DNA of 48,549 nucleotides, from contig JAOPTX010000075.1 in assembly GCA_051532055.1 (NCBI GenBank), positions 1 through 48,549 on the forward strand, read 5' to 3'. Source of the stretch: Fibrobacterales bacterium (GTDB taxonomy: Bacteria > Fibrobacterota > Fibrobacteria > Fibrobacterales > JAOPTW01). Under the pieces are notes generated by a model. The model saw only the letters and a program-made list of their open reading frames with translations. It made no database searches and was not told the DNA's origin. A program made the position numbers and the translations under genes. Below are positions 1 to 48,549 of the stretch, in pieces. How positions within the stretch are numbered: the stretch's first letter is position 1; every line of letters starts with the position of its first letter.

Positions 1-120
1 GTATCATTTTTTACAGTTAGGTGAGGGAGAGGCTCTATTCCTATAATAGAGAACGTTGTGTGAAATAAAAGAAACGAAAGTAGTGTGATTACATAAAAAC
101 AATCTTTAATGTCAGTTTTT

Positions 121-397
121 ATGGATTTTAGTTGTAAAAGAGATCTGTCCTATCTCAGAATTTAGAGCTAATTCAAATTCATTGTTGAAAAATTTAAAGG
201 ATTGTCATAGGTCATTAGTACTAACACAGAATGGAAGATCATCTGCTGTGCTTATAGATGTAAATGATTATCAAGAGATGAAAGACCAATTAGAGCTTCT
301 TCAGGATATTGCGTATTCTCAAAGACAAATTGCTGATGGAAAAGGGGTTTCTAATTCAAAGGCTAAAAAAGCAAAATTAAGTAAATTTAAAAAATGA
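121..397 (+). pseudogene. Phd/YefM-family antitoxin, probably frameshifted just after the start codon
   Basis: The frame of ORF 182..397 extends upstream as KEICPISEFRANSNSLLKNLKDCHRSLVLTQNGRSSAVLID, a typical Phd/YefM N-terminus. That frame has a stop at 107-109 and no ATG. The ATG at 121 is one base out of frame (T run at 126-129). Its stop overlaps the toxin start (ATGA 394-397). Confidence 0.75.
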
Positions 398-681
398 TAA
401 AAATCCAATGGTCACCACACGCTCTTGAGCAAGTAGAAAAAATTGTTGATTATATTTAATTAGATTCAATTGATCGGGCTCATAAATGGGCTAATTCCAT
501 TATCAACGCTGTAGATAACCTATCGGAATTTCCTGAATCTGGTCGATCGGTACATGAAGTTTCCAACGATAATATTAGAGAAATTATAAAAGGTAATTAT
601 CGAATTGTCTATCAATTTTCAAAGTCTAAGGTTGATATACTCGTAGTTAAAAATTTTAAACAAACGAAAATATTTGATTAA
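394..681 (+). pseudogene. RelE/ParE-family toxin with in-frame stop
   Basis: Manual translation: MIKIQWSPHALEQVEKIVDYI*LDSIDRAHKWANSIINAVDNLSEFPESGRSVHEVSNDNIREIIKGNYRIVYQFSKSKVDILVVKNFKQTKIFD. It has RelE/ParE motifs (FPESGR, IREII.GNYRIVY) and a TAA at 457-459. Absent from the ORF track. Confidence 0.85.
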
Positions 682-728
682 TTTAGATATAGACTTTATT
701 CGCTACTGAGGTATTGATGAGTCCAGTT

Positions 729-2069
729 CTACTGGTTCTCCTCCATATTCCCCTCCATATTCCCCTCAATAGTCTCAACAATTGTTCTCAACAACGATCG
801 ACCATCACTATACTCAATATCCTGAGCCATATCCCAGTTCATTATCCCGCCCGCCTCCTGGAGAGCAAGTTCTGTTTTGGCTTTAATGGTTGGCTGTCCG
901 TTATAATAGAGCTGCCCTATGGCATCTGTATCTTCAGCACCAGGGTAGGTGAGTACAATATCTTTATACGTCCATGAAGGAACCCCTGCTTCATCAAAGT
1001 TCCAACCATAGAATGGGACACCGAGTATAATCTTTGAAGCGGGGAGACCGCGTCCTTTCCAGTATTCTAAATCACTGAGTGCGAACTCGTATGGGGAGTG
1101 TTGCCCGGGTTCCTCTGGTCTCCATGGGCCTCTGTAGTCGTACGTCATGGTGTTTATGAAATCGTAGTTATCCAAATTTTTATCCGTAATAGAATTTGCA
1201 TTATAGAACCCGACTGCTGCGCTTAAATCCTGCTCTTCGGGGAGTGCTGCTGCAAGTGCATTTACAAAAGGATTGTAAATATCGCTGGTAACCAGACTGC
1301 CTTCCAGATCAACATCAATGCCATCAAGGTTGTGGAGTTCTATAAACTTAATAAGTTTTGATATGGTTGATGCTCTGTTTACATCGGATAGTACACTGAG
1401 CCAGACATTGGCATCGGCAGCGCCACCACCAATTGAGATAAGTACTCTGCAGTGTGCGTTATGCGCTTTGGTTACCAGTGCACTCATCTGCTCTTGGGTA
1501 ATATCAACCAAAACATTACCTGCAGCATCGGTATAGGCAAAGGCAACAATCATGTGGGTAAACTTCGTAAAATCGGTTCGTGTAACCATATCGTTAAAAT
1601 CTGCCCAGGTTGTTAGGTATCCCACATTTTTAAAATCACCTTGAGATATGGTACCAGAGGTATTGCCTTCAGCAGACGAAGGGGTAACGTCAGAAGAGAG
1701 TTGTTCTTCTGTAGCTGATGATGAGTCACCTTGTTTTGTATCCCCATCTGATGAACTGTCAAAAGGGTTAATAGAGGAGGTAATAGAAGAGGTGATAGCA
1801 GGTTCAGAAGACTCCTCTGCTTGCTTGTCTTCCTCTACCTCGGATGATTCTGCATCCTCATCACTGTCACTTGATTCCATTGGATCTACCGAATCATCAT
1901 GTGAATACTCTGCTGGTACACCTGTAGATTCATCAGTATAATCATCTGCCGATTCAGATTGCTCTTCGGTTGAAGCGTAATCGGGGTCTGGTGAAACGGC
2001 TACATCGGTGCAGCCAAAAATGATACCGATACATACAGAAATGCAGAGATGATAGAATGGATGTTTCAT
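729..2069 (-). CDS. GH18 chitinase-like lipoprotein
   Basis: Catalytic DGIDVDLE (DxxDxDxE), SIGG, MTYD and LGVPFYG motifs. Start re-assigned to MKHPF (2069) with lipobox IIFGC, followed by an acidic Ser-rich linker. Confidence 0.9.
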   Translation of the reverse strand: MKHPFYHLCISVCIGIIFGCTDVAVSPDPDYASTEEQSESADDYTDESTGVPAEYSHDDSVDPMESSDSDEDAESSEVEEDKQAEESSEPAITSSITSSINPFDSSSDGDTKQGDSSSATEEQLSSDVTPSSAEGNTSGTISQGDFKNVGYLTTWADFNDMVTRTDFTKFTHMIVAFAYTDAAGNVLVDITQEQMSALVTKAHNAHCRVLISIGGGAADANVWLSVLSDVNRASTISKLIKFIELHNLDGIDVDLEGSLVTSDIYNPFVNALAAALPEEQDLSAAVGFYNANSITDKNLDNYDFINTMTYDYRGPWRPEEPGQHSPYEFALSDLEYWKGRGLPASKIILGVPFYGWNFDEAGVPSWTYKDIVLTYPGAEDTDAIGQLYYNGQPTIKAKTELALQEAGGIMNWDMAQDIEYSDGRSLLRTIVETIEGNMEGNMEENQ

Positions 2070-2094
2070 AGTGTTTTTCCTGTTGTTAATATAA

Positions 2095-3663
2095 CTATTC
2101 TTTAAGTTGTACAAATATCGCCCTGTTGTTAAACATCTGTTTTGTGCTGCTTGGTATCTGATATGTGGAACCCTGATAGCGGCGTACATCATGGGTTTCT
2201 ATTAACTGCCCTAACACGGTATAGAAGGTTATGTGTGATACGGACTGAGGTATAACGATACCTCTCGGTGCATTGGTGTTTAAGAGTGTCAGCGCTGTTT
2301 CATCCTCAGTTTCATCCTCAGCGTCTTCCACCGTCTCTTCATGGGCGCTGCTCGTATCATTCTCCTCGTCACTCTCTTTATTGGATGAATCGAGTGAAGC
2401 GGTCTCATCTGATGACTCGGTCTCTTCAGGATCGGTATCTTCGGATGAATCTTCAGTGGCTTCAGGTTCAGATGATTCGGTGGATTGTTCATTTGATGAT
2501 TCTGTCGCTGCTGCTACAGATGATTCCTCCGGTTCAGATGGCTCAGAAGATACTGCAGAGGATGATGATACTGGGGGGAGGTATCCTCCATCTGCTTTTA
2601 TCTGCTTTGCGACAGGTCCAATAACTTCGAATAGTCGCTCAGCAACTTTTTCATGTCCGGCAAGGTTTGGGTGCGTCATATCACCGGAATAGTCGTTGGT
2701 TTCGTGGAGTAATTTGTTTTCAAAGGTACCGGTACTGATATACTGTACTCTGCTGTCTCCTGCGCTGTTAAAAGAGTTTGCAAGAGATTCAATGGCGGGG
2801 TTTACCGGTTCCCATTTACCTTGCCAGTTAGTTGGTGCTAATAGTCCGATTAAATAGATGTGGGCTTGCGGATTTTTTAAGCGAACAAATTCTACGAGCT
2901 CTCTATAGGCGTCAGAGTATTGTTGTGTGGTTGGTTCTCCATACACGTAGTCATTGGTACCGATCATAATGGTAACAATGTGTGGCTGCCAGGTAGTGAA
3001 GTCCCAGGTGCCATCGGTATTACCCCAAGTGTACATTTGTCCTTTGTAGCGCTCCAGAATGCGTTGCTCTCCATCGGTGTGCTCATAGACCGAGATACCT
3101 GAACGAGAGATCAGGCTGTATTCTGCATCAATTTTACGAGCCAGTCGCGGACCATACGCCTCATAGTTGTTGTCGGTCTGGGCGGTATGTGGACCTTCAG
3201 AGCCAAACCCTGAAGTGATAGAGTTACCAATGCATTCAATGCGAATAGGGGGGCGTGGGTTGGCAGTAACTATGTCGCCGTCAATGGTGAAGCCATGAAA
3301 AGTAGTAATACCATAGGATGCTTCGTAGCGACGCACAAATTCGAGGGTGTGTTCGCCGGAGCTGAGGTTGCTTGCCAGTTGCCTATACACTTGACTGCCG
3401 GAAAGAGGGAGGACTGTGAAGGCGCCACCGTCTATGCGATACTGATAGTATATTTCACTAGTTTGACTGACCGTAATGCCGATGCCGGTGCCATTGAATT
3501 TGACATGAATAGCGTTACCATAGGTCGTTTTGGGGTTCATTGGGTCACTATGAATCCATCTGCCAAAATAGTTGATGTTTGCGTTATCCGGATCGATGGT
3601 TGCTGCTGTGAGAGATACTGCAAAAAGTGTTATTGTGATTATGAATAGTAATATGCCTTTCAT
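2095..3663 (-). CDS. Secreted SGNH/GDSL esterase, CE2-like
   Basis: Signal peptide MKGILLF... and a CE2-like N-terminal beta domain (YFGRW, FNGTGI). SGNH blocks GNSITSG, SRSG, IGTND and DMTHP. Ser/Glu-rich linker and a short C-terminal tail (FYTVLGQLI). Confidence 0.85.
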   Translation of the reverse strand: MKGILLFIITITLFAVSLTAATIDPDNANINYFGRWIHSDPMNPKTTYGNAIHVKFNGTGIGITVSQTSEIYYQYRIDGGAFTVLPLSGSQVYRQLASNLSSGEHTLEFVRRYEASYGITTFHGFTIDGDIVTANPRPPIRIECIGNSITSGFGSEGPHTAQTDNNYEAYGPRLARKIDAEYSLISRSGISVYEHTDGEQRILERYKGQMYTWGNTDGTWDFTTWQPHIVTIMIGTNDYVYGEPTTQQYSDAYRELVEFVRLKNPQAHIYLIGLLAPTNWQGKWEPVNPAIESLANSFNSAGDSRVQYISTGTFENKLLHETNDYSGDMTHPNLAGHEKVAERLFEVIGPVAKQIKADGGYLPPVSSSSAVSSEPSEPEESSVAAATESSNEQSTESSEPEATEDSSEDTDPEETESSDETASLDSSNKESDEENDTSSAHEETVEDAEDETEDETALTLLNTNAPRGIVIPQSVSHITFYTVLGQLIETHDVRRYQGSTYQIPSSTKQMFNNRAIFVQLKE

Positions 3664-3924
3664 AATGGCTGCCCTTTGTAATAGTATGTGTGCTGCTATC
3701 ACTTTGTCATAGTGATACGCCTCTATTAAAAATACAGAGTTGGGCATGAAGACTCAATTCATTTATCAAGTAACACGGTTTATATGGTCGCTGGGTGCGA
3801 TCGAATTTAGAATGATACGTATTTGCTATTCTAATCTAAAACCCTGAGTAGAGCAGCAGAGGGAGTCTCAATTGGATATATTGATAATAAGTAGTGAACG
3901 GTCAACAAATCCAGGGAGATAATC

Positions 3925-3942
3925 GGTCGCTAAAAAATGACT
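3925..3942. promoter_or_regulatory. Candidate operator GGTCGC-TAAAAA-ATGACT
   Basis: Imperfect 6-6-6 dyad with a TAAAA spacer upstream of the first TIGR02147 gene. A related GGTCGC-N5-GCGATC lies at 3786-3802. Confidence 0.3.
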
Positions 3943-4074
3943 AAAATATCTAAATTGTGTAAGTGTCTGTCAGTGTGTGAACGATATTTATGTAAATAAT
4001 CTTAATTTCAGTTTGTGTGTATCCTGAATGTTATATAGATTAAGGCATAGTGGGACGCTTATTACAGTGAAATT

Positions 4075-4902
4075 ATGATTAATATATTTGAATACACGAA
4101 TTACCGACAGTATTTAAAAGATTTTTATCTTGCTAAAAAGGGTCGCCAAAAATCGTTCTCTTTTCGGGTTTTTGCAGACCAGGTCGGGTTCAGTTCAAAG
4201 AGCTTTATTCAAGATGTAATCAGCGGAAAACGAAACCTTTCGAAAGAGTCTACTTTTAAACTGATAGAGTATTTAAAGTATGACGTAAAGAAGAGTGCAT
4301 ACTTTCAAGACCTCGTTGAGTTCGATCAGGCAAAGACCACTGATCAGAAAGAGTTCTTTCTTTCACGAATAGTCGCAAGTAATAGTTCAACCCAGTTTAA
4401 AAAAGTTTTGAAAGAGCAATTTGAGTTCTATTCACGGTGGTATAATAATACCGTACGGGAGTTGATAACGATTCCTAAGTATGGAAACAATTTAAAACTG
4501 TTAGGGAAAGTACTAAACCCTCCACAAACTGAAGCGACGGTTAAAAAATCGGTTAAGGTTATGTTGGATATTGGTTTGTTAAAAAAGACGGGTAAAGGGT
4601 ATGCTGTTTCGGCACCAACAATTACTACCGGTGACGAGGTGACGTCAACACTCGTCAGTCTGTTCCATAGTGAAAACTTTAAGCTTGCTGAACGGTCACT
4701 GAACGAAACTGATTCACGGGATAGGGATCTTTCGTGTGTGGTAATGCGTCTTTCGAAAAAAGATTTTTTAGAAGTTAAAGAAGAGATACAAGGATTTAGG
4801 AAAAAAGTATTACAGATGGAATCATCACCGGAAGATACTGATAAGGTGTATCATTTTAACATGCAGGTTTTTCCTACCACACGGTCATTGGGAGCAAAAT
4901 GA
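4075..4902 (+). CDS. TIGR02147-family protein (N-terminal HTH, C-terminal DUF4423-like)
   Basis: Family signature IFEYTNYRQYLKDFY...FSFRVFA...GKRNLS, FYSRWY...VRELI and C-terminal VYHFNMQVFP. 275 aa. Confidence 0.9.
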   Translation: MINIFEYTNYRQYLKDFYLAKKGRQKSFSFRVFADQVGFSSKSFIQDVISGKRNLSKESTFKLIEYLKYDVKKSAYFQDLVEFDQAKTTDQKEFFLSRIVASNSSTQFKKVLKEQFEFYSRWYNNTVRELITIPKYGNNLKLLGKVLNPPQTEATVKKSVKVMLDIGLLKKTGKGYAVSAPTITTGDEVTSTLVSLFHSENFKLAERSLNETDSRDRDLSCVVMRLSKKDFLEVKEEIQGFRKKVLQMESSPEDTDKVYHFNMQVFPTTRSLGAK

Positions 4903-6158
4903 AAAGGTCAATAGTTGGGGTACTTATTTGTCCATGGATACTTGTTGGATTAATGTTTGGATGCTCCAAGCAGTCAACAGAGGTTTCCGGATCAGAGATT
5001 GGAAATCCAACCATAGCCGGAACACTGCTTGACTCTTCGGATATGCCGATAGTAGATGCGCAAATTGCGTTATATAAAGCGGGTGGTTCAGAACCACTGC
5101 TTCTTCAACAGTCCGATGCAGAGGGCTTGTTTGAAGTTGAAAATATTGATAGCGGTAGCTACCACGTTGAAGTTTTGAGCAAAGACAGTCTTCTCATTGG
5201 GTATTATAGTGATGTCGCGTATGATTCACTTCTGGGACTTTTACAGTTACAGCGTCCGGCACGAATACAGGGGACGGTATTTATTGATGATATCTCCAGT
5301 GTATCAATTGCAGGAACCCACTACAAGGCAACGCTCAATAGTGATGGTATGTATGCATTTAATCTACTCCCCATAGGAATGTTCGATATTGTTGCGACAC
5401 ACCTTAATGAAACGGGCGTTGCGGTAGATACCGTAATTGAAACCGTAGATTTGCAGCCCGATGAAGATCTGGACCTGGTTCCCGGAAGCTCCTCTGAATA
5501 TATCGAAAGTTCTGCAAGCTCAAGCTCAGAACCGGTTGTCGATGAACTTGTGTTATTGGATGATTTCGCAGACAGAGATCATTACCATGCGCAAGGTTCT
5601 ATTCTCGAAGAGGGTTACTGGTATATGTTATATGATAGCGCCGATGGTGGCGCCTCTACAGTCGTTCCTTTTGAAAGTTATGGTGATGCGTTCACCAACG
5701 CGACCCAAGAGTATGATGGCGCCGGAAACGGCTATAGTTTAAAAGTCCTTTTTGATCTGGATGAATCTTTTGGAGATCCTTATGCAGGTGTGATAGTCAG
5801 TTTGGGTAGTCAGTCTGCTGATTTGAGTGAGATGGATTCATTGGTGTTTGATTTCAAAGGTGATGGTGATATCACCGTCGAAATTGAAAGAGAGGTATGG
5901 GACGAATTTAACAATAGTGAACTCATGCGTGCCTCCTGGTACTTTGCCAATAATGTTGATTGGGTAAAGCGTTCCCTTAAAGTATCCGACCTGTTCATCG
6001 ACCCGAACTATCACCCCGAAGGACTCGGCATAGCCGATCTTTTACGAAACACCTATCGGATAACGTTTAAAGCAACTTCTGGAACCTGGCTTCAAATAGG
6101 GGATGTTCACTTGGGTGGCGTGACCAAAGAGGATATTGTTCCTTATGTACCACTATAA
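4899..6158 (+). CDS. Lipoprotein with carboxypeptidase-regulatory-like domains and a C-terminal CBM11/CIA30-like domain
   Basis: Lipobox MFGC and GSEIGNPTIAGTL..SDAEGLF..GSYHV. C-terminal LLDDFAD..GYWY..DGG..PYAG..DLS..FDFKG. ATGA overlap with the upstream TIGR02147 gene. Confidence 0.75.
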   Translation: MKRSIVGVLICPWILVGLMFGCSKQSTEVSGSEIGNPTIAGTLLDSSDMPIVDAQIALYKAGGSEPLLLQQSDAEGLFEVENIDSGSYHVEVLSKDSLLIGYYSDVAYDSLLGLLQLQRPARIQGTVFIDDISSVSIAGTHYKATLNSDGMYAFNLLPIGMFDIVATHLNETGVAVDTVIETVDLQPDEDLDLVPGSSSEYIESSASSSSEPVVDELVLLDDFADRDHYHAQGSILEEGYWYMLYDSADGGASTVVPFESYGDAFTNATQEYDGAGNGYSLKVLFDLDESFGDPYAGVIVSLGSQSADLSEMDSLVFDFKGDGDITVEIEREVWDEFNNSELMRASWYFANNVDWVKRSLKVSDLFIDPNYHPEGLGIADLLRNTYRITFKATSGTWLQIGDVHLGGVTKEDIVPYVPL

Positions 6159-6249
6159 ATATCAAAATAAAAGGGTAGGTCTGAGTAATGTGTCAGACTG
6201 AGCCCGTCGAAGTCCCCATGCCCCCATATTACGCACCCCCCCCCCCACA

Positions 6250-6471
6250 GTGACACCAACAGAGTTAAGTGGAAAAACAATTATCAGTGAGGGATGGAGT
6301 TATACGGCCTCTGTTGGTGATTGGCACACTATAAGTAGCGTGAACCAGTTGATGGACTGGGGGGTGGTTAGCGAAACATTCAGAGGCCCACCGACAAACT
6401 GGGATAGTGTTGTGGACGGGTATTATAACAATGGAGATGAAAATAGACTGTGGTCATGTCCACAAAAATAG
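6250..6471 (+). other. Probable gene remnant after a C11 homopolymer
   Basis: Trp-rich, protein-like 73-aa frame with no convincing start. It ends NGDENRLWSC, similar to NGDENQLWGNC in the next pseudogene. Poly-C at 6236-6246. Confidence 0.3.
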
Positions 6472-6540
6472 GTCTCCATCTCTTATACTCAAAGATGATC
6501 TGTGAGGCTCAGAGTGCATGTAATAAAACAAAGGATACAA

Positions 6541-7670
6541 ATGATAAGTATTAAAAAATTTATAGTGCCGTTTATCGCAGTAGTTTCATTTTATGGATGT
6601 GAAAACTTGAATAGTGTAGAATTGAGTAGTGCCAATTCTCAAGATAATGTAATGGTAAAGAACGTTTCAGGTGGATGTGTTGCGTGTAGAAACGGTGATG
6701 AGAATCAACTGGGGGAAATTGTTTCAATTCATGGACAAGGCTACGTGGTAAAAAATATTTGGGGAATTGTGACCCATCTCACACCTGGGACTATGAACCT
6801 GCAACCTGTATAGTAACAGAAAGTAGCAGTGACGGTTCGGTTGAAAGTAGTGATGATAGCAGTATTCCACCGGGTGAGAGAATATCACTTCCTGGTAAAT
6901 TAGAAGTAGAAGATTATGTGCGCTTTTCAGATAACACACCAGAAAATTTGGGTGGAGAATTTCGAAACGATGCAGTTGATATTCAACATACAGAAGATAC
7001 TGGTGGCAGATATAATGTCGGCTGGGTAGCTTCTGGAGAGTGACTTGAGTATGATATTTTGTAGCTGGATCAGTATGATTTTATTTTGCGTATGGCTTCA
7101 GCTAATGCGGGAGCTAAAGAAGCTCAGGTTACTATTAATGGAATGCCAGTAGGTACATTCACTTTAACTAGAAGTGATGGATGGCAAAGTTGGTATGATG
7201 TTGAGATAAAGAATATTGAGTTTAATTCAGATGCTGCAACTCTAAGGATAACGATGAATAGCAGCAGTTTCAACTTGAATTATCTTGTTGTAAATGAACA
7301 TGTACCTGGGAATGAACAACCAGGTGAAGGAACAATGAAATTACTCAACTGGAATATTTATTATCAAAATAATAATACTCAGGGTGTTGCGCGAGTAATT
7401 AGTGAGGTTGATCCAGATGTTGTTGGACTTTGTGAGTTTATGCCTAATGCTGATCAAATGGTACGTGACCTTAACAATGCAAGTGGTAGAAGCTTTAGAG
7501 TGCAACCGGGGCGTCCATGGCGACATGGATATGGCACCGATATATTTTATGATGCAAACAAATTCGACGCGCTTGCTATCGGTACCTTTGAAAATGAAAC
7601 CTCTCATGACCTGCAAATGGGGGATACTCATAGTCGTGCATATTCTTGTTTTAAATATGCGCCAATGTAA
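6541..7670 (+). pseudogene. Disrupted lipoprotein: Cys-rich segment + CBM6-like + truncated EEP domain
   Basis: Lipobox FYGC and a frameshift at the G run 6711-6715. CBM6-like LPGKLEVEDY...YNVGWVASGE*LEY has TGA 7041-7043 at the conserved Trp and TAG 7062-7064 in the same frame. EEP start LLNWNIYY...DVVGLCE is present, but the GDxN and DH motifs are missing. Confidence 0.8.
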
Positions 7671-7713
7671 ATATTCTAAAGAATAAGAAGGGTGTAGTAT
7701 ATCCAAAAAAACG

Positions 7714-7752
7714 ATAAGGCTATTTCTTTATAGTAAATAGCCTTATTCTTTT
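7714..7752. terminator. Intrinsic terminator-like hairpin
   Basis: ATAAGGCTATTT-N9-AAATAGCCTTAT, with an A tract before and a T-rich tract after. Confidence 0.6.
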
Positions 7753-8204
7753 AGAAGTTTTGGGCTAAGAGGGTAAGATAAATTGTATAAAGTAGGTAAA
7801 AAAATGTATTACAATAGCTATGAGGGGTATGATATATACTATACTTAAAATGGGACGGAATTGAATAATACTTTTGGATCTGTTTTCATTATCTGTAATA
7901 GGTTATTGATGAAGACTACTCAGCAACTGTAATTTTTCAATTTCGAAGAAGAGGAAACATTAACATGTCTATAACTATAGCCTATGGGCTGGAGGCACGG
8001 TGTATCCTGTACTTAAAATATTCTGTTTTAAAAATGTATCCTACTCTCAACGAGCAGTATATCTTTTCGTTCTTTTAAGAATCTTTTTGAATCACCTTAA
8101 TTTAGTGGCGTCAAGACACAGTCTTGTGAACTCATTTTTCATGTTCTATCGATATGAAGTGCATGATACGTATCTGAAAACTAAGGAACCAAAGAAATGG
8201 AAAG

Positions 8205-9422
8205 GTGAAAATTATGAAATTATATAGTATGTTATTTCTGATGTGTTGTATTGGGTGTGACATGAAAGAAAGTGTTACAGTTCCTATGGGGGAATCTTCA
8301 GTTTCTAGGGGTATGGGATTTGAGAGTAGTAATGATACCGTTCTATCAAATGAAATGAGTTCATCAGTGTATGATGAACGTTCTGTGATTCATAAGAGTA
8401 GTGAAGGTACAGCTATTGGATTAAGTAGCTCATCAATAGTAACCAGTAGTAATGTCCAGAAAACGATCTCCAGTAATGACTTGAACTCAAGTAGTATCAT
8501 TTTAAGTAGTAGTTATTTAAGTGAAGGAGCTTCTTCAAGCACTGAACTATTTTCAAGTATGAACGACCACTACTCTTCGAATAATAGTATTGCGTCAAGT
8601 AGCATTGCCCTAAGTAGTTTGAGCAGTTTAGAAGAAGATTCAACAGTCTATGGAGCTATTACATTAATGAATTGGAATATACATTATCAGAATAGTAATA
8701 CTAAAGGAGTTGCACGCATTATTGATGAAGTGAATCCGGATATTGTAGGGCTCTGTGAATTCACCGCTTCACCTGATGCATTAATAAGTGACCTTTCTGA
8801 GGTGAGCGACAGAAATTATACATTGCAACCAGGCCGCCCTTGGTTCAAAGGATATGGTACTGCTATTATTTATGATGATAATACGTGGGAGGCCCTTGAA
8901 GGAGGAGTTGAATCAATATTTTGCGAGGGAACCCTGGGAGGAAATCGTGCGGCTAATTAGGTGGTCTTAAAAAATCGAGAGCACGGTAACACTATGATTA
9001 CCGGTGGTATACATTTGTCTTATTGTGCTGGAAAAGAGGGATGTGATGCGACTCATGAATGTGAGCTTGGGGTCGCGTATACTCATTTTGAAGAAATGAA
9101 AGCAAAATATAATGCACCTGTGGTTTGGATGGGAGATTTAAATCGCTGGATAGGTACAACTATTTTTGATAATATCTTTACAGGTACAATTGGTACGCGA
9201 AATAGTTTCATCGTTGAAGATTTGTCTCAAGCAGTTGGGGGGACAATGTACAATGGTGAAAGCTGGCAATATCCTATTGATCATATATTAGGTGAACCTG
9301 GCTATTTTGAACGAATGAGTGGTGGAAGAACTCAGCATGGCGTAAAAGGGCAGTGGCTAGAAAATGCGGATCACTTTCCGGTATATAGCGAATTAAGATG
9401 GGAAGTAGAAGAATACAAATAA
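8205..9422 (+). pseudogene. EEP-family (endonuclease/exonuclease/phosphatase) lipoprotein split by one in-frame TAG
   Basis: ORFs 8205..8960 and 8961..9422 are contiguous and in frame (RAAN*VVLK). Lipobox CIGC, Ser-rich linker, and motifs NWNI, DIVGLCE, HL, GDLN, IDHI and ADHFPV. Confidence 0.85.
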
Positions 9423-9433
9423 GGGGCGTAACA

Positions 9434-11695
9434 ATGAAAAAAATCATCACGTGTTTTGGGTCGGTATGTATTTCCAGTACTCACTTTACTGCTCGTAACA
9501 ATTATTCAATTCGATTACTACTCTATGTCATTGTTTTACTGATTGTTCCAGAAACCATCTTTGCGAAAATACCAATAATTATAGATAGTGATGCGAACAA
9601 TGAAGTGGATGATCAACAAGCTATCGGCTATACCTTGTTCAATAGTGATATATTTGATATCCGAGGTATTGCTACTAATAGAACCTACAATGGAGGCGCT
9701 GTTGCCAACCATACGGCAGAAGCACTTCGTATCATTAAATTATGTGGTGCTGAGGGTAAAATTCCTCTCATAGAAGGAGCAGATGGTGATTACAATACCA
9801 TTAAAGGCGCTATTCATGATGCATCCTATGACGGTAAAGCTGCAGTCGATTTTATCATTCAGGAGGCTCATAAGAACCACAGTCAAAAACTGATTTTAGC
9901 CCCTATTGGTAAGCTGACAAATATCGCGTTGGCCTTTGATAAAGATCCATCAATTATCCCAAAAGTAACAGTCGTCTGGCTTGGCTCAAATTGGCCCGAT
10001 GCAGGAGAGTATAATTTGGAAAATGATATACCCTCGGTAAATGCAGTCTTTGAAACAGATGTTGAATTATGGATTCCCACTGTAAACTATAACCAAGATT
10101 TCGGTACTGCTGCTGTAGTAGCTTATACTTCGGACATAAACTCATTTATGCCCGGAAAAGGTCCAACGTACTCACCGGGAATTACCGGTCGTAACGGTGG
10201 TACCTTTCACACTTTCGGAGATTATAGTGTAAATCTTTTTAATAATACAGGAGATAGTTATCGTGCGATGTATGATATGGCGGCAATTGCAATAATTAAA
10301 AACCCAAGTTGGGGCACCCCAACATCAGTGGGTGCGCCCTATCTCAATGACAACGGTTCTTGGACAGCCAACACTACTAATTCACGAAAGGTCACCTTTT
10401 ATCAGTATTTTAATAAAGAAGCCATTATGGATGACTTTTATGAATCAGTAGAGCATTACACCTTAGAGTATGAAAGATTTTTTGCTTCATTCAGCAGCAC
10501 TCTTTCGCAATTACAGGTCACTGTTGACGCAAGCACAACGGAACCAATTGCTGGTGAGTCGATAACCTCATATGCATGGGACTTTGGTGATGGTTCCACT
10601 GGTATCGGCGTTACTGCATCTCACACCTATGGCTCCTTTGGTGAAAATACCGTTACCCTTATTGTTACTCAAAGTGACGGGGCTCTCGATACTCTTACCC
10701 AAAATATTACCCTTCATGACGGTAATCCTCATAACACTCCTGATGCTGATATCAATCTTGCCTTGCTCCCTTCTTCTAAAATTAGTGGTTCCGGGTATTC
10801 CCGAGGAGATGCCGGCGATATACTCTTTGACCCACAAACTAATACCTATGCACAACAAACTGGGTGGAATGAGTATGGTGTTGGCTTTGGAGAAAATCTT
10901 GGACTTGCCTCAGAAGATACTCCCTTTTATTGGCAGGTGAGTTGGAATACTCCTCAATACATTAACTATATCACTTTTGGTGGAGCCTATCCCAATCAGC
11001 CACAACCAAATGCAGTTTGGAAAATTCAATATTCTATGGATGATAGCTGGACTGATATTGAAACGGGAACAGGTGGTTGGATTAATTCTGGGATTTATGA
11101 ATGGGGGGGAAGCGAGCAGCTCCCTATAAGTGCTGATTCAATGCGCGTCATTGTGTATTCAGATGGTGTTCATGATCTTACCAGCATACACCTGAGAGGA
11201 CGAGGTGCACAATCTACAGAAGAAGATGATAGTAACACTACACCTAAAGCAACACTTGTTCAATATGTACCTCTGACTATCGATCTACCAAGTTCTAATG
11301 AACATACATCATCCAGCAGTGAAGCTCAAGTTTTATCGAATTCTTCTGAAGATGCAACCTCAGTACCTGGCTCAAATACAAGTTCATTCAGCAGTAGTAC
11401 TCATTCTTCAATGTATGACACCTCTGAATTAGCTTCCAGTGATGCATCCATTGCTCCTGTGGCACACTACTCTACACTTCACCAGTTAATACCTCTGGGT
11501 GAAAACCGTTTTTCATTATCCTATGAAACAACTAAAAATTTTTCCCTATTACTCTATGATGTAAATGGAAATGCCATAGGATTTGGTTTTGTAAATTCCA
11601 CAACTATTCATGTAAGAATGCGGAGTACCGGAATGCTATTGTATCGATTGACTAGCAAACAAAGTGAATACAGAGGAATTGTGTATCTATACTAA
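9434..11695 (+). CDS. Secreted nucleoside-hydrolase-family protein with PKD and discoidin-like domains
   Basis: IIIDSDANNEVDD Asp-rich motif, IGKLTNIA and EYN. PKD SYAWDFGDG. Ser-rich linker and C-terminal LYDVNG tail. Start taken at MKKII (9434). Confidence 0.8.
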   Translation: MKKIITCFGSVCISSTHFTARNNYSIRLLLYVIVLLIVPETIFAKIPIIIDSDANNEVDDQQAIGYTLFNSDIFDIRGIATNRTYNGGAVANHTAEALRIIKLCGAEGKIPLIEGADGDYNTIKGAIHDASYDGKAAVDFIIQEAHKNHSQKLILAPIGKLTNIALAFDKDPSIIPKVTVVWLGSNWPDAGEYNLENDIPSVNAVFETDVELWIPTVNYNQDFGTAAVVAYTSDINSFMPGKGPTYSPGITGRNGGTFHTFGDYSVNLFNNTGDSYRAMYDMAAIAIIKNPSWGTPTSVGAPYLNDNGSWTANTTNSRKVTFYQYFNKEAIMDDFYESVEHYTLEYERFFASFSSTLSQLQVTVDASTTEPIAGESITSYAWDFGDGSTGIGVTASHTYGSFGENTVTLIVTQSDGALDTLTQNITLHDGNPHNTPDADINLALLPSSKISGSGYSRGDAGDILFDPQTNTYAQQTGWNEYGVGFGENLGLASEDTPFYWQVSWNTPQYINYITFGGAYPNQPQPNAVWKIQYSMDDSWTDIETGTGGWINSGIYEWGGSEQLPISADSMRVIVYSDGVHDLTSIHLRGRGAQSTEEDDSNTTPKATLVQYVPLTIDLPSSNEHTSSSSEAQVLSNSSEDATSVPGSNTSSFSSSTHSSMYDTSELASSDASIAPVAHYSTLHQLIPLGENRFSLSYETTKNFSLLLYDVNGNAIGFGFVNSTTIHVRMRSTGMLLYRLTSKQSEYRGIVYLY

Positions 11696-11762
11696 TTCAT
11701 TTTTTATTCTATAACAGGAACACAGCAATTGTTATAAGAGTGGTACATGTTTTTACTTGTAC

Positions 11763-14435
11763 CTAATGATACTGTATAAATAATACTCCATAAGGGAGGT
11801 CTTCTGATACAGAGAGGGTATTGTTCTGTATCGCTCCTTGGTGAAGCCGTTCACCGCGAATAGTAAAGATGATATAGTTCGCTGCTGAATGTGGCGGGAC
11901 GAGTAGAAATGGTGTGTTGGTAGAATGATATATTAGTTCGTTCTGGTTATGAACAGAGTGTGCATCTGTGTTCAGTGGTGAAGTACCTTTCTCATTAAGG
12001 CTTGATGAAGTACTAATGGTAGAACTCGATGATAGGGGAGACGCAATTGAAGAATAAGACTCCACTGATTGAACGATTCCTTCTTGGCCAACACCTGGCC
12101 CATACTCTTCACTGCTTAAATTGGGTTCCTCTTGTGATGATTCAATTCTCGATTCATTGCGAAAGTCTTGGAGTGGAATCTGGTGCTCTAGAATCCAACG
12201 ACCACTCCACCAACCTGTTTTAAAACCTTCATATTCTGCGTATCCTGTTTCATTTTCCATGTGAATATAATACTCTGACTTCCAAATACTTTGTAATAAC
12301 GTATGGGTACTGTTGATCTCAACTATAGACCAGCGAGAACTCCACCATCCAGAGTCTCTTGGAGTAACGGCTATATGAGACGTTTCATCTTCTAAATTAA
12401 TATAGTCACCAGTTTTTTCATTTCTAATCTCTAAAACCCCCGGGGCAAGCTCTTCAAAAATCCACGCATCCGGTGTACTACTCAGAGTGAGCTCATTGCT
12501 ACTCTGATTCAAATAGAGCATCTTCCATGCGCTTTTTATTGCATAGGTTTGATTGGCAGGGTGTATACGAATGGTGATAGTATCTTTTACTGATGATCCT
12601 AATTCATCTACAACCTCTAAAGTCAATTGGTGAATTCCAACACTTAAGGGTATTGTATCGATTATCTGATTTGAGAGTATGGAATCATTACTTCGCCATG
12701 TATACGATACAATTTCTCCATTGGGGTCAATACTTTGTGAACCATCTAATATATAAGAGATAAAACCTGTATCTTCTGTATCTGTTGTAGTGATGTCTTC
12801 ACCTGCATAAACATGGGGAATGTCTTTTGAAATTTTAAACCAATTGAGATTATATCCTGGTTCCTCTGCTACTAAAGCAAATGTCTGTTTCCCTGCCGGT
12901 AACTCTACCAGTTGATACACGGTTGTCCAGTCTTTCCAACTTCCCGTTTCAGCAATGGGTGTTTCTGCAAATACTTCTGCACCGCCAAATAATTCAAGCT
13001 TAAGAACACCACCACCCGCAAGGCTCGAAACTCTATAGTGCATTATGTAGGTTCCTGCTTCAGCGATGTCTACGGTATACGTTGCAAAACTCCCTTTACT
13101 CATTCCGCCAAGATTACTCCCGGCCTCACTTGCAGGTTCAACAAGTACATCGTGCATACTAAAATAATTTTCTGCCTCATAATGGAGAGGAGCCTTTTTG
13201 TAAATCATAAGGGCATCAATAGTAGCGCTATTTCTTTGACAATTTTCAAGTAACACACTTTCTGTAAATCCCATTATGGCATCAAATGCAAAAGCGGTGT
13301 CGGGTTTTGGTCCACCATTGTTCCAGTAATGGGTGAGGGTAAAGTAATCATCTTCGGGCATGATTTTATATGACCCACTCCCTGAGTGTACTTTTTTCCA
13401 TGTCCACCAGCTCCACCCAATATTGTGGGCCTCTAAAAGACGTACTGCATCATTATACCACGTATTACTATTTTCCCCTGATTCACTCATCCACAGAGGA
13501 GCATTGTAGGCATCACGCATACCAATAAATCCACTGATTGACGCGTAATTATTTTCATTCCAATATTTGTGAAAACTAATGCCAACGTTGGTGTCGTGTA
13601 CAGGTAAGGGCCACAGGCCATTATGATTATTTCCCCAACAGTTACCTTCAATAAAAATTATGTGATTTGTATCATGTTGGCGGATTGCAGGAATCAACCG
13701 TGCATACATGTCGCGGAGCGGTCCGTTCTCAGTATCGCCACACCCTCGGTCTCCTGGGGTGATAAAACTCCAGTTGGGTTCATTCATGGGGTCGAATCCA
13801 CCAACCCACGGTTCATCTGCATAGCGCTCCGCAAAATTGCTCCATATAGCCACCGTCTTTCGTTTGTTCTCTTCACTTTCCCAGAGTGATGGTTTACTTG
13901 GATCATAATCATTGATGTTGCCGTTATACCCTTGACCTCCGGGAGCCGCATGGAGATCGAGAATAATATAGAGTTCACTGCGCGCACACCATGCAATAAG
14001 ACTATCGAGTCGATCAAAGCCTTCCGGTAACCACGTGTCTTGACCTGCTACTGGTTCTTCTTCAATGGGGAGGGTAAAGTTATTATAGTGGAGAGAAATG
14101 CGAATAGTATTAAAACCCGATGCTTTCAGTTCTTGAACATCGGCCTCTCTGAAAAAATTATCGAGCCATGCTGTGCGGTATTGTTCAAATTTTTCAGTAC
14201 CTATGAGATCTTTAATGTCGTTAAAGATTTTATGCTGCCCTTCATTTGCGGCTTCATTCAAACCAAACATATACGGTTCTTGTACAAACCATCCGCCGAT
14301 TCCCATTGAGCGAATGATAAAATTTTCTCCAGTGCCATCCACAATTCGGGTACCGGCAGCCCGAAGAAATCCGGAGGAATACGCTGACGTAACAAAGATA
14401 GTTGCGAGTAGTATCGTTTTTGCTATTGATATCAT
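11763..14435 (-). CDS. GH5 glycoside hydrolase + CBM6 + PKD-like + Trp-rich (ricin-like) module
   Basis: GFNTIR, LDLHAAPGGQ, MNEP (acid/base), FHKYW and WMSESGEN (nucleophile). CBM6 HYEAENY...TGSWKDW...NLNWF. LDGSQSIDPNGEIVSYTW. Repeated GWWS.RW. C-terminal IFTIRGERL tail. Confidence 0.9.
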   Translation of the reverse strand: MISIAKTILLATIFVTSAYSSGFLRAAGTRIVDGTGENFIIRSMGIGGWFVQEPYMFGLNEAANEGQHKIFNDIKDLIGTEKFEQYRTAWLDNFFREADVQELKASGFNTIRISLHYNNFTLPIEEEPVAGQDTWLPEGFDRLDSLIAWCARSELYIILDLHAAPGGQGYNGNINDYDPSKPSLWESEENKRKTVAIWSNFAERYADEPWVGGFDPMNEPNWSFITPGDRGCGDTENGPLRDMYARLIPAIRQHDTNHIIFIEGNCWGNNHNGLWPLPVHDTNVGISFHKYWNENNYASISGFIGMRDAYNAPLWMSESGENSNTWYNDAVRLLEAHNIGWSWWTWKKVHSGSGSYKIMPEDDYFTLTHYWNNGGPKPDTAFAFDAIMGFTESVLLENCQRNSATIDALMIYKKAPLHYEAENYFSMHDVLVEPASEAGSNLGGMSKGSFATYTVDIAEAGTYIMHYRVSSLAGGGVLKLELFGGAEVFAETPIAETGSWKDWTTVYQLVELPAGKQTFALVAEEPGYNLNWFKISKDIPHVYAGEDITTTDTEDTGFISYILDGSQSIDPNGEIVSYTWRSNDSILSNQIIDTIPLSVGIHQLTLEVVDELGSSVKDTITIRIHPANQTYAIKSAWKMLYLNQSSNELTLSSTPDAWIFEELAPGVLEIRNEKTGDYINLEDETSHIAVTPRDSGWWSSRWSIVEINSTHTLLQSIWKSEYYIHMENETGYAEYEGFKTGWWSGRWILEHQIPLQDFRNESRIESSQEEPNLSSEEYGPGVGQEGIVQSVESYSSIASPLSSSSTISTSSSLNEKGTSPLNTDAHSVHNQNELIYHSTNTPFLLVPPHSAANYIIFTIRGERLHQGAIQNNTLSVSEDLPYGVLFIQYH

Positions 14436-14557
14436 AATGGTTCCTGTGAAATTAACTGAATCAACCACAAAGGGTTAGTATGAGATGTGCAATAACCGAG
14501 GCATAAGATAGTGCAGATGGGTACATAGGTATGTGTTCATGTATGTGTTTAGTATCT

Positions 14558-14589
14558 GTTCACATTCAATTGCCCTATTGAACCTGAAC
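14558..14589. promoter_or_regulatory. 32-bp imperfect palindrome upstream of the GH5 gene
   Basis: GTTCA-CA-TTCAAT-TGCCCT-ATTGAA-CC-TGAAC, with no T tract, about 120 nt upstream of the GH5 start. Confidence 0.45.
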
Positions 14590-14919
14590 GATTTACTCAG
14601 TAAGCTACATTATCAAAATTGTAGGTGAATTGATATTTATGGATTGTGATAATTTATTATGGAACAAGTTGTCCATAGCGTATTAAATGAAAATACAGAG
14701 TGTAGCGATACACAAGAAAATCAGTCTTTTGATAAGGATTGCTTGGCATCGCTTGCTATAGGTACTTTTAAAGAACAAGGGGCATACACTGTAATAGAGT
14801 ATGTTTTAGATCATCTTGGACAATATATCAGCCTTTTTTATCCATGACCTCATATGGGGTTTGAAGGATATTCATGGTCGTATCGCAGGTTCTGGAGTCT
14901 ATTTCTGAAAAGTAGTATT

Positions 14920-17505
14920 TTATTCATATCGAAGAATCACTATCATCTTAGAAAGTGCTACCGGAAGTATGATCACAGAATTAACAATCTCAACTGTGTA
15001 GAGACGTTCACCGTACAACGAGTAGATGGTACCTGTTTTGGCTTCAGTATGAGCAGCTATCATTTGTTGTGATGCATCTACAGTAATAATTTGACTGTTT
15101 CTAAATGAGGTTACTTGATTATTGAAGATAAGTGAAGTTACTGTTTTAGATGAGCTGTCGTGAATAAGGGCACTCGAAGAGCTCAGGGACTCAATCGATC
15201 CATCATCTGTACTGGCTCCGGAGGAGGTAGAATTCTGTTGACTCACTGAACTACTTGAAGATAAAGGTTCTGCAATAGTTACTTTTTCATACACTCGTAG
15301 CTCAGAAAAAGCAAAGTGCCCTTTGTCACTCTTTCGCTGAACCCGTATGTATTGATAAGGGTCACTGCCTGCTACAGGTACTGTCCAGGTACCTTTGTGG
15401 GGGATGAGTAGTTCATCATCAATAGATGCCAATACAGTAAAATCATTAAAATCAGGATTGAGGGATGCTTGGATCTCAAGATGTATTCTACTGGACTCTT
15501 GATCTAAGCCCTGACGCGATACTAATTCGATAGTATCGATTGAAATTTTTCGTTGCAGATCAACCTGTAAATATGGGGAACGTTCATCTGCATCTGATGC
15601 CCAGTTCGTTCCGAGTAGACCATCGTTTGCCATTCGTGAATCTTTTCCCGTCCAGTTGCTCGAAGCGAATGTTGACTTAAAAAGTGCAACATTGGGTCTT
15701 TTTGACGTTCTCTCTTCTGAGTACCCTGCATCGCTCATAATTGAAAGTGCATCTTGTGGCCAATTTCCATCGGTCACAACTGTGTTGTTTCGCCAGGTAT
15801 TGTAGGTGCCGTTTGCTAATGTAGTATGGGTGTCGGAGTAATTATTTTCAAGTACATTATTCTGGATAGTGCTAGTCCATAGGCCTGCCCATACGTCGGA
15901 ATCTCTCACCACATTGCTGTATATATGAATATTACTCGACCCTTCATCTGGGTATAGTGCCCGTGCATCGGACCGGTGATTTCTCACTCCCGTAATATAG
16001 TTATGGTGAATGCTTGCGTTTGTCTGTTTCGAAAGAGTGTATATTCCACCACCATCTTCAAACTTTAGCATAACGCTATCAACCCTGTTGTAGGCAATAA
16101 TGTTGTTTAGGCCCGCTTCAATTTCGGGACTCCATCCCCAACCAACTGATATACCGCTATATGGGAGATTCACAACGGTATTACCCTGTATAGTAGTCTC
16201 TTCGGTTATTTGTGCAAAAATCCCAATTGACCCCCAGTACTCTCTGCCAGCTCTACGGATATAATTATTAAATACCGTAATTTCTTTAGTATTTGCAATT
16301 GAGATACCACTCCCTGAAATATCACTGAAACTATTATGGGCAATCAATGAGTTATTACTCTCATTTGAAAATTGAAGAGCACCTGACCCTAGATGTTCAA
16401 AGCTGCACCCCTCTATGGTTATGAAACTACTTGAAGTGATGCGTACTGCCCCTTTCATATTTTGTGAGCCATGTTTTGTCTTATATGCCTCAGCCTGTAT
16501 ATGGGGATACCCATTATCGGAATGCACTTGCAACCATGTGTTGTATTTAAAGGCGAGTCCTCTAAATTGAATGTGTGATACATCGGTTACGGTGAGCAGT
16601 GTCTGCTGAGTAGGGATTATTGTTTCGGCTGTTGCAAGATCTACACTGGTATAAGGCTTCAGATAAATAGTATTGGCAGATTTATCAAGATACCACTCTC
16701 CCTTTTGGTCAATAAACTCATAGGCATTTTCTATCCATGCTGGCCACGGGAGACCATCTTTGACGCCACCACTGCTATGAGTAAATATAGCGCTTGCCTT
16801 TGCGCCTTCCCAATACGGCTCTTTCATAAGTACTTTGTTATAGGCCGCATCAATACTTGCTATTTGTCCCCGTTGGTGTATCCACTCTACTCGCACAACC
16901 ACTTCTATATCAGTGAGGTTGTTCCAACTGGCAACTTCAGAAAAGTTTGGAACATTGTATCCCCATGCATCAACACTCCACCCCATGGCATCGGCCGTTC
17001 GTGCACGCATTTGCCTGCTCCCATTAACATAGAGTTGACGGGTATCTGTTCCTTCCGGTACTGTAGCTTTATAAATATTTTTACTGGCATCGTGAAGTGT
17101 CCAACCTGTGACTGTATGACCACCACTTATTATTGCCTTTCCTTTGTTTTGAGCTTGGTAAATAATTTCAAATCCGTTTGTACCTCCATCGAGGTTTCCG
17201 AAAGCGAGATGCGAAGAGAGGTGATAGACACCATCTAAAAGGGTGACAATAATATCACCAGTCTGATTACTTTTTATTTTATTCATTGCATTGCGTGCTT
17301 GGGTAATTGTCGCAAAGGGCGCCGATAGTGTTCCGGGGTTTGTATCCAAACCTTTTGGAGAAACAAAAAACTCTTGTTGTACAATGGCGTGCAGTGGTGC
17401 GCATAAAAATAAGCTCAAAACTACAAGCATACAATTTCTATGGATGCTGAATGTGCACTGTGTCACACTAAAATAAACACTGCGTAGAAAAGTCGTAGCT
17501 CTCAT
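14920..17505 (-). CDS. Right-handed beta-helix protein (GH141-like) + F5/8 type C (CBM32-like) domain
   Basis: FFVSPKGLDTNPGT..PFATI..AR, RQLYVNG..RAR, ENAYEFIDQKGEWY, DGGGIYT and YPDEGSS. NVALFKSTFASS..LQVDL..FSELRVY. Ser linker and IYSLYGERL tail. Start codon uncertain. Confidence 0.8.
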   Translation of the reverse strand: MRATTFLRSVYFSVTQCTFSIHRNCMLVVLSLFLCAPLHAIVQQEFFVSPKGLDTNPGTLSAPFATITQARNAMNKIKSNQTGDIIVTLLDGVYHLSSHLAFGNLDGGTNGFEIIYQAQNKGKAIISGGHTVTGWTLHDASKNIYKATVPEGTDTRQLYVNGSRQMRARTADAMGWSVDAWGYNVPNFSEVASWNNLTDIEVVVRVEWIHQRGQIASIDAAYNKVLMKEPYWEGAKASAIFTHSSGGVKDGLPWPAWIENAYEFIDQKGEWYLDKSANTIYLKPYTSVDLATAETIIPTQQTLLTVTDVSHIQFRGLAFKYNTWLQVHSDNGYPHIQAEAYKTKHGSQNMKGAVRITSSSFITIEGCSFEHLGSGALQFSNESNNSLIAHNSFSDISGSGISIANTKEITVFNNYIRRAGREYWGSIGIFAQITEETTIQGNTVVNLPYSGISVGWGWSPEIEAGLNNIIAYNRVDSVMLKFEDGGGIYTLSKQTNASIHHNYITGVRNHRSDARALYPDEGSSNIHIYSNVVRDSDVWAGLWTSTIQNNVLENNYSDTHTTLANGTYNTWRNNTVVTDGNWPQDALSIMSDAGYSEERTSKRPNVALFKSTFASSNWTGKDSRMANDGLLGTNWASDADERSPYLQVDLQRKISIDTIELVSRQGLDQESSRIHLEIQASLNPDFNDFTVLASIDDELLIPHKGTWTVPVAGSDPYQYIRVQRKSDKGHFAFSELRVYEKVTIAEPLSSSSSVSQQNSTSSGASTDDGSIESLSSSSALIHDSSSKTVTSLIFNNQVTSFRNSQIITVDASQQMIAAHTEAKTGTIYSLYGERLYTVEIVNSVIILPVALSKMIVILRYE

Positions 17506-17752
17506 TATCCCCTCGGATTGTTGAGTTCAAAGTATCAGCTGCATGTTCTGATAACATAAAATGGTAGACTGACCAATGATGTGTCCCTGTTACTATTAAA
17601 ATACTCTATAAAATCAGGAGGAACAATTGTAAATGTTCATTTTACATTATTCATTCTAAAATAGATCAAATGTGACTTCTGGGGCTAAAGAGGGTACTTT
17701 TACAGAAATAGATGCAATAATTTGGAAATAAAGTGGTATCATATGGTAAACA

Positions 17753-19192
17753 ATGATTAATGAGAAACATACTATGCCCAAAATACCATTACTTTTCAGA
17801 ACAATTATAATCGCAGTATTGTTTATAGTTATAGGGTTCGCCTTTTACTCTTCATTCACGGTAGATGCGTCAAAAGAAGAGCTGGTCAGCACCGCTCAAA
17901 ATGCTTGTATTGTGTTAGGAATTCTGGGTCTTGGGGTTATCACACTCTATTATAGAATTGGTTATCAAATGTTCTATCTTGAGGGATCCCTCGATGCATT
18001 AGAGCAACCCATTACAACAACCGACATGAAAATGCATTGGCGATTCATTAATAAGACAACAGAAACACTCCTTGAGCAACATGGACTTAATAAGCGGAAT
18101 GTGCGTGGAAAGCATTGTTCAAGTTGGCAGGCAGATATTTGTGGTACAGAGAATTGTGGTATTGAATGTCTGAGAAATGACAAACCTAGAACCTTTTACA
18201 ACCAGGCTATACCTGATGCTGACAGTATATATATGCAGGTTGATACAAACTATATCTATAATGACTTAGGGAAAAAGATTGGTCATGTTGAGGTGGTGAC
18301 AAATATCGATACTACTAGTCAGCTGGGGAAAACTGCTAAAGTTCTTGGTCCATCGTCAAAAACACTTCTTGAGACTTCAAATAATATGACTGAAAATGCT
18401 CTACAGATGACCGATAAAGCTGTTTCAACTACATCTCAAGTGGAATCTCTTTCGAATAGCCTCAATGCAGTGGCTAAAGCATCAGATGATATGTCTAGTT
18501 CAGTAACTACTGTGGCATCATCTATCGAGGAGATGAGCTCAACTATCAATGAAGTTGCTAAAAACTGTTCAGAAGCCTCAACTATTACAAATCAAGCAGA
18601 TAAGCAGGCGAAGGATACGCAAGTAACCATGGAGCAACTCAATAATGCGGCAATTGAAATTGGTAAGATATTAAGTACCATAAATGATATTGCAGATCAG
18701 ACCAACCTTTTAGCGCTTAATGCAACTATTGAGGCTGCATCTGCTGGTGATGCAGGTAAAGGTTTTGCTGTGGTGGCAAGTGAGGTAAAAGAGCTTGCAA
18801 AACAAACAGCTATGGCTACGAGTGAAATTGGTAATCAGATTGGTGAGATTCAGCAGACAACAACAACATCTGTTTCTGCAATGAATCAAATATCTGAAGT
18901 TATCACGAAAATTGATACTATAACTCAAGCAATAGCGGCATCCGTTGAAGAGCAATCTGTTGCGGTAAATGAAATATCCCAATCGATAGGAACGGCCTCT
19001 TCTTCTGCAACAAATATTTCGAACAGTGTTAATGACGCTTCAGGCAATGCGACTGATATTACAAAGAATATCAAAGAACTCAGTAATAGTATAAGCTCAA
19101 CGGCTAATGATGCACAAATGACCAATCAACAGGCAAAAGAGTTGACTGGTTTATCCGGAAAACTTGAAGGCCTTACTGAAAACCTTGGATAA
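17753..19192 (+). CDS. Methyl-accepting chemotaxis protein with a Cys-rich PAS domain
   Basis: [37 protein letters not shown] signalling hairpin, two N-terminal TM helices and a PAS-like LDAL..PITTTD..FINK segment. Confidence 0.92.
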
Positions 19193-19463
19193 GTCGCTAC
19201 TCTAAGGAAGGGTTATCACGGTTTGATATATTTTAAATATCTGCCATGGCATGCCCACTCCTACGATCCACCAACAGAGTGAGCAGTCAGTAATTCTCCT
19301 AAAGATGGGAATTACTACTTACTGGCACCCAAACGTCGTAGCGATTCTACCTATTTAGTTCAATAGTATCTGGAATAAGATTTTACCTAGAGTAATAAAG
19401 CAATGAACTGATTTTTAGCATTAGAGATTAGGTTTAAAGAGGGTATCAAGAGAGTAGAGGCTT

Positions 19464-20465
19464 ATGAAGTATTTGGTGGTTTTGTATATGATTGTTGCGT
19501 TGTGCAATTGTGATGGCGAAGTCGTTATTCCTATTGATGATCATTCTTCAGATGTTGAGTCAAGTTCTATGGGAGTATCCTCAGTGAGCAGTCAACCACG
19601 TCAAACATCTTCAAGAATGAATGAAAGTAGCGATGTCCATAATTTGGATGTGTCGAGTGATGATCGAATTGGAGAGAGTAGCGAAGAAATAGTAAAAGAG
19701 TCAAGTTATAGTGATGTCGAGTTGAGTGGTACTGAAATAGAGTTAAGTACACAATTAGAATCATCAATAGATAATTTCAGTTCATTTGAATCGAGTAGCA
19801 ATATCCCCCCTGAAAGTTCAGAAGAGAGTTCATCTCAAAGCCTCATCTACCCCTATATACACAAGAGCATTTATAAGAATGTGCCTACATCAGAAAAGGT
19901 AGTCGCCCTCACTTTTGATGATGGACCCGATTTTGAGACGGGTTCAACAGAGGCCTTTTTACAGTTTTTTAAAGAGTACGATATGAAGGTTACCTTTTTC
20001 CATATCGGGAAAAATGCTTTAGCGTCTCCCGACAAGGTGTGGAGGGTTCTGGAAGAGGGGCATCAAATTGGGAATCACTCCATGACCCATGAACATATTA
20101 TTGAAAAGGATATCGTTGGACTTGAATATGAGATCAAGGGTTTTCAAAATTATTATATTGAAACATTTAATTATGCTCCAACCGTTTTTCGCGCACCATT
20201 TTTAGAGATCAATGATGACATGTGGGATCTCTTTCAGACTTTACAATTACCTCCTATAGATGCAATAGTTGATATTGTAGATTGGGGTGATCAACCTGTT
20301 GGGGAAATTAAAGATCGCCTGATGAATCAAATAGAACCTGGGGCAATTGTGCTGTGCCATGAACGAATGAAAACACTCGATGTACTTAAAGAATCGATAG
20401 CTGATTTGAAAGATCAAGGGTATCAATTTGTTACCTTAAATGAACTTCTCGAATATCAAGATTGA
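19464..20465 (+). CDS. CE4 polysaccharide deacetylase lipoprotein
   Basis: NodB motifs LTFDDGP, NHSMTH, FRAPF, DW and IVLCHE. Lipobox-like LCNC and Ser-rich linker. Confidence 0.9.
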   Translation: MKYLVVLYMIVALCNCDGEVVIPIDDHSSDVESSSMGVSSVSSQPRQTSSRMNESSDVHNLDVSSDDRIGESSEEIVKESSYSDVELSGTEIELSTQLESSIDNFSSFESSSNIPPESSEESSSQSLIYPYIHKSIYKNVPTSEKVVALTFDDGPDFETGSTEAFLQFFKEYDMKVTFFHIGKNALASPDKVWRVLEEGHQIGNHSMTHEHIIEKDIVGLEYEIKGFQNYYIETFNYAPTVFRAPFLEINDDMWDLFQTLQLPPIDAIVDIVDWGDQPVGEIKDRLMNQIEPGAIVLCHERMKTLDVLKESIADLKDQGYQFVTLNELLEYQD

Positions 20466-20520
20466 TATCAGTGTTTTTAGTATTTTAAGGTAACATTCCC
20501 CCTTAATACTGAGTAGAGTG

Positions 20521-21660
20521 TTATTTGCCTTCCAGTTCTTTCAATATTACTTCAAGGTCAAACGTGTAGTTGGAAATAGATGGTACATACGTTTTGGAAA
20601 AGCGTTTAAAGTCAATCTTACGCCATGTATTTTCTTTGGAATTGCCGTGGAAAAGCTTCACATATGAAGATGTATTATCTTTATTGAGAACAGAGAAGCT
20701 AGACATAGTAGTTGGGGTGATGAGAGAGCGTTTATTATGGTAATCGAAAAGAGTAATAAGACTCCAACCACCATCCATAAAGTGACCTCCTACCGATGCG
20801 GTGAATAATTCTTTTTGGATATATTTAATTGCAGAGTGAGCCCAATCAATTCCCCCGGTAATGATGTCTCTACCCGGTTTTTTACCTGATTGGATAATTC
20901 CACTAACTGCCCCCAAAGCCATGCCATCACTTGCGGCCCAAATGACGTTGAGCTTGGGATATCGTTTCAGCAGTCCCATGGTGATTTCAGTTGCTTTTTC
21001 AGTCTCATAATAGCCGGGAATGAGCTGATGAAGTATCACTCGTGGGTTTTCAGAAACAGCCTTCTTTAGGCCCTGAACACGAAGAGATGATGAATTCGTT
21101 TTATATGTACCAGAGATTCCAGCCATATGAAGAACGCCTTCTTCGTCATCCAACCGTTTCATAAATCCTTGTTGAATAAGTTCTTTGGCTAAGAGATATC
21201 CTGCTTGAAAATCATCGGGAAGATATTGACCGAGCCAATTCTTATAAATAGACCCTGGGGTGCCAAACTTTGCTTGATCTTCAGGAACTATCCCCTCATT
21301 GAAAATAAATGTTTTTACCCCTTTTGCATTTGCTTTACTAATGAGCTCGGCCGCTGCATTTTTTTCATTTATCAATAAAATATAATCGGGTAGTATCGTG
21401 CGTTGTAGGAGTTTGTCGCCTTTGTATTTTAAGGTCATGTGATTCCTGTCGCAGTAAATTACCTCGAGATTAATATCAAGATCCTCCGCTACTGCAAGCA
21501 TAAAGTCTGTCATGGGTTTAAAAAAAAGATCCGTTTCGCTACCGGGATTAAGAAAAACAACAGAGGGTCTTAAGAGGATTCGCTGTTCATTGGCTTTAGA
21601 GGCAGGAATGAAAGACACCAAACATACTAGAATTAAATAAACAATACTGGGTTTAATCAA
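20521..21660 (-). CDS. Orphan periplasmic sugar-binding (ABC substrate-binding type) protein
   Basis: Signal peptide and type I periplasmic-binding motifs VVFLNPG, AGYLLAKELI, IWAASDGMALGA, GGIDW and SVGGHF. No permease or ATPase adjacent. Confidence 0.8.
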   Translation of the reverse strand: MIKPSIVYLILVCLVSFIPASKANEQRILLRPSVVFLNPGSETDLFFKPMTDFMLAVAEDLDINLEVIYCDRNHMTLKYKGDKLLQRTILPDYILLINEKNAAAELISKANAKGVKTFIFNEGIVPEDQAKFGTPGSIYKNWLGQYLPDDFQAGYLLAKELIQQGFMKRLDDEEGVLHMAGISGTYKTNSSSLRVQGLKKAVSENPRVILHQLIPGYYETEKATEITMGLLKRYPKLNVIWAASDGMALGAVSGIIQSGKKPGRDIITGGIDWAHSAIKYIQKELFTASVGGHFMDGGWSLITLFDYHNKRSLITPTTMSSFSVLNKDNTSSYVKLFHGNSKENTWRKIDFKRFSKTYVPSISNYTFDLEVILKELEGK

Positions 21661-21997
21661 TGGGTGAGGCTCCCTAAGTAAAATAGGCTAAATGATGATT
21701 AACGGTTACAACCATTGTAAGATAAAACGAGAAATATATCAAGTTTTAGACATTATCCTCGTTTTAAAAGCGCTATATTATCACACACAATTTCATACCA
21801 TGGATAAACAGGGGGATTATAGAAAACATTTAAATAATCTGCAACGATGTATTGTAAGGTTGATTATACAAGCAGAATTTATTTTTACCACTATATTTCG
21901 CTATTCTTAATAATTATCAGAATTGTTGTTGGAACAAAAATTGAACAATTCGGTGATATTATAATAACAAACACAACTCATTGTCAGATGGTAATTA

Positions 21998-22756
21998 TTA
22001 TTTCAGTTTATCGGCTAGTAGTTTGGCATAACGTTCCATAGGAATTCCCATGCTTTCTTGTAGCTCAATACCCTTGGTAAGGAGTTCATCTGTTTTAAGT
22101 GTGGGTATCTTGTTTTTGAAGGCGAGTATGATCGTATTTCCACTTTCAACGGTAAATCTGAGTATTCGGTTATCAAATTCATTTGATAAAAATTGATCGA
22201 ACTCTTCTCGAAGTGAATCGTCAGTATGCCATATGTTTAGTACGAGAACTCCCTGTTCATTGAGTCCATCTTTACAATCACGTAAATAGGAATTTTTTAC
22301 TTGCTTCGGTTCCATCCCTTTTGAATTGTATAGATCTGAAAAAATAATATCACTTTTTAGATTGGTGTTTTTTATGAAGTGAGCAGCATCGTCTATATGA
22401 ATGGAAAGACGATCGGTATCCGGTAAATAAAAAAATTCTTTTGCGGTTGCCACAACTGCTTCTCGGTATTCAACCGCGTGTACATTCAAATTCGAAAAGC
22501 TCTTAAGTAGGTTTTTTGCCATTGAGCCTGCACCGAGCCCCATGATAGTCGCTATTTTTACTGAGGGGGTAAATAACAAGCCCGTCATCATACCTTGTGT
22601 GTAGTCAAGAGTTAATCCATCAATGTCATTCAGCTTCATAGAGCTTTGATAAATTTCCCCATCAAAACTAAGAACTCGGCTCGTCCTTGTTTGGTAAACA
22701 TAAATTGCGCCATGCGCATCTTCTATTGATGAGATACAGCCCCCTCTGATATCCAT
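21998..22756 (-). CDS. Spermidine-synthase-like class I SAM-dependent methyltransferase
   Basis: IMGLGAGS SAM motif, VHAVEY, DDAAHFI, DIIFSDLY and GVLVLN. Confidence 0.82.
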   Translation of the reverse strand: MDIRGGCISSIEDAHGAIYVYQTRTSRVLSFDGEIYQSSMKLNDIDGLTLDYTQGMMTGLLFTPSVKIATIMGLGAGSMAKNLLKSFSNLNVHAVEYREAVVATAKEFFYLPDTDRLSIHIDDAAHFIKNTNLKSDIIFSDLYNSKGMEPKQVKNSYLRDCKDGLNEQGVLVLNIWHTDDSLREEFDQFLSNEFDNRILRFTVESGNTIILAFKNKIPTLKTDELLTKGIELQESMGIPMERYAKLLADKLK

Positions 22757-23072
22757 GATATTTTAACCTTTCTTAAATAGGTTTATCCTAAACTTGTCGA
22801 TTTTTTCGATATAGTGTGCTCTAATAAAATAATGTTACAAAAAAAAATATAATACATCATTCAATTCAAATTCTCAATTGAAATATTTCCCTCTGCTATA
22901 TTTACGTTTTAGTTTAATTAGGCTTATTCGCATATGTTCTCTTATCGATAGTAACAGATAGTTTTGTGAGGGGCTCACGATTAGTCAAATATCTATAGTG
23001 TTATTACTATAGTTTACGGTAAGTATAATGAGAATAATGTTCACGGAGTGTGATCAGATGATTGTATAAAGG

Positions 23073-23106
23073 AAAGGCAGGTATCTCTTTAGAAATACCT
23101 GCCTTT
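23073..23106 (-). terminator. Intrinsic terminator of the C25 peptidase gene
   Basis: AAAGGCAGGTAT-N10-ATACCTGCCTTT, 20 nt past the stop codon. Confidence 0.75.
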
Positions 23107-23126
23107 GTCAGTATATAGATATGTAT

Positions 23127-26100
23127 TTATTGAGCTTGGTGAACCTCAATATCATCGAAATAACATTTGGTTCCATCGGTTGCATCCATAAAAGTAAATT
23201 TTACATTCACAAATCCAGGTTTGTCCGGTATAACCTCATTAGGGGCAACATTTGCATGGGCAACCGTAAAGGTACCAGTGTAATTGGTTTCAGGACCGCT
23301 AATGGGGTGAGAGGTGCGATCATATTCTTCAAAGCTACTATAATGCTGAACGGCTACATCAATCGAGCGGCTTCCATAGCCGGTAACTCTTGAATTAAAT
23401 GAATAGTTGTATGTTTTACCAATTTCAACTTCAATCTCTTGATAGATCTGAACACTCCAGTCTGCAGGGGATGTAGACCATGGGTCGTACATGACGTCAA
23501 AACTATCTCCTGCTTTTTCGTCATGTGCAGCAATTTTAACTTCACCGCTTTTTGACTCACCATTAGAACCATTTCCATAGAGAGTCCACACACTGAGATT
23601 GCCTTGATCTTCAAAATCACCATTAACAATGATATTGGGTCCCGGTTCTGACGTATTGCTCACGGTCAACGTTGCGGTGCCGGTAACAATTCCTTCCCTG
23701 TCTCTCACTGTTAGGGTATAATCACCGAGGGTGTCTAGGGCCGTAATTGTGTATGAGTTCACTACATATGCGCCAGGAGCCCAAATGATAGGTGGACCGG
23801 GGATTGGGTGTTCTTCTCCGTATTGATCATACCCGATAGCGATAATAGAGCCCGTTTCACCGGTGCTCAGTGTCATGTCTTCGACCTCAATGCGGTCAAG
23901 ATACGGAGTTGGAGGAGGAGGAGGAGGTAGAGTAGTCGTTGTTCTGAGCTCAACATTGTCGATATAACATTTAACACTGCTGGTTGCACCAAAGAAAGCA
24001 ACTTTTACTGTTTCTGTTGTAGTGGCTGTAAATATTCCTGAATACTCTCTCTTGTTGCTTTCACCAATGAGATCGAACTCTAAGACTTCCTCGAGATGAG
24101 ACTCCCAAGGTGATTCAGCTTGCTGGATATTTACATAGAGCGTGCGACCATCAGAATTACCGGTTGCTCGAGCGTCAAAGGTCAGTTCATAATTTAATCC
24201 GGCAGTAATATTCACTTCCTGATAAAATTGAAGATCCCATGGGTTTGAAGCATCGCCACTTGGGTCATACGTAATGTCACCATCATCATGACTTGGTGTA
24301 AACGCTATAGTACCATTGCTTCCCTGAATTTCCCAATACTCTTGAGGGCTATTAAATGTACCATCTACAATGAGGTTTGGCCCCGGACCACTGGGGTCGA
24401 TTACCGTTAATACTGCAACATGAGTAAATGTGTTATCACTGGTAACATAGGTACCGGTTAGTTCAAATACACCTGCACCTTTATCCGCAATAAGTGTAGA
24501 GAAAGGGCCATATGATGCACCGGGGCTACTATACGTAACAGGTCCAATGCCATATACTTCATCGTATTGATCATAGGCGATGGTCGTTGCGTGTCCCGTT
24601 TGTCCCATATCCAATGTAAGGTCTTGAACCTCAATTCGATCAAGGAATCGAGGTTGTAAAGCGCCTCTCTGTTTTAAAACAATATTATCGATATAACATT
24701 TATCATCGTTTGTCGCTCCAAAGAAAGCAATTTTTACCTGCTCTGTCCTCGTTGCAGTAAAATGTGTGGTATAGGCTTTTTTATTGGGTTGGCCATGGAG
24801 TTCAAACGCCAAATATTGTGGGAGTTGTTTTTCCCAAGGTGACTCAGCTTGCTGTATGTTAACATACAGCCTACGACCAGAAGAATTACCTGTTGCCCGG
24901 GCATCAAAAGATAGGTCATATTCTTGACCTTCTACTACTGAAACAACTTGGTAGAACTGAAGACTCCCTTCGTCCGTTTCTTGTCCCGAAGGGTCGTAGG
25001 TAACATCGATATCGTCATGATTTGAGAAAATTATTTTTTCATTACCGTTTGTGCCTTCAGTTTGCCAGTGGTCAGAACCATTTGTAAAATCACCATTTTG
25101 AATCATATTCTTAGTAGGATCAACAATGGTAAGAGTGAAAGTGGTGGATGCGCCTGAATGTGCTACGGTTACTGTACAGGTGGCTTCATGGTATTTTGCA
25201 GTGAAACCATTTGCATTGTCATAGTCTGCACAGGGGTATCCTCCCGTCATTGACAGGTTTACAGGGGTTGAGATTGGGAATGGGTTATGGTACTGGTCAA
25301 GAGTTTGGTAGGGTATTTCTTGAAATTCACCGAAATTGATAGTCATATCTGGTACGTCAAGGTATGTGTATTTAGGTGGTTTAGGTTCAGCTGGAACACC
25401 ATGTACTTCTAAATCATACAGAGAGTACCCATATTCTGTACCACGTTTTACTCCATTAATTCGTACATGGGTAATATCATCATATGATAGGGGATATTCT
25501 GCACGGCCTGGGAGGCCTCCATGTATAAACCCAGCTGGTTTCCAAATAATTCCGTCAATAGAAATATATATCGAAAATTGATCAGCATAGGCACCCTCCC
25601 AGTTTAATACAAGTTTAGTAATATCAAATTGGCCTTCGAGGTCTACGGTTATTTGTTCGTATTGGTTAAATTCACTTGACCAGCGGGTCGTTGAGTTGCC
25701 GTCGATTGCTAGGTCTGCAGTGAAATTACCTTCTACAGAAGAGGCACTTGCTGTTTTGTTGAGTGCAATATCACGAGGAACGTATAGTTCAAATACTTGT
25801 TCTTCACCGGTACTTGATAATAAGAAATCTCTATTAATAGATTTATACCCTGCAGAATAAATTTTAACATTCATATCATCAGCTATGAGTTGAATATCAA
25901 AACGCCCATTGGCATCAGTTGTAATAGTTTCCATAAAATCAAATGTGTTAGAGTAGGTTATTTCAGTATGTGCAAAAGGGGCCTTTGTGTAACCATCGCG
26001 TACCAATCCATGAAAACGAGCGGCTTGATATATGGAAATAGACCCAGAATTATGTACCCACGTTTGAGTTCCGTCAGTATAAGAGATAGAATAGTTGTGT

Positions 26101-28373
26101 GGTACCTGTTCAGAACAAGTACTTGTGTTGATGATAAACTTTTCCAAAGGTCGGAATCCGCTACCCGGTGGAACATCTCCAACTGATATCGATTTCCGAA
26201 TATATTGAATACATGGATCAATAAAATTAATTTCAGCAGTTACTCCTAAAGCGTTCATGCTGCCTGTATTTGAAACCATAGTCTCAATGGTTAATTCCTC
26301 ATGTGGATTCCATACTCCATCATTATTACCATTAATATCACTGACAACCTGTACCCCACTCCTCAATACTGCTGGCTGACCGTCAACTGGCAAACGAAGT
26401 GCGGGGTCACCGAATAAAGTGCTCATATACATAACTTTTAAAGCTGAAATATCACCCATTCCTGCAAGCCATGAACTACTTTCGACACTATAGGCATTGA
26501 CTCGTCCAAGCTCCATAAACGGATGCTCTACATTTTTATCTACAAAATGGCGATGTAACCGGTGACTTGGCCCATCATAGGTTGCGATATCATCATTACG
26601 ATACCCCAGGCCATTGTGGGTATTGAGTACCGCAGCCAAAAATCCACTCGGTTCCGAAGTCATCATTCGTTCACCTACGCAATCTTGTGTGAAATCCCCT
26701 GTTTTACAAGATACCGAATAAAGAAATGGAAAACTGTGATTAGTGAGGGACCGTTCATCATCCAAAACCATTTTCATTAATAGATAAGAATTCCCGTGTC
26801 CGATATGGTGATATTGACCATATTCATTATTATTAATTGAGTTAATTATTGTTGAGGCGTTCCATGGTGTTTCATAATCAGAGAGATAGCTGGTGGCATA
26901 GCGTTGGTTTAATCCCATTGTATTAATGCCTAGTGCACTACTTCCCTCCATGAGTGTTGTTAAACCGACACGGGAATATTGAAAAATACCGACTCCAAAT
27001 GCTTCCCCCAGATATTCTCCTACGGTATGTACGTTATTGTAAAAATCAGAATTGGGCATTATATCAAAATGTACATGTTTATAAACCCAATTAGACATTT
27101 CCCATGGATTTGCTGCTGGGGTACGTCCTATGCTAAATTCAGAAAATAAATCCGGGAGTCCGCCATACTCTCCATCATCAGTTTCACCATAACTTCCATT
27201 GTTATTATAATCATAAGTGCCACCCAAACATTGATAATACATATCACTGGCAAACGACACCCCTGTTTCAGGGGTAAGAAGTCGTGCGGGTACCACATTG
27301 ACATCACCAGCGAGAAGAACGTATGTTATTCCCCAAGTGTTATAGGCATCAATAAGAAAATTTCGTATCTGTTCTTGATTGTCAACTCCGGTATAATTCG
27401 CATAAATATCTTCGACCGTAACAATTTTAGTTGGGTATCCCTTAAGAGTTTTCTTTGCTGCAAAATTGTGAATGGTGTATGTCTGGGTTGAATTGTAAAT
27501 CTCCTGGTTTGTAATGATGATATATTTATAACTTTCCATTGGATTTACAAGAGCACTTGCATAAGGGATTACAGTACTTTCTGCATTGGGAATTTGTGGT
27601 TCTGAAAAGGTTTCAAGAGCCTCTCTATTTTCAACAATAAAATCTTCCATGGTTTGTTCGTCAACAAAGGTAGACAATTGATGTGGTACACTTCTTCCTG
27701 CTAATAAAGGTGCTGCAGTTGTTTTGTCCTGAAGTTCAATCAGTACTGTAATATTTTTGAAACTGGTTACCTTTCCAGATAAGGGCTTATACATTGCAGG
27801 ATAGAGTGTAAAAACAGCCAACGAAACCCCACGTTTGTTTTCAATTGAATAGGGGCTGTAGGCGCGGGATGGAAACGAATCATCACTTTCATATATGCGA
27901 TTTAAGCGAGGAGTTTTCCCCTTAACGTTCGTTAATGATACATCAACCGCCTGAGATCCATGGTTGAGTTCAATATATTCATTAAACTCATTTTTGCCAC
28001 TTCGCTGCACTGTAATACTTTTGACTTCTTTTCCTTTTGGGAGAGCGACACTTACAGGGATTGCCGGTAGTATCGGCTCACCGGGCTGTTGCATCAATTG
28101 TGCATTACCGATGTGGAGGTCTGAGAGCGCAGTTCCGTTATGCTTCTTCAATAACTTTTTCACTTGTGCCTGAGGAAGTATATACTTAAGTCTGATACTG
28201 TTTTCTGTCTGTTTGACATTTACCTTTATTGCAGGAGCGTTATCCGGTTCAATTAACGATGCTACTCCACGCCACTGTTCATTTGCACTCAGAGTAGATG
28301 CGAGGAAAAACAATAAAAAAAACATGTATTTTCTCTGGAAACCAGCTGTAACTTGCCTGATACTATTATACAT
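23127..28373 (-). CDS. C25 (gingipain-like) cysteine peptidase with propeptide, F5/8C and three Ig-like + CBM4_9-like repeats
   Basis: Propeptide PGEPILP. C25 motifs YIIIT, IRNFL, YVLLAGD, SDMYY, IGR, HIGHG (His), SVSCKTGDF (Cys) and LFGDP. F5/8C IALNKTASASS..TRWSS. Three NMIQNGDF/NLIVDGTF/NIIVNGDF...YIDN modules. Confidence 0.88.
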   Translation of the reverse strand: MYNSIRQVTAGFQRKYMFFLLFFLASTLSANEQWRGVASLIEPDNAPAIKVNVKQTENSIRLKYILPQAQVKKLLKKHNGTALSDLHIGNAQLMQQPGEPILPAIPVSVALPKGKEVKSITVQRSGKNEFNEYIELNHGSQAVDVSLTNVKGKTPRLNRIYESDDSFPSRAYSPYSIENKRGVSLAVFTLYPAMYKPLSGKVTSFKNITVLIELQDKTTAAPLLAGRSVPHQLSTFVDEQTMEDFIVENREALETFSEPQIPNAESTVIPYASALVNPMESYKYIIITNQEIYNSTQTYTIHNFAAKKTLKGYPTKIVTVEDIYANYTGVDNQEQIRNFLIDAYNTWGITYVLLAGDVNVVPARLLTPETGVSFASDMYYQCLGGTYDYNNNGSYGETDDGEYGGLPDLFSEFSIGRTPAANPWEMSNWVYKHVHFDIMPNSDFYNNVHTVGEYLGEAFGVGIFQYSRVGLTTLMEGSSALGINTMGLNQRYATSYLSDYETPWNASTIINSINNNEYGQYHHIGHGNSYLLMKMVLDDERSLTNHSFPFLYSVSCKTGDFTQDCVGERMMTSEPSGFLAAVLNTHNGLGYRNDDIATYDGPSHRLHRHFVDKNVEHPFMELGRVNAYSVESSSWLAGMGDISALKVMYMSTLFGDPALRLPVDGQPAVLRSGVQVVSDINGNNDGVWNPHEELTIETMVSNTGSMNALGVTAEINFIDPCIQYIRKSISVGDVPPGSGFRPLEKFIINTSTCSEQVPHNYSISYTDGTQTWVHNSGSISIYQAARFHGLVRDGYTKAPFAHTEITYSNTFDFMETITTDANGRFDIQLIADDMNVKIYSAGYKSINRDFLLSSTGEEQVFELYVPRDIALNKTASASSVEGNFTADLAIDGNSTTRWSSEFNQYEQITVDLEGQFDITKLVLNWEGAYADQFSIYISIDGIIWKPAGFIHGGLPGRAEYPLSYDDITHVRINGVKRGTEYGYSLYDLEVHGVPAEPKPPKYTYLDVPDMTINFGEFQEIPYQTLDQYHNPFPISTPVNLSMTGGYPCADYDNANGFTAKYHEATCTVTVAHSGASTTFTLTIVDPTKNMIQNGDFTNGSDHWQTEGTNGNEKIIFSNHDDIDVTYDPSGQETDEGSLQFYQVVSVVEGQEYDLSFDARATGNSSGRRLYVNIQQAESPWEKQLPQYLAFELHGQPNKKAYTTHFTATRTEQVKIAFFGATNDDKCYIDNIVLKQRGALQPRFLDRIEVQDLTLDMGQTGHATTIAYDQYDEVYGIGPVTYSSPGASYGPFSTLIADKGAGVFELTGTYVTSDNTFTHVAVLTVIDPSGPGPNLIVDGTFNSPQEYWEIQGSNGTIAFTPSHDDGDITYDPSGDASNPWDLQFYQEVNITAGLNYELTFDARATGNSDGRTLYVNIQQAESPWESHLEEVLEFDLIGESNKREYSGIFTATTTETVKVAFFGATSSVKCYIDNVELRTTTTLPPPPPPTPYLDRIEVEDMTLSTGETGSIIAIGYDQYGEEHPIPGPPIIWAPGAYVVNSYTITALDTLGDYTLTVRDREGIVTGTATLTVSNTSEPGPNIIVNGDFEDQGNLSVWTLYGNGSNGESKSGEVKIAAHDEKAGDSFDVMYDPWSTSPADWSVQIYQEIEVEIGKTYNYSFNSRVTGYGSRSIDVAVQHYSSFEEYDRTSHPISGPETNYTGTFTVAHANVAPNEVIPDKPGFVNVKFTFMDATDGTKCYFDDIEVHQAQ

Positions 28374-28622
28374 ATGTATGTCCTTTAATTAGATAAGGGC
28401 TTATAAATAGAAACAAAACGAACGTTTTATTTCAATCACAAATGAAGGAGCGCAATAAGTGTTTTCTGGCTGTGAACAGCTAAAAAAGAATGTATTTGCT
28501 GTTTTTTCTCTTACTACCCGATCCAATAGTTCGAGTATCACTGTGATTTGCTCCCCGCGCGACCGAGTAAAGCGCTACCATTTTGTAAAAAGAGTGGATG
28601 AATGATAATTATACTTGCCGTT

Positions 28623-28640
28623 ATGTATCGATCGTTGTAT
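28623..28640. promoter_or_regulatory. TetR operator, copy 1
   Basis: ATGTATCGATCGTTGTAT, 9 nt before the TetR ATG and 16/18 identical to 29227-29244. Confidence 0.75.
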
Positions 28641-28649
28641 ATTTGGCTT

Positions 28650-29210
28650 ATGGCACGACCAATTGAATATGATATGGCTAAAGTTCTCAAAAGTGGGAGA
28701 AGCGTTTTCTGGAAAAAAGGATTCGCATCGACCGGTATGAGAGACCTTGAGAAGGCTACAGCCCTGAGTACACGGTCTTTTTATAACCTTTTTAAAAGCA
28801 AGAATGGTTTTTTTAAGGCGGTACTTGATGACTATCATACGGAGTTTCTTTCTCAGGCTAAAGCGGCCATGAAAAAGGGGCGAGGGATACCGGCTATTCA
28901 TAGTTTTTTTGCGGTGCTCGGAACAAATCAGCTTCAGAATGGCTGTTTGTTTATTAATACTTTAAATGAAATTCATCTTATTGATAGCAAAAATAGCGCA
29001 ACCGTAAACCGACATTTTAATGGACTCGAATCACTTTTTGCACAAAAGCTACAAGAGGCTGTTGATGACGGTTTTTATAGTGGTGATCCTGAGGTGAATG
29101 CCGCAATGATCGTAGTGTTTATTCAAGGGGTAACTAACTACTCAAAGCATAATCCTGAAAAGGTGGGGGCGCTTTTTGATGACTTTTTCAAGCGAATGGA
29201 ACTAGTATAA
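28650..29210 (+). CDS. TetR/AcrR-family regulator
   Basis: MARPIEYD..FWKKGFASTGMRDL..STRSFYNLFKSKNGFF HTH and a GCLFIN motif (NemR/ComR-like C-terminus). Start moved to MARP. Confidence 0.92.
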   Translation: MARPIEYDMAKVLKSGRSVFWKKGFASTGMRDLEKATALSTRSFYNLFKSKNGFFKAVLDDYHTEFLSQAKAAMKKGRGIPAIHSFFAVLGTNQLQNGCLFINTLNEIHLIDSKNSATVNRHFNGLESLFAQKLQEAVDDGFYSGDPEVNAAMIVVFIQGVTNYSKHNPEKVGALFDDFFKRMELV

Positions 29211-29226
29211 AAAAATTTGATTAATA

Positions 29227-29244
29227 ATGTATCGATCGTTACAT
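29227..29244. promoter_or_regulatory. TetR operator, copy 2
   Basis: Near-perfect palindrome ATGTATCGATCGTTACAT upstream of the AAGGAG RBS of the SRPBCC gene. Confidence 0.8.
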
Positions 29245-29290
29245 AATTAAATATTTGATAACCAACAATAATAACTAACAAGGAGTACCA

Positions 29291-29938
29291 ATGAAAAAAT
29301 TACTAAGTATCACAATAACAGGACTAACACTACTGGCAGTTGTCGGCTGTTCAGGTTCAATGAACATGCGCCAATCTGATTCTACACGGTATAATACTAT
29401 GTACGATCATGGAGATAGAACGATAGGTAAGTATAATGTTAATAACTACACTAATGCTCCGTTGCAGATTGTCAAAATGGTGCATCTTAAAGTGCCAACT
29501 GCCAAAGCGTTTGATTTGGTGGCAAAAGACATACCCCAGTGGTTTGATGGTATATCTGACCTGGTATGGGATCACTCTAAATCACCTTCAGGCGAATTTG
29601 GTGCGGGATCAACACGTATGTGCAAAATTGATGAGGATACAGTATATGAAAATATTCGTGTATGGGAGGATGGTAAAATATATGCGTATCAAATAGATAT
29701 GGAGCGTTCGACTTCGGGGTTTCCAATGTCTGAACATGTAGGGTTCTTTATTGTAGAGGATGATGGAATGGGTGGATCAATCGTAACCTGGCGTCAATAT
29801 TTTAATAGAAATGTGCATGTGATGTCACCAGTATTGGCATGGATGCTTGATAATAAGTTTATGACACCGGCTCTTGAAAAGTTGAGTTCATTATATGGTG
29901 GTCAGTTAATAGAGCCCAACATATACCCAGAGCTATAA
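29291..29938 (+). CDS. SRPBCC/polyketide-cyclase-2-like lipoprotein
   Basis: Lipobox VVGC, GAGSTRMC..VYENIRVWEDGKIYAY and GGSIVTWRQYF. Confidence 0.75.
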   Translation: MKKLLSITITGLTLLAVVGCSGSMNMRQSDSTRYNTMYDHGDRTIGKYNVNNYTNAPLQIVKMVHLKVPTAKAFDLVAKDIPQWFDGISDLVWDHSKSPSGEFGAGSTRMCKIDEDTVYENIRVWEDGKIYAYQIDMERSTSGFPMSEHVGFFIVEDDGMGGSIVTWRQYFNRNVHVMSPVLAWMLDNKFMTPALEKLSSLYGGQLIEPNIYPEL

Positions 29939-30176
29939 ATTAAATGTGAACTGTGTGACGTTACGGGATCTCCATGTCTGAGGCTGACACAGGATCCGTC
30001 AGACTTTAAGTGTTATGGGTGCTTACGCTGGGGAAGCACTGCAGGTATTGAATGATGAAAATAAGTCAATAAAGGGAAGTAAATGATGTTAAATCAAAAA
30101 TATGGTAATTCATCTGCTTACAGTATTATGTTCATTAATTAATTTTGGTTAAAATTTAATTGAGGAAAAAAAATCT

Positions 30177-31922
30177 ATGAAAAAGCTTACCCTTTTATTT
30201 GCCCTATTACTCATAATTGGCTGTGATTCAAACCCAAGTTCTCCAATGGTAGTATCAGAAAATACTTCTGATGACGGAGTTGCTAATGTAACGATTATGT
30301 TAAGCAAGGTTGGCGCCTTTATGAAAAGACAGTCAGCAAAGCAAGACATGGTGTCAGAGATTCAGTTGGAAAAACTCTTTATTACCTTACGATCTGATAG
30401 CAACGATTTGATTCTTGATACCATCAATATTTCTGGAAATGATCAAATTATTGTTACTAAAGCATATGCTGGATTGGCATCTGATCAACAATGGAGTGTC
30501 ACTGCAATGACTAAAGATAGTTTAGGGGTGATAATTCATAGTGATGCAATGCGGTTTAATGTGGCCCAAGGTGACACTGTTGATGTGAGACTTGATATGC
30601 AAGCGAACTACTCAATGCTCAGGGCTTCATTTTCACCTATTAAAGATAGTGTGACTCGATTAGAGGTTGTTATTGATTCTAATGCAGTGGTGTCAAAAAA
30701 TATTCTCAAGCAGAGTAATATTGGTGGTGCTGAGTATGTCTCTTTTGATTATGTTGCGGTATCTTCGGATACGATGTATTCTGATAACCGAACCATTCAA
30801 TTGAATGCTTATGGAGAATATAATGATGTAGAGATGTTGTTATATACTGGTGCAATAAGTATAGAGGTTATTTCTGGAATTGACTCGTCGTATAATATAG
30901 TATTGAATTGGGTTGGACCTGAGGATACTACGGCCACTATTGATATGGCTGTTATAGTAGGGAGAATTGGAACCATTTACATAGATGGTGAATTAGAAAC
31001 GATAATAGATAGTACTATTGTTGATACTACAATAATTGATACCGCCATAGTAGACACTACGATAACCGATTCAACAATTATTGGCCCAACGCCAAGTCCA
31101 TTTCATGCATACTTCAAAGAAAAATTTTCAATTGATTCAAATGATATTCTCCAGAATGCATTTACAGCGTACTATTTCAAAGATGTTGCAGACTCATCAC
31201 TTGTAGCTATTGATACAGTGGATGTTCCGTCTATTAATTATAGCTATAGTAGCTTTCATAATATTGGATCAGAAGATTTTGCAGCGTTCTATATTGGTGA
31301 TCTCTTTTATACAACTGATACTGATGTAGAAATAACTATTGATCAAAGTTGGTCAAATACCATTATCTATATTAATGGTGTTGAAGTAATCAATGCGAGC
31401 TCTAATACAACATTAGCATACACTTTCTCAGCAGGGCATAATATTGTTGAGGTCGTGTACTACAATAACTGGCATACCACTAATGTGAGTGTCAAGTTTG
31501 AAGAAGCTCTTCCTATTGCAACCCAAAATAGTGCTACAGCACTTGTTGCGCCTTATGCTGATGTTGATATTTGGTATGGGGGACTCTATGAGTGTTCAGA
31601 TAGATATAGTATCTGTGATATTTCTTTAGATTCTACAAACAAGCCTACAGTGCTCTTCCTCGCGTCATATCATGCTGCGGATTGGGATTTTACAGGTGAA
31701 GATTTGAGCAATGTTATCGGTATCTTTGTGGGAGACTATTCCCCTTCTTCGAGAGTTGTTGGGGTGGGTGACTCTATTCCGGTATTTAATATCGCTGGGT
31801 ATGGAAGTAACTATGATAATCGCTATGAAGCAAGCGTAGTAGTAAATGACTTAACAGGAAGAACTCTTACTGGCTTTTCAGGTGAGTATTCAGGGAATTC
31901 TCTTGTTTTAGAAAATAACTAA
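30177..31922 (+). CDS. Hypothetical multidomain lipoprotein (possible PA14-like segment)
   Basis: Lipobox IIGC and beta-rich N-terminal domains. Pentapeptide-periodic linker. DFAAFYIG..IYING..GHNIVEVVYYNNW resembles PA14. Confidence 0.7.
   Translation: MKKLTLLFALLLIIGCDSNPSSPMVVSENTSDDGVANVTIMLSKVGAFMKRQSAKQDMVSEIQLEKLFITLRSDSNDLILDTINISGNDQIIVTKAYAGLASDQQWSVTAMTKDSLGVIIHSDAMRFNVAQGDTVDVRLDMQANYSMLRASFSPIKDSVTRLEVVIDSNAVVSKNILKQSNIGGAEYVSFDYVAVSSDTMYSDNRTIQLNAYGEYNDVEMLLYTGAISIEVISGIDSSYNIVLNWVGPEDTTATIDMAVIVGRIGTIYIDGELETIIDSTIVDTTIIDTAIVDTTITDSTIIGPTPSPFHAYFKEKFSIDSNDILQNAFTAYYFKDVADSSLVAIDTVDVPSINYSYSSFHNIGSEDFAAFYIGDLFYTTDTDVEITIDQSWSNTIIYINGVEVINASSNTTLAYTFSAGHNIVEVVYYNNWHTTNVSVKFEEALPIATQNSATALVAPYADVDIWYGGLYECSDRYSICDISLDSTNKPTVLFLASYHAADWDFTGEDLSNVIGIFVGDYSPSSRVVGVGDSIPVFNIAGYGSNYDNRYEASVVVNDLTGRTLTGFSGEYSGNSLVLENN
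30999..31082 (+). repeat. 15-nt-period coding repeat (TIIDS TIVDT TIIDT AIVDT TITDS TII)
   Basis: Seen directly in the translation. Synonymous positions have diverged. Confidence 0.8.
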
Positions 31923-31947
31923 ATTTTGATAATATAGAATATGACAT

Positions 31948-31983
31948 AAAAAACGGCCCGCTCATTGAGCGGGCCGTTTTTTT
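31948..31983. terminator. Bidirectional intrinsic terminator
   Basis: AAAAAACGGCCCGCTCA-T-TGAGCGGGCCGTTTTTT between convergent genes. Confidence 0.92.
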
Positions 31984-32000
31984 GTAGGTGTAAAGTGTTT

Positions 32001-33125
32001 CTATTTAAATCGGACTTTTCCCCAAATAGGGAAGTGATCAGTGGGCCAGCCGCCATCAATCTGGTCATGGTAAATATCCGCGTCAAGAGTTGTATACTCT
32101 CCACCACCGACTAACACAAAATCTATTTTAGCACCTTCGAATCCTCCGCCAAAGCCATGAAAACCTTTAACATCATTTCTGTTGGGCCAAATGTCACGGA
32201 AGGTATCGGTCATCTGGACGTCTCCTTGTTGAGTAAGGTACTTAATAGATGCATCGTATTCATCAACATTCAAATCACCGGTTACAATAAAAGGGACGTC
32301 TTGGTTGCTGCGCTGTGCAATACGAGAATCAAGTAAGGTCGCACTATTCATCCATGATGAGCCTACATAAGACCAGTGGTTATTATAGACATAAACCTGT
32401 TGTTGGGTCTCAGTATGCTCAAAGAGTGCCCACACGCAGGTTCTGAACCATTGTTGCCCCCACACAAGGGTTTGATTGTTTGCATCATCAGGGGTGTTGG
32501 TATAATGAAATTCACCTGTTTCAATAACTGATACTACTGCATTGTTATAAAGGATTCCAGTACCTTTAGCTGAGGCTAATTTGTAGCCTGTCAGGGCAAT
32601 AAGGTCATCAACTTGGTAGTCGCTGGGCTCTTGTAGGCCAATGATATCAGGCTTGTGTAGCTCAATAACTTTTTGACAGCGCCCTTTTCTTGAGTTCCAA
32701 TCATTGGGATAGCCGTCGTTTGCATCGCCTGTCCGTACATTAAATGACATAATATTGAGTTCAAAAGTAGTTGGGGTTTCGATTTCAGAACTTGAGCTCA
32801 ATGTTGAAGAACTTGATTCCGATATGATGGTATCACTACTTGATCCGGAGCTTAATTCGCTACTTGATTCCAGGGCCGATGAACTTTCAGGGGGAGTTTT
32901 TACTGCTGATGAGCTATTATTTTGTGAGGAGATGCTGCTGCTTGACTCTCGTTCACTGGAACTTTCGGGCTGTTCCTCGATATCTGACGAAAAGTATTCG
33001 CTTGATGACTCCTCTGGTGATAAGAAGCTTGATGATGCTCCCGCGTCTTGTTGGGGCTCTGGGTCGGTCCCCAAGCATCCTGCAAGGAGTGTAATGGAAC
33101 ATAATGTTACAATCTGTTTTCTCAT
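32001..33125 (-). CDS. EEP-family lipoprotein (intact)
   Basis: Lipobox LAGC and Ser-rich linker. MSFNVR, PDIIGLQE, RTCVW, NNH, TGDLN, KIDFV and TDHFP. Confidence 0.9.
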   Translation of the reverse strand: MRKQIVTLCSITLLAGCLGTDPEPQQDAGASSSFLSPEESSSEYFSSDIEEQPESSSERESSSSISSQNNSSSAVKTPPESSSALESSSELSSGSSSDTIISESSSSTLSSSSEIETPTTFELNIMSFNVRTGDANDGYPNDWNSRKGRCQKVIELHKPDIIGLQEPSDYQVDDLIALTGYKLASAKGTGILYNNAVVSVIETGEFHYTNTPDDANNQTLVWGQQWFRTCVWALFEHTETQQQVYVYNNHWSYVGSSWMNSATLLDSRIAQRSNQDVPFIVTGDLNVDEYDASIKYLTQQGDVQMTDTFRDIWPNRNDVKGFHGFGGGFEGAKIDFVLVGGGEYTTLDADIYHDQIDGGWPTDHFPIWGKVRFK

Positions 33126-33539
33126 GTAAATAGCCTCGTCTATACTGTTTTAAATCCATAAATGGATTGTGATGTAGCACCCCTAAAAAGTTCGCATGAG
33201 TATAAAACATGCCCTTGTCTCAAAATGAGTAAAACACCGATAGTTTGTTGTGTGTATTAGTAATCTATATTATTTATTCCATGGAATGAGATTCATGGAG
33301 GTCTTTAATCTTATTGATAGTACGAATGATTCCCTATAGATAGATTCTACGTGCCTATATGATCAATTTTTAAGAAATCACAACAACCGTTCGGCGTTTT
33401 GAGTAAAAACAGTGATAATCTTCTGGGTTTCTCTATGTATGAGCCGTATGAGATTATTGATTTGGTAGGGTGAGATTTGGTTGGCGACTATGCCATATTC
33501 TGCGGGTTTGAGAGGTGCTTTTGATGATGCTTAGTGATG

Positions 33540-33568
33540 AAAAAACGGGAATTGATGACTCATTCCCG
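33540..33568 (-). terminator. Terminator of the small Lys-rich ORF
   Basis: CGGGAA...TTCCCG stem with an A6 tract on its left (U tract on the minus strand). Confidence 0.6.
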
Positions 33569-33594
33569 ATAAGTAACTCAGTGCTGTCGCGCTA

Positions 33595-33705
33595 TTATGC
33601 ATTCTTCTTTTTGTCTTTTTTCTCTTGTTTTTCTTTACGTTTTTCTTTTAATGTTTTAGTGGCTTCTTTTTTATCAGTTTTCTTAGCGTCTTGACCTTTT
33701 GCCAT
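33595..33705 (-). CDS. Small Lys-rich protein (36 aa)
   Basis: MAKGQDAKKTDKKEATKTLKKKRKEKQEKKDKKKNA. AAGGA RBS upstream and terminator downstream. Below the ORF-track cutoff. Confidence 0.7.
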   Translation of the reverse strand: MAKGQDAKKTDKKEATKTLKEKRKEKQEKKDKKKNA

Positions 33706-33873
33706 GCTGTATTCCTTTTGGTTTATTGACTTTAAAAGAGTATAGAAAGTAATGAAATAGAATGTGAATTTATGTTTAATAATCGCAATAAAGATTAAAA
33801 TAGGGGGTATTATTCGTTTTTAGGCATTTATGGGGTATATTAAAGAGGTACGTGTTTGGTGAAGGAGGACAGT

Positions 33874-34098
33874 ATGTCACGCAAATACTCACAATTCAAA
33901 ACATCCTGTGAAATCTTTAAAGATGCAATCACAGAACAGCGAATTCCGATGCCCGCACAGAAAACACTCCTAAAATGTGATCATGATATTGATACACTAC
34001 TTTCCCTTTCGAAGGACTCATACATGAAGTACCCCGATAAGTATGAAGGAAAACGTGTAGATATTGAACGTTTGTATTGGGATTGGGATAAAAATTGA
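33874..34098 (+). CDS. Hypothetical protein (74 aa)
   Basis: Strong AAGGAGG RBS before ATG 33874. Convergent with the next gene. No recognised motif. Confidence 0.6.
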   Translation: MSRKYSQFKTSCEIFKDAITEQRIPMPAQKTLLKCDHDIDTLLSLSKDSYMKYPDKYEGKRVDIERLYWDWDKN

Positions 34099-34106
34099 TC
34101 GGCGTT

Positions 34107-34544
34107 CTATTGCGCCGTAGCATAAAATATGCAAGTAGAGTTGGTGTTCACTTCGTTTGCAACAGTGGTGTTTGTTTGAATGATATAAAAACCTTGGTCT
34201 AATTCATTACCGAATGGAAACATTGGTTGCACAGAATACATGCCTTGATTTGAGTAGGGATCTTCCGTATAAGTATAATCGCTGCTGAATATGTAGTGTC
34301 CCTGTATATCATAAATAATTACTTCAATTGATACGGTATAACGTTGCGTAGTTGTTGAAACTGATGTTTTGCTTAATGAAGAACTAATAGGGTTTGATGT
34401 TGTGTCTGGACAGGTTGTAAGTATGCGTTCAAAAGTCTCATTGTCAATAGAAGGGTTAGGCTCTTTCGAGTCGCTTGAAAATAGGCATGCTTGTACAGTG
34501 ATACTCACAATACAACAGGTAAGAAGTGATAAAAGTAATTTCAT
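34107..34544 (-). CDS. Small hypothetical lipoprotein with a T9SS-tail/FlgD-Ig-like motif
   Basis: Lipobox VQAC and IIYDIQG...LDQGFYIIQ. Confidence 0.65.
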   Translation of the reverse strand: MKLLLSLLTCCIVSITVQACLFSSDSKEPNPSIDNETFERILTTCPDTTSNPISSSLSKTSVSTTTQRYTVSIEVIIYDIQGHYIFSSDYTYTEDPYSNQGMYSVQPMFPFGNELDQGFYIIQTNTTVANEVNTNSTCIFYATAQ

Positions 34545-34808
34545 TTTAAACCTTAATGTGATGCTAAGAATAGTTCAAAAATACTATTCTGTTCTGAAAT
34601 GGTAAAGGGTTCAATGGGGTATGGCTGAGTGATTTCTGAGTTGGGGCACTATACCGAAGATGAATACAATCTGTAAAAACATTTTATATATTCCGTGCCC
34701 ATTGCATTGAGAAAGGTATTTGGTGTAATGGAATTATCTGCGTCCAATTTTGGGGAAGAGGGCACGTACACATACATATATGCACACAACATGGAGTTAC
34801 TATACATA

Positions 34809-36299
34809 ATGAAAAAAAAGTTAATAGGAACACTTGGAATACTAGTTGCAGTACTACTCATTGGGGCTTGTGATACTACACTTGCAACGGTAGAATCACC
34901 AGACCATGAACCACTTCACTATCAAAGGCCTCTTGCAAAGGTGAGTGCTACAGCGTCGAGCGTTGTTACAGAAGTAAGTAATTCTTCAATAGAGCTTACT
35001 TACCAGAGTGTCGGTACACCCTATGCATATGTCTATATGGATGGGCAAATGGTGCAACAGGGATGGATGGAGGCTTCAAATGGGCAATATGCTATTGTAT
35101 TTGATGGATTTACAGCTGGGGATGAACTAGACCTATTCATTTATTACAATAATTTTGAAGCGAATACTGGTTTTTTTCACTATTCATTTTCAGGTGATGC
35201 GGGAGGCCTTGGTGTTCTTGAAGAGGTGGGGCGACACGACCTTCGCTTTTCGATACAAAGTAGTGGTAATGCCTATCTGTATGTTTTTAAAAATGATCAG
35301 GTCTTTCATCAGTCGTGGATGGATAATAGCAGTAGTAACCAGTATAGCAAAACCGTAGGTGGCTTAAACTATGGTGATGACATAAAGTACTGGATATATT
35401 ATGATAATAATGGAAATAATACCGGGTACGTAGACTATACCTTTGATGGAAGCTCTTTTCCTGATGGGCCAACGGCGTATCCTGGATACACCGGAATATA
35501 TTCTGGTTATACCCTAGTAATTGACGAACGCTTTGATGGAAATGATATTAATAATGCTCTCTGGGCTAAAGGGGATGGTGGAGTTGGAGGGGAAACCATG
35601 TGCCGCTTTCAACCTCAAGGTGTTGAAGTAAATAATGGTACCATGAAAATGACAGTTCGGAATGAGTATGTTGCGGAAAGTTGGTCATACGATCATGGGA
35701 AAATGCGTCGAGCCGAAAACTACTCGTGTGGAGAGCTTCGTACCAAAAATGAGTACCGGTATGGACGCATTGAAGCACGCTATAAGTTACCGACAACTCC
35801 TGCGACGGGGTGTATCCAGTCGCTCTTTACGTATGATACGGATTATGATGAATGGGTTGAGCTTGATGTTGAATTAGAGTGTGGAAGACCAGGAACAATG
35901 CAGTCAAATTATATCTACGGTGAAGGTGCAAGTACTTGGAATTGGGAATGGCAGGCTACTCGTACGTGGGGCGCTTGGGAGAGAGTTCATACAACTCCAA
36001 AATCACAAAAAGAATGGATCACTTATGCGATGGAGTGGACTCCTTCATATGTAAAGTGGTTTATGGATGGTGTTGAAGTAAGGCATATGGATGCTGGGAT
36101 GATTGACTGTTACCCTAACTGTATTGCTCCTGCCATACGTTCGGCACAGCTACCGAATCATTTTACAAAGATTATGATGAATTTTTGGATTCCAAATTAT
36201 GGTGTTGGACCAAATTTTGGGGGTGATCCTTCCGGTAATCAATATCCAATGGTTACTGAGTACGATTGGTTTAGATATTACTCACTCAATGGTTATTAA
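34809..36299 (+). CDS. GH16 beta-glucanase lipoprotein with two CBM56-like repeats
   Basis: Lipobox IGAC. Catalytic ELDVE, YGRIEAR, YAMEWTP..WFMDG and IMMNFW. Two ~75-aa N-terminal repeats. Start moved to MKKKL. Confidence 0.88.
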   Translation: MKKKLIGTLGILVAVLLIGACDTTLATVESPDHEPLHYQRPLAKVSATASSVVTEVSNSSIELTYQSVGTPYAYVYMDGQMVQQGWMEASNGQYAIVFDGFTAGDELDLFIYYNNFEANTGFFHYSFSGDAGGLGVLEEVGRHDLRFSIQSSGNAYLYVFKNDQVFHQSWMDNSSSNQYSKTVGGLNYGDDIKYWIYYDNNGNNTGYVDYTFDGSSFPDGPTAYPGYTGIYSGYTLVIDERFDGNDINNALWAKGDGGVGGETMCRFQPQGVEVNNGTMKMTVRNEYVAESWSYDHGKMRRAENYSCGELRTKNEYRYGRIEARYKLPTTPATGCIQSLFTYDTDYDEWVELDVELECGRPGTMQSNYIYGEGASTWNWEWQATRTWGAWERVHTTPKSQKEWITYAMEWTPSYVKWFMDGVEVRHMDAGMIDCYPNCIAPAIRSAQLPNHFTKIMMNFWIPNYGVGPNFGGDPSGNQYPMVTEYDWFRYYSLNGY

Positions 36300-36351
36300 T
36301 ATCATACTTCTTACATTATATTGAGAAACACAAGATGGTTTTGATATATCT

Positions 36352-36377
36352 AAAGGGCAGAAATAATCTGCCCTTTT
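36352..36377. terminator. Bidirectional terminator
   Basis: AAAGGGCAGA-AATAA-TCTGCCCTTTT between convergent genes. Confidence 0.75.
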
Positions 36378-36385
36378 AAAAAATG

Positions 36386-39300
36386 TTATCTAATATACTT
36401 CACATACAAAATTCTATTGTCAGATACCAGATGTAATGAGTTATTGGTTAAGTGTGCTCTGTCATACTCGCCAATCTTCTGTCCAAAGAGTGTATAGACG
36501 TCGACTCTTTGGGCATTACTTGGTATTGAGAGTTGTTGTGATGGGCTGATAATTTGAGACCATTGATCATTTGATCGTATGGTGAGAGATGCAGTGGCAT
36601 CACTACTTTGCATCATACTCGATGAAAGTGGTGAGGTGTCGTCACATGAACTACTTGACATTTCACTTGATACATAATCACTTGATGATTGTTCCATTGG
36701 TTTATCTTGTGCTTCAAATCCAATAGTGACTGATTCTATGGTGACACTCCCTTCTGTTGCCGCAACACGGATACCATGTATTGTGGTTTCTTTACATATA
36801 AAAGTGTTTGGGATAGAAACTGTTGCCTCTCCATCACCGAGTAACGATCCACTGAAAAAGGTGTTTCCTTGTACATCAAGGATAAATGTAGCTGGTGCGC
36901 TACTTGATAGATTTAGAGAAAGAGTACATTCACCATAAGAAGGAGTACGGAACAGGTATCCTACTGAATAACCAGCTTCATTGGCTATTACGGTGAAAGC
37001 ACCCGTTCCATCAGGGTTAGGGCTTTCTATTGTATGCATGTCAAAAGCGAATCCAGGAATAGTGACGGGAGCCATTGGGCCAAATGTAGGTTCAGGAACC
37101 GTCTCTGCAGCGAGGTCAAGTACCGCTCTGTATTGAGGTGATCCGGCTAACCCGGTCTCTCTATTGTAGGCTCCCCAAACAACAGGTCCTTCATTGTTGA
37201 GTGCTAAGAAGGCAAACATACTCCCTCCTACTTGGGCAAATGCTTGCACGTGATTATACGACTCTTCATACATGCGTTCGTCCCAGTGTATTGAACGATA
37301 GAGCTCTTCATCATCAGTAAAGTGAGGGTGATTGTCACCTTCATAGGCAAGGAACTCCAGTCCAAAACCATGGGCCCAGGCAGCCTCTGCAAATAAGTTT
37401 TCAGCAAAATGCACTTCGTTCCACTCGCCATCATTCCAAATGGTTTCATTGGTAGGGAGGTGATCTTCTCTATGTGACCAATAGGCACTACTGGAGCCGC
37501 CAAAGAAATAATAATTGACTGTATGTACATCTGTCCACTCAGAACGGGAATCTTTACCACCATAGTAACGGTCGACAAAGAGAAGTGTCCGTGAGACGAG
37601 ATCAATCCACCCTTTTTGCCAACAGATGACCGGCCGAATTTGGCTCATCATGCGATCGTCACCAAAGACCTCCCTAAAAATTGTACTCATCGTTACAGAG
37701 CGCATTGCTTTATAACGATAGAGTAGTGATGAAGGGTCTGATTCTCCATCAAAATCGAGGGGATGGCCAAACGTTTGAGCTTGATCGTAGACCCATTGAG
37801 TTTGTGGAAACCATCCGCCCCAATTCCAGACTTCATTGGAGTATTCTACATATAATTTACTCGTGCTATTCAGTGGTTCAACTGAGGTTGAACCATCTCG
37901 AAAGAGAATCGCTAAATTACGCATATACTGATCGGTTACTTTATGAGGCACACAGATCCACGCATCTTTCTTCGTGGCGTTGGCTAATTTGATTATAGAC
38001 TCCCATGCAGAATAGTAGTGTTCAACATGTTGTGATGCATAATTCCAAGGAACGGTCTGCTCCCAAAGGGAATCATTACTTCCGTTGGTATTGGTCCAGC
38101 CCATAAAGCGAATAGTGCTATAGGGGGCAAGTCGTTCGATATACTCTCGAGAAAAATCTTCATCAAACCTATGGGATTCACTGCTGCCAGGGCTTACTGG
38201 CCTCATCATTTTAAGGTTTTTTACACCATCTTGGGTATTGGTAATGGCGATGATTAATGTTTCAGTGTCAGGATTTGTTATGGTAAGTGTTGTGGATGTT
38301 ATATTTGTAGTTGGGTCATAGGTGTGGGGGCCAATGTCAGATCCCCATGAGCCAAGTTCCCCTACACCTTCAAAGCGAACCGCATAGGTGCCATGTATTT
38401 GTTTCTGTCCATCAAAGACTAAGACTTGAAAATCACTGAGCGGCCAGCCGTTAGAATCATTCTCAGTGCTATTTCCCGTTTCTGGAACTTGCGCTTGGTA
38501 CATGCGGGCTGTTTTGATTATGTCAGCAAAAGGTTTATCACCATTCCAATCTATGGTTCCACCGGTATTCATGCCAATAGAGTAGGTTGATTGTGTTGCG
38601 GTAGGAGGTTCCCGTGAAGGGACACTGGATGAGCTTATTAAAAGATCGGAAGAAGAGAATGGTACTTGGGTATATGAACTACTTGACGAGAGTGGTATTT
38701 CGGTATATGAGCTGCTTGATGATAGTGGTGGGTTCTCTTGACTACTTTCTATTAATAGGGATGATGAGCTTTGGCTTGAACTTTCTACTGAGCTTAATGG
38801 TTCCTGGGGTGAAGGGAATACTCTACTGGTGCCGTCAGGATGATTAAATGCGGTTAGTTCATTCCAGATGTAAGTTCTGATAGAAGAGTAATGGTCAATA
38901 ATTTGTTGGGGTATAAGGTTCGGAGCTATGTAAGATTCCGGGATTGGTTCTTCAAAGAGAGCAGAGTAGTGGATAAGTGCCGCGAGGAAATATAGGCCGG
39001 GCATACCATGGGGGGCATCATCTTCGTAGATGTCGGTTAAAGGTATTGTGTTCAGGGCGGGGATCGTTTGAAAAAGTCCACTGATGATGGGACCCACAGG
39101 GATCATTAATACGGGTGCACCGTTAACTTCAGCATTGACGAGGTCTTGTAAGTCGACCCACCAATCATGGAATGCACCGCGAGTATGTGCATGGTAGGTA
39201 ACCATATCCGATGCCGTTGGAGGGTATTGAGGGAAGCCCTCTGGCCAGTTTTCATATATATAAAAGGCGACGTTTGGCTCTTGACTTCGTGTGTAGTTTA

Positions 39301-40018
39301 GAATTTTGATCGTCGATTCTGTTGGGGTTTCCCCGTCATACACTGTTGTAACGGGTTGCCCTTGGGTGAAATTGGGGTGAGTGAGTATCACGCTCGTATA
39401 GTCGCTGTGTCCAAAGGTTTGATTCCAGGCACTCGGAATACTGTCAAAAGAAAATTGAGGATGGGGCGGGATGCGGTGATAAGATGGTTGCCCAAACTGA
39501 CCATCGGTGGCCCATTTTTTTCCACCTGCGGTTGCGAGCCTTCCAAGCCAATAAGGTATATTTGATGTTGATGAGTGAGCACCAAGGGTGTGTGAGACCA
39601 AGCTGTGTCCAAAGAAATATGATCGCTGTTCTTGTCCATCGTCGGCTCCGATTCGAATAGCATAGGAATCGGGTTCAGGTGATTGGTTACCTGCTGCATC
39701 ATGGGCGTATACTTGTACATGATATACAGCAGGAGAAAGTTCGTCATAGCTTATTGTGGTGGCGGTTGTTCGTTGGTAATTATTCCAGCCGTTTTGTGAA
39801 AAAGTATACACTGAATACTGAACAACACCCACGTTATCGAATGCAGGGTCCCAGGATATTGAAAACGAAGTTGTGGTTATGTCGTATGGTTGATGCCCTT
39901 CGGGTTGCGATGGCGATTCAATGTCTTGTGCATATGAACTTATACATACAGTAAGAATAATAAAAATAATGTATTGAATTGGTATGAGTGTAGTATGGTT
40001 TTTTGAGCGTGACATCAT
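36386..40018 (-). CDS. Secreted fusion: FN3 + SGNH-like domain + uncharacterised clan GH-A-like TIM barrel
   Basis: FN3 ISWDPAFDNVGV..AHDAAGNQS. SGNH-like FFGHSL...DDAPH. GMN..DW..PFAD..K.AR, RFMGW, AWICVPH, YVEYSNEVWN and LAYEG. VYTLFGQKI tail. Confidence 0.75.
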   Translation of the reverse strand: MMSRSKNHTTLIPIQYIIFIILTVCISSYAQDIESPSQPEGHQPYDITTTSFSISWDPAFDNVGVVQYSVYTFSQNGWNNYQRTTATTISYDELSPAVYHVQVYAHDAAGNQSPEPDSYAIRIGADDGQEQRSYFFGHSLVSHTLGAHSSTSNIPYWLGRLATAGGKKWATDGQFGQPSYHRIPPHPQFSFDSIPSAWNQTFGHSDYTSVILTHPNFTQGQPVTTVYDGETPTESTIKILNYTRSQEPNVAFYIYENWPEGFPQYPPTASDMVTYHAHTRGAFHDWWVDLQDLVNAEVNGAPVLMIPVGPIISGLFQTIPALNTIPLTDIYEDDAPHGMPGLYFLAALIHYSALFEEPIPESYIAPNLIPQQIIDHYSSIRTYIWNELTAFNHPDGTSRVFPSPQEPLSSVESSSQSSSSLLIESSQENPPLSSSSSYTEIPLSSSSSYTQVPFSSSDLLISSSSVPSREPPTATQSTYSIGMNTGGTIDWNGDKPFADIIKTARMYQAQVPETGNSTENDSNGWPLSDFQVLVFDGQKQIHGTYAVRFEGVGELGSWGSDIGPHTYDPTTNITSTTLTITNPDTETLIIAITNTQDGVKNLKMMRPVSPGSSESHRFDEDFSREYIERLAPYSTIRFMGWTNTNGSNDSLWEQTVPWNYASQHVEHYYSAWESIIKLANATKKDAWICVPHKVTDQYMRNLAILFRDGSTSVEPLNSTSKLYVEYSNEVWNWGGWFPQTQWVYDQAQTFGHPLDFDGESDPSSLLYRYKAMRSVTMSTIFREVFGDDRMMSQIRPVICWQKGWIDLVSRTLLFVDRYYGGKDSRSEWTDVHTVNYYFFGGSSSAYWSHREDHLPTNETIWNDGEWNEVHFAENLFAEAAWAHGFGLEFLAYEGDNHPHFTDDEELYRSIHWDERMYEESYNHVQAFAQVGGSMFAFLALNNEGPVVWGAYNRETGLAGSPQYRAVLDLAAETVPEPTFGPMAPVTIPGFAFDMHTIESPNPDGTGAFTVIANEAGYSVGYLFRTPSYGECTLSLNLSSSAPATFILDVQGNTFFSGSLLGDGEATVSIPNTFICKETTIHGIRVAATEGSVTIESVTIGFEAQDKPMEQSSSDYVSSEMSSSSCDDTSPLSSSMMQSSDATASLTIRSNDQWSQIISPSQQLSIPSNAQRVDVYTLFGQKIGEYDRAHLTNNSLHLVSDNRILYVKYIR
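38650..38732 (-). repeat. 33-nt-period coding repeat (PLSSSSSYTEI / PLSSSSSYTQV / PFSSS)
   Basis: Seen in the linker between the two catalytic-type domains. Confidence 0.75.
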
Positions 40019-40384
40019 GTCTCCCCGGTCATTGATTTCACATTAAATATAAAGTAATGGATGTTTCAGAGGGGGAGTGGTTGCTTCCTGATAGGAAGGG
40101 GAGAATGGGTGAAAAGGGAATTATGAGGGTTTGGCCTATAGCTCAGAGATCATAGTAAATAAGCTGACATATAATGCCTGAAATATCTTTAATAATCGTT
40201 ATTTATGGCATTTTTTGCTTAATAATTGGCCTTTAGGATGAGATTAATATAGGTTAGGTTTGGGATACACATACAATGTAGTGGTTTGACAACAGGTATA
40301 AAATGCTCTGGGGAGAGCGGGTTGGATAGCTCATTACAATAGCGTCAATCATGCTCAATACCATGGTACGCTCCGGGGAATTAC

Positions 40385-42460
40385 ATGACCTTTAAGATGC
40401 TCTTTACAATCACACTCTTGGTGTTGATTCCATATATTGTTTCGGCGGCAATTGAACAAAAAACGGGGCTGGTTCGTCCACTCGCTATAATTGTCGATTA
40501 TCCCGATAAGCCTTTAGAAGATAATGAGAATACGTTAGAGCATTGGGAAGAAATTTTTAATGGTACCGGAACCTGGGATGAGGATCGTCGATCGCTCCGT
40601 GGTGCCTATCTTGATCAGTCCTATAATAAAATAGATGTTACCACTAAAGTACTGTGGCCTCCGTATCGTATGTCGCGCAATTTTGATGCGTATAATGAAA
40701 ATACTAAGGATCAAATTTGGGAGGCGATTCAACATTACGATCCAACCTTTGATTTCTCTGAATATGATGGTGATGGTGATGGCAGTGTCGATGTCCTTAT
40801 GTTTATTCATTCTGCTTATGGTCCTCCAGACCATAAAGGGTGCTGCTTGAATGAGATCGCTGATGGAGTCAGTTTTCAAGACCTTGTTTGGCAGGCGATC
40901 TACTCGCCTTGGCCGCCAATGGGGCCGGGGCTTTCAAGTCATGAATTTTCTCATGTCATTGGGGTCCCTGATTTTTACGACTATAATAGTGTCAATGGTG
41001 GTTCTGGTAAATGGATGGGGGGCGAGGTCTATTATGAAAGCGTCTGGAAGCCTGAACATATACCTGCCCCAGAGAGAATGGAACTTGGGTGGATTCGCCC
41101 AACGGTTCTTACCAGAAATGCGGTAGGGTTAAAAGCATACCCCTCTCATGCTTCGGATAGTGCCTTTTATAAAATCCCCATTCCAGGGGCTGATTCTTCT
41201 GAGTTTTTCACCCTACAAAGTGTCGTGCCCGAATCCTATAATAAAAACCTTCCTATGGAAGAGGGTGGGTTACTCATTTGGCATTACGATGGAACTATGG
41301 GTAATAATACCGTTGCAAAAGGAACGTCCCACCCCCGAGACCCGAACAGTCACTGTCGAGCGAGGGTGATGGAGGCAGATGGTAGAGATGACATCTGGTT
41401 TAAACAGAATGTGGGTGAGCAGAGTGACCTGTTCTATCCAGGGAATCTATTGAGTGATGGAGTATTCGGCCCTCATACAACACCAGCGGCCTTGAGTTAC
41501 TATGACACACAAACGCGAAACTTTACAGTAACCGTAACCGACTTTACTGACGGAGTAGTGACCTTTGATATTGAATTTGATCCTCTTGCCGTCACGGGTA
41601 TAACTATTTCCGAAAGTGAAATCACCATACTCAAAGGTGACTCGATGTATCTTCGTGCATCGGTGCTCCCCGTTGCCGCTACTGATAGCGTAATTTTGTG
41701 GGAAAGTTCGGATGTAACTATTGTGTCAATAGACTCAACGGGTACAATTGCTGGACTCTCTGGAGGGGTTGCAGAAATATACGGTACGACACGTGATGGT
41801 GCCTTTGAAGGGACTATAGTGGTGACTGTTGATGGCATGGTGCCAGAGGCACTTGTAGAGGATATAGAAGTGAGTGGTTATTCTGATTCTGGTTTTGTGG
41901 ATCTATATTTAGATGGCAGCCTCAGTATCACGCCTAATGGCGAGATAGAAGAGTATATATGGATTTACGAAGGGGGCGTTGTTGATAGTGGTGTGGGACC
42001 TCAAGTGTCTCTTCCTTATGGTGAACATGCGCTCACTTTGGAGGTGGCTGATAGTGATGGGCGTCGAAATAGTACTGAGTTTACTGTAACGGTATTAGAA
42101 GTGTTTACTGAAAGTAGTACTGAGTCATCATCAGAATATGAGTATTCACCTAGGAATAGTTCTTCCTCTGGCAATGATTACACAGAGAGTTCAATGGTCC
42201 TCGAAAAAGAAAGTTCCCAAGGGACTGCTTCGTTGTTTGGGGAGTATTCGATGGTACCTCATATACAAGTGGTAACTCATGCGACGCTTCAGACAGGGCC
42301 TTTCACTGTGCCTGAAGGTGTACAGTCGGTAACACTGTATACGGTCACCGGTAAAAAATTGCGGAGTATATCTGTTGAGAATGGTGTTGTTACCATTCCC
42401 GAATATTTTTTACAAGGGGTTGTTGTATTGCGCTTTAGTAATCCTGTACAGTTAAAGTGA
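40385..42460 (+). CDS. M6 (immune inhibitor A-like) metalloprotease + Big_2 + PKD-like
   Basis: HEFSHVIGVPDFYD zinc motif, FSEYDGDGDGSVD, GGLLIWH and MEADG. Big_2 ASVLP..WESSD. LDGSLS PKD-like. LYTVTGKKL tail. Confidence 0.88.
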   Translation: MTFKMLFTITLLVLIPYIVSAAIEQKTGLVRPLAIIVDYPDKPLEDNENTLEHWEEIFNGTGTWDEDRRSLRGAYLDQSYNKIDVTTKVLWPPYRMSRNFDAYNENTKDQIWEAIQHYDPTFDFSEYDGDGDGSVDVLMFIHSAYGPPDHKGCCLNEIADGVSFQDLVWQAIYSPWPPMGPGLSSHEFSHVIGVPDFYDYNSVNGGSGKWMGGEVYYESVWKPEHIPAPERMELGWIRPTVLTRNAVGLKAYPSHASDSAFYKIPIPGADSSEFFTLQSVVPESYNKNLPMEEGGLLIWHYDGTMGNNTVAKGTSHPRDPNSHCRARVMEADGRDDIWFKQNVGEQSDLFYPGNLLSDGVFGPHTTPAALSYYDTQTRNFTVTVTDFTDGVVTFDIEFDPLAVTGITISESEITILKGDSMYLRASVLPVAATDSVILWESSDVTIVSIDSTGTIAGLSGGVAEIYGTTRDGAFEGTIVVTVDGMVPEALVEDIEVSGYSDSGFVDLYLDGSLSITPNGEIEEYIWIYEGGVVDSGVGPQVSLPYGEHALTLEVADSDGRRNSTEFTVTVLEVFTESSTESSSEYEYSPRNSSSSGNDYTESSMVLEKESSQGTASLFGEYSMVPHIQVVTHATLQTGPFTVPEGVQSVTLYTVTGKKLRSISVENGVVTIPEYFLQGVVVLRFSNPVQLK

Positions 42461-42467
42461 TGATTCG

Positions 42468-42485
42468 GTACACTAAAAGGTGTAC
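42468..42485. promoter_or_regulatory. Operator-like palindrome GTACAC-TAAAAG-GTGTAC
   Basis: Perfect 6-6-6 dyad, 18/18 identical to 47194-47211, 92 nt upstream of the next gene. Confidence 0.75.
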
Positions 42486-42577
42486 ACTTATATATGTCTT
42501 GTGAGGGTTGTCATGAGTTGCGCAGCTGTAAAAGTTATTTTTTGGTTTGCGAAATAATTTAAGCAAAGTGAGGAATA

Positions 42578-44101
42578 ATGCGAAGCTCAAAGAATAGTGT
42601 ATGGGGTTGTATACTCTTTTTGCAGGGGGCGATCTTTGGTGCACAGTATACCATTGGTCCTGCTGAGATGTACGCAACACCCAATGCGCTTTATACCGCA
42701 AATATTGTGTCTACCGGTGATACTATCTCAATTGAAGCTGGTGAATATGTGGGAGTCGATGCACTTGCCCATTGGTCATCTGATAGTTTGCTCATTAGGG
42801 GCGTCAATGGCCGCCCTCATCTTAAAGTCTCAGGTGAATATATAATGGGGAAAGGGATTTGGGTTGTCTCAGGTGACTATATTACTATAGAAGATATTGA
42901 GTTTTCGGGGGCAAAAGTTCCTGATATGAACGGGGCAGGCATTCGACTCGAAGGGGCGAATGATACCATTAGAGGGTGTTCCTTTCATGACAATGAAAAT
43001 GGCATTTTGACCATTGGAGCTAGTGAGGGAGACCTCGTTATTGAATTTACCGAATTTGGGTATAGTGGTCATGGAAATGGATATACACATAATGTGTATG
43101 TGGGAAACTATAAAAAATTAATCTTCCAGAATAATTATTCACACCATGCCCACGTGGGTCATAATCTTAAATCTCGTGCTGATTCAAATCTTGTTCTCTA
43201 TAATCGCATCAGTGATGATGCCGATGGCTTTTCGAGCCGATTGGTTGATTTTCCTAATGGTGGATATAGCTTGCTGCTGGGGAATATTTTGATGCAGGGA
43301 GTGAATGCGCCGAATTACAATCTCGTAGGATATGGCCTAGAAGGACTTATAAATAAAGAACCCCATGAACTCTATCTCATTCACAATACGTTCGTTAATG
43401 AGAATCCTATAGCTGGAACCTTCGTGCACACAAAAAATGGGACTCAAAAAATAGTGTTGAATAACAATATTTTTACAGGTGTGGGAACAATTTTAAATGG
43501 TGAAGGTTATAGTGGAGAGGGAAATGTTATTGAACCTTCAATTGAAGACGTTGGGTTTGTGAACGCATCACAATTTGATTACCGGTTACTAGAGACCTCT
43601 CCAGTCATTGATGCTGGTACTGTACTCGAAGAATCACTCATTCCTCGTTTTGAATATGTGCATAAGGCCAATGCAACAATCAGGGTCACCCAAGGAGTTG
43701 TTGATATTGGGGCATATGAATATCTGAGTGAAAATAGTGATAGGGATGATGTGCAGGTGTCTAAAGGCAGCAGTAGTGAAGCTCTAGAGGGAGTGTCTCA
43801 TGAACAGCTTTATTTAAGTTCGAGCGAGCACGAATTCTCTCCAAAAAGTATTGAGCAAATGAGTAGTTCAATTGCCTTAGTTGCCTCTTTAGAACGAGAT
43901 GAAAATCGTAAAAAAGCTGTGTTATTGCCGTTTATTAATGGGGGGGATGGGCTTGTGGTGCGAGTGCCAGAAGGAAGTAAGAAATATACTGTATACTCTG
44001 TGAGGGGTGATGTTGTACATGAAGGATTTGTTGGCGGTTCTCGTAATATTACTATTGGAGCTCGTACGGTCTCCGAGATAGTATTTGTTCGGTTTCAGTG
44101 A
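42578..44101 (+). CDS. Secreted right-handed beta-helix (pectin-lyase-fold) protein
   Basis: GDTISIEAGEY, FSGAKVPDMNGAGIR, FHDNENGIL, THNVYVG, GHNLKSRA and DYRL..SPVIDAG..DIGAYE (choice-of-anchor Q-like end). VYSVRGDVV tail. Confidence 0.78.
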   Translation: MRSSKNSVWGCILFLQGAIFGAQYTIGPAEMYATPNALYTANIVSTGDTISIEAGEYVGVDALAHWSSDSLLIRGVNGRPHLKVSGEYIMGKGIWVVSGDYITIEDIEFSGAKVPDMNGAGIRLEGANDTIRGCSFHDNENGILTIGASEGDLVIEFTEFGYSGHGNGYTHNVYVGNYKKLIFQNNYSHHAHVGHNLKSRADSNLVLYNRISDDADGFSSRLVDFPNGGYSLLLGNILMQGVNAPNYNLVGYGLEGLINKEPHELYLIHNTFVNENPIAGTFVHTKNGTQKIVLNNNIFTGVGTILNGEGYSGEGNVIEPSIEDVGFVNASQFDYRLLETSPVIDAGTVLEESLIPRFEYVHKANATIRVTQGVVDIGAYEYLSENSDRDDVQVSKGSSSEALEGVSHEQLYLSSSEHEFSPKSIEQMSSSIALVASLERDENRKKAVLLPFINGGDGLVVRVPEGSKKYTVYSVRGDVVHEGFVGGSRNITIGARTVSEIVFVRFQ

Positions 44102-44131
44102 GGTGGAGTGGGGGACTGCTCTCTGGCGTCC

Positions 44132-44149
44132 GTACACTAAAATAAGTAC
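44132..44149. promoter_or_regulatory. Operator-like site GTACAC-TAAAAT-AAGTAC
   Basis: 15/18 match to 42468-42485, 88 nt upstream of the TIGR02147 start. TATAAT at 44166-44171. Confidence 0.65.
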
Positions 44150-44237
44150 GAAAAACGCAATTAATTATAATGTTCTTTGAATATGATACTGAAAATTCTT
44201 ACATTGATAGGTACAGTGTCACAGAAAGATAGGTTCA

Positions 44238-45089
44238 ATGTCCCTTAAAATTAAGGTTAGAGACTATGTTGACTATGTTGTTTTCTTAAATGACTGGTTT
44301 GTAGCTAAAAAAGAGCAGTCAGCTGCGTTCTCTTTTAGGTTGTTTGCTGATGCTGCGCAATTTAAATCAAAATCTCATATGGCCGAAATTATAAAGGGTA
44401 AGAAACAACTTTCGCGGAAGTCAATACTCAATGTTGCCCATGCCATGAAGCTCAATGATATAGATATTGAATATTTCAGTCATTTGGTTCATTTTCAGAC
44501 GGCTAAATCCGTGACTGAAAAAAATATCTATTGGAGCAAGATCTGTGAGATGCAGCTACCGTCTTTGGCAAAGAGGAAAACGTTTAGAGAATATTCATTT
44601 TTAAGTAACTGGTATAATATTCCTATTAGGGAGATTCTAACGGTTGTTGATTTTAACAATGATTTTCGGTTTTTAGGTAAACAAGTCTGGCCCCCTATAT
44701 CTCAAAAACAAGCTAAAGAAGCTGTAGAGCTGTTAGTAGAACTGGATATGGTTGAAAAAAGTGGACCACTGTATATACAAAAGAGTTTTGATATACTCGT
44801 TGATCCTGTTGTGAAAAAATTAGCTTACCATAATTATCAAAAAGAGATCATTGGTCTCGGCGCTGACGCTATAGATGACTTAACAGATTTGAGACGCTAT
44901 ACTCAAACAATCAGTTATGGATCAAACCCTATTCTTAATAATAAAATTAATGTCTTGATTGATTCGTTTGTTGGTGATCTCTATCAATTGGTTCAGCAGT
45001 ATCCAGACGTTGATGAGGTAAAACAATTGAATTTACAGGTTTTCTCTTTAAGTAAACAAAATTTGACAGGAAAAAAGAAAGAACGATGA
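44238..45089 (+). CDS. TIGR02147-family protein (second copy)
   Basis: VRDYVDYVVFLNDWF..FSFRLFA..GKKQLS, FLSNWYNIPIREIL, PPIS..AKEAV.LL and QLNLQVF. Confidence 0.9.
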   Translation: MSLKIKVRDYVDYVVFLNDWFVAKKEQSAAFSFRLFADAAQFKSKSHMAEIIKGKKQLSRKSILNVAHAMKLNDIDIEYFSHLVHFQTAKSVTEKNIYWSKICEMQLPSLAKRKTFREYSFLSNWYNIPIREILTVVDFNNDFRFLGKQVWPPISQKQAKEAVELLVELDMVEKSGPLYIQKSFDILVDPVVKKLAYHNYQKEIIGLGADAIDDLTDLRRYTQTISYGSNPILNNKINVLIDSFVGDLYQLVQQYPDVDEVKQLNLQVFSLSKQNLTGKKKER

Positions 45090-46966
45090 TCTATATACTC
45101 ATTTCGCTGATAACACTCTTCATTGCCTGCTCCACCGATACGGTGCTCCCCTCTAATCAATTTACTGGTATTGTTGTGGTTGGAGATAACCCGGTGGCCT
45201 CAAAAGTTGCCCTTTATGAACGGGATGCATCAGACTCTGCTCTCTATATTATCGAAACGGATTCTACTGGGATCTTTCAGTTGGGCGATGTACCTGATGG
45301 AGAATACCGCATGGTTGTTCGGCAGCAGTGGTTTTTTGGTGAAATTATCGATTCCATCAAAAAAGATGCTTCGGATCGCTTTCTCACGGTATCCCTTTCA
45401 CCTTTTAAAATATTGCCCCTGAATGTTTCAGGGAGAGTCACGAATATTTCATGGTTTGGTGATTCGTTGCCAGCCTTTAAAGAAGATAGAAGTGTACTCT
45501 ATATCGATGACCGAATAGTACACTGTACGTTTCATTTGAACTCGGGTGATAGTGCCTATACCATTCAGGATGTTGGTGATAGTGTTATCGTTTCGGCAGG
45601 AAGTGATTCAGTTGTGTACCTTGATACTTTTGATTTTGTGGTACCGAGTGAGAATGCAAATGTATCAAGTGATCAGGAGAAATTATTGTCGAGTAGCTCT
45701 CAAGTATCTTCCTCCATTGGAGAGGTGAGTGTCATCTCATCATCATCATCATTAGTATCAGTATCAGTTATAGCCCCTGTTCAGTCATCACAAGATAAAG
45801 GGTTTGTTAGTTCATCTATTGTGAGTTGGGATTCAACCAGTATAATCGTACCTCATTCGAGTTCAAGTAGAGCGAAGGATGATGAAATCGAATTGCCAGA
45901 AGCTCAGATTGACGCAGGGTACCCTTATGGACTTGGCATACGTAAAGACGATACACAGGGTAACTTAGAAGGGTATTGGTTGTGGAAAAAGGGAACCATT
46001 GATGCGCCACCCTTTGTTGCTGAAAAAAATGTTGTGTATCGATTTTATGAAGATCAAGTATTGATTCAGAGAAAAGATAGCAATGATATGCATAAAGAGT
46101 TGTGGCACTGGAATGGTATTGATACCTTACATCTTGCTGAGTTTGATTCGATTCCCTATGGGGGGAATGTTCACTTTTGGGGTGATAAAATATTCTATGA
46201 AGGTACTCTGCCCGACACTTCAGAGATCAGTGTACTCTATCCCTATGACTTATCAGAAAACTTTATGGGGCAGCCTCTTACCGCACTGCCCAATCAAGTT
46301 GTCACTGATAGTATACTGGTCGCTGTGGATGAATTTGATGTCATTCAATATCGTTATGTAAATAAAACAGATCAGTCCTATAGTGAGGTGGGGACTGTCT
46401 TTAATCTACAAGCGTATGGAAGTCAGTTTGCCTATAGTTATTTTTTTGGTAGCCTGTATACGGTTAAATTATGGGACTCCTATGGAGGTGCATATATAGT
46501 CGATGAGGGTATGCTAGCGAATGATAGTGGCACTTCTCCAGTCCTTTCATTGTTTAAAGGACTTCTTACCTGGGAGATGCCTCTTTCAGTTGACCGTTCA
46601 GAAATTCGGATGTTGGTCGATGGCGTTGTAGAGACAATTGCTGAGAGTGATCGGTTACAGCATTTGATTACCGCTGATACTGAAGTACTCTGGGTTGATA
46701 AGAAGGGGACCTTTGTACGATATTTTGAGAATAGTGTTGATACCCTCTTTCAGGAACCCTTGAATAATGGTTCGAACACCCCAAGGTATATCAAAATGGT
46801 GGCACTCATTAATGGTATTATATTATACGAAGTAATTGAGAGCGCAGGTTTATCTGAAATATATGTGTACGAGATGGGTTCAAGCACTGAGGGTCATAAG
46901 ATGTTAGATGGAGGATTGATTCCCTCTCAGGGGACTCCATACAGTTATCGACCCAATCTTAATTGA
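45086..46966 (+). CDS. Lipoprotein with a carboxypeptidase-regulatory-like N-terminal domain and a beta-rich C-terminal region
   Basis: Lipobox FIAC, ETDSTGIFQLGDVPDGEYRM and a Ser-rich linker. ATGA overlap with TIGR02147. Confidence 0.72.
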   Translation: MIYILISLITLFIACSTDTVLPSNQFTGIVVVGDNPVASKVALYERDASDSALYIIETDSTGIFQLGDVPDGEYRMVVRQQWFFGEIIDSIKKDASDRFLTVSLSPFKILPLNVSGRVTNISWFGDSLPAFKEDRSVLYIDDRIVHCTFHLNSGDSAYTIQDVGDSVIVSAGSDSVVYLDTFDFVVPSENANVSSDQEKLLSSSSQVSSSIGEVSVISSSSSLVSVSVIAPVQSSQDKGFVSSSIVSWDSTSIIVPHSSSSRAKDDEIELPEAQIDAGYPYGLGIRKDDTQGNLEGYWLWKKGTIDAPPFVAEKNVVYRFYEDQVLIQRKDSNDMHKELWHWNGIDTLHLAEFDSIPYGGNVHFWGDKIFYEGTLPDTSEISVLYPYDLSENFMGQPLTALPNQVVTDSILVAVDEFDVIQYRYVNKTDQSYSEVGTVFNLQAYGSQFAYSYFFGSLYTVKLWDSYGGAYIVDEGMLANDSGTSPVLSLFKGLLTWEMPLSVDRSEIRMLVDGVVETIAESDRLQHLITADTEVLWVDKKGTFVRYFENSVDTLFQEPLNNGSNTPRYIKMVALINGIILYEVIESAGLSEIYVYEMGSSTEGHKMLDGGLIPSQGTPYSYRPNLN

Positions 46967-47171
46967 TTCTTAACTCCCTGTTGTTGTTATCCTTCGGTAT
47001 TACCTGTTGCGGTAGCTGAATGAGTATACTGCTGATTGGTAGCTTTTAAGGTCATACCTTCTCCATTACAATAGTTTCAAGGTTCATTGTGTTATTTCGT
47101 ACTGTGATGTATCAAAAGTAAAATGAATGTGTCTGATGTTCAGTAAGATGTTTACAGCTTTATCAATAATC

Positions 47172-47240
47172 GTACACAACTAAGAGTACGGAAGTACACT
47201 AAAAGGTGTACGGTAAGTACGGTTTTAACTGAGCGTACAC
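47172..47240. promoter_or_regulatory. Tandem GTAC-N10-GTAC operator array
   Basis: GTACAC-AACTAA-GAGTAC (47172-47189) and GTACAC-TAAAAG-GTGTAC (47194-47211), with extra GTAC cores at 47217 and 47235. Confidence 0.75.
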
Positions 47241-47330
47241 TGGAGTAGGTTTTTCAGGATTCTTAACTTTGTAGTTGAATACAGAGATGTGCCCACAACA
47301 GTCATCTTTGGAAAACTAACCTGAGGATTT

Positions 47331-48549
47331 ATGACGCTCCAATTATTTTGTTCCATTATCACCCTTGCTCTATTACTTCCAAGTACACTCTTTGCTGCTC
47401 AAGGAATACTGTCAGGGGCGGGGACAGAGTTATCCCCGTATCTCATTGAGGATTTCGCAGACTTAAATGTCGTTAAGAATGATCTGCAGGCGTGGTATCG
47501 TTTAGAGCGGTCGATTGATGCTACACCAACACCCCAAGGATCGAGTTCAGGATTTTTACCGATTGGTAGTTCGAATGCGCCATTTGTGGGTAATTTTAAT
47601 GGTGGAGGGCACCAGATTCATGGAATCACGATTAATAGAGGGGGGAACAGTAGTGTTGGACTCTTTGGGTTTGTGGGTGATGATGGAATAATTGATAATC
47701 TCAACATAACCGGAAAAGTTTACGGGTATCAATACGTTGGATGTGTCGTCGGCTATAATAAGGGGATAGTGCGTAATGTTGCTGCTCAGTGTGATGTATA
47801 TGGTAGACAGGGATATACTGGAGGTGTTGTAGGATATAATACTGGTACTATTGAGATGGTCAGTGTGTCAGGAATAGTCTCAGGGGGGAGCTCCTATATC
47901 GGAGGTGTGTGTGGCTATTCAACAGGCGCTATTTCGAAAACAGTCTTTTCGGGTAAGGTACTTTCAACGCGCTCCTATCGGGGAGGCATTGTAGGATATT
48001 TGAACAATGGTTCGATAGATGAATCGTTGAGTTATGGCTATGTTACTAGGACATCATATAGTGGTGGTTTAGTAGGAAGGTCTATATCAGGAGTGATTAC
48101 AAATAGTTATTGGAATACTGCATTATCAAATCAAAGCGTTTCTGCTGGATCTAATGGTACTGACTATCGTGCACTCTCTATTGATGAAATGAAAAATCAG
48201 AGTTCATTTACTCAATGGGACTTTGCCAATACATGGGTGATGGGAAGTCGTCGAGGGGTACCGGTATTACAAAATGTTACTGATGCTCCTATTGGAATAT
48301 CAGATCGTACTTCACTGTTTGTCGATACTTTGGCTATGGGGGCTTATCTTTTAAATGATACGACGAATATGGGAGGAGTACCGACAGTATATACATTCCT
48401 ACGAATTGAAGGGCGGGGAGATTCTCTCGATCACTGGTATATTCCAGGAGAGGATAGGACTACAGATACCCTGTGGGGAATGCCTACACTTGTGCGGTCT
48501 CCAAATATTGAAATAGAAATTTCAAACTATACTGATTTAAAAAAAATTG
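47331..48549 (+). CDS. GLUG-motif secreted/surface protein (partial, runs off the window)
   Basis: Manual translation: MTLQLFCSIITLALLLPSTLFAAQGILSGAGTELSPYLIED...FLPIG...FVGNFNGGGHQI...VGLFG...YVGCVVGYN...TGGVVGYN...SGGLVG...SYWN...WDFANTW. GAGG RBS. Not in the ORF track. Confidence 0.85.
   Translation, partial: MTLQLFCSIITLALLLPSTLFAAQGILSGAGTELSPYLIEDFADLNVVKNDLQAWYRLERSIDATPTPQGSSSGFLPIGSSNAPFVGNFNGGGHQIHGITINRGGNSSVGLFGFVGDDGIIDNLNITGKVYGYQYVGCVVGYNKGIVRNVAAQCDVYGRQGYTGGVVGYNTGTIEMVSVSGIVSGGSSYIGGVCGYSTGAISKTVFSGKVLSTRSYRGGIVGYLNNGSIDESLSYGYVTRTSYSGGLVGRSISGVITNSYWNTALSNQSVSAGSNGTDYRALSIDEMKNQSSFTQWDFANTWVMGSRRGVPVLQNVTDAPIGISDRTSLFVDTLAMGAYLLNDTTNMGGVPTVYTFLRIEGRGDSLDHWYIPGEDRTTDTLWGMPTLVRSPNIEIEISNYTDLKKI

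Follow-up and report, generated by a model that had tools for sequence, protein, structure and literature searches.

An 18-bp dyad recurs between the genes of the stretch of DNA analysed here (the window, 48,549 nucleotides of a Fibrobacterales genome), and the question that this locus raises is which protein reads the dyad and to what effect. The initial annotation had reported four copies of GTAC-N10-GTAC and had noticed none elsewhere, and a pattern scan of the whole window returned exactly four matches, at 42468, 44132, 47172 and 47194; shuffled windows contained 0.34 matches on average, and none of 100 contained four or more. As had been described, all four are intergenic, the nearest copy lies 92, 88 and 119 nt before the next + strand start, and the tandem dyads at 47172 and 47194 are 22 bp apart. 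The element is better described as GTACAC-N6-GTGTAC, with arms of 6 bp: dyads 1 (42468..42485) and 4 (47194..47211), both GTACAC-TAAAAG-GTGTAC, are perfect, and they are accompanied by dyad 2 (44132..44149; GTACAC-TAAAAT-AAGTAC), located 5' of a TIGR02147 gene, and dyad 3 (47172..47189; GTACAC-AACTAA-GAGTAC), none of the four being assigned to a strand. Further downstream are a lone GTAC (47217) and, on the + strand, a GTACAC half-site (47235..47240). Avoidance of GTAC as a restriction site was rejected (observed/expected 0.93), as was identity with the Fibrobacter LexA box, a non-matching element with a spacer of 4 bp.

All genes at the locus lie on the + strand. The gene at 44238..45089 encodes a TIGR02147/DUF4423 protein of 283 aa, and its stop codon is overlapped by 4 nt by the start of a gene for a 626-aa lipoprotein (45086..46966; lipobox-like LFIAC, fn3_3-like N-terminal domain). 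On one side lies a likely target gene for a 507-aa protein (42578..44101) that has a signal-like N-terminus and weakly matches the choice-of-anchor Q model (NCBIfam NF041518, E 3.5e-4, under the cut-off). The beta-helix label previously given to this protein is unconfirmed: there was no Pfam match and no PDB sequence match, and the quality of the single-sequence model (pLDDT 38) precluded a search for its fold. On the other side, a second likely target gene (47331..48549) has a signal-like start and continues past the contig end; its GLUG label holds (PF07581, 36.5 bits against a cut-off of 20.5).

Only two genomes carry the 44238..45089 paralogue, this one (G000) and its sister (G001). G001 retains all four dyads among spacers that are 55-70% identical, as expected of the operator-like element that had been proposed: dyads 1 and 4 are identical (the spacer around dyad 1 being 66% identical), dyad 2 has one change and dyad 3 one spacer change, and the half-site at 47235 reads GAACAC. 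Conservation of the locus also bears on the view that the repeats mark where a mobile cassette ends, through recombination or insertion, or that they form RNA hairpins behind stop codons. Three genes are flanked by identical, directly oriented 18-mers (42468 and 47194, separated by 4.7 kb), and some dyads lie 8-31 nt past a stop codon and can fold with their flanks at about -8 kcal/mol. Against this, identity stops at the ends of the 18-mer, no recombinase was seen on reading the window ORFs, G001 shares the gene order on either side, other sites lie more than 200 nt from a stop codon and on other contigs, no T run follows the dyads, and neither cassette ends nor hairpins explain the fixed promoter spacing described below. 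We consider this view largely refuted already and its truth extremely improbable.

The dyads occupy a constant position relative to predicted sigma70-like promoters. These were assigned, all on the + strand, to 42513..42541 (-35 ATGAGT at 42513-42518, -10 TATTTT at 42536-42541), to 44177..44205 for the TIGR02147 operon (TTGAAT at 44177-44182, TACATT at 44200-44205; in G001 the -10 is the same and the -35 is TTGGAT) and to 47241..47269 for the GLUG gene (TGGAGT at 47241-47246, TAACTT at 47264-47269; TGGAGT and TAAATT in G001). The corresponding starts are predicted near 42548, 44212 and 47276; the single RNA run examined yielded five short contigs, which say nothing about start positions or transcript levels. 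With a promoter matrix of E. coli frequencies and a tolerance of 1 nt either way chosen after inspection, the -10 hexamer begins 51-53 nt past the dyad, with the -35 17 nt ahead of the -10, in 6/6 dyad-bearing promoter regions; the spacing was reached in 0/1000 of each of two nulls and ranks first of 79 positions in 4/4 G001 counterparts, and a 2-bp insertion in G001 shifts the offset of the first promoter from 51 to 53. No sigma28- or sigma54-type element shared downstream of the six dyads was seen by eye, and each of the six can be fitted with the sigma70-like pair; 19 Sigma70_r2 matches were counted in the genome. Four related dyads carried by the three closest G001 paralogues, which were chosen blind to spacing, have TAnnnT at offset 52 (3/4) or TACATA at offset 53 (the fourth). 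Upstream of the paralogues, TAnnnT is found exactly 12 nt 5' of the start codon in 11/49, versus 0-4 at any other offset from 7 to 29, and thus behaves as a putative -10 element in this genome.

Relative to the predicted -10 elements, the dyad centre falls at -71.5 to -73.5 in 6/6 regions (about -71.5 for dyad 1, -71.5 for dyad 2 and -73.5 for dyad 4, with dyad 3 further out at about -95.5). Class I activators are placed at -61.5, -71.5, -81.5 and -91.5 in two sources (10.1101/2023.10.26.564124; PMC2859248), and the dyad position is, for predicted starts, that of a class I activator (-61.5 or whole turns further out) at sigma70-like promoters. This fixed position was not part of the initial annotation. 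The protein could instead bind the dyad but repress, or act in both ways, activating from the upstream dyad and repressing from half-sites at the -35, as restriction-modification controllers do. The 47235 half-site abuts the predicted -35, as does an ATACAC at the matching offset at a distal site on contig C26 and at the G001 counterpart of that site; the helix-turn-helix (HTH) domain weakly resembles C.BclI and C.AhdI, the SSG.YLD group (below) has a lone box at the -35 position, and C.PvuII is both activator and repressor (PMC2175313). Pure repression, however, would not require main dyads that stand clear of the promoters at a fixed far-upstream position, the -35 elements are weak, and sites 1 and 2 are without a proximal half-site, so that we regard repression, alone or in part, as quite unlikely.

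The label TIGR02147 proved sound: the 44238..45089 product scores 185.7 bits against TIGR02147 (Fsuc_second; cut-off 50) over model positions 3-271 of 272 and 51.2 bits against DUF4423 (PF14394; cut-off 30), and these were its only Pfam and NCBIfam matches. A structural model (pLDDT 88.6) places an XRE-type HTH at residues ~9-95, an ArsR-like winged helix at ~106-186 and a C-terminal helix and strand as a dimer region. Residues ~9-96 align to HigA, DdrO, P22 c2 and 434 repressor (Z 6.3-8.7, rmsd 2.5-3.1), and by this model the N-terminal region is an XRE/Cro-type HTH fold; sequence matches to such domains were weak (E 0.039-0.9; best in PDB C.BclI, E 0.039). Residues ~106-186 fit ArsR folds (Z ~7). 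A Foldseek search of the PDB with the whole model gave nothing at E 0.001, the best row being Kfla_6221 (PDB 4g6q; E 0.11, probability 0.97, TM 0.32-0.47). As a homodimer the protein scored 0.76, compared with 0.00 for the best of three controls, on a scale whose mark is reached by 20/30 solved pairs and 1/23 single chains; contact agreement between runs was at least 92% and pLDDT at least 82.

The protein belongs to a large family. This genome holds 50 members over the cut-off and G001 at least 49, 225/296 Fibrobacterota genomes have a match at E 1e-30 or better, and 5268 cluster representatives match at E 0.001. Proteins P0002, P0003 and P0005 are 53-68% identical to the 44238..45089 product; no close homologue beyond G001 was found in genome contigs or in the 296 phylum genomes, and metagenome contigs gave two matches of 30%. 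The literature searched describes no function or binding site for TIGR02147, which is named in none of it, or for DUF4423, which appears in one table entry.

The DNA motif was compared with the recognition helix, which in the 44238..45089 product is putatively SKSHMAEIIKG. GTACAC occurs upstream of 4/9 paralogues with an S[KR]S[HYF] helix start compared with 1/40 others in G000, and of 5/12 compared with 0/36 in G001. Orthologue groups in other Fibrobacterales families have their own upstream motifs (25/25, 22/22, 16/18, 9/11 and 2/2 members) with no off-diagonal matches except 5/11 for one, centred at -61.5 (22/25; 7/8 scored), about -91 and -72.5 (2/2), and a box particular to another helix group, from distant families, is present in 7/9 compared with 0/18; these motifs were drawn by eye from the sequences in which they were counted, and related sequences are not independent observations. 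In G000 and G001, the motif of the SSG.YLD group (GTTC.C-N5-GTTC) recurs solely at the paralogue that has this helix. An orthologue group of cultured Fibrobacter has GTTGT-N6-ACAAC as its box. On these comparisons the upstream motif appears to follow the recognition helix across Fibrobacterales families, and many of the ~50 members in the genome appear to carry their own version of a box, of which the dyad would be one variant, an aspect that is likewise new. Blind tests across the family gave weak results. Paralogue upstream regions had a modest excess of repeat score (p 0.0002-0.011 over four settings, 47 vs 500), local sharing with neighbours exceeded all 30 nulls for 9/48 paralogues (some being a terminator or duplication; overall p 0.09), and best-pair scores gave p 0.01 in G000 and p 0.18 in G001; the helical-phase test was not significant in either genome, paralogue upstream regions showed no excess of generic dyad patterns (p 0.14-0.3), and no strong single motif was common to all paralogue upstream regions.

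Both the bare N10 dyad and the full N6 dyad are found among paralogue promoters only at the 44238 paralogue (1/49 in G000, 1/48 in G001). GTACWC-N6-GWGTAC was absent from four genomes of other families, and GTACAC was not found upstream of 27 distant relatives. Bare GTAC-N10-GTAC is not enriched genome-wide (62 vs 59.4 expected). A weight matrix from the four sites gave seven genome-wide matches of 22-26 bits, the next scoring 18.7, and all seven are intergenic in a genome that is 11% intergenic. Four are the training sites themselves, clustered within 2.6 kb of the TIGR02147 gene, and three strong ones are on other contigs. The scan thus favours the proposed association with the TIGR02147 gene but does not support a purely local regulon, because sites of equal strength occur on other contigs. 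The targets of two distal sites are absent or deleted in G001, so that conservation could be checked there only for the C26 site, which is kept with identical arms and an altered spacer.

The distal sites raise the possibility that another TIGR02147 paralogue with a similar helix (e.g. C90:3144 or C47:1095), or several jointly, reads the dyad, the 44238 gene being a target and not the sole master. An S[KR]S[HYF] start of the helix is shared by eight other G000 paralogues, among them C90:3144, C47:1095, C8:34214 and C42:45852, and GTACAC lies upstream of three of the eight, so that they could read the dyads, above all the distal ones; one distal site, C90:17654, lies on the same contig as such a paralogue, at 14 kb, and the genome contains 49 scattered dyads that are symmetric, phased and related in sequence, 11 of them within 3 kb of a paralogue. 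The restriction of the full dyad to the 44238 promoter, the clustering of 4/7 strong sites round that gene and the dyad variants that the closest G001 paralogues carry as their own all argue the other way, and we think such shared or displaced control unlikely.

A broader alternative is that the degenerate box G(T/C)NNNC-N5/6-GNNN(A/G)C is read across the genome by a global regulator that is not a TIGR02147 protein, the TIGR02147 genes being merely among its targets. The box does peak at offset 52 genome-wide (43/640, base rate 2.8%, p 2.6e-7; one control pattern had its own peak, 22/353 at 57, p 6e-5), and the link of phased sites to a paralogue within 3 kb is modest (18/98 vs 57/542 unphased, p 0.024; no significant link within 0.5 kb or within 8 kb). 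Yet the arms of phased sites are mirror-matched at variable positions (49/98 vs 155/542 unphased, p 4e-5), as expected of several homodimers with different specificities, the motifs differ among orthologue groups and track the helix across families, and sites of the CRP-like TGTGA-N6-TCACA class stand apart, without an offset peak. A single global reader therefore seems very improbable to us.

Overall, the four dyads are most likely binding sites of the regulator encoded among them, and we put at roughly 70% the probability that the 44238..45089 protein is a transcription factor that dimerises, activates its own gene and controls genes for secreted proteins. The dimeric HTH protein that the initial annotation had named as the likely reader gains support from the homodimer model, the XRE match and the link between motif and helix, and its prediction of autoregulation and secreted targets agrees with the class I spacing of the dyad upstream of the TIGR02147 operon and of signal-like genes. 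GTACAC-N6-GTGTAC would be the operator of this protein, whose C-terminal region would dimerise and set two XRE-type HTH domains on the half-sites. Because the site lies seven helical turns upstream of weak sigma70-type promoters, the most likely role of the dimer is class I activation, in which it would recruit RNA polymerase, presumably via the C-terminal domain of the alpha subunit. It would thereby activate its own operon, including the coupled lipoprotein, in positive feedback, as well as the secreted-protein genes on either side and probably as many as three distal ones, whose sites a paralogue may read; activation instead of repression is what we infer from the promoter geometry.

In the Fibrobacter succinogenes genome paper (PMC3079729), the transcriptional control of cellulases is called an unanswered question, with few recognisable regulators nearby. 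A candidate operator, a fixed activator position and a link from helix to motif open the TIGR02147 family, large and without described function in the literature searched, to tests by EMSA, DAP-seq and reporters, and the regulon of each paralogue could be predicted in turn. More speculatively, and we hold this as doubtful, TIGR02147-lipoprotein cassettes may be undescribed surface-coupled signalling units, each of the dozens of paralogues in a genome reading its own operator via a variable helix, activating its own cassette and a few secreted-protein genes, and being switched by the co-translated lipoprotein, a fragment of the latter or its ligand; in Fibrobacterota they would then be the main missing control layer for proteins that are secreted or degrade polysaccharides, and would offer a natural library of activators and operators in orthogonal pairs.

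Among known systems, the arrangement recalls the class I sites of CRP, centred at -61.5 in lac and about -70.5 in malT in the same two sources (10.1101/2023.10.26.564124; PMC2859248): in both, a dyad for a homodimer, here a predicted one, lies upstream of a weak sigma70-type promoter, here at -71.5 to -73.5 from predicted starts. The CRP site is TGTGA-N6-TCACA, whereas here it is GTACAC-N6-GTGTAC; the TIGR02147 protein has an XRE HTH and a winged helix, with no cyclic-nucleotide domain found; and CRP is one global factor, whereas TIGR02147 proteins are many paralogues with apparently private boxes. The different site and the exclusive DUF4423/TIGR02147 domain matches rule out membership of CRP/FNR, and the genome also contains TGTGA-N6-TCACA sites as a class apart (GTGA-N6-TCAC, 31 vs 4.4 expected). 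The C proteins of restriction-modification systems (C.BclI, C.AhdI, C.PvuII) share an XRE-type HTH, autogenous activation via upstream dyads and tandem operators, as proposed here, but they have ~70-80 aa compared with 283 aa and two extra domains, their operator adjoins the -35 whereas the main operator here is far upstream, and their gene is co-transcribed with an endonuclease and not with a lipoprotein; the size of the protein and the downstream lipoprotein gene rule out such a controller. Kfla_6221 and ArsR-type winged-helix regulators bear a weak structural likeness to the TIGR02147 protein, the ArsR folds to its residues ~106-186; the TIGR02147 protein differs by an extra N-terminal XRE domain whose helix appears to track the DNA motif. 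To TIGR02147/DUF4423 as hitherto known, the present analysis would add a site, its position and its link to the helix.

The initial annotation had described four copies of a GTAC-N10-GTAC dyad, at 42468, 44132, 47172 and 47194, and a pattern count returned exactly these four in the window, against a mean of 0.34 in 100 shuffled versions, none of which reached four. Over the whole genome (G000, in which the window is contig C75) the bare pattern was not enriched (62 found, 59.4 expected); the signal therefore lies in the clustering and in the longer arms of GTACAC-N6-GTGTAC, which are perfect at 42468 and 47194. The dyad region has 8 GTACAC half-sites in 983 intergenic bases, compared with a density of 0.42 per kb for intergenic DNA as a whole. 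In the sister genome G001, the only one of the same genus for comparison, all four dyads survive, two of them unaltered and two with a single change each, at a locus that is 81–84% identical and in three spacers that are 66%, 70% and 55% identical, the last with a large deletion. An origin of the repeats as mobile-element ends or hairpins is hardly credible. Other motifs over-represented in G000 upstream regions are GTGA-N6-TCAC, which is CRP-like (31 vs 4.4), GCTC-N9-GAGC (21 vs 1.7), the sigma54-like TGGC...TTGC, TGTAA...TTACA and TACGC repeats with an 11-bp period.

A weight matrix built from eight sites, four from each genome, scored seven places in G000 at 22–26 bits (next best 18.7), all of them intergenic in a genome whose intergenic share is 11% by a crude longest-ORF call. 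Four are the training sites; the others lie at C26:7118, 100 nt before an 801-aa gene, at C90:17654, 222 nt before the gene for a 490-aa lipoprotein-like product, and at C58:33713, 253 nt before a 289-aa gene. By eye, all three distal products begin with a signal-like stretch, and a Pfam search matched none of them. The C26 site is retained in G001 with identical arms and a changed spacer; the target genes of the other two are absent or deleted there. A looser pattern gave three further matches in G001, of which, by eye, two seem to lie within genes and the third is intergenic and lacks the promoter spacing of the six dyad regions. Four of the seven strong sites are at this locus; with three on other contigs, the regulon proposed earlier is not purely local. 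We consider it very unlikely that a global factor outside the TIGR02147 family reads the sites. Between 729 and 48549 in the window most long ORFs have signal-like starts; serine-rich linkers are seen in many, as are short basic C-terminal tails, and glycoside-hydrolase (GH16 confirmed) and protease (M6) genes are among them. The same-frame ORFs 8205–8960 and 8961–9422, split by a single TAG (8958–8960) with GTG directly after, read like one nuclease/phosphatase-type lipoprotein gene (family by reading) with a premature stop.

All six dyad-bearing regions carry a TAnnnT hexamer that begins 51–53 nt past the dyad and has a -35-like hexamer 17 nt ahead of it. Under a promoter matrix of E. coli frequencies and a positional tolerance set after inspection, the summed promoter score of 31.8 was reached by none of 1000 random upstream-region sets and none of 1000 jittered-anchor sets, and in four G001 counterparts the corresponding position ranks first of 79. 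In G000, 11 of 49 paralogues have TAnnnT precisely 12 nt ahead of the start codon, compared with 0–4 at any other offset between 7 and 29, which supports reading it as a -10 element in this genome. The dyad centre falls at -71.5 to -73.5 from the predicted start, and the upstream copy of the tandem pair at about -95.5; the positions given for class I CRP sites are -61.5, -71.5, -81.5 or -91.5 (10.1101/2023.10.26.564124; PMC2859248).

Beside the three closest G001 paralogues (49–58% identical), four related dyads that were noticed before the spacing rule was known have TAnnnT at offset 52 in three cases and TACATA at offset 53 in the fourth. Taken across all intergenic sequence, G(C/T)NNNC-N5/6-GNNN(A/G)C shows an excess of -10 elements that peaks at offset 52 (43/640, discovery sites included; base 2.8%, p = 2.6e-7); of three comparison patterns, one has a peak at 57 (22/353, p = 6e-5) and another a weak one at 27; the CRP-like pattern shows none. 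Mirror-matched arms occur in 49 of 98 phased and 155 of 542 unphased sites, and a paralogue lies within 3 kb of 18 and 57 of these, respectively (p = 0.024), a proximity that is not significant at 0.5 or 8 kb. The spacing of 52 is also seen with GCTCAC, GTTCAC and GCTTAC N5 dyads in G000, and in G001 with GTTCGC-N5-GAGAAC (locus L033, 7189–13311), before a 300-aa gene and a 1624-aa LysM-bearing gene, adjoining an insertion-sequence-like ORF pair. At a distant G000 paralogue (C47:91832), GTTAAC-TAAAAG-GTTAAC stands at -72.5 of a leaderless promoter, its 6-bp spacer identical to that of the dyads at 42468 and 47194 and the whole unchanged in G001.

The product of 44238..45089 (+ strand) is a full-length TIGR02147/DUF4423 member; 50 G000 proteins exceed the cut-off, this one included. 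In its monomer model (pLDDT 88.6, alignment of 61 rows) the stretch from about residue 9 to 96 resembles XRE-type HTH domains, with Z scores as high as 8.7, and that from about 106 to 186 resembles ArsR-type winged helices at Z about 7. No Foldseek match reached E 0.001, the top row being Kfla_6221, and the best sequence match was C.BclI (E 0.039). The homodimer model scored 0.76, with the best control at 0.00; 20 of 30 solved pairs and 1 of 23 single chains attained this mark. Between runs, 92% or more of the contacts agreed and pLDDT was 82 or higher. Modelling supports the dimeric HTH protein anticipated from sequence, and the predicted interface (residues 128–283) would leave the XRE domains free. 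The regulator's stop overlaps the start of the lipoprotein gene (45086..46966) by 4 nt; 37 of the 50 paralogues have a close downstream partner of this sort, 28 with a lipobox-like match, and the coupled lipoprotein is an obvious candidate for input or output of the regulator. It is without the G-x-E-x-G-N-P-like tag seen in a few other partners. A second TIGR02147 gene (4075–4902), preceded by GTGAAC twice and by no GTAC-N10-GTAC dyad, overlaps a lipoprotein gene (4899–6158) that carries a GSEIGNP tag. The 65% identical homologue P0003 is labelled Reichenbachiella sp., which would mean transfer between phyla or a mis-binned contig.

Many G000 paralogue promoters have their own repeated hexamer, of GTNNNC or GCNNNC shape, retained by eye in G001 orthologues among the aligned pairs listed (37 aligned). 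For an outside test we took the best match from 28 genomes of other families, 60 further listed matches and two metagenome loci, and grouped these 90 loci at 55% identity; five groups (78 loci) were scored, leaving out one identical pair and ten singletons. Each group's own motif was present in 25/25, 22/22, 16/18, 9/11 and 2/2 loci, with no off-diagonal matches except GTGTAAA(A/T) in 5/11 of group 4. Taking as -10 the commonest choice among several TAnnnT, motif centres lie at -61.5 in 22 of 25 loci (3 at -60.5), at -61.5 in 7 of 8 scorable group 4 loci, at -72.5 in both loci of the smallest group and mostly at -88 to -91 in group 2. A leaderless start is suggested for many TIGR02147 genes, since TAnnnT stands exactly 12 nt before it in 24 of 25 members of one orthologue group and in the 11 G000 paralogues mentioned above.

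The box follows the putative recognition helix: within G000 and G001 the group 2 motif is confined to the paralogue that shares its SSG.YLD helix, a GGAC-type box is confined in G000 to a DAS-helix paralogue, and GTACAC lies upstream of 4/9 S[KR]S[HYF]-helix paralogues vs 1/40 others in G000 and 5/12 vs 0/36 in G001. In distant families, where 27 of 28 loci were used and one lacked a usable frame, another helix group carries a box of its own (7/9 vs 0/18), spaced less uniformly, and GTACAC is upstream of none of the 27. The p-values for these group and helix counts are overstated, since the motifs came from visual inspection of the same sequences and related loci do not count as independent; blind family-wide tests gave much weaker results, so private phased boxes cannot be claimed for every paralogue. 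With GTACAC shared among S[KR]S[HYF]-helix members, another paralogue might read the dyads, but this is unlikely.

The most likely reading (roughly 0.7) is that the XRE helices of the TIGR02147 dimer recognise GTACAC-N6-GTGTAC and that the dimer, sitting seven turns upstream, switches on weak sigma70 promoters, its own included, in a class I-like manner; binding, activation and polymerase contact by the dimer are what we infer. The GLUG promoter (gene 47331..48549) may be tuned or held back by the tandem pair and by a half-site at 47235 next to its -35, an arrangement with precedent in controller-protein circuits (PMC2175313). Such a half-site would also suit a protein that represses or acts both ways, which we regard as quite unlikely with dyad centres at class I-like distances.

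TIGR02147 is named in no paper of the literature searched (subscription journals and supplements outside scope), DUF4423 occurs there once, in a proteomics table, and the consulted portions of the literature on Fibrobacter regulators, including PMC3079729 and PMC6851124, hold nothing on the family. Among known systems, the proposed TIGR02147 circuit would work like class I activation by CRP, although the protein is not a CRP-family member, and its HTH resembles that of controller proteins, to whose family it likewise does not belong.
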